From contig JAFGCU010000026.1 in the NCBI GenBank assembly GCA_016932475.1, positions 92,111 to 156,110 of the forward strand: a stretch of 64,000 nt of DNA, read 5' to 3'. The stretch comes from Anaerolineales bacterium. Its GTDB lineage: Bacteria > Chloroflexota > Anaerolineae > Anaerolineales > RBG-16-64-43. Position numbers and translations under genes: made by a program. The notes under the pieces are model-generated. The model saw nothing but the letters and a program-made list of their open reading frames with translations. It was not told the DNA's origin and made no database searches. Positions 1 to 64,000 of this stretch are shown in pieces (the first letter of the stretch is position 1; the number at the start of each line of letters is the position of its first letter).

Positions 1-884
1 CACACCCCCTGTTTTCGGATTTATGTTTTCTGGAAGGATTAAGGCTCGCCATCGGGAAGTTCCAACCCGACCTTCTGCATTGCCAGCAGACGGATTCGGA
101 CATCCCCATCCTGCTGCCACGGGCAGCCGATAAATTGCCCTCCCTCCTCACCCACCATTCCGGCCGTTCCAGCCGGATGCTGAACGGGTATGACCGGATC
201 ATTTTCCTGAGCCGGACGATGCAGGCGGAAGTGAACGCCCGGTCCGGGTACCCGGCGGAAAAATCCCGGGTTCTCTACAGCCCGATTTCCGATCCGTTCC
301 TGACCGGCGAGATCCTTCCCGCCCGCGAGCGGCGCGGGCTGATCAGCGTCGGAAATTTAAAAGATGCCAAGGGGATCGATTTGCTGCTCGAGGCGTACCG
401 GCGCAGCGGCTTTCTGCGGGAACATCCCCTTCATTTATGCGGCAGCGGACCGGATGAAGAGCGTTATAAATCGTTTGCGGCCGAACATGACCTCCCGGTC
501 ATTTTCCATGGGCGGTTGTCCGTCCCCGAGATCAAAAGGGAATTATCCAAAGCCCGGCTGCTGGTGAACCCCAGCCGGATGGAGGGTTTCTCGGTCGCCC
601 TTTGCGAAGCGCTGGCGTGCGGGACTCCGGTTGTCGGATGGGCTGCCCAGGTGAAGGAACTCGAGGCGTACTGGAACCGGCGGATCGGATATCCCTTTGA
701 CGGGCGGGTTCAATCCGCGGAGGAGTTGGAATCCCTGATCCGGCGCGCGCTGGAGGAGCCTCTGATGGCGGATGAATCCCGCGGGGAAATTTCCCGGTCG
801 GCCCGGGAATCGTTTTCGATGGAACGCTACGGGAGGGAGATGGCCGGCCATTATGAGGAACTGCTCGCCGGCGGGCGGCGGTGA
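1..884 (+). CDS. glycosyltransferase family 1 (GT4-type), 5' end outside window
   Basis: The frame starting at nt 3 is open up to TGA 882-884, with no stop upstream of the listed ATG 135, so the gene enters from the left edge. It carries GT-B C-terminal blocks (KGIDLLLEAY, NPSRMEGFSVALCEALACGTPVV). It is clearly paralogous to the next gene. Confidence 0.85.
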   Translation, partial: HPLFSDLCFLEGLRLAIGKFQPDLLHCQQTDSDIPILLPRAADKLPSLLTHHSGRSSRMLNGYDRIIFLSRTMQAEVNARSGYPAEKSRVLYSPISDPFLTGEILPARERRGLISVGNLKDAKGIDLLLEAYRRSGFLREHPLHLCGSGPDEERYKSFAAEHDLPVIFHGRLSVPEIKRELSKARLLVNPSRMEGFSVALCEALACGTPVVGWAAQVKELEAYWNRRIGYPFDGRVQSAEELESLIRRALEEPLMADESRGEISRSARESFSMERYGREMAGHYEELLAGGRR

Positions 885-2035
885 TGAGGATCCTGCAGAT
901 CCACCCGATGATGAAATCGGAAGCGCTCTCGCCGGCGGCGGGCGGCATGGCCGGCGCGTCATTGCAGCTCACCCGGCTGCTGGTGGAGCGCGGCCACGAG
1001 GTTCAGGTGTTGCCCATTCCGGAAGGAGTGGGCAGCCGGGAGCTGTGGGAAGTGGCGCCCGGGCGGGCGGTGGAGGTGGCGGCCGCGATGCACATCTCGG
1101 GATGGCGGGAAATGAGCTGGTTGCCCGGAGCTCTGATGTGCCTGCGGCCGCGTCCCGATGGACCGAAAAATCTTCTGTACGATTCCTTCGCCCTCACCGC
1201 TCTTCGGCGTGAAGTGAAGCTGTTCCGTCCGCAGATCATCCATAACCATCTGGCCCGCCGGCCGTTTCCCAGGCTGGCCCAGGCGCTTGGGCTGCGCGGA
1301 AATCTGCTGCTTACCCATCATCACGGAGAAGCGGGAGATTCTCTGGAAGGTTACGATCGGATTGTCTTCCCTTCCGCATCGGCTCGGGAGCGCATCGCTC
1401 CCCGGATTCCCATTCCACAGGATCGGATCCGGCATATTTATAATCCGGTTTCGTATCCTTTCGCCCGATGTGAACCGGCCTCCGGCAATTCCCGCGAGGG
1501 GATATGGTTTGTCGGCGCAGTCCGCCGTAGAAAGGGGATCGACCTGCTCCTCGACGCATACCGGCTGGATCACGGATTGTGGAATGAACCGCTTTATATT
1601 TGCGGGGTGGGGGAGGATGCCGATCTGGTCCAGCAGGCGGTCCGGGAGGGTATTCCTGCCAGATGGCTTGGGCATCTTTCCCAGGAGCAACTTGCCGGAA
1701 AATTGGCGGCTGCCAAACTCGCGGTCGTGCCAAGCCGCCTGGAGGGATTCAGCATCGCAATCCTGGAGGCGCTTTGTTGCGGCGTTCCGGTGGTGGGTTG
1801 GGCGCCGCAGATCAAGGAATTGGAAACCTTTTTGGGCATGCCGGTCGGCCGCTCCTTCGACGGCCGCACCCAGACGCCGGCGGAACTCGTCGAAATCATC
1901 CATGAAGCCCTCCGGCAGTGGAGCGGCGGCGGCGGCCTGCGTCTGCGCCTGGCAACGGCGGCGCGGGATGCTTTCTCCGAAGAGCGGTATGTTGCGGCCT
2001 ATCTGGATTTGTATCGGGAGATGACCGGCTCCTGA
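881..2035 (+). CDS. glycosyltransferase family 1 (GT4-type)
   Basis: 384-aa ORF. GTG 881 or ATG 884 overlaps the upstream stop (GTGATG). Motifs seen: RRRKGIDLLLDAY, VPSRLEGFSIAILEALCCGVPVV. Confidence 0.9.
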   Translation: MMRILQIHPMMKSEALSPAAGGMAGASLQLTRLLVERGHEVQVLPIPEGVGSRELWEVAPGRAVEVAAAMHISGWREMSWLPGALMCLRPRPDGPKNLLYDSFALTALRREVKLFRPQIIHNHLARRPFPRLAQALGLRGNLLLTHHHGEAGDSLEGYDRIVFPSASARERIAPRIPIPQDRIRHIYNPVSYPFARCEPASGNSREGIWFVGAVRRRKGIDLLLDAYRLDHGLWNEPLYICGVGEDADLVQQAVREGIPARWLGHLSQEQLAGKLAAAKLAVVPSRLEGFSIAILEALCCGVPVVGWAPQIKELETFLGMPVGRSFDGRTQTPAELVEIIHEALRQWSGGGGLRLRLATAARDAFSEERYVAAYLDLYREMTGS

Positions 2036-2130
2036 ACCGTGATGCACGGATATTTCCGGACGCATAATCCACGGTCCCGCCTCCCGGGACTCGGGGAACC
2101 GCCTTCACGATAAAGAACGAATTAATTTTG

Positions 2131-2144
2131 TTTCCCGCGGGAAA
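2131..2144. promoter_or_regulatory. perfect 14-bp palindrome TTTCCCGCGGGAAA (possible operator or small hairpin)
   Basis: Read directly in the 184-bp gap between the second GT and the GH35-like gene. It lies ~28 nt upstream of the candidate -35 box. Confidence 0.3.
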
Positions 2145-2171
2145 TACGGCGGTTTATTGCCGGCGCTCCGA

Positions 2172-2200
2172 TTGCACGGCCTGCAAGAATCGAGTATTCT
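2172..2200 (+). promoter_or_regulatory. candidate sigma70-type promoter (TTGCAC-17nt-TATTCT)
   Basis: The hexamers have 17-nt spacing and end 20 nt upstream of ATG 2220. A GGAGAAGG RBS follows. Confidence 0.35.
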
Positions 2201-2219
2201 AAAAGCGGAGAAGGACTAT

Positions 2220-4205
2220 ATGGCTATCCGGATCGAATCCAACGGATTGTATCTGGAAGGACGTCAAATCCCGCTCTATTCCGGATCCGTCCACTACTGG
2301 CGCCATGCGCCGGAAGTATGGCGGACGATCCTGGAACGGATCAAAGAACTCGGCTTCGAACTTATCTCCGTTCCCATCCCCTGGGGGCTTCATGAATCCG
2401 GTCCCGGAATTGTCGATTTTGGGGAACGGAATCCCCAGAAGGGGTTGCCAAAATTTCTGGATCTTTGCCGCGATGCCGGATTGCTGGCGGTGGTTCGTCC
2501 GGGTCCGGTCGTGGATGAAGATATGCCGTACGGCGGTTTCCCCCTGCGCGTGATCCGCAATCCCGCCGTCTGGGCCCTTACCTCGACCGGCGCTCCGGCC
2601 GTATCCTCGCGGTTCGCTCCGCCGGTTGCCATTCCGTCCTACGCCAGCGAAAAGCTGTTCCAGGAAATCACGAAGTTCTTGGATCAATTGATGCCGCTTC
2701 TCACCCCGCGCCAATATCCCGACGGGCCGATCGTCCTCTGCCAGGTCAATCGGGAGACGGCCTTCATGGGGCGTGTCCAGGCGTACGACCTGGATTACTC
2801 CCCCGAATCGATCGTCCTGTACCGCCAGTTCCTCAGCGAGAAGTACGGCTCCATCGAAGTGTTAAACGGCGTCTATGGGGGGCGCTACACGGACGTTGCG
2901 GAGATCGTCCCGCCCAAATCCTGCGAGGCGGTCGTGCAGCGGGATCTCCCCTGGTATTTGGACTGGGTGGAATACAAGGAATACCTGATCCGCCGGTTCC
3001 ATACCCGCCTCACGCGGATGTTCCGGGAGCGGGGGGTGACGGTGCCGCTGGCCATCGACGGCCCGGGGGTCTTTTCCACCCCGATCGACACCCTCGAATT
3101 GCAGAAAGTCATAGAGACGCCGTTGTGTGGAATGGAAATTGAACCCCGGCCGGCGGATTATCATGGAATGGCCTTGCACATCCGCTATCTGACCGGCACC
3201 GGCCGATTACCCTATGCCTCGCGGTTCGGATCGGGGCAATCCTGGTTCACGCCGCATGTTCTGACACCCGCCGAACAGGAATTCTGCATCCTGTCCGCCG
3301 TGATGCACGGCATGAGCGCCGTGGATTTTCATATGCTCGTTGAGGGCGACCGCTGGGTGGGCGCGCCGATCCAGCGTTCGGGCGCGTTCCGCGAGGAATA
3401 TGCGGATGTCTTCCGGCGGCTGGGGGTGTTCTTTGCGCGCCATAAAATCTGGGACGGCAAAAAGAACTGCCGGACCCTGGTGCTCGTCTCGACCGGTCTG
3501 GAACGGTTCCACAGCGCTTTTTCCACCCTTAATCACGCCTACCTCGGGTTGCTGCGCATCCCGAGGGTGTTTTCCGACATCCCCGCCTCGCTCGGGTTTC
3601 AGACCGAACCCATGCGACAATCCATCCTCGAGGAAGGCAGTTGGATCCGGGAAGCTTTCCGCTACCTGGAAAACGCCCAAGTGGAATACAATCTCGCGCC
3701 TTCCCGGCTGATGCTCGATGAGCTGACCAAGTACGATATGGTGTTCGTCCCCACCGCCGATTTCATGGATCCGCAGGAGCAGGAAAAACTCCTCGGGTTC
3801 GCGGACCGCGGCGGGCACCTGGTTTTCGGGCCGGCGCTGCCGACGCTCGATGAACGCATGAATCCAGCGTCGGTTTTCGGCGGCGTGATGCAGACACCCG
3901 GCACCCAGGTGCGCGAATCGGGGAAGGTCACCTTTCTGCCGTCGTTCGATCAGGCTGCGGATTTGATTACGGCGGATATGCCGAACGTCGTCCTGCTCGA
4001 TAATCCCAATCTGCGGCTGACGATCCGCGGCGGATCGACCATCCTTGTCTTCCTGGCCAATCCGACCAATACGGTTCAGCGCTCGCTGATGATCTCATCC
4101 TGGCCGCTGCGCGGCGCGTGGAACGCGCCGGTCGAGACGCAAACCGGATCGGTGACGGCCGAGGTGGCTCCGTATACCGTGCAGGTATGGGAGGTTCTGA
4201 AATGA
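2220..4205 (+). CDS. glycoside hydrolase family 35-like (beta-galactosidase-like) protein, divergent
   Basis: N-terminal TIM-barrel blocks resemble GH35 (YSGSVHYWRHAPEVW, SVPIPWGLHE, VVRPGPVV...YGGFP). The start is moved to ATG 2220, which has an RBS; the listed ORF begins at 2157. The expected NE acid/base pair reads QVNRET here. Confidence 0.6.
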   Translation: MAIRIESNGLYLEGRQIPLYSGSVHYWRHAPEVWRTILERIKELGFELISVPIPWGLHESGPGIVDFGERNPQKGLPKFLDLCRDAGLLAVVRPGPVVDEDMPYGGFPLRVIRNPAVWALTSTGAPAVSSRFAPPVAIPSYASEKLFQEITKFLDQLMPLLTPRQYPDGPIVLCQVNRETAFMGRVQAYDLDYSPESIVLYRQFLSEKYGSIEVLNGVYGGRYTDVAEIVPPKSCEAVVQRDLPWYLDWVEYKEYLIRRFHTRLTRMFRERGVTVPLAIDGPGVFSTPIDTLELQKVIETPLCGMEIEPRPADYHGMALHIRYLTGTGRLPYASRFGSGQSWFTPHVLTPAEQEFCILSAVMHGMSAVDFHMLVEGDRWVGAPIQRSGAFREEYADVFRRLGVFFARHKIWDGKKNCRTLVLVSTGLERFHSAFSTLNHAYLGLLRIPRVFSDIPASLGFQTEPMRQSILEEGSWIREAFRYLENAQVEYNLAPSRLMLDELTKYDMVFVPTADFMDPQEQEKLLGFADRGGHLVFGPALPTLDERMNPASVFGGVMQTPGTQVRESGKVTFLPSFDQAADLITADMPNVVLLDNPNLRLTIRGGSTILVFLANPTNTVQRSLMISSWPLRGAWNAPVETQTGSVTAEVAPYTVQVWEVLK

Positions 4206-4990
4206 TCGCCCGCGATGTGGAAATCACCGACCTGCGCCCGGACGCCTGGAAAAACCTGATGTCGCTTGTGGAAATTTCGCGGATCGCCGATGTGCGGCCC
4301 GCTTCTCCCAACCTGCTCTCGGTCCTGCACCACGGCGGCAAGGTGCTGCGGGTATACGCGCCGGCGGGTTTCCGCGTGCCGGCCATCGAACAGGTCGGCG
4401 ACCCGCAGGAACTGGCCAAGAAGCTGTATTACCAGCTCCCCGGATTGGACGGAGTCCAGATCCTGGAGAAGGACAGCCTGATCCTGTTCTCGGACCATGT
4501 CCAGCGCTCAGACTGGATCTCCAATGACCTCGAAGATTTCATGTTCAGGGCGTACGCACTCGCGGAGCAGGATCCCGCAGGTCTGGCGTTCTACCCGCAA
4601 TTCAACTGGAAATGGAACGGCCTCCCGCTGGAGTCCATCCGTGCCTGGTTCGCCTCCGGGCCGGACCCGTGCGCGTATTTCCTGGGGATCACCAGGGATT
4701 CCGCACCCTGGCTTACGCTTATCCTGCGCGTGATGGAAAAAAAGATCCGGCTGATCACCACGATCGATTTTCTCGCACGGTTCAACATCCCCGTCGCGGG
4801 AATGCCGTCGAGTCCGAAGGATCTCGCCACCGTCTGCGAGGCGATCCACACCCACGTCGCCCCGATCCGTTCTGCGCTCATCTGCGATTACATGACGTTC
4901 GCCCGCCTGCTTTCCTCGGAGGACAAGCGCCGCGATCTGACGCTGGCCATGGCCGACGGATCCGCATCCTCCTTCGGGATCATCGAATAA
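4202..4990 (+). CDS. hypothetical protein (262 aa)
   Basis: ATG 4202 overlaps the GH35-like stop (ATGA). I recognise no motif. A strong terminator follows. Confidence 0.6.
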   Translation: MIARDVEITDLRPDAWKNLMSLVEISRIADVRPASPNLLSVLHHGGKVLRVYAPAGFRVPAIEQVGDPQELAKKLYYQLPGLDGVQILEKDSLILFSDHVQRSDWISNDLEDFMFRAYALAEQDPAGLAFYPQFNWKWNGLPLESIRAWFASGPDPCAYFLGITRDSAPWLTLILRVMEKKIRLITTIDFLARFNIPVAGMPSSPKDLATVCEAIHTHVAPIRSALICDYMTFARLLSSEDKRRDLTLAMADGSASSFGIIE

Positions 4991-4996
4991 AAAAAG

Positions 4997-5024
4997 CCGT
5001 CCCGCGTTTTCCGGGACGGTTTTT
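4997..5024 (+). terminator. rho-independent terminator
   Basis: Stem CCGTCCCG (4997-5004) pairs with CGGGACGG (5012-5019). The loop is 7 nt and a TTTTT run follows, directly after stop 4990. Confidence 0.8.
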
Positions 5025-5054
5025 CCATTAACAGGCTGTTGAAAAACGATCAAA

Positions 5055-5172
5055 GTGTCATTGCGAGGAGCGATGCGACGAAGCAATCCGCTGATGATCC
5101 CTGGAAAAGGGAGACGGCTTCGCTCCCGGAGCCTGCCCTGAGCGTAGCGAAGGGGTCGTTCGCAATGGCGTC
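5055..5172. repeat. MITE-like palindromic element (CATTGCGA...TCGCAATG ends)
   Basis: Terminal inverted octamers lie at 5059-5066 and 5160-5167. The interior reads gaggagcgatgcgacgaagcaatc, typical of short intergenic repeats. No credible ORF. Confidence 0.5.
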
Positions 5173-5246
5173 AGGCGCATTTTTAACACCCTGATAATAT
5201 ATTGGTCAAATCTTCTTTGCGGCTTAGCGGTTAAAAAGGGTTTCTT

Positions 5247-5402
5247 TCAGCGCCGGATCAGGATCAACACCCCCGCGGCGATGGCGATAATCGCCAGGAT
5301 CGTGCCCAGGCCTGCAAAATTAATGGCGGGAACCAGGGCGGCCAGACCGGTAACGATCAGCCAAATGGCGAGCAACAGCATTCCCAGATCTCTGCCTCTC
5401 AT
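5247..5402 (-). CDS. small hydrophobic membrane protein (51 aa, two predicted TM segments)
   Basis: The internal ATG at 5402 is preceded by GAGGAGG with 5-nt spacing. The sequence is MRGRDLGMLLLAIWLIVTGLAALVPAINFAGLGTILAIIAIAAGVLILIRR. The longer listed ORF has an implausible N-terminus. Confidence 0.6.
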   Translation of the reverse strand: MRGRDLGMLLLAIWLIVTGLAALVPAINFAGLGTILAIIAIAAGVLILIRR

Positions 5403-5432
5403 GATTTCCTCCTCGGAAAATGATTGGCGCGG

Positions 5433-5441
5433 ATTATAACA
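5433..5441 (-). promoter_or_regulatory. candidate extended -10 (TGTTATAAT on minus strand)
   Basis: The reverse complement of 5433-5441 reads TGTTATAAT, ~30 nt upstream of the small membrane protein start. No good -35 box is present. Confidence 0.3.
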
Positions 5442-5750
5442 TTCCGGAAGGCGTCCGGCGGCGAGCAATCCGCGCATGATGCAGCATCTTGGCGGGACGT
5501 GTACCATTAATGTCGGCATCGCCGCCAATCACGCGCCAACTCCGTCGCGCCCGTGCCTGCCCTCGCGCAGCAAGGGTGCTCGTGGCGGGCATTCCGGAAC
5601 CGGCCGAGTGTTTCCTGAAACGCAAAGACTGGTTCCCGCCCAGCGCACGCTTGCCTCGCGAGGGCTGACGCGGGAACGAGGAAACTCCGCCCGGCCGGAC
5701 ACATCCGCGCCGGGGTGACGGGGGTCATAATACAACAAATCTGCGGCGGC

Positions 5751-5779
5751 TTCGAAGCCCGGGCCGCTGCTGGTATAAT
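5751..5779 (+). promoter_or_regulatory. candidate promoter of the long glycan operon (TTCGAA-17nt-TGgTATAAT)
   Basis: A perfect TATAAT (5774-5779) carries a TGn extension. The -35-like TTCGAA sits at 17-nt spacing, 64 nt upstream of ATG 5843. Confidence 0.45.
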
Positions 5780-5842
5780 TTCCAACCCCGGCGGTGAAAA
5801 ACACTGGAAAACCGGGTGAAAAACCCTGAGTTCGGAGATGGA

Positions 5843-6886
5843 ATGGAAAAAGCCAAGGTTCTCATCGTCGGCAGCGGTGTTGCCGGCGCTGTTCGGCATC
5901 TACCCTTCTTCAAGAACCATCCCGAGGTGGAGCTCGTCGGGATGATCGACCCGGATCTCGCCCGCGCGCGGCGTGTGGCAGACGAAAACGGGATTCCCGG
6001 CGCGTACCCATCGCTTGAGGAAGGTCTCCGCCGGAGCGGCGCGCGGATCGTATCGATCTGCACCCCGCCGCAGACCCACAAGGATCTCACAATCTACGCA
6101 TTCGAGCACGGCGCGGACGTGCTTCTGGAAAAACCGTTCGCCGTCACCCTCGACGAGGCGCGCGGGATCGTCGCCGTCCAGCAGCGCACCGGCCGGAAGC
6201 TGTCGGTCGTTCACCAGAATAAATTCATGGCGGGGATCATGCGCATGACGGATATCGTCCGCCGCGGCGAGGCGGGGCGCGTGCTGCATGTCGGCCTTAC
6301 CTGGATGACCAACGGCGACCAGGACCGGATGGTGATCGACCCGAACTTCTGGTGCCACAAGATACCCGGCGGCCGCTGGGCGGAAAGCCTCCCGCACCAG
6401 CTCTACATCGCCTACGCGCTCGCCGGAGAAATGCGCCTCCTTTCCGTGGCCGCGCGCAAAACCACCGACAAGTGGCCGTGGATGAGCGCCGACGAAGTGG
6501 ATGTTGTTCTGGAGAGCAAAGAGGGATACGTCAACATCCGCATGTCGGCCAATCCCGCGGAAACCAAACGCCGGATCAACGTGCTGCACGGCACCAAGGC
6601 TTCGTATATGTTCTCTTACAAGACCGCCTTCGCCCTTGCCGAACGGCCGAACGCAAAAATATCGGTGGAGCTGTTCCGGCGCTGGCTTGGTGCGCGGCTC
6701 AGCGCCAAGCCCAGGCAGGCCGCGCCGCCTTCCCCGCACGAGTACGTCATCAACCATTTTCTGGATTACGTCCTGCACGACGGGCCCAATCCCACATCGC
6801 CCGAGGAAGCGCTGCATGTCGAGGAATTGAACGAGCATTTCGGCGCGGCGTTTGAGAGCGTTATCCGGAAAGCACCGGGCGGCTGA
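5843..6886 (+). CDS. Gfo/Idh/MocA family NAD(P)-dependent oxidoreductase (sugar-nucleotide dehydrogenase-like)
   Basis: Rossmann N-terminus KVLIVGSGVAGA...CTPPQTHKDL...LLEKPFA. ATG 5843 has a GGAG RBS; the listed ORF starts at 5816. Confidence 0.8.
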   Translation: MEKAKVLIVGSGVAGAVRHLPFFKNHPEVELVGMIDPDLARARRVADENGIPGAYPSLEEGLRRSGARIVSICTPPQTHKDLTIYAFEHGADVLLEKPFAVTLDEARGIVAVQQRTGRKLSVVHQNKFMAGIMRMTDIVRRGEAGRVLHVGLTWMTNGDQDRMVIDPNFWCHKIPGGRWAESLPHQLYIAYALAGEMRLLSVAARKTTDKWPWMSADEVDVVLESKEGYVNIRMSANPAETKRRINVLHGTKASYMFSYKTAFALAERPNAKISVELFRRWLGARLSAKPRQAAPPSPHEYVINHFLDYVLHDGPNPTSPEEALHVEELNEHFGAAFESVIRKAPGG

Positions 6887-6894
6887 AGGTCTTC

Positions 6895-8556
6895 ATGGGC
6901 GCAGGCGGCACTGCAGCGCATCTGCGCTTCCGCCCGGACCCCGAGCCCGACGGGGCGTTCGAGCAGACGGAGGGTGCGCCCATCCCCGTCGCGGCGCCGG
7001 ATTGGGACCTGGCTCTCGGACTTCTCCGGAAGTTAAACAGCCTGACTGACGTTTCGGGAAGAAGCATCCCGTCCATCCTCGCCGAAGACGGTTTCGAACC
7101 GTGGTGGTACGGTCAGGACCGCCTGCTGCGGTTTTACCTCGTGCCGCTTACGCAATTGCTGCCGTTCCTCTCAACCGTCGATGGACACAACGGCGTCCGC
7201 GTGGAGGATGCTCCTCCAGATCTCGAGCGGGTGCTGAGGGCGATCGGCGGGAAGGAAGGTTTCGCCGGCTGCGCGGGCGGCCCGCCTCCGAAACCGAAGC
7301 GCTCGTCCGGCAAGTGGGCGATGCTGGCCCTCACCCTCGCCTCGCTGGCCGTTTTCCGGATCACCCGGCGGGATACGCTCTTCTATATCATCGACCATGT
7401 CAGCCCCGGTCTCCGCCAGGATTTCCGGTTCACCCCCCTCTATCATGAACTTAAGCAATCGGGTTTCCGCTTTGCGGAATTCGCGCATACACTCTCCCCC
7501 AGGCAGGCGATAGTTAACTTTTTCCGGCGGAGAAGGCCGGTCTTTTTTCTGGAATCGGCGGATTTTCTGGCTCAGTTAACCGGCGCATGCATTTCCGCTC
7601 CGGCGCCGGAGCTTCCCCCCGCCGGAAGTTTGTCGGTCGAGGATCGCGCGCTGAGGGCGCTGGTCCCGGTTGCGATCGACGCCTGCGCGCAGTCCATCGC
7701 CCGCCAGCGGATCCTGAAACGCGCGCTGCGTTTCCAACGCGTGCGCCGCGCGGTGATCTTCGACGATAACCGCCATAATTTCGAACTCATCGCCGCCTGC
7801 CTGGCGCTCGGGATACCGGTGCTCGGATTCCAGCATGGCGTGTTTAATAAATATCACGCCGGGTTGATGGCGTACGGCTTCGCCGGAGCCCGCCCGCATA
7901 CCTTCGACCGCTACGGCGTCTGGAGCGGCCTGTTTCGCGACCGGCTGCTGCGTGACAGCGCGCTCTTCACGCCGGAGCGGGTGTTCGTCGCCGGCCCGAT
8001 CCGTCCTCCGGAGGTGTCGACGGCTGTGTTGGAAGAATCGCGACTGCCCGCCGATCCGGCGGCGAGGATCCGTGTCCTGGTGGTTTCCGAGCCGCTCGCG
8101 AGAAAAAGCGAGGTGGCCGCCTACCTGCGGACGCTGCTGCAGGATCCCGGCTTCGAGATCTATTTAAAACTGCGTCCCGGCGAATCCGAAAAAAGCCTGG
8201 AAGAGTATTCCCTGCCGGCGTCGGGTGTGAGGCTGCTGCGGACCGGGACCGTGTACGAGGCCTGCGCCCAAGTGGATGCGGCGATCGGCACCTACAGCTC
8301 GGTATTATATGAAGCGGCGCTGATGTCGGTCCCCATCGTCTGGATGAAAACCACGCGCGCGTACGGACGCGAACTGGCCGACGAGGGGCTTGTCGAAAAA
8401 GCGGAACGTCCGGGAGACCTCCCGCAAACGATCCGCAGGGCGTGCGCACTCCCGGCCGGCGAACTCCGCCGGCGGCGGGAGCGGATCTGGGGCGGGGAAA
8501 TTCAGAGCGGCGCCGTCTCGCTGATCCATGAATTGCGCCGGATGGGCGGAGAATAA
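6895..8556 (+). CDS. hypothetical protein with GT-B-like C-terminal half (possible capsule-synthesis-type transferase)
   Basis: 553-aa ORF, 8 nt after the previous stop. The C-terminal blocks LGIPVLGFQHGVFNKYHAG and GTYSSVLYEAALMSVPIV are reminiscent of KpsS/TagF-like enzymes. The assignment is tentative. Confidence 0.4.
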   Translation: MGAGGTAAHLRFRPDPEPDGAFEQTEGAPIPVAAPDWDLALGLLRKLNSLTDVSGRSIPSILAEDGFEPWWYGQDRLLRFYLVPLTQLLPFLSTVDGHNGVRVEDAPPDLERVLRAIGGKEGFAGCAGGPPPKPKRSSGKWAMLALTLASLAVFRITRRDTLFYIIDHVSPGLRQDFRFTPLYHELKQSGFRFAEFAHTLSPRQAIVNFFRRRRPVFFLESADFLAQLTGACISAPAPELPPAGSLSVEDRALRALVPVAIDACAQSIARQRILKRALRFQRVRRAVIFDDNRHNFELIAACLALGIPVLGFQHGVFNKYHAGLMAYGFAGARPHTFDRYGVWSGLFRDRLLRDSALFTPERVFVAGPIRPPEVSTAVLEESRLPADPAARIRVLVVSEPLARKSEVAAYLRTLLQDPGFEIYLKLRPGESEKSLEEYSLPASGVRLLRTGTVYEACAQVDAAIGTYSSVLYEAALMSVPIVWMKTTRAYGRELADEGLVEKAERPGDLPQTIRRACALPAGELRRRRERIWGGEIQSGAVSLIHELRRMGGE

Positions 8557-8560
8557 CGGG

Positions 8561-9751
8561 ATGCCGACGAAAAAGGCCGCACGTTCCGGATCCAAACCGC
8601 GCATCGCTTATCTGATTCCCTATCTGCGCGGATTCCGCGGATGGGTCACCTTCGTCGAAGGCGCGATCCGCGGGTTGCAGAAATATGTGGAACCGGTGCT
8701 GATCGTATCCCGCGGGGATCAGGCCGCGGCGGCGGAGAAATTTCCGCACCTCGAACGGCACGTCCTGCCCACGGTCCAGGCCGAGGAATGGAGCGGAACG
8801 ACGCTGTCGATGCTGCGCTGGATGACCCCATCGCTCTGGGAGGCCCGCCGCCTGCCGGATCTGCGGGTGCGGTTGGTGCATTCGATGGAAATGTTTCCCG
8901 CCGGCTGGGCCGGGGACGCGCTGGCCCGCTCTCAGCGGAAGCCGCATGTCCTCACCGCCTTTGGGACATATGCGATCCTGTGGAGCCAATGGCCGATGCT
9001 GAACCGCTTTTACCACGGCGTGCTGCGCCGGGCGGCCGCGATCTACCCGATCTCCCACGGCACGGAAGCAAAATTATGGAATGCTTACAACGCCGATCTC
9101 GGATCGGTCACGGTCCGGACGATCCTGTGCGGATCCCGCGCGGCGGAACAGGTTCCGCCGGATGCCGCGAAGCGTACAAAGCCGTCGGGGGCGCCGGTGG
9201 TATTCTCGGTCGGGATGGTCAAGCCCCGCAAGGGGTACCACGTCAGCCTGCCCGCATTCGCCCGGCTTCAGAAACGCTTCCCCGACGCGGTCTACCGAAT
9301 CGTCGGACGGCCGCCGGATGGATCGTATAACCGGCTATTATCGGAAATCATCAACCGAAAAAAAATACGCGGCGTTAAATTTCTCGGAACGGTGGATCCC
9401 GCCCGGCTGGACCGGTTGTACCGCGAAGCGTCGATGTTCATCCTGCTATCCCAGGAAGTGGATCGTCACTTTGAAGGCTTCGGCCTGGTGTTCCTGGAAG
9501 CCGGCGCCTACGGATTGCCCGCCGTGGGAAGCCGCAGCGGCGGAATCCCCGATGTCGTGATCGACGGCGATTCCGGCATCCTGGTTAATCCCGGGGATGC
9601 CGACGCGGCCGGTGAAGCGATGATCCGCCTCGCGGAGGATCCGGAACTGGCCTTGCGGATGGGATCGGCCGGACGCCAGCGGGCCGAGCATCTGACCTGG
9701 GATCTTTTTGCCGAGGAGCAGTGGGAGGCGTATGCCCGGCTGCTGGGGTAG
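8561..9751 (+). CDS. glycosyltransferase family 1 (GT4-type)
   Basis: ATG 8561 lies 4 nt after stop 8556. Motifs seen: KPRKGYHVSL, EGFGLVFLEAGAYGLPAVGSRSGGIPDVV. Confidence 0.9.
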   Translation: MPTKKAARSGSKPRIAYLIPYLRGFRGWVTFVEGAIRGLQKYVEPVLIVSRGDQAAAAEKFPHLERHVLPTVQAEEWSGTTLSMLRWMTPSLWEARRLPDLRVRLVHSMEMFPAGWAGDALARSQRKPHVLTAFGTYAILWSQWPMLNRFYHGVLRRAAAIYPISHGTEAKLWNAYNADLGSVTVRTILCGSRAAEQVPPDAAKRTKPSGAPVVFSVGMVKPRKGYHVSLPAFARLQKRFPDAVYRIVGRPPDGSYNRLLSEIINRKKIRGVKFLGTVDPARLDRLYREASMFILLSQEVDRHFEGFGLVFLEAGAYGLPAVGSRSGGIPDVVIDGDSGILVNPGDADAAGEAMIRLAEDPELALRMGSAGRQRAEHLTWDLFAEEQWEAYARLLG

Positions 9752-9752
9752 G

Positions 9753-9880
9753 GAGTCATTCCGAGACCGACATCGAGCGAAGCGAGATGGAGGGCGAGGA
9801 ATCGGTGACTGTGGGGAAGCTTTGGTTCATTGGCATTGGCAACCGATTCCTCACCCGAAAAACAGGGCTCGGAATGACTC
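9753..9880. repeat. 128-bp nested-hairpin MITE-like element
   Basis: Perfect 13-bp termini: GAGTCATTCCGAG (9753-9765) and CTCGGAATGACTC (9868-9880). Inner perfect 11-bp inverted repeat GAGGAATCGGT / ACCGATTCCTC. It fills the only sizeable gap inside the operon. Confidence 0.7.
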
Positions 9881-9899
9881 ATAAAGATAGGACCTCACG

Positions 9900-11072
9900 T
9901 TGAGCGCTTTATCCCGCCTTCGGATCGCCTTTGTCATTCCACTCCTGCGCGGGCGGGGCGGCTGGCCGACCGCGACGCTCGGAATCCTGCGTTCGCTCGC
10001 GGCTTATGTCGAGCCGGTCTTGATCGTGTCAAATGCCGATCGCGACGCGGCGCAGTCGCTATTTCCGGGAGCGGAGGTGCTCACGCTCCCGGAAATCCAG
10101 CCGAATGTTGCCGGCTCGCTCCGCACCGCGGCCCGCATGCTGCCGACTCTCCTCGCGCTGCGGTCGTTCCCGCGACTGGGAGTCCGGATCGTCCATTCGC
10201 TCGAGCTCTTCCCCGCCGGATGGGTCGGGGACATCCTGGCCCGGCGCGAAGGCGTGCCGCATGTCGTCACCGCCTTCGGAACGTACGGCGTGATCTGGCA
10301 CCGCTGGCGGCTGACATCCCGGATCTGCTCCGGCATCCTGCGACGGGCGGCGTGCATCTGCCCGATGTCGAGGGGCACCGCGGAGCGGATGCTCGCCCGG
10401 TTCGCCGGCGCGCCGGCCCGTGCAAACATCCGCGTCGTCCTCCAGGGCTCCGAATTCGCCGGACGCGTGCCCCGCGAAGCGGCCGAAAGGAAAACCTTTT
10501 CCGGCGGCCCGGCCGTAATCTCGGTCGGCGGGATCAAGCCGCGCAAGGGGTATCACATCAGTTTGAAGGCGTTCGCCATTCTGCAGAAGCGGTTTCCCGG
10601 AGCAAGCTACGTGCTGGCCGGGGGCGGGATCGGGAACGAATACCACCGGGAGCTTCTGGAACAAATCCGCCGCGAAGGCATCCGCCACGTCGAGTTTCCG
10701 GGCGCCCTCACCTGGGAGCAGCTGGATCCGTATTACCGCAAGGCGGATATGCTGGTGATGACATCCCAGGAAGAAGGCGATCATTTCGAGGGATTTGTGT
10801 TCGTCTTCCTGGAAGCGGGCGCGTACGGGCTGCCGGTCATCGGCTCCCGCAGCGGCGGAATCCCGGACGCCGTCGTCGACGGCGAGACGGGATTCCTGCT
10901 GCCGCCCCAAGATGTGGACGGGATCGCCCAAGCGATGATCGCGCTTGCGGAAAATCCCGCGCTCTCGCGTACAATGGGAATGGCCGGGCGGGCCCGCGCC
11001 GAAGCCCTGACCTGGGAGCGTTTCGCCGGCGAACAAATGGATGTCTACCATTCGGTAATGGGGTCGGCATGA
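9900..11072 (+). CDS. glycosyltransferase family 1 (GT4-type), paralog of 8561..9751
   Basis: TTG start at 9900. Collinear similarity to the previous GT over the whole length (YVEPVLIVS, FPAGW.GD.LAR, TAFGTY, KPRKGYH, FLEAGAYGLP..GSRSGGIPD). Confidence 0.85.
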   Translation: MSALSRLRIAFVIPLLRGRGGWPTATLGILRSLAAYVEPVLIVSNADRDAAQSLFPGAEVLTLPEIQPNVAGSLRTAARMLPTLLALRSFPRLGVRIVHSLELFPAGWVGDILARREGVPHVVTAFGTYGVIWHRWRLTSRICSGILRRAACICPMSRGTAERMLARFAGAPARANIRVVLQGSEFAGRVPREAAERKTFSGGPAVISVGGIKPRKGYHISLKAFAILQKRFPGASYVLAGGGIGNEYHRELLEQIRREGIRHVEFPGALTWEQLDPYYRKADMLVMTSQEEGDHFEGFVFVFLEAGAYGLPVIGSRSGGIPDAVVDGETGFLLPPQDVDGIAQAMIALAENPALSRTMGMAGRARAEALTWERFAGEQMDVYHSVMGSA

Positions 11073-12250
11073 AGATCGCATACCTGAGCTCCGCGACCGT
11101 ACCTTCCACTTCGGCCAACAGCCTGCAGGTGATGAAGATGTGCCAGGCCTTCTCGCAGGAAGGGCATGAGGTGCATCTGATCCTCCCGCCCGCGGACGAG
11201 ACGCCCTCCGACGACGGCGGCGGGAAAATTCCCGCCATGGCCTCGGGCGATATCCCCCTGTCTGAGTCCGTTATCCGCCAATACGGGCTGGCGTCCGGAT
11301 TTCTTTCCCGCCGCGTGAAATTGCTTCCGCTCCTGGGGCGGCGCGGTCTGGCTTGGGCGGAAGCCGATGAGGCGGCGCGGATCACGCCGGATCTGGCGTT
11401 CACGCGCGGGATCGACATCGCCTGGGCGGTTTCGCAGCACGGCTTCCCGGTCATGCTCGAGATCCATCATCCCCCGACCGGGCGGATCGGCCCGCTGTAT
11501 TTCCGGCAGATACTCCGAATCCGCAACATCCGCCTGGCGGTCATCAGCCGCGCGCTGGAGGAGAATCTCCGCCGGACGTACCCCGCGCTCCACGGCCGCG
11601 ATGTACTGGTCATCCCTGATGCGGTCGACACGGAGCAATTCCGGAATCTCCCCGCGCCCGTCCGTGCGCGCGCGCAGCTCCACCTCGCCGCAAAAAAGTT
11701 CACCGCCGGCTATTTCGGAAGCCTGGTGGCTGGGCGCGGCGTGGAATTGATCTGCGAATTGGCGCGGCGCCTTCGCGACGCGGAATTTCTCATGCTGGGC
11801 GGGAACCCCGAGGAGGTCGAGGCTTGGAAAACCCGTACGGCCGCGGCCAAGAACATCCGCTGGCTGGGGCATGTGCCGAACGCCGAGGTCCCGCTGTATC
11901 AGGCGGCCTGCGACGTGCTGCTTATGCCGTACCAGCGCGAGGTGACAATCCGAGGCAAGGGCAACACCGCCGAGATCATGAGCCCGATGAAATTGTATGA
12001 ATACATGGCCGCCGGGCGGGCGATCCTGTCCAGCGATCTGCCTGCGCTGCGCGTGATGCTGACAGAGGCCAACAGCATCCTGCTGCCGCCGGACGATCCC
12101 GCCGCGTGGGCGGATGCGCTGGAGAAACTCCGGAGGAATCCGGAAAAAAGGAAACGGATCGCCGCTCAGGCCCGGGCCGACGTCCGTCCGTATTCCTGGC
12201 GCGGCCGCGTGAAGCGGATCCTCGAATTCGCCGCCGGCAGCCATGGATAA
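11069..12250 (+). CDS. glycosyltransferase family 1 (GT4-type)
   Basis: ATG 11069 overlaps stop 11070-11072 (ATGA). The N-terminus is MKIAYLSSATVPSTSANSLQVMKMCQAF. The listed ORF 10220..12250 has a spurious 283-aa R/P/G-rich extension across the upstream gene. Confidence 0.85.
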   Translation: MKIAYLSSATVPSTSANSLQVMKMCQAFSQEGHEVHLILPPADETPSDDGGGKIPAMASGDIPLSESVIRQYGLASGFLSRRVKLLPLLGRRGLAWAEADEAARITPDLAFTRGIDIAWAVSQHGFPVMLEIHHPPTGRIGPLYFRQILRIRNIRLAVISRALEENLRRTYPALHGRDVLVIPDAVDTEQFRNLPAPVRARAQLHLAAKKFTAGYFGSLVAGRGVELICELARRLRDAEFLMLGGNPEEVEAWKTRTAAAKNIRWLGHVPNAEVPLYQAACDVLLMPYQREVTIRGKGNTAEIMSPMKLYEYMAAGRAILSSDLPALRVMLTEANSILLPPDDPAAWADALEKLRRNPEKRKRIAAQARADVRPYSWRGRVKRILEFAAGSHG

Positions 12251-13379
12251 ACTTGTATACATAGCGCGCTCGCGCATTCCTTCCAGCCGCGCCAACTGCA
12301 TCCAGACTCTGAAGATGTGCTCCGGATTTGCGGCGCATGTCCCGGTGGAACTGATCGCACCGTATTATCCGGAGGATGCCCGGCAAAAGGCGGATCTCCG
12401 CGAACGGTTCGCCCTGGCGCGGGAGTTTGAGGTGACCTGGGTTCCGTTTCCGCACTGGGGCGAACGGTTCGCGGTCCGCGGATATGCGCTGGCGGCGGCG
12501 TGGCGGACGCGCGACCGCCGCGCCCATTTTGTGTATGCGCGCGAACCGTGGTCCGCCTATTGGCTGGCGCGTTCCGGAGTGCGGACGGGTTTCGAGGCGC
12601 ACTACCTGGAGGAAGACCGCCGCCATCCGGTGTGGCCGAAGCTGGTGGGAGATCCGCGGCTATCCCCCGCGCTGCGGGGGATTTTCTGCATCTCCAAATC
12701 CCTGATCGAGGATTATGCCGCCGCCGGCGCGCGCCGCGAGCTGTTGCAATGGGCGCCCGACGGGGTGGACCTCCAGCGGTTTGAACCGGCCGTCTCCAGG
12801 GAGGATGCCCGCGCGCGCCTGGGGTTGCCGGCCGAAGCCCGCATCGTGTGCCATTCCGGACATTTGTATCCCGGACGCGGCGTCGAAGAAACACTGGATG
12901 CCTTAACCTCGCTTCCGGAGGTTAACCTTGTGCTGATCGGCGGCACTCCCGAGGATGTCAACCGGATCCGCGCGTATGCAACCGGGCGGGATTTGTGCGG
13001 CCGGGTGCGGTTCGAAGGGACCGTGCCGAATGGGAAAGTGCCCCTGTACCTGTGGGCGGCGGACGTCTTGATCATGCCGTACACCACGCGCACCACGACC
13101 GCCCGGGCGATGTCGCCCCTGAAGATGTTTGAATACATGGCGGCCGGGCGGCCGATTGTCGCCACCGATTTCCCATCGGTCCGTGAAGTGTTGCGCCACG
13201 GGGAAAACGCTCTGCTGGTGGCGCCCGACAGCCCGGATGAAATCGCCCGCGGGCTGCGGCGCATGCTGGAGGATCGGAACCTGGCGGAAGCCGTTGCCGG
13301 CCGGGCGCGCAAGGACGTGGAAGCCTATACTTGGGAACGCAGGGCCGGCAATATTTTAAGCGTGCTGGAGCAGCCATGA
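12243..13379 (+). CDS. glycosyltransferase family 1 (GT4-type), paralog of 11069..12250
   Basis: 8-nt overlap with the upstream gene. Shared blocks: SSRANCIQTLKMC, MSPLKMFEYMAAGRPIV. Confidence 0.85.
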   Translation: MDKLVYIARSRIPSSRANCIQTLKMCSGFAAHVPVELIAPYYPEDARQKADLRERFALAREFEVTWVPFPHWGERFAVRGYALAAAWRTRDRRAHFVYAREPWSAYWLARSGVRTGFEAHYLEEDRRHPVWPKLVGDPRLSPALRGIFCISKSLIEDYAAAGARRELLQWAPDGVDLQRFEPAVSREDARARLGLPAEARIVCHSGHLYPGRGVEETLDALTSLPEVNLVLIGGTPEDVNRIRAYATGRDLCGRVRFEGTVPNGKVPLYLWAADVLIMPYTTRTTTARAMSPLKMFEYMAAGRPIVATDFPSVREVLRHGENALLVAPDSPDEIARGLRRMLEDRNLAEAVAGRARKDVEAYTWERRAGNILSVLEQP

Positions 13380-15289
13380 CACTTGGAGTATTGGGAACGG
13401 AGTGGTCCGCCTGGGCCGGCATTTTCTTTCTGCTGGTTTTTTCCACTGCGATCTATCTGGGCTGGTATTTTTATTTCTGCGGCAGATCGTCCGGCGTCCT
13501 CTATTCCGGGATCGCGGCGCAGGTTGCCTTTGTCGGGCAGGTTCTGGGGGTGATGCTGGTTATGGGATGGCTGGGGATTCTCCGGCCGATCCCTCTGGCT
13601 GCCATGTGCGCGTTAATCACCACGGGTGTTTATCTACTGGGAGTTCGTCCGCATTGGCGGACGGTTCTTGACCGGAACCGGGCGTTCATTGCCTGGCTCC
13701 GAACGGTGCGGGTTCCCCTGTGGGCGGTCCTGCTCGGCGTGTTGATGGCCGGGCTTGTGGCGCGCAATATCTTCTGGGGATGGTTTTTGCCGCCGTTCCA
13801 GCGCGACGATATCGCCTACCATTTGCCTATCCTGGGGAATATCATCCAAAATGCGGCGATCCGCTACTTCCCAAGCCCGGCGGAGCGGATCAGTTTTTTC
13901 CCCATTAATTCCGAACTCTTTCAGGCATGGCATTTTATTTTTGTCGGATCCGACAAATTGGTGGATCTGGCCTTCCTGCCCGGGATCCTCGCCGGAGGGG
14001 CGGCGCTGTATGGAACAAGCCGGCGGTTCGGTTTTTCGCGGCGGGCATCGCTGGCCGGGTGGGCGGTCTTCGCCTTCACGCCGATGGTTTTTCTCCAGCA
14101 GTTGGGCTCCTACAACGACGCCTGGATGGCGTCTTTGTTTCTGTGCGGTGCGTATCTCGTCGTATCGATGAAACCGGCTTCCGCGCGGGCTGACGATATC
14201 CAAACGGCGATCCTGGCAGGCATCTGTTCCGGGGTAATCCTCGGGACAAAATTCTCCGGCGCGCTCAGCAGCCTGGCGATCGGGGTGCTGATCCTCCTGT
14301 TCCTTGTGCGCCGGATGCTTGCGGACCGGCAGTGGGAGCGGCCGAATTCCAAAGCGGTGCTTTCCGGGATTTTGGTTCCCTTGCTTGTGGTACTCGCGCT
14401 GACCGCGGCATACGGCGCATACCCGCTGATTCGCAACACGATCCATGCGGGAAATCCATTGGCTCCGGTCGAAGTGAAAATCGGATCCCGGATCCTGTGG
14501 GAGGGAAAGCCGGAGGATGAATTCCTCGCCATCGGGTCGGAGGAAGCCTTTCAAAACGCCGGAAATGGCTTGGAGCTGGCTTATTCCACATGGTTTGAAC
14601 GCGAGTATTTGATTTATGATCCAAACAACGGAGGCACCGGTCCGTTGTGGCTTTTTATCGGCATTCCGGGCGCGATCCTCTGGGTTTGGGAATCCATCCG
14701 GAGGCGCAATGCCGCGGCCATCGCCCTCTCCATCCTTTCCCTGATGATCCTGGTCTTCACCCCCGCGCAATGGCGCCCGCGCTACATGCTGCCGCTGTTG
14801 CTGTTGTGCGGCCTGGGGGGGGCATTGTTGTTCGACGCGTTGCGAAGCTGGCCGCGGCGGATCCTGGCCGGCGGTCTGGTGCTGGCGGCGGCTTTTGTGA
14901 CGATCGCCTCGCTCCGGCCGGCGCCGCTCGAAGCCGGGAAGGCGATGGCGCTTGTCTTCGATCGCGACGACAAGCAGCGGAACGCCGCGTATGTGCACCC
15001 CACCAACGAATTCTACGAATGGGTCGAAGAACGCACGGCCGGAGCGCCGGCGGTCATTGTCTACGGCCGGTGGGTGGATGTATACCCGCTGTTCGGTTCC
15101 GATCTGCGCAACACGGTCCTATCACCCGCCGCTTATTCCGCGGAGGCTTGGGGCCGCGCGCTGGCGGAGAGCGGAGCGGACCTGGTGGTGGTGGCGGGCG
15201 GATCTCCGGAAGAGGAATGGACCCGGGAGTCGGGAGTGTTTACACAAGTATTCCAATACGACTCCTGGAGCGTCTGGGAGAAAAATTAA
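13376..15289 (+). CDS. polytopic membrane protein, GT-C-like (about 12 TM segments plus C-terminal soluble domain)
   Basis: ATG 13376 overlaps stop 13377-13379 (ATGA). Hydrophobic segments run throughout, with a first-loop acidic motif (FQRDDIAYHLP). The family could not be assigned by eye. Confidence 0.55.
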   Translation: MTLGVLGTEWSAWAGIFFLLVFSTAIYLGWYFYFCGRSSGVLYSGIAAQVAFVGQVLGVMLVMGWLGILRPIPLAAMCALITTGVYLLGVRPHWRTVLDRNRAFIAWLRTVRVPLWAVLLGVLMAGLVARNIFWGWFLPPFQRDDIAYHLPILGNIIQNAAIRYFPSPAERISFFPINSELFQAWHFIFVGSDKLVDLAFLPGILAGGAALYGTSRRFGFSRRASLAGWAVFAFTPMVFLQQLGSYNDAWMASLFLCGAYLVVSMKPASARADDIQTAILAGICSGVILGTKFSGALSSLAIGVLILLFLVRRMLADRQWERPNSKAVLSGILVPLLVVLALTAAYGAYPLIRNTIHAGNPLAPVEVKIGSRILWEGKPEDEFLAIGSEEAFQNAGNGLELAYSTWFEREYLIYDPNNGGTGPLWLFIGIPGAILWVWESIRRRNAAAIALSILSLMILVFTPAQWRPRYMLPLLLLCGLGGALLFDALRSWPRRILAGGLVLAAAFVTIASLRPAPLEAGKAMALVFDRDDKQRNAAYVHPTNEFYEWVEERTAGAPAVIVYGRWVDVYPLFGSDLRNTVLSPAAYSAEAWGRALAESGADLVVVAGGSPEEEWTRESGVFTQVFQYDSWSVWEKN

Positions 15290-15290
15290 T

Positions 15291-15455
15291 ATGAGCACTT
15301 TGCGTTTTGGAAGGGTGGCAAGCTGGATCGTGCTGGCGGCCGCCGGATTTATCGGCGCGGTTTATTTCCTGGATCCGACCCGCCGCGCCGCGATTACCCA
15401 GACCGCGGGATGGTTCCTGACCGCGGCGCGGTTCGTCCTTTCCGGCGGGGGGTGA
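15291..15455 (+). CDS. small single-TM protein (54 aa)
   Basis: ATG 15291 lies 1 nt after stop 15289, and the ORF ends 5 nt before the next gene. Sequence MSTLRFGRVASWIVLAAAGFIGAVYFL... Its tight packing in the operon is the only support. Confidence 0.4.
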   Translation: MSTLRFGRVASWIVLAAAGFIGAVYFLDPTRRAAITQTAGWFLTAARFVLSGGG

Positions 15456-15460
15456 GCCGA

Positions 15461-16627
15461 ATGTGTCCGCCGCAGACCGGGCCGCAGGCCCATAAAATCC
15501 TCTTCCTCCTGCCCACGCTGGCTTCCGGCGGGACGGAGCGCCAGGCCGCCGAATTGGTCCGCCACCTGGACCGCGAACGATTCGAACCGCTGGTGGCGGT
15601 GATCTACGGCTTTGACCGCGTGCCGGTGGAGATCAGCGCCGGCGATGCGCGCCTGATCAGCCTGCGCAAGCCGCTCGGCAAACTCGGCAATCTGGTCGCG
15701 TTGTTCCGCCTGTGGCGCCTGATCCTGCGGGAGCGCCCGGCGATCGTGCAATCGTTTCTGCGGATTTCGGATTTGTACGCCCGCATCGCCGGCACGCTCG
15801 CCCTTCACCGGCGGATCGTCACCTCCCTGCGCACGCGCATCGCCGGCTTCTGGAGCGTTCCCTGGCAGTGGACCGAGCGGATCCTGTGGCGGCGGAGCAT
15901 CCGCATTGTTTCCAATTCGAAGGCCGCGGTGCGCGAGGCCGAGACGCTGCTGGGCATCCCGTCCGGGCGGCTGGTGGTCATTCCGAACGGGGTTGATCTC
16001 GTGCGGTTCAAGCCGGGCATGGATTGGCGGGAACCGCGGACCGCTTTCGGCCTCACACCCTCGGATGTCGTTTTCGGAATGATCGCGCGCTATTCGCCGG
16101 TGAAGGACCATGCCACGCTGCTGACCGCCGTCGCCCAATTGAAAAAATCCGGGTATTGGCCCGGATATGCCAAGGTGATCCTGGTCGGGGGCACGACCTT
16201 CGAGGATGCCCGCCGGGAAGTGGACGACCGGATCCGGGAAAACGGACTGGAGGAGATCATCCGGCCGATGGGGGTGATGGCGGATGTCGAACGGGCCTAC
16301 AGTGCTCTCGACTGGCTTGTCCTGCCGTCGAAGTTCGAGGGATTTCCGAACTCGGTCCTCGAGGCGATGGCGTGCGGGAAACCGGTCATCCTTTCCGACG
16401 CGGCCAATGCGGAAAAAATCGTGGTCGAGGATGAAACCGGATGGGAGTTCCCCGCCGGAGACGTGCTTGCCCTGGTGGAGATTCTGCAACGCGCGCTGGC
16501 CACGCCGCCGGAACGGCGGGTGGCGATGGGACGCGCGGCCCGCGCGCTGGTCGAAGGACAGTATGCCACCCGCCTGATGACCCGCAAATACGAATCGTTG
16601 TATGAGGAGTTGATTCGAACCCGATGA
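15461..16627 (+). CDS. glycosyltransferase family 1 (GT4-type)
   Basis: Motifs: LLPTLASGGTERQ N-terminus, LPSKFEGFPNSVLEAMACGKPVI. Start moved to ATG 15461. Confidence 0.9.
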   Translation: MCPPQTGPQAHKILFLLPTLASGGTERQAAELVRHLDRERFEPLVAVIYGFDRVPVEISAGDARLISLRKPLGKLGNLVALFRLWRLILRERPAIVQSFLRISDLYARIAGTLALHRRIVTSLRTRIAGFWSVPWQWTERILWRRSIRIVSNSKAAVREAETLLGIPSGRLVVIPNGVDLVRFKPGMDWREPRTAFGLTPSDVVFGMIARYSPVKDHATLLTAVAQLKKSGYWPGYAKVILVGGTTFEDARREVDDRIRENGLEEIIRPMGVMADVERAYSALDWLVLPSKFEGFPNSVLEAMACGKPVILSDAANAEKIVVEDETGWEFPAGDVLALVEILQRALATPPERRVAMGRAARALVEGQYATRLMTRKYESLYEELIRTR

Positions 16628-17757
16628 GCGCGCGCATCCGGGTCGCTTTCGTCCACGATTCATACCCCGAATACCGGCGCCCGCTGTTCGCGCGGCTCGC
16701 GGAGAAATTCGACCTGCAATGCTTCTTCCTTAATCAGGATGATTCCGCGCTCCCGCCGGACTCCGTGAATGTCCGCGGGTACCGCATTCCGGAAATGTCG
16801 GATCTGGTCATCGCGCCGGCGCTCGCCGGCGAGCTTCTGGGAGCGCATGCGCGCAAGCCGTTCGATGTCGTTTTATGCCCGGAACCGTCCTCCTTCTCGG
16901 CGCTGGCCGCGGGCGGAGTTGCCCGGCGCCTGCGACTCCCGCATGTGGTCTTCAGCGGCGAATGGTATCCGGCGCGCCACCCCCGCCGCTGGCTGACGTT
17001 CGGCCTGGAACGCTCCCTGGTGCGCGGCGCGGCCTGCTGCCTTGCGTACGGCACCCGCGTTCGGGAGAGGCTGGCCGGGTTGGGCGCCGACCCCGAAAAA
17101 ATCCTGATTACCGGCAACGCCAGCCCCTACCGGCATACCCCCTGCGCGCCCGCGGAGATCGAAACCGCCCGCCGCGAGTGGGAGATCGGGGTTAAGCCGG
17201 TCATCCTGTTCCTTGGGCGGCTGCTGGCATTCAAGGCCCCGGAAATCCTGGTCGACGCGTTTTCCATCGTGCGCCGAGAGATTCCATCGTTCCTATTACT
17301 CGCGGGAGACGGCCCGCGCCGCGAATTGCTTCACCGGCAGGCGCGGCGGCTCGGGCTGACCGATCTCCGGATTGCCGGATCGGAAGTGCGCGGCGACCGG
17401 CAAAAGGATCTCCTGTACTCGCTGTGCAGCGTGTTCGTCCTGCCGTCGCGCAAAGGGCGGATCGCCGAACCGTGGGGGCTGGTGTTGAACGAGGCCGCCT
17501 CCGCCGGCCTGCCGATTGTCACCACCGACGGCGTGGGCGCGGCTCCCGATTTGATCCGGGACGGCGAGACCGGGCGGGTGGTTAACCAGGGCGATGCCCG
17601 CGCGTTAGCCGAAGCGATTACCGGTCTTCTCCTTTCCCCAAAGGATTCAAAAACGTTCGGCGCCCGCGCCAAAGCGCGCGCGGGAGAATTCAGCATCGAC
17701 CGCATGGCGGAAACCTTCGGCCGCGCGTTCGAGCGCGCGGCGGGAGAGGCGCCGTGA
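16624..17757 (+). CDS. glycosyltransferase family 1 (GT4-type)
   Basis: ATGA overlap at 16624. The C-terminal block VLPSRKGRIAEPWGLVLNEAASAGLPIVTTDGVGAAPDLI is present. Confidence 0.85.
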   Translation: MSARIRVAFVHDSYPEYRRPLFARLAEKFDLQCFFLNQDDSALPPDSVNVRGYRIPEMSDLVIAPALAGELLGAHARKPFDVVLCPEPSSFSALAAGGVARRLRLPHVVFSGEWYPARHPRRWLTFGLERSLVRGAACCLAYGTRVRERLAGLGADPEKILITGNASPYRHTPCAPAEIETARREWEIGVKPVILFLGRLLAFKAPEILVDAFSIVRREIPSFLLLAGDGPRRELLHRQARRLGLTDLRIAGSEVRGDRQKDLLYSLCSVFVLPSRKGRIAEPWGLVLNEAASAGLPIVTTDGVGAAPDLIRDGETGRVVNQGDARALAEAITGLLLSPKDSKTFGARAKARAGEFSIDRMAETFGRAFERAAGEAP

Positions 17758-18878
17758 GCAAGCCGCGCATCGCCGTCATCTCCTTCTCCCCGCTGGCGGC
17801 CGGGGGCATTGAAACGCACCTGCTGCAGCTGTTCCACGGGCTCGGGAAGGAATACGAGTTTCGCGTCCTGGGAACGCTCGCCGAACCGTTTCTTTCGATC
17901 GCGGGCGAGCTCGGGATAAAATGCACGGTGCTCCCGCCGGCTTCGAAAATCGACGCACCTTCGTTTCTCCGATTGCGGAGTGAATTAATTTCCCAGGGGA
18001 TACGCCTGGTGCATACCCACGACACCCGGGGCGGGCTGCTGGGGCGGATGGCGGCCCGCGCGGCGGGATTGCCCGCCGTCCACACGGTCCATACGCCTTC
18101 GTTCTTCCTGCCGGTCAATCCGTGGATCATCCGTGTGTACCGCTTGGCGGAGGCTCTCCTCAACCGGCATGCGACCGATCGGGTTATTTTTGTTTCCAAA
18201 ACGATCCGGCAGGTTTATCTTGACGGCCGCCTGATCCGGCCGGAAAAGGCCGCGCTCATCCCGAACGGATTGGAGGCCGAATGGTTCGGCTCCGCGGTCC
18301 ACATCCTGCGGCCGGAATCGGAAGTCCGTTTTTTGTATGTCGGCCGGATGGCGCGCGAAAAGGGAATTGAGAATCTGGCGGCGGCGTTTGAGATCGTCGC
18401 CGGGCGGTTGCCGGCGGCGCGTTTGCTGGCGGCGGGGGAAGGGCCGAAGCGCGGGGAATTGCTGAGCGCCGCGGAAACAGGCGGCTGGAGAAATCAACTG
18501 GATCTGCCAGGACTGCAAACGCGCGGGAAAATCCGCGAGACCATGCACGCCGCCGATGTATTCGTCCTGCCCTCCGATTTTGAGAGTTTTTCCTACACCC
18601 TCCTGGAGGCCATGGCCTGCGGCCTGCCCTGCATCGCCACGGATGCCGGGGGCAACCGGGACCTGGTCGAGCCGGAACGCACGGGGCTGCTGGTCCCCCG
18701 CCGGAATCCGGCCATGCTGGCGGAAGCCATGATTCGCCTGGGGGAGAATCCGGAATTGCGCGCGTCGATGGGGAGGGAAGGGGCGCTGCGGGCGCGGGAG
18801 TATACTCTGCAACGGATGATCGACGGAACGCGATCGGTGTATTCCGAGGTGCTGGCCGGCCGTTCCGCCGCGGGATGA
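17754..18878 (+). CDS. glycosyltransferase family 1 (GT4-type)
   Basis: GTGA overlap at 17754. Motifs seen: GGIETHLLQL, REKGIENL, LPSDFESFSYTLLEAMACGLPCIATDAGGNRDLV. Confidence 0.9.
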   Translation: MSKPRIAVISFSPLAAGGIETHLLQLFHGLGKEYEFRVLGTLAEPFLSIAGELGIKCTVLPPASKIDAPSFLRLRSELISQGIRLVHTHDTRGGLLGRMAARAAGLPAVHTVHTPSFFLPVNPWIIRVYRLAEALLNRHATDRVIFVSKTIRQVYLDGRLIRPEKAALIPNGLEAEWFGSAVHILRPESEVRFLYVGRMAREKGIENLAAAFEIVAGRLPAARLLAAGEGPKRGELLSAAETGGWRNQLDLPGLQTRGKIRETMHAADVFVLPSDFESFSYTLLEAMACGLPCIATDAGGNRDLVEPERTGLLVPRRNPAMLAEAMIRLGENPELRASMGREGALRAREYTLQRMIDGTRSVYSEVLAGRSAAG

Positions 18879-18884
18879 TTCTGA

Positions 18885-20411
18885 TTGATGAAAAAACCAA
18901 TCCTTCCACAACATTTTCTATTCTGGCTTTCGGCGCTTCTGGCCGCCGCAGGCGCGCTGGGGCTTGCCTTCCTGCCATGGGAGACGGTTGGGGCTCCGGT
19001 CTTGATGATCCTGCTGGCCGGCGGCCTGGCGCTCGGCCTGGCGCTTTTGGATTCCCCTGCCGAGGAACGCCGGTTCGTTGTCCGGTTGTTTTTTGTGGCG
19101 CTGGGAGTGCGGCTCGCGGCGGCCGCCCTCTTCTATTGGAGCACCGGCGGGAATGAGGAGTACATCTACAAGGATGCCTCCACGTATGACCGGCTGGCCT
19201 GGACCTTGGCCCGGGCCTGGCACAACCCTGCGGCCGGCGCCGCCGGAGTCGGCCCGGCGGATTTTTTGCTGGACGACCTCTACCCTCGGCTGCTGGCGGG
19301 TTTGTACTTTCTGATCGGCCACGCAACAGCCGCCGCGGTCGTCATCAACATCGTCCTGGGGGCATCGTCGGTGTACCTGGCATACCGGATCGCGGCCATG
19401 CTATTCGGCCCGGTCACCGCTCGCTGGACCGGTTGGCTGACGGCGTTCTACACCGGATTCTGGCTATGGGAAATGATGACTCTGAAGGATGCGCTTTTTC
19501 TTTTCCTCCTCCTGCTGTTCTTCCTGGGTCTGTACCGGCTCTGGAACTTCCTGAGTCTCCCGGATAAATCCACCGCAAGCATAATCCGGGCGGTTGGATG
19601 GACCGCAGTATTAATCGTGGTTTTTCTGACCGCCCGCGAATTGCGCAATTACATCCCGATCATCCTGGCGGGGACGGCCGCCTTGATCCCCATGGTGGAA
19701 ATCCTGAAATCCGGCCGGGCGTGGCGCTGGGCTCTGGTAATCGGATCGGCGGTTTTGCTTTTGATGGTTTTCTGGCCGGTGATTTCAAGGCGCGGCCTCG
19801 CCCCGGTCACGCTCGAATCGCAATCCACGCTTTTTAAAATCACCGAGCTGCCCGATACGAGAACCGTCGGCGTTTTTCTCAATTGGATTATTGCTCACCC
19901 GCTGGGTTTCCTCCGTTACCTGGCGCTTTCGATGTTTTCCACCGCACTGGCTCCGTATGCCTGGCTTCTGCCCGGAACCCTGCCCGAGGTGCCGCGTTTC
20001 GAAAGTTACATGATCGCCTTTCCCGGAATGTGGCTGTGGTATTTTCTGCTGCCGTTTTCCATTTTTGGAATTCGGGAAGCCGTCCGGCGCAGCCGCGGTG
20101 GGGTGTGGCCGATGCTCTTCTATGCGGCGGCTGTTTTTCTGGTGGTCTCGGTTTTTATCCCGCGGGAATACCGGCACCGGGATATGATCATGCCGATCGC
20201 GCTCATGATGGCGGCGGAAGGGCTGGCCTTCAGCCGGAGATGGTGGGTGGTCGGATTGCTCGTCTGGATCCCGTTGATCGGCTTCATTGCATGGAAACTG
20301 AACAGCGCCGCGCCGGTCCTGCTGGCGCTGGGGGCGGGCGTTGCCGCCGTGGTCGTGTGGCACATCCGGGTGCGCCGGCGGCGCGAGGATCAAATGATGA
20401 GGCTCGGTTGA
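18885..20411 (+). CDS. polytopic membrane protein (GT-C- or polymerase-like)
   Basis: 508 aa, highly hydrophobic, with TTG 18885 / ATG 18888 starts. The first loop carries YKDASTYDRLAW. No family was assigned. Confidence 0.5.
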   Translation: MMKKPILPQHFLFWLSALLAAAGALGLAFLPWETVGAPVLMILLAGGLALGLALLDSPAEERRFVVRLFFVALGVRLAAAALFYWSTGGNEEYIYKDASTYDRLAWTLARAWHNPAAGAAGVGPADFLLDDLYPRLLAGLYFLIGHATAAAVVINIVLGASSVYLAYRIAAMLFGPVTARWTGWLTAFYTGFWLWEMMTLKDALFLFLLLLFFLGLYRLWNFLSLPDKSTASIIRAVGWTAVLIVVFLTARELRNYIPIILAGTAALIPMVEILKSGRAWRWALVIGSAVLLLMVFWPVISRRGLAPVTLESQSTLFKITELPDTRTVGVFLNWIIAHPLGFLRYLALSMFSTALAPYAWLLPGTLPEVPRFESYMIAFPGMWLWYFLLPFSIFGIREAVRRSRGGVWPMLFYAAAVFLVVSVFIPREYRHRDMIMPIALMMAAEGLAFSRRWWVVGLLVWIPLIGFIAWKLNSAAPVLLALGAGVAAVVVWHIRVRRRREDQMMRLG

Positions 20412-20412
20412 T

Positions 20413-21609
20413 ATGAAAATTCTGTTCCTGGCGCCGAAAATCCCGTGGCCGGCCACCGACGGCTCCCGGATCGCCCTCTACGAATTGATCCGGCACATGA
20501 CGGCGCGCGGCCATCAGGCGGCTTTTCTGGGTTTTGGGAATCCGGGAGCCGCGGACGAATTTCGCACCCGGGCGGGAGTCACCTGGGCAAAGGCGATCCC
20601 GCACGACACCTCCACCAATTATTTAAATGCCGCACTGGCAGTGCTTTCGCCGATGCCGTATACGCCGTCGAAGTACCGGTCCGGCGCCATGACCGCCGCC
20701 GTCCGCGAAGCGTTCCGCGAGCAGCGGTTCGATCTCGTCCATTTGGAAGGCACTCATATGGCGCATTACCTCGGCTTGGTGCAGGGCCTGGGGGTGCAGG
20801 CGATCCTGCGGCTGCAAAACGTGGAATGGATTCTGGAGGAGCGGTACGCCCGGACGGCCGTCTTCCCGTTGAACGTTTATGTGCGGGTGCAGGCGGGGCG
20901 GATGCGCGCATTCGAAACCCGGGCCTGCCGGCAGGCCGATTTGTGCGTGGCGATCACCCAGGAAGATGCCGAACGGATTCTCGCGATCGCCCCCGACGCC
21001 TCGGTGGCCGTCTCTCCGGCCGGGGTGGACCTGGAGCGGTATTACCCGCAGCCGATGAGTGAGGAACCCGGGACGATCGTATTCGTGGGCGCCCTGGACT
21101 GGCCGCCGAATGCGGATGCGATCCGCTGGTTCCGCACCAAAGTCTGGCCGCGGATCGCGCAGGAAGAGCCGACCGCGCGCTGGATCGTGGTCGGAAAATC
21201 TCCGCCGGCCGATATCCTGCACTGGCCGGAGGAAGACCGCAACATTGAAGTGACCGGTTTTGTCGACGACGTGCGGCCGCACCTGCACCGGGCTTCGGTG
21301 GTGATCGTCCCGTTGCGGTCGGGCGGCGGGATGCGGTTGAAGATTCTGGAGGCCATGGCCGCAGGGAAAACCGTCGTCAGCACGCCAATGGGCGCCGAAG
21401 GAATCTCCGCCGGCAATGGGGAGGAAATCATCCTGGCGGACGCCGACCGTTCGTACGGCGTCGAAGTCGTGCGCCTGCTGCGCCAGCCTTCCGAACGGAA
21501 ACGAATCGGCAAAGCGGCCCGCGCCTGGGCTGAAGGATACGGCTGGGACGGGATAGCCGCCGACCTTGAACGGGAATATCAGGCGTTGCTGGGCTCCCGC
21601 CTGAGATGA
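20413..21609 (+). CDS. glycosyltransferase family 1 (GT4-type)
   Basis: ATG lies 1 nt after the previous stop. The N-terminus is MKILFLAPKIPWPATDGSRI and the C-terminus has VPLRSGGGMRLKILEAMAAGKTVVST. Confidence 0.85.
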   Translation: MKILFLAPKIPWPATDGSRIALYELIRHMTARGHQAAFLGFGNPGAADEFRTRAGVTWAKAIPHDTSTNYLNAALAVLSPMPYTPSKYRSGAMTAAVREAFREQRFDLVHLEGTHMAHYLGLVQGLGVQAILRLQNVEWILEERYARTAVFPLNVYVRVQAGRMRAFETRACRQADLCVAITQEDAERILAIAPDASVAVSPAGVDLERYYPQPMSEEPGTIVFVGALDWPPNADAIRWFRTKVWPRIAQEEPTARWIVVGKSPPADILHWPEEDRNIEVTGFVDDVRPHLHRASVVIVPLRSGGGMRLKILEAMAAGKTVVSTPMGAEGISAGNGEEIILADADRSYGVEVVRLLRQPSERKRIGKAARAWAEGYGWDGIAADLEREYQALLGSRLR

Positions 21610-22634
21610 GCGAATCCCTGCCGCGGATATCGGTGCTCATTCCGTGCCGCAACGAGGAACGGACGATCGAACAGGTCCTCGAGGCCCTGCGCCGGCAGTC
21701 GTTCCCGGCCGGGCGGATGGAAGTGATCGTCGCCGATGGCCGCTCCACGGATGGAACGCGGGAAAAAATCGAAGCCTATGCCGGCGCGAATCCCGGCTGG
21801 GCGCTGCGCTGGGTCGACAATCCGGGGCGTTCGGCGCCGGCCGGGTTAAACGCCGCGCTGCGCGAGGCGCGCGGGGAGATCCTCCTGCGGATGGATGCGC
21901 ATGCCATCCCGGATCCGGATTATGTCGAACAATGCGTGAAGACATTCGAGCGGTCGGGGTGCGACGGGGTGGGGGGCGCGATCGACATCCTCCCGGGCGG
22001 CGGCGGAACCGTCGCGCGCGCGATCGCCGTGGCCGTGGCCAATCCGTTCGCCACCGGCGGTGTGCGCTACCGGTCGGGCGGGGCGGAAGGCGAGGTGGAT
22101 ACCGTCCCCTTCGCCGCGTTCCACCGCGAAGTCTTCAACCGGGTGGGCGGATTCAACGAGCAGGTTCCGGTCAACGAGGATTACGAATTCAACTACCGGG
22201 TGCGGGCGGCCGGCGGCAGGATCTTCTTCACGCCGAAGATCCGGTCGCGCTATATCGCCCGCGGAGATTTGGGTTCGCTGGCGCGGCAGTATTTTTATTA
22301 CGGGCATCAGAAGGCGGTCATGCTGTCGTTCCACCCGAAATCGATCCGGTTACGGCAATGGATACCGGCCTTATTTGCGCCGTCCCTGGTTGTTCTGGGC
22401 GCCGGGGCGTTCCTGCTGCCCCCATTGGCTATAATGCTGGGACTGGAGCTGATCGTGTACGCCGCGGTTTGCGCCGCATTTGCCGGCCGGGAAGCCGTGG
22501 CGCGGAAAGACGCGGCGCTTCTTCCAGCCTTGATGCTGGTTTTTTTCTGCATCCATATCACCTGGGGCGCGGGATTCTGGACCGGCGCGGCGCGGTCTCT
22601 GGGCCGGCTGGCGCGGGGCCGGCCGGCTGCCTGA
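21606..22634 (+). CDS. glycosyltransferase family 2 with C-terminal TM segments
   Basis: ATGA overlap. GT-A motifs: ISVLIPCRNEE, VADGRSTDGT, RMDAHA. Four hydrophobic helices at the C-terminus. Confidence 0.85.
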   Translation: MSESLPRISVLIPCRNEERTIEQVLEALRRQSFPAGRMEVIVADGRSTDGTREKIEAYAGANPGWALRWVDNPGRSAPAGLNAALREARGEILLRMDAHAIPDPDYVEQCVKTFERSGCDGVGGAIDILPGGGGTVARAIAVAVANPFATGGVRYRSGGAEGEVDTVPFAAFHREVFNRVGGFNEQVPVNEDYEFNYRVRAAGGRIFFTPKIRSRYIARGDLGSLARQYFYYGHQKAVMLSFHPKSIRLRQWIPALFAPSLVVLGAGAFLLPPLAIMLGLELIVYAAVCAAFAGREAVARKDAALLPALMLVFFCIHITWGAGFWTGAARSLGRLARGRPAA

Positions 22635-22678
22635 TCCCGGGCGAGTTGGTAAAATGGCATCTTTCCGCTGGGAGGCGG

Positions 22679-23629
22679 ATGACGTTGTCGACGTATCTCA
22701 TCACCGGCGGAGCCGGATTCATCGGATCGCATCTGGCGGAAAACCTGGTCCATGACGGACACACGGTCAGGATTCTGGATAATTTATGCACCGGGAAACG
22801 GAAGAACCTGGCGGGGCTGCGCGGGAAGGTCGATATCCGCAAGGGCGATATCCGCGTCCTGCGCGAGGTTCAATCCGCGATGCGCGGCGTGGATTACGTC
22901 CTGCATCATGCGGCCATGGTCTCGGTGGCCGAATCGGTGGAGCGTCCGGAAGAGACGCTGGATGTCAACCTCACCGGAACCTTGAACGTGCTGCAGGCCG
23001 CCAGGCGCGCGAAGGTCCGGCGGGTGGTGATGGCCTCCTCTTGCGCGGTGTATGGCGCCGGCCGGCTGCCCGCCAAAGAGGATCAAGCGCCCCATGCGCT
23101 GTCGCCCTATGCCGCCAGCAAACTGGCGGGAGAATCCCTCGCGCTTTCCTTTTCCGAATCCTACGGGTTGCCGGTGGTGTGCCTGCGCTACTTTAACGTG
23201 TTCGGCCCGCGCCAGGATCCATCCTCACCCTATTCGGGCGTGATCGCCATTTTTGCTTCGCGGGCGATCTCCGGCGGCGGGGTGACCGTGTATGGCGACG
23301 GCAGGCAGACGCGCGATTTTATTTATGTTGCGGATGTGGTCCGGGCCAACCGCCTGGCGTGCGAAGCGGAGCGCGCGGCCGGGCAGGTCATGAACATCGG
23401 CACCGGACGCGGCCGCAGCCTGCTGCAGCTGCATTCCGAAATATCCTCCCTGTGCGGCGCGCGCATCCCGCTGACCTTCGCCGCCCCGCGCTCCGGAGAC
23501 ATCTACCATTCGCGCTGCGATCCGTCCCGCGCCCGCCGGCTGCTCGGTTTCCGGGCAAAGGTGGATTTCCGGACGGGGCTGGCCGAGACGCTGGATTGGA
23601 TGAAGGATGCGGGGAGCGGGGCGGCATGA
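22679..23629 (+). CDS. NAD-dependent sugar-nucleotide 4-epimerase (GalE/WbpP-like)
   Basis: ATG 22679 follows a GGGAGG RBS. Motifs: ITGGAGFIGSHL, SPYAASKLAGE (YxxxK). The listed ORF 21644..23629 has a spurious N-terminal extension. Confidence 0.85.
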   Translation: MTLSTYLITGGAGFIGSHLAENLVHDGHTVRILDNLCTGKRKNLAGLRGKVDIRKGDIRVLREVQSAMRGVDYVLHHAAMVSVAESVERPEETLDVNLTGTLNVLQAARRAKVRRVVMASSCAVYGAGRLPAKEDQAPHALSPYAASKLAGESLALSFSESYGLPVVCLRYFNVFGPRQDPSSPYSGVIAIFASRAISGGGVTVYGDGRQTRDFIYVADVVRANRLACEAERAAGQVMNIGTGRGRSLLQLHSEISSLCGARIPLTFAAPRSGDIYHSRCDPSRARRLLGFRAKVDFRTGLAETLDWMKDAGSGAA

Positions 23630-25512
23630 ACAAATCCATCATCTTCCTCCGCAACCGTTACCTGTTCCTGGCGGATCTGGTGATCATCGCCGTTGCGATC
23701 CTGCTGGCATTCACGCTTCGAGTGGAATATGTGGTGTTCGTCTCCTACCTTCCGGCGGCGGTTTGGATGATCGCCGTCGCGCTGATAGTCAAGCCGGTCG
23801 TGTATTGGGGATTCGGTTTATACCGTCGATTCTGGGCCTATGCGAGCACGAAGGAAGCGATGGTGATTATCGGGGCGGTTGCGGTGAACGGCGTCCTGAT
23901 GGTGGGGTATTACTTCTTCACATTCGCGGCCGGCCTGCCGCCTATTCCGCGCTCGATCCCGTTCCTCGACGCCCTGCTCAGCCTGGTGCTGACCGGCGGT
24001 CTGCGGTTCTCCATCCGCATGCTCTCCGAATTGATGCAGGCCCGCCGCCGTTTGCCGGGCAGCGGCGCGACCAAACGGGTGCTGATCGCCGGGGCGGGCG
24101 ATGCGGGCGCGCTGGTGGCGCGCGAGATGCAAAAGAATCCGCAGCTGCGCAAGATCCCGATCGGCTTTCTCGATGATGCCCCGGAAAAACTGCACCAGCG
24201 CATCCACGGGGTGCAGGTCCTCGGGGGCCTGGATCATGTGCGGCGGATCGTGATCGAACAGGAAGCCGACGAGGTGGTGATGGCGATCCCCTCGGCGTCG
24301 GGCGAGGTGTTCCGCAAGCTTTCGGATCTGTGCCGAAAGGGAAAGATTCCATTTCTCACCATGCCCGGTTTGTACGAACTGATCGGCGGCCGGGTGAGCG
24401 CCGGGCGTCTGCGCAATGTCGAGGTCAGCGATTTGCTGCGCCGAGCGCCGGCGCACACGGCCGACCAGGCCGTCGGGTACGCCTTGAGCGGCAAACGGGT
24501 GATGGTCACCGGGGCCGGCGGATCGATCGGTTTCGAGCTTTGCCGGCAGATCGCGCGCTGGGGCCCGAGCGAGATCCTGCTGCTGGGGCACGGAGAAAAC
24601 AGTATCTTCGAAGCGCTCCTTGCGCTCGGAGAGGACTATCCCGAATTGGCTCTTCATCCGGTCGTTGCGGACATCCGCGACCGGACCCGCATGGAATCCG
24701 TGTTCCGATCCCATTCGCCCCAAGTCGTGTTCCACGCCGCGGCGCACAAGCACGTGCCGCTGATGGAGATCAACATCGAGGATGCTTTCACCAATAATGT
24801 CATCGGGACGCGCAACCTGGTCGACCTCGCGCTGGAAGAGGACACGGAACGTCTGGTGCTCATCTCCAGCGACAAAGCCATCCGCCCGACAAGTGTGATG
24901 GGCGCCACCAAGCGGCTGGCGGAAATGGTCGTCCTGGATGCGGCGCGCCGGAGCGGAAAGCCGTACGTATCGGTCCGGTTCGGGAACGTGCTCGGCAGCC
25001 GCGGATCCGTCATCCCCGTTTTCAAGCGGCAGATCGCCCGCGGCGGACCGGTGACGGTGACGCATCCGGATATGGAACGCTACTTTATGACCATCCCCGA
25101 AGCGGTGCATCTGGTGTTACAGGCCGCGATCCTCGGCGAAGGCGGAGAAACGCTCCTCCTGAGGATGGGAAAGCCGGTGCGGATCGTCTCGCTGGCCGAG
25201 GATCTCATCCGCCTTTCCGGGCTGGAACCCGGCAGGGACGTGCCGATCGTCTTCACCGGCGTACGGCCGGGAGAAAAACTCAGCGAGCAGCTGTGGGAAG
25301 ACGAGACCGCCCTGCGGCCCACCAATCATCCGGATATCCTCCGCCTGGTGGGGGAGAATCATGCCCTCGAACCGGATGCGCTGCGAAACAAGGTCGAGGA
25401 ACTTTCCGGCCTGTCCAAGCGCGGGGAGATCCAGAAATTAATCCAGGGGCTGAACCAGATGGTCGATGGCACGATCGGCCAGGCTCCGCCGCCGGACCTG
25501 ACCAGCGTCTGA
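23626..25512 (+). CDS. membrane-anchored polysaccharide biosynthesis protein CapD/PglF/WbpM type (UDP-HexNAc 4,6-dehydratase-like)
   Basis: ATGA overlap at 23626. There are N-terminal TM helices and two Rossmann motifs (LIAGAGDAGA, VTGAGGSIGFEL). Confidence 0.85.
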   Translation: MNKSIIFLRNRYLFLADLVIIAVAILLAFTLRVEYVVFVSYLPAAVWMIAVALIVKPVVYWGFGLYRRFWAYASTKEAMVIIGAVAVNGVLMVGYYFFTFAAGLPPIPRSIPFLDALLSLVLTGGLRFSIRMLSELMQARRRLPGSGATKRVLIAGAGDAGALVAREMQKNPQLRKIPIGFLDDAPEKLHQRIHGVQVLGGLDHVRRIVIEQEADEVVMAIPSASGEVFRKLSDLCRKGKIPFLTMPGLYELIGGRVSAGRLRNVEVSDLLRRAPAHTADQAVGYALSGKRVMVTGAGGSIGFELCRQIARWGPSEILLLGHGENSIFEALLALGEDYPELALHPVVADIRDRTRMESVFRSHSPQVVFHAAAHKHVPLMEINIEDAFTNNVIGTRNLVDLALEEDTERLVLISSDKAIRPTSVMGATKRLAEMVVLDAARRSGKPYVSVRFGNVLGSRGSVIPVFKRQIARGGPVTVTHPDMERYFMTIPEAVHLVLQAAILGEGGETLLLRMGKPVRIVSLAEDLIRLSGLEPGRDVPIVFTGVRPGEKLSEQLWEDETALRPTNHPDILRLVGENHALEPDALRNKVEELSGLSKRGEIQKLIQGLNQMVDGTIGQAPPPDLTSV

Positions 25513-25528
25513 CCCCGCGGCGTACCCG

Positions 25529-26995
25529 ATGCGCTTCCCCGCTGGATTGCCCGTTTTCCTCCGCACTGTAAAAAATTCCGGCTTGCGCCCGTTTGCGAAA
25601 CCCGCTGAATGGTTCCGGAAAAACATCAAGCCGAAACATTGGATAATCGCGTTCTCCGCCGCGCTGTGGCTGATCCCGGCTTCCACGCCGCACGGCGCGG
25701 TTCCCTTCCTGCCTGCGTGCGCCGCCGACCCCCGGCCAACCGCCGGTTGGGGGGCGTTGTGGTTTCCGGATGATTCCAACTTCGCCGTCGCCGCTGGGAG
25801 GGAACTGTTGGCGCGTCCGGATTTTCCGGCGGCGGTGTGCTACCTGCGGTTGGCGGAAGACGCGCGCGATCAGGATCCGCAATTCCTGACCGATTTGGGG
25901 GAGGCGTACTGGGGGGCGGGCGAGCCGGATCTGGCGTTGGCGGAGTGGGAAAAGGCGCTCGCGCTTTTCCCGGACGGGGATGATTTATCCGTCCAGGTGT
26001 GGAAGGGATATTTCGAGATCGAACGCTGGGACCGCGCCGAAACGGCGATCGGGCGTCGGTTGGAGAGCCGGCCGGACGATCCCGAAGCAAAATACGCGCT
26101 GGCGCTGATCCGCGCCGCCCAAAATCCCGGAGGCGCGCTGGCTCTGCTTGCGGAGTTGAAGAGCGCGCCGCAACCGATCGGCGCAAACGCGCGTTCGTTG
26201 GAAGCGGTAATCCGCGCTGCTATTGCCCGGCGCGTCCCGGAGTATATCTTCGCCTCGACCGGCGAGGAATTGATCCGCTTGGGCGAGATGGGCCTGGCAA
26301 AGGAAGCCCTGCGCCGGGCGATCGAGCGGAATCCGAAATACGGCGAGGCGTACGCCCTGCTGGGCGTGGCGCAGGAGGCGAGCGGCGAGGATCCGGAAGA
26401 ATCGTACCGCCGGGGAGCCGCCCTGGCGCCGGACTCGGCGCTGGCCTGCCTGGTATACGGCGCCTGGCTCCGGCGCCGGGGAGAGATCGCACTCGCCCGC
26501 TGGTGGCTGATGCAGGCATGGAGAGAACGGCCGGGGGATTGGATCATCGCGGCTGAACTTGCCCAGGCGGATTTCGCCCTGGGCAATCCGGGGGATGCCG
26601 AAAGCTGGGTTCGGCAATCGGTCGACCTTTTCCCCGGCGAACCGGAGGCTTGGATCGTCCTGGCGGCCTTTTACATTGAAAATGACTTCCGGGTGGCGGA
26701 GGCGGGAATTCCGGCCGCGCGCCAGGCGGTGATCCTCGCCCCGAACAACGACCGGGCGCTGGACCTGCTCGGGCTGGGTTGGTTCAAGATGGGCGATAGC
26801 TCACTGGCGGAGCGGTTGTTCCTGCGGGCGCTGGAGGAAAATCCGGATTCCGCCAAAGCCCACCTGCACCTTGGAATGGTCTACCGTGAGCAGGGACGTG
26901 CCGCCGATGCGCGGACGGAATGGGAAACCGCCCTTCGCCTGGACCCCAAAGGGCTCATCGGCAGCCAGGCAAAGGACTTGATGGAAAAACCGTAG
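25529..26995 (+). CDS. TPR-repeat protein with N-terminal signal anchor
   Basis: 488 aa with repeated A/L/Y-rich 34-residue units (AEWEKALALFPD, ALRRAIERNPKYGEAYALLG, LRALEENPDSAKAHLHLG). Confidence 0.75.
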   Translation: MRFPAGLPVFLRTVKNSGLRPFAKPAEWFRKNIKPKHWIIAFSAALWLIPASTPHGAVPFLPACAADPRPTAGWGALWFPDDSNFAVAAGRELLARPDFPAAVCYLRLAEDARDQDPQFLTDLGEAYWGAGEPDLALAEWEKALALFPDGDDLSVQVWKGYFEIERWDRAETAIGRRLESRPDDPEAKYALALIRAAQNPGGALALLAELKSAPQPIGANARSLEAVIRAAIARRVPEYIFASTGEELIRLGEMGLAKEALRRAIERNPKYGEAYALLGVAQEASGEDPEESYRRGAALAPDSALACLVYGAWLRRRGEIALARWWLMQAWRERPGDWIIAAELAQADFALGNPGDAESWVRQSVDLFPGEPEAWIVLAAFYIENDFRVAEAGIPAARQAVILAPNNDRALDLLGLGWFKMGDSSLAERLFLRALEENPDSAKAHLHLGMVYREQGRAADARTEWETALRLDPKGLIGSQAKDLMEKP

Positions 26996-27048
26996 GGAGC
27001 TTTTGGCGCTCCGCCGGAGACATACTTATCCCTTCGCAGGAGGAAACC

Positions 27049-27246
27049 ATGCAGAAAACAAAGGCGCTCAAGATCCTCATTCCGATCATGGCTTTGGTCC
27101 TGATCTTTCAACTGATTTCCGGAGCATTCCCAGCGCTTGTCCCGTATGCGGTCCATCGTGCCGCCGGATTGCTGCTGGCCGCGATCGTGATCCTGCATGT
27201 CATCCTTAATTGGCCGTGGATCCGCGCGAATTATTTTAAGCGCTGA
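27049..27246 (+). CDS. small membrane protein (65 aa, DUF4405-like)
   Basis: An AGGAGG RBS precedes ATG 27049. Two TM helices carry conserved His residues (HRAAGLLLAAIVILHVILNWPW). Confidence 0.55.
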   Translation: MQKTKALKILIPIMALVLIFQLISGAFPALVPYAVHRAAGLLLAAIVILHVILNWPWIRANYFKR

Positions 27247-27283
27247 ATCCGCGCAACCCGGCCGGATTTTCGGAGTATCCAAT

Positions 27284-27715
27284 ATGCCCAATCCGATTGG
27301 CAACACGTTTATTGCCGCGCTCCTTCGGTCGCCGCTTCACAAGCTCCTGGGGGAAAGTTTCGGCCTCATCACCGTAACCGGGCGAAAGACCGGCCGGCGG
27401 ATCTCGACCCCGATCAATGCGGTGCGGATGGGAGAGGGGTTCGCCGTTGTGAGTTACCGCAGGCGGACCTGGTGGAGAAACCTGGCGGGCGGCCGGACCG
27501 GAGCGTTGCGGGTCGGGGGCAAAACGATTCCCGTCACGGGCCGGGTTGTCGAGGATCCGGCCGAGGTGCGGAACGGCTTGAGGGAATATTTTAAAATCTA
27601 CCCGGCTTACGCCAAGTATTTTGACATCCGATGCGATGTGCAGGGCCGGATCCCGGAAGAGGAGCTTGAGCGGGTTGCCAAGGACCGGGTGATAATCCGG
27701 TTGATGCCGGGATGA
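27284..27715 (+). CDS. nitroreductase/deazaflavin-dependent oxidoreductase family protein (DUF385-like)
   Basis: Blocks typical of this family are present: LLRSPLHKLLGESFGLITVTGRKTGRRISTPIN and WWRNLAGG. Confidence 0.6.
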   Translation: MPNPIGNTFIAALLRSPLHKLLGESFGLITVTGRKTGRRISTPINAVRMGEGFAVVSYRRRTWWRNLAGGRTGALRVGGKTIPVTGRVVEDPAEVRNGLREYFKIYPAYAKYFDIRCDVQGRIPEEELERVAKDRVIIRLMPG

Positions 27716-27734
27716 CCCACATAGGAAAGAGGAC

Positions 27735-28661
27735 ATGATGATCAAAAAAACGAAGATCTTCCCGTTTCTGGCGATGACCATCCTCGTCGGCGCCTGTAAT
27801 GTCAACCTGGGCGCGACGCCGCCGACAAACCCGGTTCCGATAAATTCACCATCCGGATCGGCGGAATCGCCCGTTGCGGAAACAGAATCCTCGCCGGCGA
27901 CGCCGAGCCCGGATCTCCCCGCCCCCTTTGCCCCCATCGTCATCGGGGCTTCCGGAGATCCGCAGTCGGCCATCCTGCTGGGTGGAACCGAGAATGGAGT
28001 CTGGATGGACGCCGCGGCCGCGGCTGCGCGGCTTTCCGGAGGGGAAGTGTACAACCTGTATTCTCCGGCCGGGCTGGCCGGGACCGCGGTCGGGACAGCG
28101 CCGATCCAGGATATGCCCTGCGGGCAATACATTCTTCAATGGGATCCGCCGCTTTCCGCGGCTTCGTTGATCGGGCTGGGAGGCGGTTGGGATGCTCTGC
28201 CGCGTTCCCCCGAGGATCCTCCCATATCCGATTTCAGAATTTATACGGACGCGGCCAGCGGTTTTATGGCGTCGATGGATTTTCCGGTTCCGGATCCGCT
28301 GCGCCTGACACGTCTGGTGCTTGCGGATTTGGACGGCGACGGACCGATGGAGGCGCTGATAAGCGCCAGCCGGTTCAGCGAGGATACCCTGCACGACGCC
28401 GCCGCCGGTGATTTTTCGATGGTCCTGTTGTTCCGGGAAGCCGCAGCGGAAACGACCCTGATTATCGGGAATTTTTTTCCCAAAGCGAAATCTCTCGCCT
28501 TTCCGAAGGCATACAGCATCCTGTCCATGTTGGATCTCAACGGAGACGGATGGATGGAAGTGATCGTCGATGTGAGCCGCTGGGAGGGGGGAGGAACGTT
28601 GGTCTTTGCGTATAACGGTGTTACAGCGGACCTTGTGCTCGACTCCATGTGCTCTTTATGA
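27735..28661 (+). CDS. lipoprotein with FG-GAP/VCBS-like DxDGDG motifs
   Basis: Signal peptide plus lipobox (LVGAC). Two motifs are present: DLDGDGPMEALI and LDLNGDGWMEVIVD. Confidence 0.65.
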   Translation: MMIKKTKIFPFLAMTILVGACNVNLGATPPTNPVPINSPSGSAESPVAETESSPATPSPDLPAPFAPIVIGASGDPQSAILLGGTENGVWMDAAAAAARLSGGEVYNLYSPAGLAGTAVGTAPIQDMPCGQYILQWDPPLSAASLIGLGGGWDALPRSPEDPPISDFRIYTDAASGFMASMDFPVPDPLRLTRLVLADLDGDGPMEALISASRFSEDTLHDAAAGDFSMVLLFREAAAETTLIIGNFFPKAKSLAFPKAYSILSMLDLNGDGWMEVIVDVSRWEGGGTLVFAYNGVTADLVLDSMCSL

Positions 28662-28863
28662 CGGCCCGCAATCCATTGCCCGGCCTACGGGGAGCCGAAG
28701 GATCGCCGCATGGACCCCGTTAACCAAACCGACGGGTACGCGCTTTTTCCGTCGAGCGACGGGGGATTGGAGATCCGGGTCCGGGATGACGGCAGGGCGA
28801 GAAAGGTGATCTTCCTCGGCGCGTATCGTTTCGGAAGAGGATTATCGCCGCCAATAAAGCGAA

Positions 28864-29555
28864 ATGGAAATAGAATTTTCGTGCGAGACCATCCGCCGGA
28901 TCGCCGCCACGCAGGTCCGGCATGTCCGGGATGAAATCGAGCGCAGCGAAAATCCCGCGTTTATGCGGCGCGGGCTGGAAAACCTGATCCGAAGGTTTGG
29001 AATCGAGCTCGCGCAAAAAATAGTATTGGATTTCGGCTGCAGCGGCGGCGCGTTTGAGCCTACGCTTCTATGGCTGGGCGTCCCCTGCATCACGGGGGTG
29101 AAAGTCGACGAAGGGCTGCTTGCGGTCGCCGAATCCCGGCTGCGGGGTTTTTCCCCGGACGATATCAACTTCAAAAAATCGAGTACATCGACGAGAAATA
29201 CCGCTTGCCGCTCGAGAGCGACCGGGTTGACATGGTTTGGGCGCATGCCGTCATGGAGCACGTGCATCCGCGGCGGCGGGCATGCGTTTTGCCTGAGCTT
29301 TGGCGCGTCCACCGGCCCGGCGGCCTGCTCGTCGTGAATGCCACATCCAACCGGTTGTGGTTCCGCGAAGGTCACACCTTTTCGTCTGTCGTAGACACCC
29401 GTCACGGCCTTTCTTCCTTTTCCGACGATCGTTTTTCGGAAACCGGCCGGCCAAAAAGCTACAACGCCGGTTGCCGGATGATCCGTACATTGCCCGCGTT
29501 CATCCTTTGTTGGGTTTTTCGCCAGCGGTTGACACGCCCCCTTGCTGGGCTATAA
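28864..29555 (+). pseudogene. class I SAM-dependent methyltransferase, frameshifted
   Basis: Motif I (VLDFGCSGG) and the first half lie in ORF 28864..29337. The second half (DMVWAHAVMEHV..ELWRVHRPGGLLVV) lies in ORF 29070..29555, in another frame. The switch coincides with the A6 run at 29173-29178. Confidence 0.6.
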
Positions 29556-29556
29556 T
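29529..29556 (+). promoter_or_regulatory. consensus sigma70-type promoter for tRNA-Leu (TTGACA-16nt-TATAAT)
   Basis: Both hexamers are perfect. The -10 box ends 17 nt before the tRNA 5' end. Confidence 0.7.
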
Positions 29557-29573
29557 TCCCGCGCTTCACTGCC

Positions 29574-29655
29574 GCGCTGGTGCTGGAACTGGCAGACAGG
29601 CATGGTTGAGGGCCATGTGCCGCAAGGCGTGAGGGTTCAATTCCCTCCCAGCGCA
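29574..29655 (+). tRNA. tRNA-Leu (anticodon GAG)
   Basis: Folded by hand. Acceptor GCGCTGG/CCAGCGC; D stem CTG/CAG with loop GAACTGGCAGA; anticodon stem CATGG/CCATG with loop TTGAGGG. It has a 13-nt variable arm, T arm GAGGG-TTCAATT-CCCTC and discriminator A. No CCA is encoded. Confidence 0.9.
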
Positions 29656-29662
29656 CTCCGAT

Positions 29663-29695
29663 CGCCGCCAATCCCGGGCGGCGGTTTCTTTTTTC
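29663..29695 (+). terminator. rho-independent terminator after tRNA-Leu
   Basis: Stem CGCCGCC / GGCGGCG with a 7-nt loop, followed by GTTTCTTTTTT. Confidence 0.75.
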
Positions 29696-29758
29696 TCGCC
29701 TCATTCCCCGAAAGGCAAAAAATAGGACGAAGAGGTTTACTGGATGATGCCCTGGTTA

Positions 29759-29900
29759 GGTCGTCATTCCCGCGCCCGCCCTCGCAGAGTGCGCAGGTTC
29801 GGTTTTGTACCGAGAACCTGCGCGACAACGGAGCGAGGGTGTTCCCAGCCGGAATCCAGGGTTTTCCGGAGGGGATGCCCGCCCCCGTTTCGCAACCATC
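29759..29900. repeat. partial copy of the TCGTCATTCCCGCGC-type intergenic repeat
   Basis: It shares the left terminus (gtcgtcattcccgcgc) and the ggaatccagggttt block with the copies at 43871 and 55173. It contains the hairpin GCGCAGGTTC...GAACCTGCGC. Confidence 0.5.
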
Positions 29901-30052
29901 CCCCGCTCAAGAGGCAAAACCGAGCGGGGATGCTCCGCGAGGGCAGGCGGGGGCAAGACAATCGTTGGATTTTACGGCGGTTCTTTTTGGACACCCTCGA
30001 ATTCTTTCTTACGTTATAATCCGCAAATCCGTTTCCCCTTGGAAAGCCATCC

Positions 30053-33091
<3,039 letters not shown>

Positions 33092-33098
33092 CCTTGGA

Positions 33099-33145
33099 CC
33101 CCAACACGTAGGGGCACAGCGTCGCTGTGCCCCTACGTGTTGGGG
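33099..33145. repeat. 47-nt near-perfect palindrome (23-bp arms), probable terminator or repeat-family hairpin
   Basis: CCCCAACACGTAGGGGCACAGCG (33099-33121) is the exact reverse complement of 33123-33145. It sits between the glyQS stop and the next gene, and no T-tract follows. Confidence 0.6.
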
Positions 33146-33159
33146 AAATTGGAGGTCTT

Positions 33160-34143
33160 ATGGATGCCATACGCTGGGGAATTCTCGGGACGGGCGGGAT
33201 CGCGCAAAAATTCGCGGAAGCGCTGGCCCTGCTTCCGGATGCTCGGATGACGGCGGTGGGCTCGCGCACAAAAGAATCGGCTGATGCCTTCGGGGCGAAA
33301 TGGAAGATACCCAACCGCCATGGAAGTTATGCGGCGCTGATGGCGGATCCGGAGGTGGATGCGGTGTACATCGCCACACCGCACACCCTCCACAGCGAAA
33401 ACGCGCTCGGATGCCTGGCCGCCGGGAAGGCAGTCCTGTGTGAAAAGCCGTTTACGATCAACGCCCGCCAGGCGGAGGAAGTGATCACCCTGGCGCGGAG
33501 GAAAAAAATATTCCTGATGGAAGCGATGTGGACGCGCTTCCTCCCGGTGTTCCAGAAAATCCGCAGCCTGCTGGCGGAAGGCGCAATCGGGGAAGTGCGC
33601 CAGATGCAGGCCGATTTCGCCTTTCAGGCGGCCTACGATCCGAAGGGCAGGCTGTTCGACCCCGCGCTCGGCGGCGGCGCGCTGCTGGATCTCGGCGTGT
33701 ATCCTGTTTCGTTCGCGTCGATGGTGTTCGGGGAGGCTCCGCGGCGGCTGGTGTCCGTCGCTTCGCTCGGAAAGACCGGTGTGGACGAACAATCGGCGGC
33801 GGTCATCGAGTATTCGGCCGGGCGCCTGGCGGTGGTCTCCTGCGCGCTGCGATTCGACTCGCCCCAGGTGGCGCACATCATCGGCACGGGCGGCCGGATC
33901 CGGGTTCACCCGGCCTGGTGGCATGCCGACACCATAACGGTTTCCCGCGCCGGGCGCGAGGATGAAATCATCACGCTCCCCAACCTTGGCAACGGGTATC
34001 CCCACGAAGCGGTGGAAGTGATGGAATGCCTGCGCGGTGGAAAGCTGGAAAGCCGCGTGATGCCGCTCGAGGAATCGCTGCGCATCATGCAAACCCTGGA
34101 TGCGATCCGCGCCGAATGGGGTTTGAAGTATCCCGGGGAATGA
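33160..34143 (+). CDS. Gfo/Idh/MocA family oxidoreductase (dihydrodiol dehydrogenase-like)
   Basis: A GGAGG RBS precedes ATG 33160. Motifs: IRWGILGTGGIAQKF, VLCEKPF. Confidence 0.8.
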   Translation: MDAIRWGILGTGGIAQKFAEALALLPDARMTAVGSRTKESADAFGAKWKIPNRHGSYAALMADPEVDAVYIATPHTLHSENALGCLAAGKAVLCEKPFTINARQAEEVITLARRKKIFLMEAMWTRFLPVFQKIRSLLAEGAIGEVRQMQADFAFQAAYDPKGRLFDPALGGGALLDLGVYPVSFASMVFGEAPRRLVSVASLGKTGVDEQSAAVIEYSAGRLAVVSCALRFDSPQVAHIIGTGGRIRVHPAWWHADTITVSRAGREDEIITLPNLGNGYPHEAVEVMECLRGGKLESRVMPLEESLRIMQTLDAIRAEWGLKYPGE

Positions 34144-34417
34144 TCCGGCATTATTCCGGAGGTGAGGCGGCGTTGGCCGGGGGCCGTTCCTTGACCGGCC
34201 TACCCAGGCCGGCGATACCGGCGGTTCCTATCCCTGACTTTCGTCAATCGCCCCCCCCCTTCCCGCTTCGGCGCGCGGCTGTCCGCAGCCGGCCCGGTCC
34301 GCGCGTCCCGCGGAGGCTTCGCGGCGGGCATTAAAAAATAATTCATAATAAATTTGTGCGGCGGCGGGGACTTCTCTTCTGTATGCTATACTTTGAGAGG
34401 AAGCCTTCGAGGGACGA

Positions 34418-36754
34418 ATGCCCGGTCATCGAGAAGTATATGAACAGGCGCTGCGGCAGGGTAACAGCGCGGCCTGGGACCAGAAATGGGATCAGGCCAT
34501 CCTTGCTTATCAACGGGCCCTTACGGAATTCCCCGGCGACCCGGTGGCGATGGATCATCTGGGGCTGGCCTTCATGCAGAGCGGACAGCTCGAACAGGCC
34601 CAGTCGGTGTACCAGGAAGCGATCCGCGCCGATCCCCAAAATCCGATCCCGCACGAAAAAATCGCGGAGATACTCGAGCGCAGCGGCCGGGTCGTCGAAT
34701 CCGTCCAGCTCAGGCTGAGCGCAGCGGAGCTGTTCCTGGCCACTCATGAAGCGGATAAGGCGATCGACAACTGGCTGGCGGCCGCGCGGTTGGTTCCGGA
34801 AAACATGGTCGCCCGATCCCGTCTGGCGCTGGCGTTCGAACGGACGGGGCAGGTTAAGCAGGCGGTCGCCGAATACCTGGCCCTTGCCGCGATCATGCAG
34901 CGCGCGCGCCAGCCCGAAAAGGCGATGCAGGCAGTCGAGCAAGGGATGAAAATCCTCCCCGATTCACCGGAGCTTGCCCGGGCACGCGCGGCGCTGAAAT
35001 CCGGAAAGATGCTCGCCATCCCGCCGCCCTACAAGCCGGGCATGACCGGGATGCTTACCCCTCCGCCCGGGATGGCGCCTGAACCGGTGGCGCCCACCCC
35101 CCGTCAGTCCGCGAATCTTGAGCCGAAATCCGCCAGCCCTCAGGATGCGGCGCAGAAGAAGGCCATGGCGGTTCTCGCGGAAAAGCTGTTCGAGGCGGAT
35201 AAAGACACATTCGATCACCGGCGCGTGTCGATCGACCAGTTTACGCGCGGAGAGGAAAAAACCGATTCGTCGCGCGCCGACCAGAACCGGTACCTTGCCC
35301 TGGCCATCGACGCCTATTCCCGGCAGCAGAATCAGGAAGCCATGCAATACCTGGATCGGGCCTTCCGGGTCGGGTTCGAACATCCGGCGGCTTCGTTCCT
35401 GTTCGGCACGCTGCAACTGACCGCAGGGGAGCCGGAGCCGGCGATCCTTTCGCTGCAAAAAGCGGTGGAGCATCCGGACCTTTCCATGGGTTCGCATTAC
35501 ATTCTCGGCCGGGTATACCGCGATACCGGCAAGGCGTATCAATCGGCCATTCATTTCCTTTCGGCGCTGCGCCAGGCCGATATGAACACCGTCCCCGAGG
35601 ACCAGCGGGATGCTCTCCAGCGCACCTACGAGGCGTTCCTGGAGGTGCCCGAATCCGAACAGGAACCGGACCAGTGGAACCAGACCGGGGAACGGATCGA
35701 AAGCCTGCTCACCTCTCCGGACTGGGAAAGCCGCCTGCGGCTGGCGCGCGCGCAATTGGACGCGCAATCGGATTCTCCCGGGACTTCGCCGCTGGCGGAG
35801 ATGCTTTCTCTTGGAAAGCCGCAGGCGCTGATCGAAGCGATGGGCTACCTGGATACGGCGGTGCGGCGCGGGATGTGGCGGACGGCGATGGAACAGGCGA
35901 TGCTCGCGCTTGACCACGGGCCGACCTATCTGCCGCTGCACCTGCGCATCACGGAAATCCAGCTCAAGGAAGACAAACAGACGGAGGCGCTCGCCAAGCT
36001 GACGCTGATCGCGCGGACCTACCGGATCCGCGGCGAGACGCTGCAATCCGCCAAGACATACGAACGCATCCTGCAGATTAACCCGATGGATGTGAATTCA
36101 CGGACCGAGCTGATCGCGCTGCTGGTTCAGCAGGGCGATATCCGCAGCGCGCTGAGTTTCTACCTCGACCTGGCGGACGTATACACCCAGATGGCGGATC
36201 TGGAAGGGGCGCGGCAGACGTACGAATCCGCGCTGATGCTCTCCGTCCGCAACAACGCCGACAAATCCTGGCAGATCCAGCTCCTGTACCGGCTGGGCGA
36301 CCTCTACATGCAGCGGCTCGATTACCGCGCGGCGCTGCAAACCTTTCAGCGCCTGCAGCAGCTCGATCCGACCGACGAGAAGGCCGGCACCCAGCTGGTG
36401 GACCTGATGATGCGGCTCGGAAAAACATCCGACGCGCAAAACCTCATCGACAGCGTGACGCGCGAGTGGACGCGCCTCGGGCACCAGGATCAGGTGCTGG
36501 GGTGGCTGGAGGAACTCGTGCGGGTCCGGCCCGAGGAGGCGCTCCTGCGCCGGAAACTGGCGGAGACCTACCAGCAGCGGGGGCGGATCGCCGAGTCGAT
36601 CGGCCAGCTGGATGCGCTGGGGGATGCCCAGATCGAAGCCGGGAACATCCCCGAGGCGATCCTGACCGTGCGTTCCATCCTCGCCCTGCGTCCGCCGAAC
36701 GCCGAGGGATATCAGGAGCTTCTTCTGAAATTGGAATCCGGATCGGTAACCTGA
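34418..36754 (+). CDS. large TPR-repeat protein (778 aa)
   Basis: Many TPR-like units are present (AILAYQRALTEFPGDPVAMDHLGLAF, AQSVYQEAIRADPQNP and others). It ends 9 nt before cdaA. Confidence 0.75.
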   Translation: MPGHREVYEQALRQGNSAAWDQKWDQAILAYQRALTEFPGDPVAMDHLGLAFMQSGQLEQAQSVYQEAIRADPQNPIPHEKIAEILERSGRVVESVQLRLSAAELFLATHEADKAIDNWLAAARLVPENMVARSRLALAFERTGQVKQAVAEYLALAAIMQRARQPEKAMQAVEQGMKILPDSPELARARAALKSGKMLAIPPPYKPGMTGMLTPPPGMAPEPVAPTPRQSANLEPKSASPQDAAQKKAMAVLAEKLFEADKDTFDHRRVSIDQFTRGEEKTDSSRADQNRYLALAIDAYSRQQNQEAMQYLDRAFRVGFEHPAASFLFGTLQLTAGEPEPAILSLQKAVEHPDLSMGSHYILGRVYRDTGKAYQSAIHFLSALRQADMNTVPEDQRDALQRTYEAFLEVPESEQEPDQWNQTGERIESLLTSPDWESRLRLARAQLDAQSDSPGTSPLAEMLSLGKPQALIEAMGYLDTAVRRGMWRTAMEQAMLALDHGPTYLPLHLRITEIQLKEDKQTEALAKLTLIARTYRIRGETLQSAKTYERILQINPMDVNSRTELIALLVQQGDIRSALSFYLDLADVYTQMADLEGARQTYESALMLSVRNNADKSWQIQLLYRLGDLYMQRLDYRAALQTFQRLQQLDPTDEKAGTQLVDLMMRLGKTSDAQNLIDSVTREWTRLGHQDQVLGWLEELVRVRPEEALLRRKLAETYQQRGRIAESIGQLDALGDAQIEAGNIPEAILTVRSILALRPPNAEGYQELLLKLESGSVT

Positions 36755-36763
36755 CCGCACCCG

Positions 36764-37663
36764 ATGACTCAGTTCGTCGAGAACATCCTTTTTCTCTTCC
36801 AGCGCCTGCGATGGTTCGACCTGCTCGACATCGCCCTGGTCGCGTTGCTTTTTTTCGTCATCCTGACCCAGTTCCGGGGCACACAGGCCGGCACGGTCCT
36901 GCGCGGGATCGCGATCATGATTGTCGCCGTTGCGCTCCTGACCAGCGTCACCCAGCTCCCGGCGATTTCCTGGATCCTGGAGACCATCCTGCCGGCGCTC
37001 CTGATCGCCATTCCGGTCGTGTTCGCGCCGGAGATCCGCCGTACGCTCGAACGGGTGGGGCGGGCGGATTTTTTCCGGCGCGTCTCGCCGGCGACGGAAG
37101 TTCCCCAGTACATTCAGGCGGTGGTCGCCGCGGCCAAGCGGCTTTCCGAACGGCGGCACGGCGCGCTGCTGGTGATCGAACGCGACGTCGGCCTTGATGA
37201 TTTCTCCTCGACCGGATTGCGGCTGGATGCGGAAGTCTCCACCGAGCTGCTGCTGCAGATTTTCTATCCGAATACGCCGATGCATGACGGCGCGGTGATC
37301 CTGCGCCGGGAACGGCTGCTGGCCGCCGGATGCGTCGTGCCGCTCTCTTCGGGCAACGCCCTGGCCGCGTCGGAGCGGCGGATGGGGCTGCGCCACCGCG
37401 CCGCGCTCGGGATTTCGGAGGTGAGCGACGCCGTGGCGGTGATTGTCTCGGAGGAAACCGGGATCCTCTCCGTGGCCCATAACGGACGCATGATCCGGCG
37501 CCTCGATCCGCAGCGGCTGCAAAACATCCTCCTGGCTTTCACCCGCAATGCGCCGCGGTCTCCGGCTTTCCGCTGGCCGTTCTTCGCGCGCCGGGGAGCG
37601 GCCTCCGCCACGCGGCCCGCGGACGGGGAAGGCGCCGAGGGCGAGGAAAGGCGTTCCGAATGA
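36764..37663 (+). CDS. cdaA: diadenylate cyclase CdaA (DAC domain, three N-terminal TM helices)
   Basis: DAC motifs are present: PMHDGAVIL (DGA) and GLRHRAALGISE (RHR). The N-terminus is membrane-embedded. Confidence 0.9.
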   Translation: MTQFVENILFLFQRLRWFDLLDIALVALLFFVILTQFRGTQAGTVLRGIAIMIVAVALLTSVTQLPAISWILETILPALLIAIPVVFAPEIRRTLERVGRADFFRRVSPATEVPQYIQAVVAAAKRLSERRHGALLVIERDVGLDDFSSTGLRLDAEVSTELLLQIFYPNTPMHDGAVILRRERLLAAGCVVPLSSGNALAASERRMGLRHRAALGISEVSDAVAVIVSEETGILSVAHNGRMIRRLDPQRLQNILLAFTRNAPRSPAFRWPFFARRGAASATRPADGEGAEGEERRSE

Positions 37664-38895
37664 AACAGAAGCTGAAAACACTGGGGGGCAATATTTTCTC
37701 CTTGCTCCTGGCCGGCATCCTCGCCGTGGCGGTATGGATGAACGCCGTGGCCACCGCGGATCCGGATGAAACCCGGATCCTCTCGGTCCCGCTTTCGATC
37801 GAGGTGGTCGGGCTCAAGGAGGGTTTGGTCGCCCAGGGTTATGAATCCGTCGCTGTGCAAGTGACTTTCCGGGCGCCGCGTTCTGTTTGGGATCGGCTCG
37901 TGCCGGGAAACGTGCACGCCCGGCTGGATCTGACGGGGAAGGCCGAAGGCGAGTATTCCGTTCCGGTCCGCATCCAGACCGACATCTCTCCGGTGCTGGT
38001 GGAAACCGTGGAACCGGCTGCCGTGGATATCCTCGTGGACCGGCTGGCTTCGCGGTCGATGGCCGTCCGCGTCCAGCTGGCGGGCAATCTCGCCCCGGGT
38101 TTCCAGGCCGGCACCCCGACGGTTTCGCCCAATAACGTCGTAATATCCGGACCGGAGTCGGTCGTGGACCGGATCGCACAAATCGTCGCGACGGTTGACG
38201 TGGAAGGATTGCGAAGCGCGATGGATCAGAGCATCGAGCTGATCCCTCTGGATACGGAAGGGACCGTCGTCACGGGAGTCGCCATTGATCCGGCGTCGGT
38301 TTCCGTATCCGTTCCGATCCAGCAACTCGGCGGATACCGCGACCTGGTGGTGAAGGTTCCTCTGCTCGGCGCGGTGAAGAGCGGATACCGGCTGACCGGC
38401 CTAACCATCAACCCGCAGGTGGTGACCTTGTATTCCGACGACCCGGATGCGATCCGGGCGCTGCCCGGGTATGTGGAAACCCAGCCGCTGGATATTTCCG
38501 GGGCGTCGGCCGACATCACCAAATCGCTTTCCCTGGTCCTCCCCGGCGGGGTTCAGGTGGTGGGAGATCCGCTGATCGTCGTGCAGGTGAGCATCTCCGC
38601 GATCGAGGACAGCATCACCATTTCCAGGCCGATCCGCTTCCAAGGGCTGGAGCCGGGTCTTTCGGTCAAGCTTTCGCCGGCCTTTGTGGATGTCATCCTG
38701 TCGGGCCCGGCCCCGGTCATCTGGTCGCTCAAGCCGGCCGATATCGATGTGTATCTGGATCTGACCGGAAAAGGCGCGGGCACCTACAAACTGACGCCGG
38801 AAGTCAACATGCCGGCCGGGTTGAAGCTGGTCATCCTTTCCCCGGAGCAGGTGGAAGTGGCGATCGAAGAAGCGTCCGTGACACCCGCGTTCTGA
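37660..38895 (+). CDS. cdaR: CdaR / YbbR-domain protein (CdaA regulator)
   Basis: ATGA overlap with cdaA. It has a signal anchor followed by four repeated YbbR-like beta-rich modules. Confidence 0.8.
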   Translation: MKQKLKTLGGNIFSLLLAGILAVAVWMNAVATADPDETRILSVPLSIEVVGLKEGLVAQGYESVAVQVTFRAPRSVWDRLVPGNVHARLDLTGKAEGEYSVPVRIQTDISPVLVETVEPAAVDILVDRLASRSMAVRVQLAGNLAPGFQAGTPTVSPNNVVISGPESVVDRIAQIVATVDVEGLRSAMDQSIELIPLDTEGTVVTGVAIDPASVSVSVPIQQLGGYRDLVVKVPLLGAVKSGYRLTGLTINPQVVTLYSDDPDAIRALPGYVETQPLDISGASADITKSLSLVLPGGVQVVGDPLIVVQVSISAIEDSITISRPIRFQGLEPGLSVKLSPAFVDVILSGPAPVIWSLKPADIDVYLDLTGKGAGTYKLTPEVNMPAGLKLVILSPEQVEVAIEEASVTPAF

Positions 38896-38917
38896 CCGTT
38901 CCCTGCGAAACCAACCA

Positions 38918-40285
38918 ATGCGAAAACCGATTGTCGCCCTGGTCGGCCGACCGAACGTCGGCAAATCCACCCTCTTCAACCGCCTGGTCGGCGAGCGCCT
39001 GGCCGTCGTCGATGACACGCCCGGCACGACCCGCGACCGTCTGATGGCGGAGGGCGAGTGGCAGGGGCGGACGTTTGATGTGGTCGATACGGGCGGGATC
39101 GACCCGGACTTTTTCCGCCGCGGCCAGCCGCTTTCCACCGGGTCCGCGGATTACATCCAGCAGATCCGACTGCAGGCCGAGATGGCGATTCGCCACGCCG
39201 ACCTTGTGCTGTTCCTGGTCGAGGGCGAGACCGGCGTGACGCCGGCCGACGCGGAGGTCGCGGATATCCTGCGCAAACAGCGCGGCACGGGCAAGGGGGA
39301 GGCGCGCACGCCGATCCTGCTGGTGGTCAACAAGTGTGAAAACCGCGCGCGCCGGGAACAGGCCGCCGAATTCTATGAGCTGGGAATGAGCGACCCGTAT
39401 CCGGTATCCGCCCTGCACGGGATCGGCGTGGGGGATCTGCTGGACGCGATGACGGCGGCGCTGCCCCCGATGCAGGAGGCGGAGGAAGGGGACGAGCGGA
39501 TCCGCATCGCGATCGTCGGCAAGCCGAATGTGGGCAAGAGCAGCCTGCTCAACCGCCTGCTGGGGGAGGAGCGGGTGATCGTCAGCCCGATCCCGGGCAC
39601 GACCCGCGACGCCGTGGACACCGAAGCGGTGTACCGGGAAACGCCGATCACGCTGATCGACACGGCCGGCATCCGCCGCCGGGGGAAGATCGAACCGGGA
39701 GTGGAACAATACAGCGTGCTGCGTTCGCTGCGCGCGATCGAACGCGCGGACATCGTTCTGCTGGTCCTCGATGCGACCGAGGGAATTGCGATGCAGGATG
39801 CGCACATCGCCGGTTTCATCCTGGAGGCCCGGCGCAGCACGGTGGTGATCGTCAACAAATGGGACGCCGTGGAGAAGGATACCTATTCCATGGATTCCTT
39901 CCAGCAGGTGATCCGCAAGGAACTCGACTTCATGGATTACGTTCCGGTGCTGTTCGTCTCGGCCCGCACCGGGCAGCGGACGGGTGAAATCCTGCCGATG
40001 GCCCTGCGGGTCCAGGAGGAGCGCCTGGTGCGGATCCCGACCTCCGAATTCAACCGGATCATCCGCGAAGCGGTGGAGAAGCACGCGCCGCCTTCCCACT
40101 CCGGCCGGAAACTGAAGCTGAATTACGCATCCCAGGTAAAAGCCGATCCGCCGACATTCCTGTTCCACGTAAACGATCCGACCCTGGTGCATTTTTCCTA
40201 CCGCCGGTACCTGGAAAACCAGATCCGCAAGCATTATCCTTTTTTGGGAACCCCGCTGGTTTTTTCCTTCCGGAAAAAAACCTGA
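38918..40285 (+). CDS. der: ribosome biogenesis GTPase Der (EngA)
   Basis: Two G domains (GRPNVGKSTLFN, GKPNVGKSSLLN; DTAG/DTGG; NKWD/NKCE) plus a KH-like tail. Confidence 0.95.
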   Translation: MRKPIVALVGRPNVGKSTLFNRLVGERLAVVDDTPGTTRDRLMAEGEWQGRTFDVVDTGGIDPDFFRRGQPLSTGSADYIQQIRLQAEMAIRHADLVLFLVEGETGVTPADAEVADILRKQRGTGKGEARTPILLVVNKCENRARREQAAEFYELGMSDPYPVSALHGIGVGDLLDAMTAALPPMQEAEEGDERIRIAIVGKPNVGKSSLLNRLLGEERVIVSPIPGTTRDAVDTEAVYRETPITLIDTAGIRRRGKIEPGVEQYSVLRSLRAIERADIVLLVLDATEGIAMQDAHIAGFILEARRSTVVIVNKWDAVEKDTYSMDSFQQVIRKELDFMDYVPVLFVSARTGQRTGEILPMALRVQEERLVRIPTSEFNRIIREAVEKHAPPSHSGRKLKLNYASQVKADPPTFLFHVNDPTLVHFSYRRYLENQIRKHYPFLGTPLVFSFRKKT

Positions 40286-40401
40286 ATGGCCTCAAGAAAC
40301 ACATAGAACGCAAGAAGACCCGGGGAAAAACTTAAGGGGCAATCGGAATTTTCCGTTTCCCCGCGTCCTTTGTGCGCTTTCCGGAAAAAATTACAAATTC
40401 C

Positions 40402-40431
40402 TTTACATTCCGCGGCGCGAAGCCGTATAAT
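40402..40431 (+). promoter_or_regulatory. candidate promoter for lepB (TTTACA-18nt-TATAAT)
   Basis: The hexamers were read directly. The -10 box ends 32 nt upstream of ATG 40464, which has a GAGGTG RBS. Confidence 0.55.
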
Positions 40432-40463
40432 CTTCCAGCCGGATCCTCGGCGCTCGAGGTGAT

Positions 40464-41156
40464 ATGAATGAAAACCCGCTCTCCGGGGAGGCGATTCCAA
40501 CCCAGACGGACGGTTCCAGACTCCGCGCGATCGTAACCGAAGTGCTGCAAACGATCGTGCTGGCCGGCGTGTTCTACTTTGTGATCAGCCTGCTGACCGC
40601 GCGCGTCGTCGTCGAGGGGCCGAGCATGCGGCCGACGCTCCTGAGCGGGGAGTGGATCGTCGTCAACCGGCTGACATACAGGATCGGATCCCCCCAGCGC
40701 GGCGACGTTATTGTCTTCCTGCCGCCGACCAACGCGCAAACCGACGACCTGATCAAGCGGGTGATCGGCCTGCCGGGGGAGACGGTCGGGATCCGCGACG
40801 GTTTGGTTTGGATCAACGGCGCACCCCTGGAGGAAGCCTACGTTTCCGGGACCACCTACCCGGATAACGAGTGGCAGTTGGGGGAAAATGCCCTTTTTGT
40901 CATGGGCGATAACCGCCCGATATCGCTGGATTCGCGCTCCTTCGGGCCGATTAACCTGTCGGAAGTGGTTGGAAAAGCCTGGTTGATCTATTGGCCGCCC
41001 GGGGAATGGGGCCCGCTCGAATGGCGGGTCGGGGCGGAGGTCCGGGATACTTCCCCGGCGGAGAGCTCTTTCCGGTACAATGAACCGCGCAGGTATGCCG
41101 CATGCGGGTGGTTGTTCCTGCCCCGCGGCGCGTGCGAGGACTGGATTATTTCATGA
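40464..41156 (+). CDS. lepB: signal peptidase I
   Basis: Catalytic boxes are present: GPSMRPTL (Ser), KRVIGLPGE (Lys), GDNRPISLDSR. Confidence 0.9.
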   Translation: MNENPLSGEAIPTQTDGSRLRAIVTEVLQTIVLAGVFYFVISLLTARVVVEGPSMRPTLLSGEWIVVNRLTYRIGSPQRGDVIVFLPPTNAQTDDLIKRVIGLPGETVGIRDGLVWINGAPLEEAYVSGTTYPDNEWQLGENALFVMGDNRPISLDSRSFGPINLSEVVGKAWLIYWPPGEWGPLEWRVGAEVRDTSPAESSFRYNEPRRYAACGWLFLPRGACEDWIIS

Positions 41157-41461
41157 CGGACGACCGCTCCCCCGCGACCCTTCAGGAAACCTGCCCGGAA
41201 TGCCAGGTGGGCGCGCTTAAACCCGGGCTGATCCCCTACTATGCAAAATTGGAGGGGACTCTGGTGCACGTCCCGAACTTCCCGGCCTGGATCTGCGACG
41301 TCTGCCGCCACTGCGAGTACGACGAAGACGCGCTGGAAGCGCTGCGGCTTATCCTCGGTCCGGCGGCGCACATCCCCTCGTTTTCCAACCCCCGCGTACG
41401 GATCCCGACGGAGAACCGTTCGCCCTGGTCGCGGACCGACTCCCGCAAGGGATCGAAGTAG
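41153..41461 (+). CDS. YgiT-type zinc-finger protein (102 aa)
   Basis: ATGA overlap with lepB. The CPEC...x27...CDVCRHC arrangement matches the MqsA N-terminal-type zinc ribbon. No HTH domain follows. Confidence 0.55.
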   Translation: MTDDRSPATLQETCPECQVGALKPGLIPYYAKLEGTLVHVPNFPAWICDVCRHCEYDEDALEALRLILGPAAHIPSFSNPRVRIPTENRSPWSRTDSRKGSK

Positions 41462-41520
41462 CTCTCTTCCTTTCCCATTCCAAAACCATCAACTGAATAA
41501 GCAGAGGCGAATAAACCCGA

Positions 41521-41575
41521 CCCCTCCCGGCCTTCGGCCACCCTCCCCATTATGGGGAGGGAAAGGGAAGGGTTG
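41521..41575. repeat. GC-rich intergenic hairpin repeat (CCGGCCTTCGGCCACC family)
   Basis: A 16-mer CCGGCCTTCGGCCACC (41527-41542) recurs at 55350-55365. Next to it is a 9-bp hairpin CCCTCCCCA-tta-TGGGGAGGG. Confidence 0.6.
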
Positions 41576-41613
41576 GCGCATAGTAAAATGAAGCCCGGTC
41601 CGGGAGCGCATGC

Positions 41614-43092
41614 ATGGCCATTAAAATCCCCAAATGGATTTTCCTGCTGGCGTTGATCATCCGGGCGGCGCCGGTGCTTGCGGCGTTCAACCTTGGGATC
41701 GGGCTGGACGACATGCACCAGTACGACATGCTCGGACGCAGCCTGGTCTCCGGCAACGGCTACCGCTGGTATTCCGAGCCCGATCTGGATCTGATCCGCC
41801 CGTATATCACGGTGGATCTGACGAACGTGGAGTACGATCCGCGCGGGATCGAGGCCGCCTTCCGCGCGCCGATGTACCCGATCTTCCTGTCGGCGATTTA
41901 TTTTTTCGGCAGACTGGCGCACCGGTTTTTCTTCGCCCGCCTGGCGCAGGCCGCGCTGAATGCGATGCTGGCGCCGATGGCTTACGTGCTGGCGCGAAGG
42001 ATCGACCCCGGGCGGGAACGCACCGCCCGGATCGCGGCACTGATCGTCGCGCTGTATCCGATCCTGGCCCTCTATCCGCTGGCGCTGGCGACCGAGAACT
42101 TGTTCTTCGTCCTGGCTTTGGGAACGGTCCTGCTGATCCTGCGCGGGGCACAGGGCAACCGGACGACCGTCGATGGTCAACCCGCTCCCGGATTGGGCGA
42201 GTGGGAAAAGCCCGGCGTGCGCTGGTTCATCCTGGCCGGCGCCGTGCTCGGCCTGGGGATCCTCACCCGTTCGGTGCTGGCGTTCTTCCTGCCCTTCGCG
42301 ATGTTCTGGATCTGGAAATTCGCCAGGAGCCTGCGCGGGGCGGCGCTCTTCGCGGCCGCGGCGGCGGCGGTGGTTTTCCCCTGGGCGCTGCGCAACTCGA
42401 TCCTCGCGGGGCGGCCGGCGTTCGTCGAAATCTCGCTCGGCTACAACCTGTACATGGGCTATCACCCGCAAAGCAGCGGCACGTTTCAGTTCGGGATTTC
42501 GACGGACCTGCTTTCCATCTTCAACGACATGGATCGCGACACGATCGGGACCCAAAAAGCCGCCGCATTCATCCGCGACGATCCGGGAAGAATCCCGGAG
42601 CTCATCGTCCGCAAGGCCGGGTACTTCTTCGGCCTGGAACGGCGCGCGATACAATATTTTTATTCCAGCAATTTCTTCGGATACCTGTCACCGCCGGTTC
42701 TTCTGGCGCTGGCGATGGTGATCCTGATGCCCTTTGTTTTTCTTGTCCCGTCGGCCGCTTTTGGCGCCGCGGCGGCCCCGCGCACGGACGCAAAAATACT
42801 CGCGGCGCTGTTTCTGGCCGCGTACATCACGCCGCATCTCCTGATCCTCGCCGAGGAACGGTTTCACATGACCCTGATCCCGTTCTTGGCCGTGTTCGCG
42901 GCCGCGGCGATCGTGCGCCGGCGGGAAATATTCGAATCGCTGCGTGCGCCCAACGGCTGGCGGCGGTGGGCGCTGCCGGCGGCGGTCACGATCCTGCTGC
43001 TTTTCAACTGGGGATACGAGTTGTGGGCGGACCGGGCGCATCTCTCTGTTTTGCTGGCTCCGGGTGGAAACGAATCGTATTTTCCGTATTGA
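41614..43092 (+). CDS. glycosyltransferase family 39 / ArnT-PMT-like membrane glycosyltransferase
   Basis: The N-terminus is typical of GT39 (LLALIIRAAPVLAAFNLGIGLDDMHQYDMLGRSLVSGNGY). The protein is polytopic throughout. Confidence 0.7.
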   Translation: MAIKIPKWIFLLALIIRAAPVLAAFNLGIGLDDMHQYDMLGRSLVSGNGYRWYSEPDLDLIRPYITVDLTNVEYDPRGIEAAFRAPMYPIFLSAIYFFGRLAHRFFFARLAQAALNAMLAPMAYVLARRIDPGRERTARIAALIVALYPILALYPLALATENLFFVLALGTVLLILRGAQGNRTTVDGQPAPGLGEWEKPGVRWFILAGAVLGLGILTRSVLAFFLPFAMFWIWKFARSLRGAALFAAAAAAVVFPWALRNSILAGRPAFVEISLGYNLYMGYHPQSSGTFQFGISTDLLSIFNDMDRDTIGTQKAAAFIRDDPGRIPELIVRKAGYFFGLERRAIQYFYSSNFFGYLSPPVLLALAMVILMPFVFLVPSAAFGAAAAPRTDAKILAALFLAAYITPHLLILAEERFHMTLIPFLAVFAAAAIVRRREIFESLRAPNGWRRWALPAAVTILLLFNWGYELWADRAHLSVLLAPGGNESYFPY

Positions 43093-43095
43093 AAC

Positions 43096-43200
43096 CCTTT
43101 CACCGCAAAGCCGCGAAGATCGCAAAGAACTATTTTAAGAAAAGAAATCTTTGCGAATCCTTTCCGCGCTTTTCGGCTTCGCGGTAAAAAGGTTTTCCAA
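43096..43200. repeat. imperfect palindromic repeat (caccgcaaagccgcgaag...cttcgcggtaaaa type)
   Basis: Read directly. It is related in style to the hairpins at 46221 and 57135. It overlaps the 5' end of listed ORF 43151. Confidence 0.45.
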
Positions 43201-43222
43201 AATATTTGGCAAGAGGAATCTT

Positions 43223-43849
43223 GTGATCCGAAAATGGCTGCGCCTGGACGAGCTGGCCTTCGACCGCGAGATCGTCGCGATCACCATCGCGAGCACCCTG
43301 CTCCTGATGGTGGATTATTACTTTCCGCTGACGCCGGTGAACGTCGCCGACGGCCTGGGATTGTATCTGCTGATACCGCTGGCGATGATCGTGTTTGCAT
43401 TCCGCCGGCCGGTCCGGGAGTACGGGTTCACCCTGGGCGATTGGAAGGCCGGGCTGGCCATCACCGGGGCGGCGATTTTGATCATGGCGCCCCTGCTGTG
43501 GCTGATCGGACGCGGCGACCCGGCCATGCAGAGGTATTATGCCTGGCAGGCGACGAAGATTCTGCCGCTGCTGACCGCGCTCGACCTGCTCGGATGGGAG
43601 TTTTTCTTCCGCGGCTTCATCCTGTTCGGGTATGAGAAAAAATTCGGCGTGCACGCGCTGTGGCTGCAGGCGGTCCCGTTTGCGCTGGCGCACATCACCA
43701 AGCCCGCGGTCGAAACGCTTTCCACCATCTTCGGCGGATTCGCCTTCGGCTGGGTGGCCTGGCGGACCCGCTCGTTCCTCTACCCGTTTCTCATTCACTG
43801 GTTCGTCGCCACCTTCACGATCATCGTCGCGGCGGGATTGTTGGGGTGA
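43223..43849 (+). CDS. CPBP family intramembrane glutamic endopeptidase (CAAX protease-like)
   Basis: Motifs: WEFFFRGF (EExxxR), FALAHI (FxxxH), LIHWF. GTG 43223 with an AGAGG RBS is preferred, because listed start 43151 lies inside the repeat. Confidence 0.75.
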   Translation: MIRKWLRLDELAFDREIVAITIASTLLLMVDYYFPLTPVNVADGLGLYLLIPLAMIVFAFRRPVREYGFTLGDWKAGLAITGAAILIMAPLLWLIGRGDPAMQRYYAWQATKILPLLTALDLLGWEFFFRGFILFGYEKKFGVHALWLQAVPFALAHITKPAVETLSTIFGGFAFGWVAWRTRSFLYPFLIHWFVATFTIIVAAGLLG

Positions 43850-43870
43850 GGGCAAAGCGTCGTTAACCGG

Positions 43871-43970
43871 TCGTCATGCCCGTGTGTACTTGGCGGGTAA
43901 CCAGTCCTGGAAACCCCGGATTCCCGCTAAGGACGCCCTTGCTGCGCGAGGACAGGCGCGGGAATGACGA
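43871..43970. repeat. TCGTCATGCCCG...GCGCGGGAATGACGA MITE-like element
   Basis: It has terminal inverted repeats. The internal block aaaccccggattccc is the reverse complement of ggaatccagggttt found in the 29759 and 55173 copies. Confidence 0.6.
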
Positions 43971-43977
43971 GTAAACC

Positions 43978-44002
43978 AGGGGCGGACCACAGGCCCGCCC
44001 CT
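43978..44002. repeat. hairpin AGGGGCGGACC-aca-GGCCCGCCCCT
   Basis: The stem has one mismatch. The GCCCCTAC end is shared with the 33099 palindrome. Confidence 0.5.
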
Positions 44003-44036
44003 ACAAGATCAATCACGGACTACAGGCATCCCGTAA

Positions 44037-45248
44037 ATGGAAATCCTGATTGAAAAAATCGTACATGGCGGGGATGCGATGGGCCGCGCGCCCGACGGCC
44101 GGCCGGTGTTCGTCCCGTTCGCCGCGCCCGGAGAACGGGTCCGGGTGGAGCCGGTGGAATCCCGCAAGGGCTTCTTCCGCGCGCGGCTGCTCGAGGTGAT
44201 CCAACCTTCACCGGAGAGGATCACGCCGCGCTGCCGGCATTTCGGCGAGTGCGGCGGGTGCCAGTTTCAGCATCTGACATACCCTTCCCAGGTGCGGGTG
44301 AAGGCCGAGATCCTGCGCGAGCAGCTCCTGCGCCTGGGGGGCATCCCCGAAGCGCCCATCCGGCCGACGATCGTTTCCGCGGGTGAATGGAATTACCGCA
44401 ATCACATCCAGGGCGCGCCGGCGGGGAACCGTCTGGGATTCTTCCGCGTCGGTTCGCAGGAGGTCATCCCGATCGGCGAGTGCCATTTGCCGGAGCAAAG
44501 GTTGTGGGAATTATGGAGCGCGCTGGATTGGGAACCCTTCCCGGGGCTGCGGCAGATCGGTTTCCGCGGGGGCGACGGCGACGAAATGATCGTTTTCGAG
44601 GGCGAACCCGGGCAGATTCCGGAAGTGAGCGTCGAGACCGACGTCTCGGCCGCCTGGATGGATACAGAGGGCGGGGTATTCTACCTGGCGGGCGGACCGC
44701 TGCGCTATGAAATCCTCGGACGCGCGTTTACAGTCTCGGCGGGCAGCTTCTTCCAGATAAACACGGCGCAGATACCGGCGATGGTGCAGGCGGTGATGGA
44801 ACTCGCCGATCCGGGACGGGATGAAACGGTGCTGGATATTTACTGCGGGACGGGCCTCTTCAGCATGTTCCTGGCCGAGCGCGCGGCGCGGGTGATCGGG
44901 ATAGAAGAATCCCCCTCCGCGGCGGCGGATTTCGAAGTCAATCTCGATTCATTCGATACGGTTGAGCTCTTTGAAGCCTCCGCCGAAGAGGCGCTCGAGG
45001 CGATTACGGCCAGGGCGGATGTCGCGGTGATCGATCCACCGCGCAGCGGATTGAGCGCGGAGGCGATGCGGGCTCTCCTCTCGGCGGCGCCGGGACGGAT
45101 CGTGATGGTCTCGTGCGAGCTGTCGACGCTCGCGCGCGACGCGCGCATCCTCGCACGCGCCGGATACCGGATGGCGGATATGGTGCCGATCGACATGTTC
45201 CCGCAGACGAGCCATCTGGAGACGGTCAGCCGCTGGATGAAGGAGTGA
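44037..45248 (+). CDS. 23S rRNA (uracil-5)-methyltransferase, RumA/TrmA family
   Basis: TRAM-like N-terminus, 4Fe-4S cysteines (CRHFGECGGCQFQH), SAM motif VLDIYCGTGLF, DPPRSGL, and the catalytic Cys in VSCELSTLARD. Confidence 0.85.
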   Translation: MEILIEKIVHGGDAMGRAPDGRPVFVPFAAPGERVRVEPVESRKGFFRARLLEVIQPSPERITPRCRHFGECGGCQFQHLTYPSQVRVKAEILREQLLRLGGIPEAPIRPTIVSAGEWNYRNHIQGAPAGNRLGFFRVGSQEVIPIGECHLPEQRLWELWSALDWEPFPGLRQIGFRGGDGDEMIVFEGEPGQIPEVSVETDVSAAWMDTEGGVFYLAGGPLRYEILGRAFTVSAGSFFQINTAQIPAMVQAVMELADPGRDETVLDIYCGTGLFSMFLAERAARVIGIEESPSAAADFEVNLDSFDTVELFEASAEEALEAITARADVAVIDPPRSGLSAEAMRALLSAAPGRIVMVSCELSTLARDARILARAGYRMADMVPIDMFPQTSHLETVSRWMKE

Positions 45249-45376
45249 TGTCTTCCTGAGGACGCGATCTTTGCATCCGAAGGATCTGTTTTTTCCCTTT
45301 CCGCAAGACCCTTCGGCCTCGCGTTCCTCGGCCTCAGGGTGACATTCACTTGCATCCGTCATTCGAAGGAGTAATC

Positions 45377-46213
45377 ATGTTGAGACAACCAAACTCGGAA
45401 ACACAATTTGCGATCCTGGCGGCGAAGGCCGCAGGAAGAATTCTGATGGAAGGCTTCGGGACGGGCGTGCGGATCGAACAAAAAGCCCGCGAGATCGACC
45501 TGGTGACGGAATTCGACCGCCGCTCGGAGGCGCTCATCCTAGGAAGGATCCGCAAGGCCTACCCGGGCCACCGGATCCTCTCCGAGGAAAGCGGACGATC
45601 CCCCGCCGCCCCCGCCTTACGTGGGGAGGCGCGAGGGGAGGGGGGCTCGGGAGAGGAACCGATCTGGATGGTCGATCCGCTCGACGGGACGACCAATTTC
45701 GCGCACAACCTGCCCCTATTCAGTGTGTCGATCGCGCTGTGCCGCGCCGGAAGGGCGGTCGTGGGCGTGGTCTACGATCCGACCCGCCGGGAGTGCTTCT
45801 GGGCGGAACGCGGGAAGGGCGCGTATTGCGGGGAGAGCCGCCTGCGCGTTTCCGGAAACACCGAACTCGGGGGCAGCCTGCTGGTGACGGGGTTCCCATA
45901 CGACGCCTGGACGAATCCGGACAACAACCTGGAGCTCTTCGGACGGTTTTCAAAGCGCTGCCGCGGGGTGCGGCGGCTGGGATCGGCGGCGCTGGACCTT
46001 TCCTACATCGCGGCCGGACGGATGGACGGGTATTGGGAGATGCGGCTTTCGCCGTGGGACGTGGCGGCCGGGGGATTGATCGCTGAGGAGGCCGGCGCGC
46101 GCGTGACGGCGATGGACGGGGAAAGCGATTACCTGAGCGAGACCCCCTCGCTCATCGCGGCCAACCCCGCGCTGCATGCGAAGATGGCAGAAGTAATTCT
46201 AAGAAGGCCATAA
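45377..46213 (+). CDS. inositol monophosphatase family protein (SuhB-like)
   Basis: Motifs: ILSEESG, WMVDPLDGTTNF, WDVAAG. An AAGGAG RBS precedes ATG 45377. Confidence 0.85.
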   Translation: MLRQPNSETQFAILAAKAAGRILMEGFGTGVRIEQKAREIDLVTEFDRRSEALILGRIRKAYPGHRILSEESGRSPAAPALRGEARGEGGSGEEPIWMVDPLDGTTNFAHNLPLFSVSIALCRAGRAVVGVVYDPTRRECFWAERGKGAYCGESRLRVSGNTELGGSLLVTGFPYDAWTNPDNNLELFGRFSKRCRGVRRLGSAALDLSYIAAGRMDGYWEMRLSPWDVAAGGLIAEEAGARVTAMDGESDYLSETPSLIAANPALHAKMAEVILRRP

Positions 46214-46220
46214 ACCATTA

Positions 46221-46287
46221 ACCGCAGAGACGCAGAGGACGCAGAGTGTTTTTTATTTGTCCTCTGCGTCCTCTGCGTCTCTGCGGT
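46221..46287. terminator. 26-bp perfect hairpin between convergent genes (probable bidirectional terminator, repeat-family member)
   Basis: ACCGCAGAGACGCAGAGGACGCAGAG (46221-46246) is the exact reverse complement of 46262-46287. The loop is T-rich. Confidence 0.6.
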
Positions 46288-46298
46288 GAGATCTTGCT

Positions 46299-46799
46299 CT
46301 ACTCCTTCGCAGGCAGGCGCACGATGAAATCCGCGCGCAATTCCCCGCCGTCTCCGCCGGTAAACAGGCCGTAGACGGCGACCACATCCCCTTTCTGCAA
46401 ATCCAACAAAGTGATCGCGCGGCCGTCCTGCTCGAGGAACCGCGTTTCCGGAGTGAGGACGATCCGGTGCGGGCCGGTGGACGAGGCCACCTGCAGGCTC
46501 TGCGGCTGGATGTGGAGGATGCGCCCGGTCAGGTTCGGACGCCCGGGCGGCAGGCTCACCGGCGGCTGCGGAGTTTGCCGCGCTCCCGGAAGCACCGGAC
46601 CGCCGGGAGAATCGCCGCCCTGGGCCGGACGGCCGTTCGCATTATCCTTTCCGACCGGGCCGGAATAACTCAGCCCGTCGCGGGTCCAGCCGTGTTCGCC
46701 GACGTAGACCCCGAGCGAAAAGGAGGAGGCGAGCAGCATTAAGAGGAGCAGCGCGCCCCCGACGGAAAGGGAAATTATTTTCCAGCGATTTGCAGCCAT
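46299..46799 (-). CDS. signal-anchored hypothetical protein (166 aa, DUF5666-like C-terminus)
   Basis: Start taken at ATG 46799 (MAANRWKIISLSVGGALLLLMLLA). This overlaps the 3' end of the upstream gene by 25 nt. Confidence 0.5.
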   Translation of the reverse strand: MAANRWKIISLSVGGALLLLMLLASSFSLGVYVGEHGWTRDGLSYSGPVGKDNANGRPAQGGDSPGGPVLPGARQTPQPPVSLPPGRPNLTGRILHIQPQSLQVASSTGPHRIVLTPETRFLEQDGRAITLLDLQKGDVVAVYGLFTGGDGGELRADFIVRLPAKE

Positions 46800-48859
46800 C
46801 GTTCCATAGTCCCTGTTTCGTTGATAACGTCCACGGTTGCCAGGTTTATTGCGGTTCCGGGTGTTGATCCGATGCCCGCCGGACGGAGGGTGAACGCGTA
46901 AGCGCCGGGAGCGGTCCCGGAGGGGATGACCAGCGCAAAGGAATCCGAGATGACGCTTCCCGGCGGAAGCGGAACGGTCAGCGAGTAGCGCCCAAGGAGG
47001 CCGAGCCCGATTTCGTGTTGTTCGAGCGTCAGGTCCCCGAGCCGGGTTTCCACGCGGAAGGATGTAATGGCAATCATCCGCCAATAGAATTTAACGTACA
47101 GGATATCCCCGCTTTCGATCCGCCGGGTGGAAAGGTCGAATCCCAACAGCTGCGCCGGACCGACTGTTTCTTCGACGATGAATTGCGGATCCGGAAAGGC
47201 TTCAAGCAGCGGCGGGGGATCGGCCGTTAGATGATAGAGCACGAGCGTCTCGCGGCGGCCGAAGCTCTCCTCCGGCTGCTGGCCGAACAAAACCGGGATC
47301 GACCAGTAGTTCCCTTTTAGCAGATCGGCCGGCAGCGCGCCGGGGCCCTGGTTGCCGGTCATGGCGCGGGTTGTGGTGAAGAGGTCGCGCCCGGCGAAAT
47401 CCTGCGCGGAAGGGTTGGGGCCGGGCAGCAGCGGCAGAAGCACGTCCGCGCGCGTGTTATAGACGAGCTGCCAATAAAACGCGTCGTACCCGAACACTCC
47501 CGATTGGGTCACCAGGGCGGAGTTTTCGGGCAGCACGCTCCACACGCCGGCGTAGAAATCGTTGACAGCCGTATCCTTCGAGAAATCGTTCGCTGCCCAG
47601 TTGTTCCGCAGCGGCACCGCCGCGAATAAAATCATCATGCATCCGGCCAAGGCCGTTATCGGTTTGGTTTTGTTGGGGCGACCGGCGGCCGCCCGCATTA
47701 TTGCCAATAACCATTGCGCCGCGCGGATTATTTCAAATAATCCAAACCCGATAAACACCGCCCACAACAGGTGCGCGGGTATGAAAAACACATCCAAGTC
47801 GAACGCGCTGTACTGGATGAAAAACCAGATCTCGACCAGGTACATTCCGACCAGCAGAAAAAAGTGCCTCGTCCGGCGCGCGAGCAGCGAAAACAATCCG
47901 ACGATCCCCAGCCCGATGCCGATCAGGCCGAATTGCTGATTGAGGAGATCCAGGTAGATCACGAGGCGGTCGGGCAGGGCGGTGAGGGGGAAGGCAAATT
48001 TAAAGCTGGGGAAAGCCCCGAGGGTGTAATTGTAGATTCCGGCGGGCGTGGTCGGCGCGCTGCGCAGCATCGCGCGGTCGATCAGCGTGGCGGCCCGAAA
48101 CGGCAGCCAGAGAAATTGCGCCGCGCCGAGCGAAAAGCCAAGCAGCCCGAGGATCACGACGGAGAGGAGAGACCTGCCAGGGTGCTGAGTATCATTTGGG
48201 GCGGGGGAAGCCGAGGCGGGCCTCGCATTGACATTCGCCATGGTTTCCGGCGCGCCGCCATGCTTGTCTACAGGTTCAAACAGGCAAAGCAGTATGAAGA
48301 GGATGAACGCCGGTGCGAAGCCCAAATCCGAAAGATGCAGACCGAGCGAGAGGCCGAAGGCCAGCGCGAAGAGGAAGAAATCCAGCCGACGGCGTGTGCG
48401 TTCCCAGCGCAGCAGCGCGATCAGCGTAATTGCGATCCCGGCCGCGTTCGGCGCGTACACTTCGGCGATCAGGCTTTGCGCCCAGAATGTTTTGGAAAAC
48501 GCCAGGAGGAGCGCGGGCAGCGCGGCCGCCGCCCGCCGCCACGGCAGAGGGAGGCTTTCCGGGAGGGTGCGGATCAGGATCCAGTAGACACCCGCGGCCG
48601 CGAGCGCCCCCATTACGGCCGACATCAGGTTGATGCGGTAGGCCGCGTCGCCGAGCGGCACCAGGCGGCTGAAAAGGAATCCCAACCAGGTGTAGAGCGG
48701 GTATCCGGGCGAATGCGCCAGGCCGAGGACGTAGGGAACGGTCGCCAGCTCGCTGCCGTCCGGGCTGAGGTAGGAAAGCGACGGGGTAAGGGTCAGCGCA
48801 TAGACGGCCAGCGTGATGATGAAAACGGCGATGGCGAGGAAGCGGTCGAGGCGGGTCAT
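46775..48859 (-). CDS. DUF2723 / TMEM260-like GT-C membrane glycosyltransferase
   Basis: Hallmark N-terminal block PDGSELATVPYVLGLAHSPGYPLYTWLGFLF. The protein is polytopic with a C-terminal soluble domain. Start taken at ATG 48859. Confidence 0.7.
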   Translation of the reverse strand: MTRLDRFLAIAVFIITLAVYALTLTPSLSYLSPDGSELATVPYVLGLAHSPGYPLYTWLGFLFSRLVPLGDAAYRINLMSAVMGALAAAGVYWILIRTLPESLPLPWRRAAAALPALLLAFSKTFWAQSLIAEVYAPNAAGIAITLIALLRWERTRRRLDFFLFALAFGLSLGLHLSDLGFAPAFILFILLCLFEPVDKHGGAPETMANVNARPASASPAPNDTQHPGRSLLSVVILGLLGFSLGAAQFLWLPFRAATLIDRAMLRSAPTTPAGIYNYTLGAFPSFKFAFPLTALPDRLVIYLDLLNQQFGLIGIGLGIVGLFSLLARRTRHFFLLVGMYLVEIWFFIQYSAFDLDVFFIPAHLLWAVFIGFGLFEIIRAAQWLLAIMRAAAGRPNKTKPITALAGCMMILFAAVPLRNNWAANDFSKDTAVNDFYAGVWSVLPENSALVTQSGVFGYDAFYWQLVYNTRADVLLPLLPGPNPSAQDFAGRDLFTTTRAMTGNQGPGALPADLLKGNYWSIPVLFGQQPEESFGRRETLVLYHLTADPPPLLEAFPDPQFIVEETVGPAQLLGFDLSTRRIESGDILYVKFYWRMIAITSFRVETRLGDLTLEQHEIGLGLLGRYSLTVPLPPGSVISDSFALVIPSGTAPGAYAFTLRPAGIGSTPGTAINLATVDVINETGTMERWLQIAGK

Positions 48860-49054
48860 GGGTGCGGATTGCCTATGAATGCGATTGTATGTGCAGACGG
48901 GATGAAAGTCTACGGTGGGCAAGGAATTCCAATGGAATAATCATCGAATCTTCATGAGAAGCAAACAGGCCAAACCGAAAAGCGTTCTTTCCAACGGGTT
49001 ACTCGGATGCGTCCCGGCCCTCTCCCGCGGCGCTTCTCGAGATGGGATACGGCA

Positions 49055-49060
49055 TATAAT
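49055..49060 (+). promoter_or_regulatory. candidate -10 box (TATAAT) for the 734-aa membrane protein gene
   Basis: A perfect hexamer lies 30 nt upstream of ATG 49091. No convincing -35 box is present. Confidence 0.3.
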
Positions 49061-49090
49061 CGGTCCAATTGAGTAACGAAGGAAAATCGA

Positions 49091-51295
49091 ATGTCTGACG
49101 GAATACCCAGCCCAACCGACGGCCCCCCGATCCTCCAAGCCGGGAATCGCGACATGAATTATTTCCTGAGCATGATCGGGTTTCTGACAGCCGCGGCGCT
49201 GCCGGTCGTAATGGCGTTCCTGGGCGGCGAGTGGGTGAGTCGCCAAGGCGCAATCGGCGCCTACATCGGGACGCTGGTGACCCTTTTCGCTTTGTTCCTG
49301 CTTCTGATCGCGGCGGGCGTTTGGTTGAAAAAGCGGGCTCTCCCGCCCCTTGCGGGACTTCCTGCAGCCTATGTAACCCTGGTCGTCCCGGTAACCTGCC
49401 TGCTGATGATGATGACGGTTACTTATCAATTTCCTCCGATGGGATATGGAATGGGGATTTTAATTGCCCATTTGGGATTTCTCATCCTGTGGAGGTTCGG
49501 CCGGGCGCGCATCAGCGGATCCGTCTTTTTGGCATCCATGAATAAAATAATTATTCTATTGCTTCCGCTCTTCTATGGGGGAATTTTCTGGGGTTGGTTT
49601 ATTCAACGATATAAGCCTTTTCTCGGCCGGGGGGCTATTGTGCTTTTGGCGGCGATGATCGCCGGATTCGCCGTGTTCACACAATCCGACAGGTTTAGGC
49701 CTCTGCGGCGGAGATGGAGCTCTCAAGGCTGGATCGTCCTCCTGCTAGGATTGTTGCTTTGCGGATTGGTCTACCAACCGGAGCTGCCCCACCTTCGATC
49801 CCATTACAACACCCTTCTGGCGACCATGCAGGATGTCCTGAGCGGAAAATTCATATTCGTGGATACCTTGTCCCAATATGGGGTCGGGATCGTTTACTTT
49901 TTACTGGCCGTCTTTAACCTCTTCCGGCTGCCGGTCGCATACCCGGGCCTGGCCATCGTTCTGAACGTGTTATACATCCTCCAATTTGCCCTGTTGTTCC
50001 TTATCCTTCATCAGGCAACCAAGAATATATTTATCAGCCTGGCCGGACTTGCCGGAATCCTGTATTTCGCCTACTTCGCCGTCTCCTGGCCGAGCATGCT
50101 GCGCGTCCCGGCGCAAAGCCCTTTACGATACGGGATGACGTACCTATTGCTGGGCGTGGGATGGGCCGGGATGAACCGCACGGGAAGGGTGTGGCGGATT
50201 GCCGAGCTGGTTCTTTTGGGAGCGGCATCGGTGTGGAGCTTGGAAGTATTGTTCTTCACGGTCATCCCCTTGGACGCTCTGCTGTTCACCGGGGGTGTGC
50301 TTTTTTCCGATAAGCCTAGAACCGGGCTGCGCGAATTCGGAAATCGGTTTCTGCTGCAGATCGGCGTGATCGGATTCTGCTGGATCGCATGGTGGGTTGC
50401 GACGGCGATAGCCGCCGGGCAGCCGCCCAACCTTTCCTATTATTTTGAGGTGTTCCTCAAATATACATCCTCGGAGCGATACGGGCCGCAGATGGATTTC
50501 CACTCCTTTTGGAATGGCGTGGTCCCCGCGATTTACCTTGGCACCCTCCTGGCAGTGGTGTTCACATCCTGGAGGCAGCGAAGCCGGCTTCCCGGAGAAA
50601 TCGCCGCTGTAATGGCGGGCTTTTCCGTTGCCGGATTACTGCAATATCTGTATTATTTTGTTTATGACCTAGATTATCACCTATCCCTTATCTGCACGCC
50701 GGCGATCCTTGTGATCGTGCTTTGGATTTTCATATCCCAAAAGGATCGGACCGCCCGGGGGGTTCCTCGGCTCAACCGATGGATTTTCGGATTGACGGTC
50801 ATCATCAGCGTGTGGTTTTGCATGGTTCTGACGAGCGGGTTTTTCAATATTGGGATAAAGAATTCCCTGATTTATAAAATCAATCGGGACTGGTTTTTGG
50901 AAGAATCGCTTGTGTTCACGAATCCATACCGCCTCCAGCCGTCGAACGATACGGTGGTAACCCTGGCCGCCTTTGTTCAAAAATACGCGGCCGGTGATCC
51001 GTCCATTGCGATTTTCGCGAAACCCGAGGACCAGACGGAAGTGCTCCTCCTTACGCACAAGACTCATCTTCTGGATTTAACGGATCCGCTCATTTCCACA
51101 TCCTCCCGGTCGTTTACTTCCCATATCCTGAGCTTGGCAGGGCGGTATGCGGGGGTCCCAGAGTACATTTTCTACGACTCCTCGGAAAACGCGCTGATCG
51201 AGACACAATGGAAAGCCTTCCAATTGCTCGCAGCCGGAGCTTCCTATTCGGTCGTCGACCGGAAGGGAAGCATACTGGTCTACCGGAAGCAATAA
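49091..51295 (+). CDS. large polytopic membrane protein (734 aa), unknown family, GT-C-like architecture
   Basis: An AAGGA RBS precedes the start. About 16 or more hydrophobic segments and a ~130-aa C-terminal soluble domain. GC content is visibly lower and patchier (35-63% per 60-nt line) than in flanking genes. Confidence 0.6.
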   Translation: MSDGIPSPTDGPPILQAGNRDMNYFLSMIGFLTAAALPVVMAFLGGEWVSRQGAIGAYIGTLVTLFALFLLLIAAGVWLKKRALPPLAGLPAAYVTLVVPVTCLLMMMTVTYQFPPMGYGMGILIAHLGFLILWRFGRARISGSVFLASMNKIIILLLPLFYGGIFWGWFIQRYKPFLGRGAIVLLAAMIAGFAVFTQSDRFRPLRRRWSSQGWIVLLLGLLLCGLVYQPELPHLRSHYNTLLATMQDVLSGKFIFVDTLSQYGVGIVYFLLAVFNLFRLPVAYPGLAIVLNVLYILQFALLFLILHQATKNIFISLAGLAGILYFAYFAVSWPSMLRVPAQSPLRYGMTYLLLGVGWAGMNRTGRVWRIAELVLLGAASVWSLEVLFFTVIPLDALLFTGGVLFSDKPRTGLREFGNRFLLQIGVIGFCWIAWWVATAIAAGQPPNLSYYFEVFLKYTSSERYGPQMDFHSFWNGVVPAIYLGTLLAVVFTSWRQRSRLPGEIAAVMAGFSVAGLLQYLYYFVYDLDYHLSLICTPAILVIVLWIFISQKDRTARGVPRLNRWIFGLTVIISVWFCMVLTSGFFNIGIKNSLIYKINRDWFLEESLVFTNPYRLQPSNDTVVTLAAFVQKYAAGDPSIAIFAKPEDQTEVLLLTHKTHLLDLTDPLISTSSRSFTSHILSLAGRYAGVPEYIFYDSSENALIETQWKAFQLLAAGASYSVVDRKGSILVYRKQ

Positions 51296-51367
51296 TCCCC
51301 TATCCGGAAGTGCGGGTTGGAAGATCACATAATTGTCCGTGGCCGTCCTCGACGCCGATATGGTTAA

Positions 51368-52849
51368 TTTCGCCCCTGCCCGGTCTCGCAGCTCTTCCCG
51401 GCCAACCCGCCGCCCACGCCGACATCCACCCCGACGCCGACCAGAACGCCAAGCACCTCGCCGACCAACACGCAGACGCCGACACCGACGTCTCAGGTTC
51501 CTTCCGGCCAGGTGTGGAAACCCCTGCCCCGCCCGATTACGGAGCACCGGTGAGTGTCCCGGCGTGGGAGTGGGCGGGGTTCTACTACGCCGGCTCCCAG
51601 CGTGTGGCGGCGCGTGCCTGCTCCGCCCGATCACGAAGCCGCCGGCGATCTTTCCAGCGCGGGAGTGAGCGGGGTTACCGGCAGCGCGAATCCTCAGGAG
51701 AACGGGCTGCCCGCCCCGCCCGTGCACGGAGCGCCGGTGATCTTTCCGGCGCGGGAGTGGGCGGGGTCACCGGCAGCGCGAATCCTCAGGAGAACGGGCT
51801 GCCCGCCCCGCCCGATCACGAAGCCGCCGGTGATCTTTCCGGCGCGGGAGTGGGCGGGGTTCTACACGGTTGGCGACCATCTTGGCAGCACGAGCCTGGT
51901 CGTGGATTCGGCCGACAACAAAGTCAGCGAGATGCGCTACACGCCGTGGGGCGAGACACGCCACCAAGGGGGGACTCCGCCTACCGACTACGGATACACC
52001 GGCCAGCGGGAGGAAGCCGGGATCGGATTGTATTATTACAATGCGAGGTGGTATGACGCGAAGCTGGGAAGGTTTGCGCAGGGGGATATGGTTATACCTA
52101 AATCAAAACAACCAAATGAATTTGATAGATATAGATATTGTAAAAACAATCCTTTATTGGTTGTCGATCCTAGTGGCAATATACCAAAAGAATGGTTCGA
52201 AAAATATTATGGTTATGATTACGATTGGTTTGTAAAAAATATTGGACGTGATTATGCAAACTTATTATTGGCCGTTATGCCAGGAGATAAAATTGTACTT
52301 GGAGGAAAAACCTATATGGTAGTAACTGATAAAAATGGAAATGTGGTTTTTCAAGCAGAAAACGGGACATTATTAAATGCATTTAATGAAATTGAAGGAG
52401 CGGGATTTAATGACCAGTTTGGTAAAAATCGATTTGATTTTCAAGCGTATAGATTTGTAAGGGGAGGGTCAGGAGGATTTGGAGGAGATGATAGATGGGA
52501 ACTTGCATATAATAGGTTTGGATATCAAAATGGTTGGAGTGACCCAAAGGCCGTTTATGAACATAGATCTGGAACTCTTGAAGGTCTTGCAGGTAAGTTC
52601 ATTGAAGGTGTGATAATGTCGGCCTTTTGTCCGCTTCCGTACGGTGGAAATATCTTATGTGGTGGAGTTATTTCAGTGCTGACACCAGATGGGGTTTTGC
52701 CTATAGGATTGGAGGAAGGAGATGTGGTAATGATGGTTTCATATGAAACAAAACAGGGATTTACTGAAGTATTTGATTGCAGAAACGGCGATATTAATAC
52801 TTCATGGAAAGTAGACCCTGTTCCAGTTCCGACTCCTCCAACGCCATAA
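51368..52849 (+). pseudogene. orphan Rhs/YD-type core C-terminal remnant fused to a low-GC C-terminal toxin-like domain
   Basis: A start-less PT linker is followed by Rhs-core blocks in shifting frames. These are FYYAGSQRVAAR, FYTVGDHLGSTS, YTPWGE, YTGQREEAGIGLYYYNARWYDAKLGRF and RYRYCKNNPLLVVDPSGN. A unique 222-aa tail follows (52181-52846). The longest intact ORF is 51554..52849, from a GTG. Confidence 0.65.
51521..51859 (+). repeat. four copies of a 58-61-nt GC-rich palindromic element at ~92-nt spacing
   Basis: Copies lie at 51521-51579, 51616-51673, 51707-51766 and 51799-51859. Each is bounded by CCCCGCCC...GGGCGGGG, and copies 2 and 4 carry an internal GATCAC...G(T/C)GATC stem. The 32-33-nt blocks at 51674-51706 and 51767-51798 are near-identical. 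Confidence 0.8.
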
Positions 52850-53725
52850 TTAAGCTTATTTTGATTAAGGAGAAAAATGAAAAAAAAATATACGAGAAGA
52901 TCGAATTGCTAAGTAGGCGCGATATATTAATTATTTTTTTCTATCACTCGATAATATATTGGGTGATTGTTCCTATTATTTATTTTCTAGATATACAAAT
53001 ATTAAGACCCTTATATATCTTAATATTTATTTGCTTCGCATTGGATGGATCAATACTATTTTTAAAAAAAAAATAAATCTCAAAAGATTAAGTATATCGG
53101 CATTATTTTGCTAATTTTATTTACTTTTGGAGTCACTAAAATGATGAATGAACTTGCCGGGTAACATTCAATTGTTATTATGTGGCGTGGAGATACGAAG
53201 CTCCCTTCGAGAGCTTAGGTAGAGTGATTGTTGCCCAGAAGGAGCCCGCAATCGAGAAATATTAGTGTGGCGGGCATCGTGTTAAGGAACGGGCATTTAT
53301 GCAATTATTGATATTTGAATAATTATTTCTCTCTGCATGATTATCAGTGGGAATAAAGCTTGGATTTAATTCTCTCCGTAATAGACAAATAACATGGTAA
53401 ATGTAATGGCATCGTGTTTGCGAAATGAGATTGAAAAAGCCTCTTTCGGAAGCAGATTTGGCCACTTTCGGTTGTCTGAAGGAGCTTGACCCGGCGTAAA
53501 GTAGACGGAGGGTATTGTGTTACCCCTCTGAGCGATAGGTGCTGGTGATCTTTCGCTGCGGGGATTTAGCGAGAAGTGATCACAGAGTGGGGTATTACTG
53601 TCTATGGAAAAGGTAGTGAAATTTTTGTTGCGAAATTTACGAACTGACTTCGATCGAGACAAGTAACCGGCGCTATTACACCACGCCCTCTCTACGTACT
53701 TATAAGATAATCTCCATTGAAGGAG
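52085..53725. other. low-GC compositional island (~30-40% GC in a ~65% GC background)
   Basis: I counted GC on individual 60-nt lines, for example 18/60 at 52081-52140. The switch is abrupt at ~52085, inside the Rhs-like ORF. GC-rich sequence returns at ~53725. Confidence 0.85.
52804..53076 (+). CDS. candidate immunity protein (small 2-TM protein), start ambiguous
   Basis: It lies immediately 3' of the toxin-like domain and is AT-rich. The hydrophobic core is ILIIFFYHSIIYWVIVPIIYFL...LYILIFICFAL. An ATG with an AAGGAG RBS at 52877 is out of frame by one nt across an A9 run (52880-52888). The in-frame ATG 52804 has no RBS. Confidence 0.4.
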   Translation: MESRPCSSSDSSNAIIKLILIKEKNEKKIYEKIELLSRRDILIIFFYHSIIYWVIVPIIYFLDIQILRPLYILIFICFALDGSILFLKKK

Positions 53726-53726
53726 A

Positions 53727-53949
53727 CTTCCCCAGCCTCCCCGCTCGCGAAATCTTCGCGCTGGGAAGACTGCCAGTGCTCATCGCTCCCCCGCTTCGTA
53801 ATCGTGCAGGTTCAAAAAACCGAACCTGCACACTCCATGGGGGCAGGCGGGGGAGAGGCTTTTTCCTCCCCCGTTAGTCTTCCCCCCAAGATCATGTCAC
53901 CCTATTTGCCCTCGACAACGTTTGTTTTAGTTTTTTAGGGCAAATAGGG
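53727..53949. repeat. stack of intergenic hairpins
   Basis: Three hairpins are present. CGCGAA-atc-TTCGCG sits inside cttccccagc...gctgggaag. GTGCAGGTTC/GAACCTGCAC spans 53804-53831. CCCTATTTGCCCT (53900-53912) pairs with AGGGCAAATAGGG (53937-53949). Confidence 0.65.
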
Positions 53950-53982
53950 GGCTATAGGGAGGCGGGAGGCTAACGGGAGAAG

Positions 53983-54498
53983 ATGATTGAAGGATATAAT
54001 TATCCCGTGCCCGTCCTAGACGCCAACACGGTTGATTTCACCTCAAGCAGCCCGGAGCAAACCCAGCGGATGGGAGCGCGGCTGGGGGAGCTCCTGCGCC
54101 CCGGCGACCTGATCTGCCTGCACGGGGATCTTGGCGCCGGCAAGACCACGCTGGTGCAGGGCATGGCCCGCGGATGGGGGTCTGCCCGGGCGGCGCGCAG
54201 CCCGACGTTTGTCCTGGTGCACGAATACAAACGCGCCGACGGCAAAGTGCTGTATCATCTGGATGCCTTCCGCCTGAAACCGGGGGAGGGGCCGGGGCTG
54301 GAGATCGACTCGGCCCTCGACCACGGCGCGATGGTGGTGGAGTGGCCGGAACGGGTCGGGGAGATGCTCGAGCGGGACCGGGTTCAAGTGGAGATGCGGT
54401 GGATCGATGACACACGAAGAAACCTCCGCCTCGAAGGCAAAGGCGCGCGGCCGGAAGAAATCCTCCGAGACTTTCGGAAGCTGGCTTTCGGAAACTGA
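53983..54498 (+). CDS. tsaE: tRNA t6A37 biosynthesis ATPase TsaE
   Basis: The Walker A motif GDLGAGKTTLVQG and the block SPTFVLVHEY are present. Confidence 0.85.
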   Translation: MIEGYNYPVPVLDANTVDFTSSSPEQTQRMGARLGELLRPGDLICLHGDLGAGKTTLVQGMARGWGSARAARSPTFVLVHEYKRADGKVLYHLDAFRLKPGEGPGLEIDSALDHGAMVVEWPERVGEMLERDRVQVEMRWIDDTRRNLRLEGKGARPEEILRDFRKLAFGN

Positions 54499-55168
54499 GT
54501 GGATTCTGGCGGTCGACACCGCGACCGAGACGCTTGCCCTAGCGCTCTACGACGGGCAGCGGGTCGCGGCGGAAACCGCCTGGCCGGCGCATATGCACCA
54601 CACGGTCGAGCTTGCCCCCGCGGTCGAGGAGCTCCTGCGCCGGACGGGGGTGAAGCCGGAGGAGATCCGCGCGGTGGGCGTGGCCCAGGGGCCGGGTTCC
54701 TACACTGCGCTGCGGATCGGGATGGCCTTCGCCGCCGGCTTTGCGGTCCCGCACAACCTTCCGGTCTACGGCATCCCCACCTTCGAGATTATCGTCCGGG
54801 CCCAGCCCGTGACGGAAAAGGAACAGGTCGCGGTCCTGCGCGCCGGGCGCGGACGGATTGCCTGGTGCGCGTACAAGGCAGTGGCGGGCAAGTGGAAGGC
54901 GGCGGGGGAGGCGCGGGTTTCCTCCTGGGAGGAACTGGCCGCCGAAGCGCCGAAGAGGGCGCGGATTTGCGGGGAGATCGACCGCGCCGGAAAAGCGGCG
55001 CTGGCCAAACGCCGGGATCTTAAACTTGCGCCCCCGCATCGCAATGCGCGGCGGGCGGGCGTGCTGGCGGAAATGACCGCCGAGCACATGCGCGACCCGG
55101 AAACGCGGCCGATGATGCTCCAGCCGATTTACCTGGATACGATTCCGAAAGCAAAGACGGTCGAGTAG
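54407..55168 (+). CDS. tsaB: tRNA t6A37 biosynthesis protein TsaB
   Basis: Blocks ILAVDTATETLALALYDG and GPGSYTALRIGMAFAAGFA are present. The true start is uncertain: ATG 54407 would overlap tsaE by 92 nt, and the conserved domain begins near 54500. Confidence 0.75.
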   Translation: MTHEETSASKAKARGRKKSSETFGSWLSETEWILAVDTATETLALALYDGQRVAAETAWPAHMHHTVELAPAVEELLRRTGVKPEEIRAVGVAQGPGSYTALRIGMAFAAGFAVPHNLPVYGIPTFEIIVRAQPVTEKEQVAVLRAGRGRIAWCAYKAVAGKWKAAGEARVSSWEELAAEAPKRARICGEIDRAGKAALAKRRDLKLAPPHRNARRAGVLAEMTAEHMRDPETRPMMLQPIYLDTIPKAKTVE

Positions 55169-55172
55169 TATT

Positions 55173-55320
55173 GATCGTCATTCCCGCGCCTGCACCCGTG
55201 GAGCATCCCGGATCGATCCTGGTTCCAGAGACGGGATGAATGCGGAACGGGTGTGCGCTAAGCGGGAATCCAGGGTTTGCGAAAGTGGATGCCCGCTAAA
55301 TGCGCGCGGGCATGACGATC
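55173..55320. repeat. 148-bp MITE-like element (GATCGTCATTCCCGCGC...GCGCGGGCATGACGATC)
   Basis: The 17-bp terminal inverted repeats have one mismatch. This is the same family as the copies at 43871 and 29759. Confidence 0.7.
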
Positions 55321-55334
55321 ACATTCAGGAGTTC

Positions 55335-55462
55335 TCTTCTCTCCCTCATCCGGCCTTCGGCCACCTTATCCCGGCTAACGCCGGGAGAAGGGTAAAAACG
55401 GTAGATGAGCACTCCCTTCTCCCAGCATCAGCTGGGAGAAGGGCTGGTGATGAGGGTGAGGA
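55335..55462. repeat. nested GC-rich hairpin repeat
   Basis: Perfect 13-bp stem: CCCTTCTCCCAGC (55414-55426) with GCTGGGAGAAGGG (55431-55443). Outer pair CCCTCATC/GATGAGGG. It contains the CCGGCCTTCGGCCACC 16-mer shared with 41527. Confidence 0.65.
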
Positions 55463-55566
55463 CTGGCGGGCCGGACAGGCCAGGGAGACCATCGGGAACA
55501 TGGCATGCGATTCCTCGACCGCTGAAGCGGTTTCGGAATGACTTTGATTGCTGTAGCGGCCTCGGA

Positions 55567-56103
55567 ATGACTAAGGTGCTCGTGGACAAATACAGCAAGC
55601 TCGCCGAACTTGCGGGGGAATTCTTCGTCCGGCAAATGCAGCCGGAGGATATTACCGCGGTGATGGAGATCGACCGGGACTCGTTCCCCAACCCGTGGCC
55701 GGAGAACACCTACCGCTACGAACTGCAGAAGAATCCGGCTTCTCATTTGTCGGTGATCCAAACCCGGGAACGCCCACGGGTGGTCGGCGTGGTCGGATAC
55801 TGGCTGATCGTCGACGAGGCGCACATATCGACTTTCGCCGTGCATCCCGAGTGGCGAAACCGCGGGGTGGGCAAGGTGCTCCTGGCCGCGATGCTGCGCC
55901 AGGCGGCGGCTCTCGGAGCGGTGAGCGCGATGCTCGAAGTCCGGGCGGGGAACGCGGCGGCCCAGGCGCTGTACGCGGAATTCGGATTTCGCCCGGTGGG
56001 GATCCGCAAAGGGTATTACAAAAACAACGGGGAGGATGCCGTGCTGATGACGGCCGGGCACCTGGACGGCGGCGGCAATCCGCATCAGGAGGATACGAAG
56101 TGA
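55567..56103 (+). CDS. rimI: ribosomal-protein-alanine N-acetyltransferase RimI
   Basis: GNAT motifs (HPEWRNRGVGKVLL, AQALYAEFGF, YYKNNGEDAVLM) and a RimI-like N-terminus (EIDRDSFPNPW). The alternative start is ATG 55636. Listed ORF start 55405 lies in repeat DNA. Confidence 0.8.
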   Translation: MTKVLVDKYSKLAELAGEFFVRQMQPEDITAVMEIDRDSFPNPWPENTYRYELQKNPASHLSVIQTRERPRVVGVVGYWLIVDEAHISTFAVHPEWRNRGVGKVLLAAMLRQAAALGAVSAMLEVRAGNAAAQALYAEFGFRPVGIRKGYYKNNGEDAVLMTAGHLDGGGNPHQEDTK

Positions 56104-57116
56104 AAATACTCATCACCGGCGGCGCCGGGTTCATCGGAACGCACCTGACCAGGCACTTTTCCGGGCGCGGCGACAAGGTGGCGGTGTTCGATAACCTCTC
56201 GCGGCGCGGGAGCGTCCCCAACCTGCTCTGGCTCCAGAAGAACGTGCCGGGGCTGGAGTTCATCCACGGCGACATCCGCGACGCGTCCGCTCTCGAGCGC
56301 GCCGCGCAGGGGCGCGAGGCAATCTTTCATCTCGCCGCCCAGGTGGCGGTGACGACTTCGGTTGCCAACCCGCGCGACGATTTCAAGATCAACGCGCTCG
56401 GCACCTTCAACGTGCTCGAGGCGGCGCGGGCTTCGGGGATGAGCCCGATCGTCATTTACAGCTCGACCAACAAGGTTTACGGCGGGATGGAAGCGGCCAA
56501 GGTGGTCGAGGAACCGGCGCGTTATTCGCTCGCGGAGCTGCCGCTCGGGGTGGCCGAGACTTGGCCGCTGGATTTTCATTCCCCCTACGGGTGCTCCAAG
56601 GGGACCGGGGATCAGTACGTCCGGGATTATGCGCGCATCTACGGCCTGCCGACGGTCGTCTTCCGCCAGTCGGCGATTTACGGCGAACGGCAATTCGGAG
56701 TCGAGGACCAGGGCTGGCTGGCGCACTTCGTGATCTGCGCGACGCTCGGCAAGCCGATCAACATTTACGGCGACGGCAAGCAGGTGCGCGACATGCTCTA
56801 CGTCGGGGACCTGGCGCGCGCGTTCGAACGTGCGGTGGATAAGATCGAAACCGTAAAGGGGAAAGTGTTCAACATCGGCGGCGGGCCGAATTTCACGCTG
56901 ACGATCTGGTCCGAGACCGGACCGATGCTCGAGCAGCTCAGCGGGCGCAAAATCCCGGTCCAATACGGAATATGGCGCCCGGGGGACCAGCGGATTTACG
57001 TCAGCGACATCCGCAAGGCGGAACGCGAGCTTGGGTGGAAACCGGAAGTGGCGCCGAAGGAAGGCCTCGCCCGGCTGTGGGCCTGGGCGCAGGAGAACAA
57101 GGAACAGTTGGTGTGA
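56100..57116 (+). CDS. NAD-dependent epimerase/dehydratase (CDP-paratose 2-epimerase-like)
   Basis: GTG 56100 overlaps the rimI stop (GTGA) and is preceded by AGGAGG. Motifs: ITGGAGFIGTHL, FDNLSRRGS..NLLWL, SPYGCSKGTGD. Confidence 0.8.
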   Translation: MKILITGGAGFIGTHLTRHFSGRGDKVAVFDNLSRRGSVPNLLWLQKNVPGLEFIHGDIRDASALERAAQGREAIFHLAAQVAVTTSVANPRDDFKINALGTFNVLEAARASGMSPIVIYSSTNKVYGGMEAAKVVEEPARYSLAELPLGVAETWPLDFHSPYGCSKGTGDQYVRDYARIYGLPTVVFRQSAIYGERQFGVEDQGWLAHFVICATLGKPINIYGDGKQVRDMLYVGDLARAFERAVDKIETVKGKVFNIGGGPNFTLTIWSETGPMLEQLSGRKIPVQYGIWRPGDQRIYVSDIRKAERELGWKPEVAPKEGLARLWAWAQENKEQLV

Positions 57117-57134
57117 GAAATAATTAGTAAATCT

Positions 57135-57204
57135 CACCGCAGAGACGCGGAGAGCGCAGAGAAATTAATAAAAAAATCTCAGCGTTCTCTGCGCCTCTGC
57201 GGTG
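57135..57204. repeat. imperfect long hairpin of the caccgcagag...ctctgcggtg family
   Basis: The arms are ~27 nt with about 4 mismatches, and the loop is A-rich. It is related to the perfect hairpin at 46221. Confidence 0.6.
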
Positions 57205-57231
57205 TGATCTTGATTTTCTCGGAGGATTTGC

Positions 57232-57849
57232 ATGACGGCAATCGAAGAACTGGCGCAGATCGCAAAAGAAGTATCGGGATGCACGTCCTGCAGCCTGCAC
57301 TCCTCGCGCAAGAACGCAGTGCCCGGCGAAGGCCCGGCGGATTCCTCGCTCCTGTTCATCGGGGAAGGCCCCGGGTTCCACGAAAACGAGCAGGGGCGCC
57401 CGTTTGTCGGGGCGGCCGGCAAATTCCTGGAGGAGCTCCTGGCGAGCATCCGTCTGAGCCGGGAACAGGTTTTTATCTGCAACGTCGTAAAATGCCGGCC
57501 GCCCGGGAACCGCGATCCGCAGCCGGACGAGATCGAAGCCTGCCGCGCCTACCTCGACCGGCAAATTGCCGCCATCCAGCCCAAGGTGATCGTCACCCTG
57601 GGGCGGTTTTCGATGGCCCGCTACTTCGGCGCCTCCAAAATCTCGTCCGTCCACGGCCAGGCCAAGACCGTTGACGGCCGGCTGGTGGTGGCGATGTTCC
57701 ATCCGGCCGCGGCGCTGCATCAGCCGGATCTCAAGCAGACGATCAAGGATGATTTCCAAAAACTGCCGGCGCTGATCGAAGAAGTGCGCAAACTGGACTC
57801 CGCCGGCTCCAAGCCCGTGCCGGATGCAACCCAGCTGCCCATGTTCTGA
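57232..57849 (+). CDS. uracil-DNA glycosylase, family 4
   Basis: Motifs: GCTSCSL, LLFIGEGPGFHENEQGRPFVGAAG, FHPAAAL. A GGAGGA RBS is present. Confidence 0.85.
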   Translation: MTAIEELAQIAKEVSGCTSCSLHSSRKNAVPGEGPADSSLLFIGEGPGFHENEQGRPFVGAAGKFLEELLASIRLSREQVFICNVVKCRPPGNRDPQPDEIEACRAYLDRQIAAIQPKVIVTLGRFSMARYFGASKISSVHGQAKTVDGRLVVAMFHPAAALHQPDLKQTIKDDFQKLPALIEEVRKLDSAGSKPVPDATQLPMF

Positions 57850-58006
57850 TCCGCAAGGATATTCATGCTTGCGGAGGCGGGAGATGCAATCGGAGCGTGT
57901 CCCGCGGTATCATGTGCCGCCTGACCCGGCGGACCGGTTAACCCGGACGGGCGGATGACGATCCAACATCAGGCTCAAGGCCGGTAGAAATTCGGAGAAG
58001 AAAACC

Positions 58007-59020
58007 GTGGAATCAAAAAAGGCGCTCATCACAGGGATCACCGGGCAGGACGGCTCCTACCTCGCCGAATTGCTGATCGGGAAGGGGTACGAAGTGCACG
58101 GCCTGATCCGCCGCGCCAGCACCTTCAACACCGACCGGATCGACCATCTATACCAGGATCCGCACGTCAACGGCGTGAAACTCTTCCTGCATTACGGCGA
58201 CCTTTCGGATTCGACCAACTTGTGGAAGCTGCTCCATCACCTGCGGCCGGATGAAATCTACAACCTCGCCGCGCAAAGCCACGTCAAGGTGAGCTTCGAC
58301 ATGCCGGAATACACCGGCGACATCACCGGGGTCGGGACCGTCCGCCTGTTGGACGCGATCCACGAGATGGACCTGCCGTGCCGCTTTTACCAGGCCTCGA
58401 GCAGCGAGATGTACGGGAAGGTGCATGAAATTCCGCAGAAGGAAACGACTCCCTTTCATCCGCGCAGCCCGTATGCCTGCGCCAAGGTATACGCCTACTG
58501 GACGACCGTCAACTACCGCGAAGCCTACGGGATGTTCGCCTGCAACGGGATCCTCTTCAACCACGAGAGCCCGCGGCGCGGGGAGACCTTCGTCACCAAA
58601 AAAATCACCAAGGCGATTGCGTACATCGAAGCCGGCCTGCAACAGAAGCTGTTCCTGGGCAATCTCGATTCCAGCCGGGATTGGGGATACGCTCCGGAAT
58701 ACGTCGAGGCGATGTGGAAGATGCTGCAGCAGGACGAACCGGACGATTTCGTCATCGCCACCGGCGAGACGCATACCGTGCGCGAATTTCTCGACGAGGC
58801 GTTTTCCTACGCGAACCTCGACCCCCAAAAATACGTCGAGACAGACCCTCGCTATTTCCGCCCGAGCGAGGTGGATTACCTGATCGGGGATTCCTCCAAG
58901 GCCGGGGAAAAGATCGGCTGGGCACCCAAAACGACCTTCCGCGAACTGGTGCGGATCATGGTCGACGCCGACCGCGAGACCCTCCGCCGGAAAATGGCCG
59001 GCGGCAAGGACGCGGCCTGA
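58007..59020 (+). CDS. gmd: GDP-mannose 4,6-dehydratase
   Basis: Motifs: [46 protein letters not shown]. The start is GTG with a GGAGAAG RBS. Confidence 0.95.
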
Positions 59021-59030
59021 GTAATCCGCC

Positions 59031-61178
59031 ATGATGCAGGCAATCCCGCTGTTCCTGGCGTTTCTCGCCATACTGTGCTTTCCTTCCGCCAACCTGCAGA
59101 TATTTGACGGGCTCCCCATCAGCCGGCTCCCCGAATTTGCGATGCTGGTGTTGGCGGCGCCCTTTCTGCTTTTCCGGGAGCTGCGAGTCCGGCAGGCGGA
59201 CTTCTGGAAGCGATGGAAAATCCGGCCGGCATGGCTGTGGATATTTCTCGCGGTCATTTTCGTTTTTAAAATCGCGCTCTTCGCGTCGGGGGAGCATTCC
59301 GGTTTCGCGGGTTGTTACCGTTCGGGGGCCGAGCCGACCGCCATCACCCACGAGGAGCTGCCCTACCGGGAGTGCGAACGATCGTACGAGAACCTGTTTG
59401 TCCGTTACTCCGCAACCCGGCTCGACGAAACGATCTGGTTCGGGCCGGATGGCTGGAACCTCGTCTTCCTTAATACCAACCGCTACAACTATTACGAATG
59501 GGAGCCGGGCAACATCCCCCGGCCGCGGATCCCGATCACGGCACGATGGAGCGGTTACCCGGATATTGCTCCGGGAATTCCGATCCGGATCGAATATGCA
59601 GGCGAAGGAACCGTAACCTGGGGCGACGTCAGTGTCGTCCTGCCTCCGGCGTACGCGGAAACGGCGGTTGTGGATATAAATCCGCCACCGGCGAATTCCC
59701 CGCTGGCGATCGAGTATTCCTTCGACGACGGATCGCGCAGCGGCCAGGACGAAGATGCCTGGGGGCCGAGAGCGTCGATTAAAGTGAGCGCGGCCGAGAA
59801 CGGGATCGTAGTCCCGCTTCCGGCGCGCAGCGCCGCACTCTGGCGGATCCTCGCCCTGCTGACGGACGGGATGATCCTTCTGTGGATCGTGGCGTGCCTG
59901 CCTTCGCTCTGGCATTCCATACGGCGGGACCTGGCCGGGTTGATTGCGTTTTCCGCCGGAATTGTTGTATTCAGTTTCCTGCCCGCGGCGCCCGTCGTCC
60001 GGGGGATCGGATTGACGATCGTGCTGGCGGCGATCCTCGCCGCGCATATCCTCGGCCGCCCGTTCCGGGGGATCAGCGTGTATTTCATCGCCGCCGCCGC
60101 CGGGTTCGCCATCCTGCGGGTGTGGTCTTCCGGCGCCGGGACGGTGCTATTGCGCTCGGCCGGCAACGATCCGCTGTCGTACGAATCCCAGGCGTATTCG
60201 ATTCTGGCCACGGCTTCCCTGCGCGGCGGCGAATCCGTCTTCGAATACATTCCCGCTTACCGCTATGTAAAATTCCTCGAACACGCCCTGTTCGGGGATG
60301 GGAACATGCTCTCCGCGGCCGTTTCATTGGCCGCATTCTTCGGAGGTGTGTTCGGCCTGTTCCGCGGGATGGAAGCCCACGGGTTCCCGAAGCTCCGCAG
60401 GTTCCTGCTCGCCGGGCTGGGGTGCGGATTGATCATGCTGGGCGGATATTACGTGGCCGGCATCATCCGCGAGGGATTGTCGGAATACGGCACTTGGATT
60501 CTTCTGCTGTGGGCGCTGCCGGGAATGTATGCCGCCGCCGCACCGGGCGCCATCCTGGCCGGTGCGGTTGCGTTGAGCATTGCTTACACGATCCGGCCCA
60601 ACCAGATAACCGGCATCCTGTGGATCTTTTTGCTCACAGCGCTCGGGTCTTGGAAGAAAATTGGAAAGGCCATCCTTCTGGCCGGGTCCTTGGCGCTGGG
60701 GATTGCACTCCTCCCGCTTGTCCATAACCTGTATTTCGGGGGGCAATGGGTGCCGGCGGCCGTCAGCGGGGGAATGTCGGTTAATCTGGTTCTGCTCCCC
60801 GCCACTTGGATGGCCTTCCTGCAGGGAGATCCCGCCGCCGTCGCGGCGGTGCGGGAGCAGATGGGCATGCTCTTCCTGATAACGGATGCCCCGCGCTCGA
60901 TGTGGCCGACCCTTGGGCTGATGGCGGCCTTTGGCGTGTGCTGGGTTGGCGTGGCGGCGTATTCCATCGCGCGCAAAAAATGGTCTGTGCTCCCCTGGTT
61001 GGCAACCCCGGTTTTATTTCTTGCGATCCATCTGGTTTATGGGGTGAGCACATACTATCCGCGCCATATTGTCATCGGATATCTATGCATGGCGGTCACA
61101 TCGATATTGGTCCTCTCGCCCGGAGGGCCGGCCGTTCCCTCCGCAGAGGCGGGTGCGGTAGAATTGCCACGCACCTAA
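59031..61178 (+). CDS. large membrane protein (715 aa) with ~200-aa extracytoplasmic beta-rich insert, unknown family
   Basis: Three N-terminal TM segments are followed by a soluble stretch (59250-59850) and then about 11 TM segments. The gene sits between gmd and fcl. Confidence 0.55.
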   Translation: MMQAIPLFLAFLAILCFPSANLQIFDGLPISRLPEFAMLVLAAPFLLFRELRVRQADFWKRWKIRPAWLWIFLAVIFVFKIALFASGEHSGFAGCYRSGAEPTAITHEELPYRECERSYENLFVRYSATRLDETIWFGPDGWNLVFLNTNRYNYYEWEPGNIPRPRIPITARWSGYPDIAPGIPIRIEYAGEGTVTWGDVSVVLPPAYAETAVVDINPPPANSPLAIEYSFDDGSRSGQDEDAWGPRASIKVSAAENGIVVPLPARSAALWRILALLTDGMILLWIVACLPSLWHSIRRDLAGLIAFSAGIVVFSFLPAAPVVRGIGLTIVLAAILAAHILGRPFRGISVYFIAAAAGFAILRVWSSGAGTVLLRSAGNDPLSYESQAYSILATASLRGGESVFEYIPAYRYVKFLEHALFGDGNMLSAAVSLAAFFGGVFGLFRGMEAHGFPKLRRFLLAGLGCGLIMLGGYYVAGIIREGLSEYGTWILLLWALPGMYAAAAPGAILAGAVALSIAYTIRPNQITGILWIFLLTALGSWKKIGKAILLAGSLALGIALLPLVHNLYFGGQWVPAAVSGGMSVNLVLLPATWMAFLQGDPAAVAAVREQMGMLFLITDAPRSMWPTLGLMAAFGVCWVGVAAYSIARKKWSVLPWLATPVLFLAIHLVYGVSTYYPRHIVIGYLCMAVTSILVLSPGGPAVPSAEAGAVELPRT

Positions 61179-61197
61179 ACGAACGGGAGATTTCCTC

Positions 61198-62151
61198 ATG
61201 AATTGGAAAAATACGCGCTTTTTGGTCACCGGCGGGGCCGGATTCCTCGGGTCGTTCGTGATGGACCAGCTTAAAGCAAAAGGGGCCGAGGCGGTCACCG
61301 CGCCCACGATCGACGAGATCGACCTGACCGACACACTTTCGGTCCGGCGCCTGATGGCGGACTCCAAACCCGAGGTGATCATCCACCTCGCGGCGCGGGT
61401 GGCCGGGATCGGCGCCAACCAAAAATTCCCCGCGGAGTTTTTCTATGAGAACCTGATGATGGGGACAAACATCCTCCACGAGTCGTACAAGGCGGGGGTG
61501 AAGAAGGTCGTCGCCATCGGGACCGTCTGTTCCTACCCCAAGGAGCCGAAAAGCACCCCGTTCAAGGAAGATGAAATCTGGGATGGCTATCCGGAGGAGA
61601 CGAACGCGGCCTATGGGCTTTCCAAGAAGATGCTGCTGGTGCAGTCGCACGCTTACCGACAGCAATACGGGTTCAACTCCGTGGTGCTCATGCCGGTCAA
61701 CCTCTACGGCCCGCGGGACAACTTCAACCTGGAAACTTCGCATGTGATCCCGGCCTTCATTATTAAATGCCTCGACGCCACGGAGAACGGCAAGCCGGAG
61801 GTCGTCATGTGGGGCGACGGCAGCCCGACCCGCGAGTTCCTGTACATCGAGGACGCCGCCCGCGGAATCCTGATGGCGGTCGAACGCTATGACGAAGATC
61901 TGCCTGTGAATTTGGGTTCCGGGCAGGAGATCCGGATCAAGGATTTGATCGACAAGATGGCAAAGATCCTCGGCTACACCGGGAAAATCACATGGGATAC
62001 GAGCAAGCCGAACGGGCAACCGCGCCGCCTGCTCGACATCTCCCGGGCCAAGGAAAAATTCGGATTCAGCGCGGAAGTCTCCCTCGATGACGGGTTGCGC
62101 CGGACGATCGACTGGTACCTCGCCAAGCGCGGCAAACGGACCGGCGCGTGA
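61198..62151 (+). CDS. fcl: GDP-L-fucose synthase (GDP-4-keto-6-deoxymannose 3,5-epimerase/4-reductase)
   Basis: The core block AYGLSKKMLLVQSHAYRQQYGFNSVVLMPVNLYGPRDNFNLETSHVIPAFI and the block MWGDGSPTREFLYIEDAA are collinear with Fcl. Confidence 0.85.
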   Translation: MNWKNTRFLVTGGAGFLGSFVMDQLKAKGAEAVTAPTIDEIDLTDTLSVRRLMADSKPEVIIHLAARVAGIGANQKFPAEFFYENLMMGTNILHESYKAGVKKVVAIGTVCSYPKEPKSTPFKEDEIWDGYPEETNAAYGLSKKMLLVQSHAYRQQYGFNSVVLMPVNLYGPRDNFNLETSHVIPAFIIKCLDATENGKPEVVMWGDGSPTREFLYIEDAARGILMAVERYDEDLPVNLGSGQEIRIKDLIDKMAKILGYTGKITWDTSKPNGQPRRLLDISRAKEKFGFSAEVSLDDGLRRTIDWYLAKRGKRTGA

Positions 62152-62993
62152 TGGCGGAAGCGCGCGCGCAGCCGCCGGCCGTCACCCGCATCCGCGCCCG
62201 AGCCGGCTGGGAAGCGTTGAACCTGCGCGAGATGTGGGAACGCCGCGAGCTGTTGTGGTTCCTGGCCTGGCGGGATGTCCGGGTGCGGTACAAGCAAACC
62301 ATCCTCGGAGTCGGCTGGGCGATCCTCCAGCCGCTGATGCAGATGGTTGTTTTCTCGATCGTGTTCGGGGAATGGCTGAAGGTCCCGACCGACAACAACA
62401 TCCCCTACCCGGTTTTTTCCTCGACCGCCGTGGTGCCTTGGGCATTGTTTGGCTCGGTGCTTGCTGCCACGGCTACCAGCCTGACCTCCAATGCGGGCAT
62501 CCTGAATAAAGTTTATTTTCCGCGCCTGCTGATCCCGCTGGCCGGCGCCGCCGCGCGGCTGGTGGATTTCGGGGTGGCGTTTGCGATCCTTCTCGCAATG
62601 ATTTTTGTTTTCGGCATCCATTTTACGCCCGCCATCCTCCTGCTCCCTCTATTCCTGCTGCTGCTGCTGGTGACGGCATTGGGGTTCGGATTGTGGCTCG
62701 GGGCAATCAACGTCTACATCCGCGATATCCAGATGCTCGTCCCGTTCCTGATCACGCTTTGGTCATATGCCTCGCCGGTTATTTATTCCGCCCAGTCGAT
62801 CCCGCCCGCCTGGCGAATGGTGTATGCGCTTAACCCGATGGCCGGAGTCCTCAACGGTTTCCGCTGGTGCCTTTTGGGAACCCCCGCGCCGGGCCCGGAG
62901 ATCTGGCCTTCGATCATCGTGGCGATCGCGGTTTTCCTCACCGGGATGATGATGTTCCTGCGGGTCCAGCGCACCATGGTGGATATCCTGTGA
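62148..62993 (+). CDS. wzm: ABC-2 type polysaccharide exporter permease (Wzm/TagG-like)
   Basis: GTGATG overlap with fcl. Six TM segments and the block NKVYFPRLLIPLA. Confidence 0.8.
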   Translation: MMAEARAQPPAVTRIRARAGWEALNLREMWERRELLWFLAWRDVRVRYKQTILGVGWAILQPLMQMVVFSIVFGEWLKVPTDNNIPYPVFSSTAVVPWALFGSVLAATATSLTSNAGILNKVYFPRLLIPLAGAAARLVDFGVAFAILLAMIFVFGIHFTPAILLLPLFLLLLLVTALGFGLWLGAINVYIRDIQMLVPFLITLWSYASPVIYSAQSIPPAWRMVYALNPMAGVLNGFRWCLLGTPAPGPEIWPSIIVAIAVFLTGMMMFLRVQRTMVDIL

Positions 62994-64000
62994 GCGGCGC
63001 GCCGCCGGCCATCTCGATCCGAGGTCTGGGCAAGCGCTACCGGATCGGCTCCTACCTGCCGACGGGCGGCACGCTGCGCGGCTGGTTCGCCGACCGGCTG
63101 AGCGCGAAGGCCCGCGCGGCATCGGCCGAGTCGAACAAGCCGAGGTACATCTGGGCGCTCAGGGATCTCACCCTCGACGTGCCGACCGGTTCGGTGATCG
63201 GGATCATCGGCCGCAACGGGGTCGGGAAGAGCACGCTCCTGAAAATCCTTTCGCGCATAACCGATCCGACCGAGGGAACCGCCGAACTGTACGGCAAGGT
63301 CGCGTCGCTGCTCGAGGTGGGGACGGGGTTTCACGGGGAACTGACCGGGCGGGAAAATATCTACCTCAACGGCGCGATCTCCGGGATGACTCGCGCCGAA
63401 GTGGACCGCCGCTTCGACGAGATCGTCGCCTTCTCCGAGCTCGAACAGTTCCTCGATACGCCGGTCAAACGCTATTCGAGCGGGATGTACGTCCGGTTGG
63501 GGTTCGCCGTCGCGGCCCACCTCGACCCAGACATCCTGCTGGTCGATGAAGTCCTGGCGGTGGGCGATCTTTCCTTCCAGCGCCGGTGTTTAAACAGGAT
63601 GAACGACGTCGCCCAGACCGGGCGCACCGTGATCTTCGTCAGCCACCAGATGACCGCCATCCGCCGGCTGTGCAACCGGACGATCTGGCTGGAAGCAGGG
63701 CGGATCAGGGATTTCGGTCCGACCGGGGAAGTGGTGGCGCGCTACGAAAGCGAATCGCTCGGCGGCGCCGCTCCCGGCGGGAGCGGATCGCGCGAGGGAG
63801 CGGCCTACAAAGCCCGCTATCTTTCCTGGATGCGGGACGGAGCCCCCGCCGGGGAAGCGCATGTCCTCTCGGACCTGGCGCCGGTCGCCTTCCGGCTCGT
63901 TCTGGATGTGCGCGAACGAATCGCCGCCGGATATGGCGGGATCGAGATTTTCGATCCGGAGGGCAAGCTGATCTGGTCCGGCGCCTCGTACGACGGCGGC
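62990..64000 (+). CDS. wzt: polysaccharide ABC exporter ATP-binding protein (Wzt/TagH-like), 3' end outside window
   Basis: It is not in the ORF track because no stop is reached. GTG 62990 overlaps the wzm stop. I translated it by hand: Walker A GRNGVGKST, signature YSSGM, Walker B ILLVDE. A C-terminal extension then begins, as expected for a glycan-binding Wzt domain. Confidence 0.85.
   Translation, partial: MSGAPPAISIRGLGKRYRIGSYLPTGGTLRGWFADRLSAKARAASAESNKPRYIWALRDLTLDVPTGSVIGIIGRNGVGKSTLLKILSRITDPTEGTAELYGKVASLLEVGTGFHGELTGRENIYLNGAISGMTRAEVDRRFDEIVAFSELEQFLDTPVKRYSSGMYVRLGFAVAAHLDPDILLVDEVLAVGDLSFQRRCLNRMNDVAQTGRTVIFVSHQMTAIRRLCNRTIWLEAGRIRDFGPTGEVVARYESESLGGAAPGGSGSREGAAYKARYLSWMRDGAPAGEAHVLSDLAPVAFRLVLDVRERIAAGYGGIEIFDPEGKLIWSGASYDGG

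What the first reader, a model, noticed from the sequence alone, without database searches (positions are those of the whole stretch)
51296..51860. Rhs/YD core remnant scrambled by four copies of a ~60-nt palindromic element at CRISPR-like spacing
Downstream of stop 51295 there is no start codon. A stop-bounded PT linker (ANPPPTPTSTPTPTRTPSTSPTNTQTPTPTSQVPSGQVWK, 51401-51520) is followed by the canonical blocks that precede the end of WapA/Rhs-type cores, each in a different frame:
- FYYAGSQRVAAR (51580-51615)
- VTGSANPQENG (51674-51706, nearly duplicated at 51767-51798)
- FYTVGDHLGSTSLVVD (from 51860)

Between the blocks sit four related 58-61-nt elements. They are bounded by CCCCGCCC...GGGCGGGG, and copies 2 and 4 carry an inner GATCAC...G(T/C)GATC stem. 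Conceptually removing 51521-51579 (59 nt), 51616-51673 (58 nt) and 51707-51859 (153 nt) restores one frame reading ...GQVWK-FYYAGSQRVAAR-VTGSANPQENG-FYTVGDHLGSTS..., which is what intact proteins of this class look like.

There are two possible explanations. A small palindromic element may have repeatedly invaded and duplicated inside a toxin-gene core. Alternatively, a 92-nt coding segment may have been tandemly amplified with indels; in that case the elements, read in one frame, give PAPP..GAPV..PA.EWAG. Either way the core is inactivated upstream while the toxin-encoding 3' part stays open.
Basis: seen in the sequence. Interest (0 to 1): 0.7.

Follow-up and report, generated by a model that had tools for sequence, protein, structure and literature searches.

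The report
Tiny hairpin elements littering toxin-gene remnant
A leftover piece of an Rhs-type bacterial toxin gene has been invaded at three places by a roughly 57-base self-pairing DNA element, later copied to give four copies; this is a new family of a known kind of selfish DNA, so far seen only inside this type of toxin gene.

Summary
Four related 57-59-nt GC-rich hairpin elements lie at 51521-51579, 51616-51673, 51710-51766 and 51802-51859. They sit between coding blocks of an Rhs C-terminal core fragment. That fragment continues into an open Rhs_assc_core domain and a low-GC toxin domain.

Removing the elements gives a peptide colinear with an uninterrupted metagenomic homolog (69% identity, E 3e-64). 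Related loci show they are insertions, not ancestral coding sequence:
- A syntenic contig carries only the first copy, and sites 2 and 3 are empty there.
- An Anaerolineales MAG carries a 57-nt in-frame copy at a fourth, different site.
- Three more contigs carry related hairpins of 24, 27, 60 and 124 nt at other positions of the same core.

There is no target-site duplication. Three of four sites lie just 5' of Phe/Tyr-Tyr codons. The regular 92-93-nt spacing is best explained by unequal crossover between the site-2 and site-3 copies, not by anything CRISPR-like.

Scans of 185,579 genomes, JGI metagenomes, viral contigs and 5.8 billion protein clusters found this element only in Rhs-core fragments.

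I read it as a new REP/RPE/MITE-like hairpin family colonising a decaying orphan toxin cassette. The mobilising enzyme and the copy number in the host genome are unknown. Interest is moderate.

The parts
51368..51520 (+). Stop-bounded remnant ending in a Pro/Thr linker (51401-51520) and SGQVWK. It has no start codon. The PA14-type domain that precedes this linker in related loci is deleted here.
   Evidence: Translation. L002 and L005 carry PA14-like sequence before the same linker.
51521..51579 (-). Hairpin element copy 1 (59 nt), at site 1 (K|YY). It is orthologous to the 60-nt in-frame copy in L002. The window copy has lost one A and so shifts the frame. In the inferred element-sense orientation (hairpin then GGGGCAGG tail) it lies on the minus strand.
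   Evidence: It is 87.5% identical to the L002 copy. Site 1 is empty in L001, L004 and L005.
51580..51615 (+). Host coding block FYYAGSQRVAAR, out of frame with the blocks on either side.
   Evidence: aligns to YYYAGSQPVAIR of P0001.
51616..51673 (-). Hairpin element copy 2 (58 nt, with an extra C and a GATCAC..GCGATC inner repeat), at site 2 (VAAR|VTGS). It shifts the frame. Its outer arms are degenerate. The boundary is ambiguous by 2 nt (GT).
   Evidence: Site 2 is empty in L002, L005, L004, L001 and L003.
51674..51709 (+). Host coding block VTGSANPQENGL, first copy.
51710..51766 (-). Hairpin element copy 3 (57 nt). In the host frame it reads PAPPVHGAPVIFPAREWAG. Its 5' junction is that of copy 4 and its 3' junction is that of copy 2, as expected for a recombinant.
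   Evidence: DNA fold -20.8 kcal/mol, z -2.4.
51767..51801 (+). Duplicate of the VTGSANPQENGL block (35 nt, out of frame). It differs at 1 of 36 positions from the first copy.
51802..51859 (-). Hairpin element copy 4 (58 nt), at site 3 (ENGL|FY). Together, copy 3 + the duplicate block + copy 4 add 150 nt, so the host frame is restored at FYTVGDHLGS.
   Evidence: Fold -22 kcal/mol, z -3.4. Site 3 is empty in all five other loci.
51860..52177 (+). Intact end of the Rhs shell/core, FYTVGDHLGSTS...YYYNARWYD...DPSG. The TIGR03696 match is approximately 51938-52177.
   Evidence: 71 bits, cut-off 32.5. (69% identity to P0001).
52178..52849 (+). C-terminal polymorphic toxin domain of unknown family. 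GC is 30-42% against roughly 60-70% in flanking genes. L002 and L001 carry a different toxin after the same core.
51554..52849 (+). The only long ORF (GTG start, 431 aa). Its first ~100 residues are read through elements and shifted blocks. It has no secretion or shell part, so it is probably not a functional toxin gene.
52850..53500 (+). AT-rich tail of the cassette (24-42% GC). It holds only short or broken ORFs, for example ATG at 52878 followed by an A9 run and an early stop. This is where an immunity gene would be expected; none was identified.
   Evidence: Only a weak sub-threshold DUF7314 hit.

Best explanation
The region 51368-53500 is a decaying 'orphan' polymorphic-toxin cassette: a PT linker, the last ~100 residues of an Rhs core, a foreign low-GC toxin domain and an AT-rich tail. 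It sits next to unrelated cell-envelope genes in an uncultured Anaerolineales-like bacterium.

**The element.** The conserved core segment has been colonised by a small non-autonomous hairpin element. Its architecture is:
- an outer 8-9-bp GC stem (CCCCGCCC/GGGCGGGG);
- an inner 6-7-bp stem (GCGCCGG/CCGGCGC);
- an A-rich loop (AAAGATCA in element sense);
- a short unpaired GGGG-CAGG tail.

**What is shown.**
- The element inserted independently at three sites in this lineage.
- It did so without target-site duplication.
- Two of the three window sites, like the fourth site in L001, lie immediately 5' of T(A/T)YTAY (Phe/Tyr-Tyr codons).

**What is inferred.**
- Unequal crossover between the site-2 and site-3 copies duplicated the intervening 35-nt coding block plus one element. 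That gave the regular 92-93-nt array.
- Mobilisation is in trans by an enzyme that acts on single-stranded hairpin DNA (HUH/Y1, RAYT- or IS200/IS605-like). The grounds are the hairpin-plus-tag architecture and the absence of duplications.
- The clustering reflects target preference plus weak selection on a dead cassette.

The basic element is 57 nt (60 nt in the L002 site-1 copy). In the orientation and phase found, it encodes a stop-free 19-20-aa peptide (PAPPxxGAPVIFPAREWAG). It can therefore persist as a 'protein-coding palindrome' in open frames (L001, L002). In the window the 58/59-nt variants break the frame.
For: **Insertions, not ancestral sequence**
- Filled and empty sites are visible in the six-locus alignment, from sequences.
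- The de-interrupted peptide is colinear with P0001: 69% identity, E 3e-64.
- The syntenic L002 shares the upstream 734-aa gene end and 82-91% identical flanks, yet has only site 1 filled.
- L001 has a 57-nt copy at a fourth site, with site 1 empty.

**Hairpin structure**
- DNA folds give z-scores of -2.4 to -4.9 for copy 3, copy 4 and the L001, L002 and L003 site-1 copies.
- The L003 site-1 copy keeps a 9-bp outer stem with different arms: CCCCTCACC/GGTGAGGGG against CCCCGCCC/GGGCGGGG.

**Related hairpins elsewhere in the same core**
- Hairpins of 24, 27, 60 and 124 nt end in (G)CAGG(C). The 24-, 27- and 60-nt ones also share an AAGAnCA-type loop.
- They lie at other positions of homologous Rhs cores in L003, L005 and L017.

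**No target duplication**
- The junctions can be read directly.

**Recombinant copy 3 and the duplicated block**
- Copy 3 combines the 5' junction of copy 4 with the 3' junction of copy 2.
- The duplicated block is 97% identical to the original.

**Independent assembly**
- L006 confirms copies 1 and 2.
Against: - No copy of the 57-nt element was found outside Rhs-core fragments. There are none elsewhere in the 64-kb window.
- Scans of 185,579 representative genomes, JGI metagenome contigs and viral contigs gave only chance matches or none.
- Among 5.8 billion protein clusters searched in all six frames, only P0002 and P0004 carry it.
- A genome-wide selfish element would normally also be seen in intergenic DNA. 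The host genomes themselves were not searchable, so this is unresolved.
- No transposase candidate was identified.
- Site 2 (CGC^GTC) does not fit the T(A/T)YTAY target.
- The link between the 57-nt class and the 24-27-nt class rests on short motifs (loop and tail). The tail motif GGGGCAGG is not enriched in the window.
- The excess of lengths divisible by three is confounded, because most relatives were found through protein searches.
Confidence: 0.6

Rival explanations
1. The pattern is a coding tandem repeat. A ~92-nt coding segment containing the PAPP..EWAG peptide was ancestral and was amplified with indels. No mobile element is involved.
For: - TRF finds a 92-nt period.
- The copy-3/copy-4 pair with the duplicated VTGSANPQENGL block is a genuine tandem duplication.
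- One frame reads PAPP...EWAG without stops.
Against: - Five homologous loci lack the peptide at sites 2 and 3, and three lack it at site 1.
- The same 57-nt sequence occurs at an unrelated position of the core in L001.
- Among 141 homologous core fragments, internal insertions are rare and confined mainly to close relatives of the window.
- A simple tandem duplication cannot give three elements with only two VTGS blocks.
Confidence: 0.05
2. The hairpins are functionally tied to Rhs toxin cassettes. They could be recombination signals or hot spots that promote or block exchange between orphan cassettes and an expressed rhs gene, or silencers of orphan cassettes. On this reading they are not general selfish DNA.
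For: - Every known copy of the 57-nt element lies in an Rhs-core fragment, as does every 24-27-nt relative found: window, L001, L002, L003, L005, L017.
- No copy lies in the ~63 kb of flanking window sequence or the flanks of the other loci.
- At least eight independent insertions fall within ~500 nt of the homology segment that mediates toxin displacement in Rhs systems (established knowledge of rhs orphan recombination).
Against: - Ascertainment is strong: the related loci were found by searching with Rhs sequences, and intergenic copies in the host genomes could not be searched.
- Several insertions break the frame or carry stops (window copies 1, 2 and 4; the second 27-nt insertion in L003).
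- The cassettes show other decay: a deleted PA14 part, and TAG in place of TGG in L002. This fits neutral littering.
- No full-length rhs gene or recombinase was found nearby.
- The 124-nt hairpin in L003 has an intergenic relative in the window at 29880-29950, so at least that class is not Rhs-specific.
Confidence: 0.15
3. The elements are removed or skipped during expression, by translational bypassing as in T4 gene 60 or mitochondrial 'byps', or by an RNA-level excision. On this reading the interrupted gene is still functional.
For: - Conceptual removal restores one frame exactly.
- The elements are stable hairpins of 57-59 nt, similar in size to known bypassed gaps.
Against: - There are no matching take-off and landing codons at the junctions: AAA/TTC, CGT/GTT, CTG/TTC.
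- The restored frame still lacks a start codon, a secretion domain and the Rhs shell.
- In L001 and L002 the element is in frame and simply translated by gene callers.
- No Rfam family matches.
Confidence: 0.03
4. The repeats are an assembly artefact: a mis-assembly of short reads across a repeat.
For: - The independent Logan contig L006 stops at 51706, exactly at the start of the 92-nt duplication.
- The number of copies in the copy-3/copy-4 part is therefore not independently verified.
Against: - L006 reproduces copies 1 and 2 base for base.
- Copies 2, 3 and 4 differ by SNPs and indels, which give unique paths.
- The same element occurs in three other independent assemblies.
Confidence: 0.05

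Closest known systems
Rickettsia palindromic elements (RPEs; Ogata et al., as cited in PMC3733652)
   Same: - A small palindromic selfish repeat inserted inside protein-coding genes.
- It is often in frame and stop-free, so it is translated as an extra peptide.
- Presence or absence differs between orthologs.
   Different: - RPEs are ~100-150 bp, occur in many unrelated genes and intergenic regions, and are confined to Rickettsia.
- This element is 57-60 nt with no sequence similarity to RPEs.
- It occurs in Chloroflexota-like bacteria, and so far only in Rhs-core fragments.
REP / REPIN elements mobilised by RAYT tyrosine (HUH) transposases, including REPs located inside ORFs (PMC3733652)
   Same: - A GC-rich imperfect palindrome plus a short conserved unpaired tag.
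- No target-site duplication.
- Subfamilies differ in stems but keep the tag.
- Occasional intragenic, in-frame copies are known.
   Different: - Canonical REPs carry a 5' GTAG or CGTC tag, are 20-40 bp, are high-copy and are mostly extragenic.
- Here the tag is a 3' (G)CAGG(C); only one 124-nt variant in L003 ends in GTAGGC.
- The copy number appears very low, and no RAYT gene was seen.
Bacterial MITEs (e.g. Correia/NEMIS, RUP, Nezha; review PMC10969869)
   Same: - Non-autonomous and short, with terminal inverted repeats.
- They can insert in or next to genes and form stable hairpins.
   Different: - MITEs are usually 70-300+ bp and are flanked by target-site duplications made by DDE transposases.
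- No duplication is seen here, and the element is smaller.
Mitochondrial GC clusters and 'byp' elements of yeasts (own knowledge: Lang et al. 2014, PNAS)
   Same: - GC-rich palindromes of 27-60 nt that insert into coding sequence at many sites.
   Different: - Those are organellar, sit in AT-rich genomes and are skipped by the ribosome.
- There is no evidence of bypassing here.
Orphan rhs-CT / immunity cassettes downstream of rhs genes (established for Enterobacteria)
   Same: - A short stretch of conserved Rhs core joined to a foreign low-GC toxin domain.
- The toxin differs between related loci after the same core breakpoint (window, L002 and L001).
   Different: - No full-length rhs gene lies in the 64-kb window.
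- The ancestral upstream part is a PA14-like domain plus a PT linker rather than YD repeats.
- No immunity gene was identified.

Membership tests
Rhs / YD-repeat polymorphic toxin (C-terminal core) | RHS repeat-associated core domain (TIGR03696) ending in the DPxG cleavage motif, followed by a variable toxin domain | tested here: met
   TIGR03696 scores 71.4 bits against a cut-off of 32.5. VVDPSGN is present. The toxin differs in L001 and L002 after the same core.
Rhs / YD-repeat polymorphic toxin (C-terminal core) | Long YD-repeat shell and an N-terminal secretion/trafficking domain in the same ORF | tested here: not met
   Only ~100 residues of core precede the toxin. Upstream lies a PT-linker remnant without a start codon, and then an unrelated polytopic membrane protein. 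It is a fragment or orphan, not a complete Rhs gene.
REP elements (GTAG/CGTC-tagged palindromes, RAYT-associated) | Conserved GTAG or CGTC tetranucleotide at the 5' end of a 20-40-bp palindrome | tested here: not met
   The ends are CCTGCCCC...GGGCGGGG, which gives a 3' GGGGCAGG tail in element sense. Only the 124-nt L003 variant ends in GGGTAGGC.
REP elements (GTAG/CGTC-tagged palindromes, RAYT-associated) | High copy number, mainly extragenic, with a cognate RAYT gene in the genome | not testable with these tools
   The host genome was not in the searchable collections: scans returned only chance hits and did not even find the window itself. There are 0 further copies in the 64-kb window.
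MITE (DDE-transposase derived) | Terminal inverted repeats | tested here: met
   There are 8-9-bp terminal inverted repeats, CCCCGCCC/GGGCGGGG. The L003 copy has different arms that remain fully complementary.
MITE (DDE-transposase derived) | Target-site duplication flanking the insertion | tested here: not met
   Filled-versus-empty comparison shows no more than 1 nt of ambiguity at sites 1, 3 and 4, and 2 nt (GT) at site 2.
Rickettsia palindromic elements (protein-coding palindromes) | Palindromic repeat inserted in frame in ORFs and absent from orthologs | tested here: met
   The L001 (57 nt) and L002 (60 nt) copies are in frame and read through by gene callers. Orthologous sites are empty in other loci. 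This shows that it behaves in the same way. It is not homologous to RPEs.
Integron attC site | Imperfect palindrome bounded by the core sites RYYYAAC ... GTTRRRY | tested here: not met
   No such core sites are present at the element ends.
CRISPR array | Identical direct repeats separated by unique spacers of similar length | tested here: not met
   The repeats are only 76-93% identical. The 'spacers' are host coding blocks, and two of them are 97% identical to each other.

The most novel reading that the evidence does not exclude
A superfamily of very small (24-60 nt) tagged hairpin elements may be specialised on the conserved core segment of Rhs polymorphic-toxin cassettes. Its members share a variable GC stem, a conserved AAGAnCA loop and a 3' CAGG tail. 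They would insert without duplication, in both orientations and mostly in multiples of three. On this reading they influence which orphan toxin cassettes can recombine or be expressed, so they would be cassette-specific mobile DNA rather than general genome litter.
Probability: 0.15. Interest if true: 0.7.

Novelty: new member of a known kind. Interest (0 to 1): 0.42.

Why it matters
Small palindromic elements that insert into coding sequence and survive as extra peptide loops are best documented in Rickettsia and for a minority of REPs.

This case adds a much smaller example from uncultured Anaerolineales-like bacteria. Clear filled and empty sites between close relatives indicate gain since these lineages diverged.

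The striking concentration is at least eight independent hairpin insertions within ~500 nt of one gene segment, spread over five assemblies. None lies in the flanks. If that is not an ascertainment effect, it points to a target preference or a link with toxin-cassette recombination. That link would be worth testing.

There is also a practical point. Such insertions split or extend Rhs ORFs and will mislead gene callers and toxin annotation in metagenomes.

Tried and rejected
1. **Rfam scan of 51000-52200 at E<=1.** It gave no match.
2. **Collection scans with a TIR-plus-inner-stem pattern.** The genome contigs, metagenome contigs and viral-contig scans gave only 5, 4 and 0 stretches. On inspection all matches were chance hits in unrelated sequence. 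The source genome and the two MAGs that carry the element are evidently not in these collections.
3. **HMMER search of 1.84 billion representatives** with the translated repeat region gave one spurious hit to an unrelated repeat protein. The sensitivity for a 19-aa insert is low.
4. **Looking up TsaE and the 431-aa ORF by exact sequence,** to find other assemblies of the locus. Neither is on record.
5. **blastn-short of the four copies against the window.** Nothing beyond 13-nt chance matches turned up.
6. **Testing whether the tail motif or the loop-type hairpins are enriched in the window.** GGGGCAGG occurs 5 times against 4.8 expected, and the hairpins 11 times against 9.4. The wider 'superfamily' is therefore not a high-density repeat in this genome.
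7. **Rejected readings:**
   - CRISPR array: the 'spacers' are duplicated host coding blocks.
   - attC site: no core sites.
   - Intrinsic terminator: no T-run after the hairpin.
   - The intergenic GTCATTCCCGCG-type MITEs of the window as the source: there is no sequence similarity beyond GC-rich ends.
8. **Pfam and NCBIfam** gave no family for the toxin domain or for the 734-aa upstream membrane protein.
Full report
**1. What is in the sequence**

Between the stop of a 734-aa ORF (49091-51295) and a low-GC toxin region lies a GC-rich stretch of about 70% GC. The 734-aa ORF encodes a polytopic membrane protein with no family hit. The GC-rich stretch carries four related elements:

| Copy | Coordinates | Length |
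|---|---|---|
| c1 | 51521-51579 | 59 nt |
| c2 | 51616-51673 | 58 nt |
| c3 | 51710-51766 | 57 nt |
| c4 | 51802-51859 | 58 nt |

- A strict pattern built from the four copies matches only these four places in the 64-kb window, and never in shuffles.
- TRF reports a 92-nt period.
- Between the copies lie the blocks FYYAGSQRVAAR, VTGSANPQENGL (twice) and FYTVGDHLGSTS, in shifting frames.
- From 51860 the frame runs open into a TIGR03696 Rhs-associated core domain (71 bits, cut-off 32.5).
- It then continues into a 30-42% GC C-terminal domain ending at 52849.

An independent Logan assembly of run SRR13394437 (L006) is identical to the window up to 51706 and stops there. That point is where the 92-nt duplication begins. 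Copies 1 and 2 are therefore independently confirmed. The c3/c4 copy number is not.

**2. The elements are insertions**

A search with the region returned short Rhs-core fragments from metagenomes. I aligned their DNA with the window.

- **P0001/L004** has no element and reads GQIWK-YYYYAGSQPVAIR-VTGSQNPQENG-LFYTLGDQLGSTS. The window peptide with the elements removed aligns colinearly to it across all three junctions (69% identity, E 3e-64).
- **L002** (GCA_040961635.1) is syntenic.
  - It shares the end of the same upstream gene, and its flanks are 82-91% identical.
  - It carries only the site-1 element, as a 60-nt in-frame copy (TPAPPDYGAPVIFPVREWAG).
  - Sites 2 and 3 are empty there (gtgcgc|gtcacc and aacgggctg|ttctac).
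- **L001** (an Anaerolineales MAG, GCA_016928575.1) has site 1 empty. It carries a 57-nt in-frame copy at a fourth site, between EEAGIGL and YYYNARWYD.

**3. Anatomy of the element**

- As single-stranded DNA the better-preserved copies fold into a long hairpin.
  - The outer stem is CCCCGCCC/GGGCGGGG.
  - The inner stem is GCGCCGG/CCGGCGC, with an 8-nt loop.
- Fold z-scores are -2.4 to -3.5 for c3, c4 and the L001 and L002 copies. Copies c1 and c2 in the window are degraded.
- A divergent copy at site 1 in L003 has different outer arms, CCCCTCACC/GGTGAGGGG, that remain fully complementary (z -4.9). The pairing therefore appears to be what is conserved.
- There are two length variants:
  - The 57-nt form (60 nt in the L002 site-1 copy) is stop-free in the frame found and reads PAPPxxGAPVIFPAREWAG.
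- Filled-versus-empty comparison shows no target-site duplication: at most 1 nt of ambiguity at sites 1, 3 and 4, and 2 nt at site 2.
- Three of the four sites lie directly 5' of Phe/Tyr-Tyr codons: AAG^TACTAC, CTG^TTCTAC and TTG^TATTAT. Site 2 is CGC^GTCACC.

**4. Origin of the regular spacing**

- c3 has the 5' junction of c4 (GGGCTG|CCCGCC) and the 3' junction of c2 (GCGGGG|TYACCGGC).
- The two VTGSANPQENGL blocks differ at 1 of 36 positions.
- Three elements with only two blocks cannot arise from a simple tandem duplication of one insertion.
- The arrangement fits independent insertions at sites 2 and 3, followed by unequal crossover between them.
- The patchy differences between c3 and c4 suggest later gene conversion, perhaps from c1. 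This last step is inference.

**5. Relatives of the element**

Other homologous Rhs-core fragments carry further small hairpins at other positions.

- **27-nt insertions** occur in L003 (two) and L005:
  - CCCCAGC-CTGAAGCAC-GCTGGGG-CAGG
  - CCCGG-CTAAGAGCACA-CCGGG-GCAGGC
  - CCCGGA-CAAGAACAC-TCCGGG-GCAGGC
- **A 24-nt insertion** occurs in the more distant L017: GCGGG-AAGAACA-CCCGC-CACAGGT.
- **A 60-nt insertion** in L003 matches the window element in the opposite orientation. Its core is CACCGG-AAGATCAT-CGGTG, and its tail is GGGGCAGGC.
- **A tandem pair of 124-nt hairpins** in L003 ends in GGGCAGGC and GGGTAGGC. This class has an intergenic relative in the window at about 29880-29950.
- Read in 'element sense', the window copies are antisense to the Rhs frame and end in GGGCGGGG-CAGG.
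- The shared features are short: a GC stem, an AAGAnCA-type loop and a (G)CAGG(C) tail. I treat the superfamily link as plausible, not proven.

**6. Distribution**

- The 57-nt element was not found elsewhere in the window.
- Scans of 185,579 species-representative genomes and of JGI metagenome contigs returned only chance matches, as inspection confirmed.
- The scan of IMG/VR viral contigs returned none.
- A six-frame peptide query against 5.8 billion protein clusters found only P0002 and P0004, which are both Rhs-core fragments.
- A HMMER scan of 1.84 billion representatives found nothing relevant.
- Among 141 homologous core fragments, internal insertions are rare and concentrated in the window's close relatives.
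- There are two caveats:
  - The host genomes themselves were not searchable.
  - The related loci were found through Rhs queries, so the apparent restriction to Rhs cores is partly ascertainment.
- Within the window, however, four copies in 340 nt against none in the other 63.6 kb is real clustering.

**7. Interpretation**

The locus is a decaying orphan toxin cassette.

- There is no start codon for the linker frame.
- The PA14-like part seen in L002 and L005 is deleted here.
- The window contains no Rhs shell and no full-length rhs gene.
- L002 additionally has TAG in place of the Trp codon of YTPWGE.
- The toxin domain differs between the window, L002 and L001 after the same core breakpoint, as in rhs orphan modules.

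The best-supported account is a new family of small, non-autonomous, tagged hairpin elements that behave like REP/RPE/MITE elements. These elements inserted repeatedly into this segment and were then locally amplified by recombination.

The hairpin-plus-tag design and the absence of target duplication point to mobilisation by a single-strand-specific HUH/Y1-type enzyme rather than a DDE transposase. This is inference, and no such gene was identified.

Bypass or RNA-level removal, a dedicated role in cassette recombination, and an assembly artefact are less likely. The reasons are given under the rival explanations.

**8. Comparison with known families, and verdict**

- Rickettsia palindromic elements and intragenic REPs behave in the same way (PMC3733652; review PMC10969869). 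Membership of any named family fails on at least one defining feature:
  - there is no GTAG or CGTC tag;
  - there is no target duplication;
  - there are no attC core sites;
  - there are no unique spacers.
- It is best filed as a new member of the known kind 'small palindromic mobile elements that can reside in coding sequence'.
- Interest is moderate.
  - The filled and empty sites are clean, and the density in one gene segment is unusual.
  - The phenomenon itself has precedent, and the key open question is the element's genome-wide distribution and its mobilising enzyme. That question needs data not available here.

Noticed in passing
window 5543-5680, 29750-29960, 43871-43981, 53816-53854, 55175-55318: An intergenic MITE-like palindromic repeat family with ends of the type GTCATTCCCGCG...CGCGGGAATGAC and inner GAGGGCAGGC motifs. 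About five copies or fragments lie in 64 kb. One sits directly downstream of the toxin island, just before tsaE.
   Followed up: partly
window 29880-29950 and L003 1050-1292: The window's intergenic hairpin (…CGCAACCATCCCCCGCTCAAGAGGCAAAACCGAGCGGGGATGCTCCGCGAGGGCAGGC) belongs to the same family as a 124-nt hairpin in L003. In L003 that hairpin is inserted in tandem inside the Rhs core after YTG (fold -43 kcal/mol, z -7.6).
   Followed up: partly
window 46221-46287 and 57131-57174: A perfect 26-nt inverted repeat built from 9-nt units (CGCAGAGGA / GTCCTCTGC) lies between convergent genes. A related copy occurs 11 kb away. It may be a terminator-like repeat family.
   Followed up: no
window 33099-33145: A perfect 23-nt palindrome (CCCCAACACGTAGGGGCACAGCG / CGCTGTGCCCCTACGTGTTGGGG) with a 1-nt centre lies at a gene boundary.
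   Followed up: no
window 52050-53500: A sharp GC drop from about 70% to 24-42% starts inside the Rhs core (after GRFAQGD). It covers the toxin domain and an AT-rich tail. The tail has a short ORF starting at 52878 that is broken after an A9 run, possibly a frameshifted immunity gene.
   Followed up: partly
L002 1614-2040 and L005 5750-6400: PA14-like domain remnants, with an internal stop in L002, precede the same PT linker and Rhs core. The ancestral gene therefore looks like PA14 - PT linker - short Rhs core - toxin, an unusual architecture for an Rhs-type toxin.
   Followed up: no
L005 about 6640-6690: A 24-nt in-frame tandem duplication (CGCTATACGCCGTGGGGCGAGACA, giving RYTPWGETRYTPWGETR) lies in the Rhs core. 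It is a separate kind of small rearrangement in the same segment.
   Followed up: no
L016 about 1620-1660 (P0014): A 39-nt in-frame insertion (GAAGCATCCCGGAGCGACCGAAGGGAGCGTAGGGACAAA) lies in another Rhs core at RY|..GE. It is a different sequence type from the hairpins described here.
   Followed up: no
L004 1332-3640: An IS21-type transposase pair (Mu-transposase C-terminal domain plus IstB) lies immediately downstream of the uninterrupted Rhs-core/toxin cassette of P0001.
   Followed up: no

Follow-up and report, generated by a model that had tools for sequence, protein, structure and literature searches.

Orphan rhs-CT/rhsI and cdiA-CT/cdiI modules have been described in Enterobacteria (Poole et al. 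2011, PMC3150448; Koskiniemi et al. 2014, PMC3967940). Like these, the locus studied here consists of a truncated Rhs core tail with a DPxG motif and a variable toxin domain of lower GC content, it has a small ORF directly downstream in the immunity position, and no delivery shell is attached. It differs in its host, an Anaerolineales MAG, and in having no full-length rhs gene ahead of it; the window (the whole 64-kb stretch of DNA that was analysed) contains none. Furthermore, neither the putative toxin nor the putative immunity ORF has relatives, and the latter is frame-disrupted at codons 2-4. A related arrangement is found in Pseudomonas aeruginosa, where Tse5-CT is a pore-forming Rhs toxin and Tsi5 a small inner-membrane immunity protein with two transmembrane (TM) helices (PMC9637101). 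In both cases the ORF that follows directly on the Rhs toxin domain encodes a small protein with two TM helices, and the toxin belongs to no predicted enzymatic family and contains a Gly-rich hydrophobic stretch. In contrast to Tse5-CT/Tsi5, the cassette here has no detected sequence similarity to anything, and membrane targeting of its toxin is a guess.

The frame disruption itself has several described counterparts. A9/T9 runs are hypermutable and prone to transcriptional slippage, nine A's being a length at which bacterial RNA polymerase slips efficiently, for example in Thermus thermophilus dnaX and in IS elements, and ORFs disrupted at such runs are restorable by one additional A (Baranov et al. 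2005, PMC1088944). The same work lists ORFans of this slippage-restorable kind, the status of which is not assessable. At our locus, an A9 run on the sense strand (52880-88) likewise needs one extra A to restore a long ORF of 66 aa; in contrast to the known sites, the tract is placed right at the beginning of the gene, so that translation without slippage yields an 11-mer instead of a shorter isoform that could be of use. Programmed -1 frameshifting (PRF) in dnaX and the IS3 family takes place on an A_AAA_AAG/A heptamer. The locus resembles these sites in having A_AAA_AAA in the zero frame and an SD-like sequence 9 nt upstream, a spacing close to that of the stimulatory SD of E. coli dnaX, and differs in that no stimulatory structure is present, the SD is the initiation SD and the site follows one codon after the start. 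Finally, the phase-variable genes of Neisseria, Haemophilus and Campylobacter are homopolymer contingency loci. They share with our locus a homopolymer at the coding 5' end, the length of which sets the frame, whereas the tract here is at the low end of length and the window holds no other such loci.

In the reading that we tentatively favour, 52867-53076 encode a small membrane protein, the putative immunity partner in a vestigial Rhs C-terminal toxin/immunity cassette that was acquired horizontally (Table 1). Translation would start at a strong SD/ATG, and the ORF body is one base out of register because the lysine-codon poly-A run has nine and not ten A's.

Table 1. Features of the cassette and its surroundings, in coordinates of the window.
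Feature	Position	Strand	Basis or remark
Strain-specific insertion of ~5.1 kb, flanked by tsaE and, on the minus strand, by a gene for a TMEM260-like glycosyltransferase	48862..53990	+	blastn vs related JGI contigs L008/L009
Tandem repeat with a unit of 92-93 nt, present in three to four copies, in an Rhs-like remnant (..EWAGFYYAGSQRVA.. / ..EWAGFYTVGDHLGS..)	51520..51870	+	repeat search, three-frame translation
Rhs repeat-associated core tail ending in NNPLLVVDPSGN	51938..52177	+	NCBIfam TIGR03696, E = 4.3e-20
Putative polymorphic C-terminal toxin domain, 223 aa, with Gly-rich hydrophobic stretch (GVIMSAFCPLPYGGNILCGGVISVL)	52178..52849	+	follows the DPxG motif; stop TAA 52847-49
Shine-Dalgarno sequence AAGGAG	52867..52872	+	4 nt before ATG 52877
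Start codon and mini-ORF of 11 codons, MKKKYTRRSNC*; zero-frame product as recorded	52877..52912	+	
A9 tract, read as three AAA codons for Lys; here the frame is off by one base	52880..52888	+	
Putative immunity ORF body, -1 frame, IYEKIELLSRRD...LFLKKK*, two TM-like segments	52888..53076	+	
A10 tract	53064..53073	+	adjoins stop TAA 53074-76
Possible C-terminal extension, +1 frame, ..NKSQKIKYIGIILLILFTFGVTKMMNELAG*	53072..53164	+	reached if the second tract is A9

Most of what the earlier note had read from the letters could be reproduced on the sequence. The ATG at 52877-52879 behind AAGGAG is followed immediately by the A9 tract and opens a mini-ORF (ATG AAA AAA AAA TAT ACG AGA AGA TCG AAT TGC TAA) that ends at 52910-12. 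The hydrophobic ORF, ..NEKKIYEKIELLSRRDILIIFFYHSIIYWVIVPIIYFLDIQILRPLYILIFICFALDGSILFLKKK*, lies as claimed in the -1 frame relative to this ATG, in the phase of 52804/52876, and the second A run directly 5' of its stop indeed has ten A's. With ten A's in the first tract the reading becomes a 66-aa protein, MKKKIYEK...LFLKKK, as had been predicted, and a -1 slip would give the same protein on the A_AAA_AAA heptamer (52882-52888, in the zero frame of ATG 52877). Two TM-like segments, which had also been proposed, appear in Kyte-Doolittle profiles with hydropathy maxima of 2.35 and 2.22 (19-residue windows). Only the statement on the start codons had to be corrected: ATG 52804 is the only in-frame ATG and has no RBS, but it is not the sole in-frame start codon, as a TTG at 52906-08 lies 1 nt before the stop of the mini-ORF, so that an ORF from this TTG overlaps that stop (TTGCTAA). 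If one A were removed from the second tract, 184 nt from the first, the ORF would be longer by 30 codons, which include a third TM-like helix (p about 0.01); an open stretch of 30 codons with a hydrophobic window of at least 1.8 was found in 0.7-0.9% of shuffles. In the frame of this extension T occupies 47% of second codon positions, and the AT-rich DNA stops at about 53150 according to a fine GC profile.

The cassette is part of a strain-specific insertion that also contains a 734-aa membrane ORFan, an Rhs remnant and ~800 nt without ORFs. In blastn comparisons the backbone of the two related contigs matches 46261-48861 and 53991-55000 (TsaE 96% identical), with a 257-nt spacer in place of the insertion, and the cassette was absent from the relatives examined. 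Coming from upstream, GC content drops from ~70% to 30-42% at about 52050, as expected for the variable domain of an Rhs-CT cassette, and within the cassette, the end of which is the small ORF gene, it amounts to 24-40%. A PxxxxDPxG motif, also typical of Rhs-CT cassettes, closes the Rhs repeat-associated core tail, and the match to NF041261 covers model positions 1162-1260 of 1261, which means that only the last ~100 positions of the Rhs core are present. The protein of 305 aa that begins at ATG 51932 bears the NCBI name 'RHS repeat-associated core domain-containing protein'. Neither a full YD-repeat shell nor an N-terminal delivery region belongs to the cassette, which is therefore a vestigial or orphan fragment. 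The ORF upstream matched no Rhs or YD family in Pfam or NCBIfam, and the upstream Rhs remnants are frame-broken; in the tandem repeats this is because the period of 92-93 nt is not a multiple of three. No Rhs families were detected among the ten large ORFs scanned, the largest ORF of the window being a 1012-aa GlyRS, so the strict definition of an orphan rhs module, which places it downstream of a full-length main rhs gene, does not apply within these 64 kb. An AF2 model of the toxin domain was unusable (pLDDT 38.7).

Several observations bear on whether the small ORF is a gene at all. The SD/ATG pair at 52867-72 / 52877 is a real start signal: when the 114 nt behind the toxin stop were dinucleotide-shuffled, AAGGAG followed within 3-9 nt by ATG came up in 0.2% of cases, and the calculated anti-SD duplex reaches -9.2 kcal/mol at ATG 52877, compared with -2.1 at ATG 52804 and -3.0 at TTG 52906. 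The 74-codon open stretch after the toxin stop is modestly unusual (p = 0.023), and T makes up 55% of second codon positions in the small ORF as opposed to 32-37% of first and third ones. Scoring the frames by codon usage against the toxin domain was uninformative because soluble and membrane proteins differ in composition. The label of an immunity-gene candidate fits the position, since the putative ORF begins 28 nt after the stop of the toxin ORF and shares the low GC content of the toxin domain. The toxin ORF itself carries a confirmed Rhs-associated core tail (TIGR03696, E = 4e-20), and the small ORF is the sole ORF in the slot typical of polymorphic-toxin immunity genes, from which we infer a possible immunity function of its product. 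The gene status of the small ORF is based on modest statistics (ORF length) and on the position, and no homologue adds to these. In the NCBI annotation no gene is called at the small ORF, and NCBI protein accessions are consecutive from the 734-aa ORF through TsaE. None of eight sequence forms of the small ORF, of which five vary the start and three reconstruct the tract length, has an exact record in a collection of 15 billion proteins, and no exact record was found for six start variants of the toxin.

The earlier note had proposed comparing homologous cassettes, and this route turned out to be closed, as no homologue is available for comparison, be it of the toxin domain or of the small ORF. 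Among 5.8 billion proteins the toxin domain matched only itself, and it matched nothing in genome contigs, metagenome contigs, plasmids, phages, PDB or Pfam. For the small ORF, phmmer against 1.84 billion representatives gave 0 matches and 0 related loci were found, while a word-indexed search with the reconstructed 95-aa form also gave 0 matches. Beyond the Rhs tail, Pfam and NCBIfam yielded nothing significant, and the small ORF has no similarity to known immunity families. As there are no relatives in any collection searched, the frame could not be judged from homologues. The run accession SRR13394437 gave no result in a literature search.

A9 and A10 are the two longest homopolymers of the window, and only three A runs of at least eight occur in the 64 kb, two of them in the small ORF. 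Based on composition, a run of at least nine A's is expected 0.025 times in the 324-nt AT-rich stretch. The lysine codons of the cassette are AAA in 12 and AAG in two cases, and therefore three consecutive lysines yield A9 by default, with no need for selection on the tract. A search for RNA structure that could stimulate frameshifting was negative: the fold of 52860-52990 has a z-score of -1.16, with 29 of 200 shuffles folding as well, and the one clean hairpin present does not begin until 52943, which is 55 nt past the heptamer instead of the 5-9 nt known from PRF sites. Neither an Rfam match nor a tRNA was detected in 51000-54200. A fusion of toxin and immunity protein by frameshifting at the 3' end of the toxin ORF was considered and rejected, as 52790-52849 contains no slippery heptamer on reading.

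Regarding the accuracy of the assembly, two contigs that Logan assembled independently from SRR13394437 agree with the window at 100% identity along 6.4 kb, a stretch with five 6-nt runs. One of them (L001) stops at 51706, inside the tandem repeats, and the other covers 57175-58114, so that neither spans the A9 tract. The genes of the window tile without phase breaks, coding phase is continuous in all of them, A8 and G8 runs lie within intact ORFs, the A8 run at 9358-65, and GlyRS matches its models end to end. The lack of frame breaks elsewhere and the identity to the Logan contigs speak mildly against an error-prone assembly.

From these data a homopolymer indel emerges as the most likely explanation, an assembly slip being less likely, and we do not regard the locus as a new regulatory device. 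Specifically, we tentatively favour, with a confidence just short of an even chance, a real slipped-strand indel, not a programmed one, in an orphan Rhs-CT cassette that is decaying and possibly leaky via slippage. The indel would be present in the DNA of this population, reflecting either early decay or plain tract-length instability of a cassette that is no longer joined to a full Rhs delivery shell. The locus as recorded would then give rise to the 11-aa peptide, and the 66-aa protein might be produced in minority events only, when RNA polymerase adds one A on A9 or the ribosome slips by -1; such a rescue, like the reality of the indel, we infer. The vestigial Rhs tail, the frame-breaking repeats upstream and the strain-specific insertion favour decay, and both the missing stimulatory RNA structure and the origin of the A run in lysine codon usage argue against a programmed device. 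Some points count against this reading. Consensus errors concentrate in the longest homopolymers, which are exactly these two tracts, and an intact toxin ORF can persist next to an inactive immunity gene only as long as the toxin fragment stays unexpressed. Neither the 223 codons of the toxin domain nor the 62 codons of the small-ORF body contain a stop despite the AT-rich DNA, which leaves two options, a very recent inactivation or a gene that is still used.

Among the alternatives, a consensus error hiding a true A10 at 52880-88, and thus an ordinary intact 66-aa ORF, is unlikely but the one to be taken most seriously. The sequence comes from a MAG, tract 1 is one of its two record homopolymers in the window, ORF body and toxin domain show no other defect, and the short-read contigs of this run from Logan are fragmented here and leave the cassette uncovered; against an error stand the undisturbed coding phase, the harmless A8 and G8 runs, the full-length GlyRS and the identity over 6.4 kb, and the 95-aa form with three TM helices would even require two errors of opposite sign. 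Adaptive phase variation, with slipped-strand mispairing at tract 1 switching the immunity protein ON and OFF and tract 2 selecting two or three TM helices, appears improbable. It would account for two A runs of at least nine in one 200-nt ORF (0.025 expected per run), for the position of tract 1 at codons 2-4, the classic ON/OFF position, and for the open frame with its TM helix behind tract 2, and the loop charges, judged from hydropathy, would fit the positive-inside rule in the three-TM form. Lysine runs flanking TM helices, together with 86% AAA usage, nevertheless explain the tracts, the 64 kb contain no further long tracts, the cassette is vestigial, and there are no homologues or other strains showing tract polymorphism. 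A full two-switch contingency device, in which tract 1 (A9/A10) turns the gene off or on and tract 2 (A10/A9) decides between a 66-aa two-helix and a 95-aa three-helix protein with the C-terminus on the opposite side of the membrane, by switching at the DNA or RNA level, is the least probable of all readings considered. We know of no such homopolymer switching mechanism described in the Chloroflexi lineage.

Programmed recoding, i.e. transcriptional slippage on A9 or -1 frameshifting on A_AAA_AAA as the normal route to a low, fixed immunity level, we regard as very improbable. The canonical heptamer in the zero frame and the SD 9 nt upstream are what such a site would show, while initiation already explains the SD, translation in the zero frame yields a meaningless 11-mer, no hairpin or pseudoknot follows downstream at a suitable distance and homologues that could show conservation are lacking. 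Just as doubtful is an initiation without any frameshift at TTG 52906, giving 56 aa (MLSRRDIL...) by translational coupling to the strongly initiated 11-codon leader ORF. This start is in frame, lies 1 nt ahead of the mini-ORF stop and keeps both TM segments, yet TTG is a rare start with a weak SD, the 56-aa product is absent from protein collections, the leader would be otherwise purposeless, and a single extra A gives a conventional MKKK N-terminus. Even less credit is due to the idea that there is no such gene, either because the frame arose by chance in an AT-rich spacer or 3'-UTR behind a toxin fragment or because the real start is ATG 52804. The zero homologues, the only modestly unusual ORF length and the missing NCBI call are in line with a chance frame; the SD/ATG at the expected spot (p = 0.002), the enrichment of T at codon position 2 combined with two TM segments, and the occupation of the immunity slot by this ORF alone are not. 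ATG 52804 was rejected as a start, having no SD, a 46-nt overlap with the toxin ORF and a far stronger start downstream.

Stable length heterogeneity at both tracts, if true, would be an initial sign that immunity or membrane topology can be switched in a polymorphic-toxin system, a possibility to which we assign a small probability. If the indel favoured above is real, the locus joins other small genes broken at a homopolymer, here within a toxin/immunity cassette that was acquired laterally and is decaying, and AAA-rich lysine runs flanking membrane helices would be fragile points once low-GC DNA enters a high-GC genome. The main relevance lies in annotation, since the NCBI pipeline called nothing here.

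The arrangement of Shine-Dalgarno (SD) sequence, ATG, A9 tract and reading frames that the earlier note gave for the small ORF, a putative immunity gene behind a toxin ORF, matches the sequence exactly; the feature is present and was correctly described. The ORF lies in the -1 frame relative to ATG 52877, and a 66-aa protein (MKKKIYEK...) results from a tenth A in the first tract or from a -1 slip on A_AAA_AAA. Within the 114 nt 3' of the toxin stop, AAGGAG followed after 3-9 nt by ATG was found in 0.2 % of dinucleotide shuffles, and the predicted anti-SD duplex reaches -9.2 kcal/mol for ATG 52877 whereas ATG 52804 reaches -2.1 and the in-frame TTG 52906 reaches -3.0. Runs of at least nine A's are expected 0.025 times in the AT-rich stretch of the small ORF, and two of the only three A runs of at least 8 nt in the 64-kb window fall in this ORF.

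Features of the small ORF and of the DNA upstream of it (window coordinates)
Feature	Position	Strand	Remark
SD AAGGAG	52867-72		
Start codon ATG	52877-79		
A9 tract	52880-88		directly after ATG, then TATACGAGAAGATCGAATTGCTAA
Mini-ORF MKKKYTRRSNC-stop	TAA 52910-12		frame of ATG 52877
Small ORF, ..NEKKIYEKIELLSRRDILIIFFYHSIIYWVIVPIIYFLDIQILRPLYILIFICFALDGSILFLKKK-stop	TAA 53074-76		phase of 52804 and 52876
A10 run	53064-73		abuts stop of small ORF
Tandem repeat, 92-93-nt unit, three to four copies, 83-92 % identical	51520-51870		cannot be coding
734-aa multi-pass membrane ORFan (MBN2084342.1, JW748_03895)	49091-51295	+	not Rhs

Evidence that the small ORF is a gene is moderate. The 74-codon open stretch has a p-value of 0.023, T occupies 55 % of codon position 2 versus 32-37 % at the other positions, and the product contains two hydrophobic segments (hydropathy means 2.2-2.35). 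Besides an overlapping 51-aa TTG ORF in another frame, it is the sole ORF of at least 30 aa in the slot that follows the toxin gene. Eight forms of it were looked up in protein records and none was present, the NCBI protein accessions leave no gap for its product between toxin and TsaE, and homologue comparison returned no match for the 66-aa window translation (52876-53073) or for a 95-aa reconstruction with nine A's in the second tract.

In the upstream ORF, TIGR03696 (E = 4e-20) identifies the tail of an Rhs repeat-associated core, which ends ..NNPLLVVDPSGN and covers only the last ~100 of 1261 positions in the Rhs core model; a 223-aa domain follows, for which searches returned itself alone. 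Near 52050 the GC content falls from ~70 % to 30-42 %; across the small ORF it is 16-28 %. Rhs-like fragments in differing frames lie 5' of the tail, and the tandem repeats, encoding ..PAPPD(Y/H)..APVIFPAREWAG.. in shifting frames, are flanked on one side by the Rhs fragment 'EWAGFYYAGSQRVA', which is out of frame, and on the other by the Rhs tail 'EWAGFYTVGDHLGS'. These repeats resemble scars left by recurrent recombination at the Rhs core/tail junction. The 734-aa ORFan (no Pfam or NCBIfam family, singleton cluster; GC ~50-58 %, below the flanking genome) belongs to the same insertion. From the TMEM260-like gene to tsaE, close metagenome relatives (TsaE 96 % identical) have 257 nt versus 5.1 kb here (48862-53990). 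Taken together, the truncated tail, the GC drop, the frame-broken debris and this length difference identify the locus as a vestigial Rhs-CT/immunity module within a strain-specific insertion. It is similar to orphan rhs-CT/rhsI modules (PMC3150448, PMC3967940), but not a strict orphan, since the window has no main rhs gene; its largest ORFs are housekeeping or polysaccharide genes. The small protein is alike in nature to Tsi5 of Tse5-CT/Tsi5, an immunity protein with two TM regions (PMC9637101), while its sequence does not place it in an immunity family.

The frame problem belongs with known ORFs that are broken at A9 and restorable by slippage (PMC1088944). Decay or plain tract instability is ranked first, if tentatively, being in keeping with a cassette that is vestigial; the feature is most likely mundane. 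An assembly error appears rather unlikely: the A9 and A10 runs are indeed the longest homopolymers in the window, but coding phase is unbroken across its remainder, A8 and G8 runs sit in intact ORFs, GlyRS is full length and a second assembler gave the identical sequence over 6.4 kb. The contigs of this independent assembly (Logan, SRR13394437) match the window at 100 % identity; they end at 51706 or start past 57175, and one ends within the tandem repeats.

Adaptive phase variation is improbable, and programmed recoding is given still less credence. Heptamer and A9 length match known recoding sites (PMC1088944), but the zero-frame product is an 11-mer, and the cassette uses AAA over AAG (12 : 2), so that KKK yields an A-run by default. 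Nor does RNA structure follow the site: the minimum-energy fold pairs the A9 tract (52880-52888) with the U-rich run UUAUUUUUUU (52931-52941), ~45 nt downstream within the ORF, and this fold is not better than those of shuffles (z = -1.16). Under any reading with a real indel, the published behaviour of A9 tracts leads us to expect some full-length protein through polymerase or ribosome slippage.

Two points extend the earlier note. The in-frame TTG 52906 overlaps the mini-ORF stop (TTGCTAA), so a coupled 56-aa product is conceivable, although unlikely; its SD is weak. In addition, a second frame change may be concealed in the A10 tract: nine A's there would let the ORF run on as ..LFLKKNKSQKIKYIGIILLILFTFGVTKMMNELAG-stop (53162-64) and gain a third hydrophobic helix; such an open hydrophobic continuation occurred in 0.7-0.9 % of shuffles, and the AT-rich DNA stops right at its end. 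The loop charges, as read from the sequence, would agree with the positive-inside rule. If the 95-aa form were ancestral, the locus would carry two homopolymer indels of opposite sign, which mutation explains more easily than systematic sequencing bias.

The spot between the TMEM260-like glycosyltransferase gene and tsaE is variable, with the 257-nt spacer in close relatives (L008:2756-3012, L009) and a PMT_2 gene in either orientation in others. Downstream of the small ORF, ~800 nt (53170-53980; GC alternating between 26 and 58 %) contain a weak 33-nt direct repeat (53394-53426 / 53604-53636, 73 %) and no convincing ORF, Rfam match or tRNA; they may be further remnants of the cassette or the region of the tsaE promoter. 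Just 3' of the 734-aa ORF lies a Pro/Thr-rich linker-like stretch without start codon, PPPTPTSTPTPTRTPSTSPTNTQTPTPTS (51374-51550, frame of 51200); the C-terminus of the toxin domain likewise reads PVPVPTPPTP. Within the toxin domain (52100-52850), SD-like motifs with an ATG after them are strongly enriched. AAGGAG..ATG occurs three times in the island against 0.06 expected, two of the three lying in the toxin domain, and relaxed motifs occur 14 times against 1.2 expected, one such site being AAGGAGATGTGGTAATG with in-frame ATGs 52730/52733. The content of GGA/GAA/GAG codons probably accounts for this excess.
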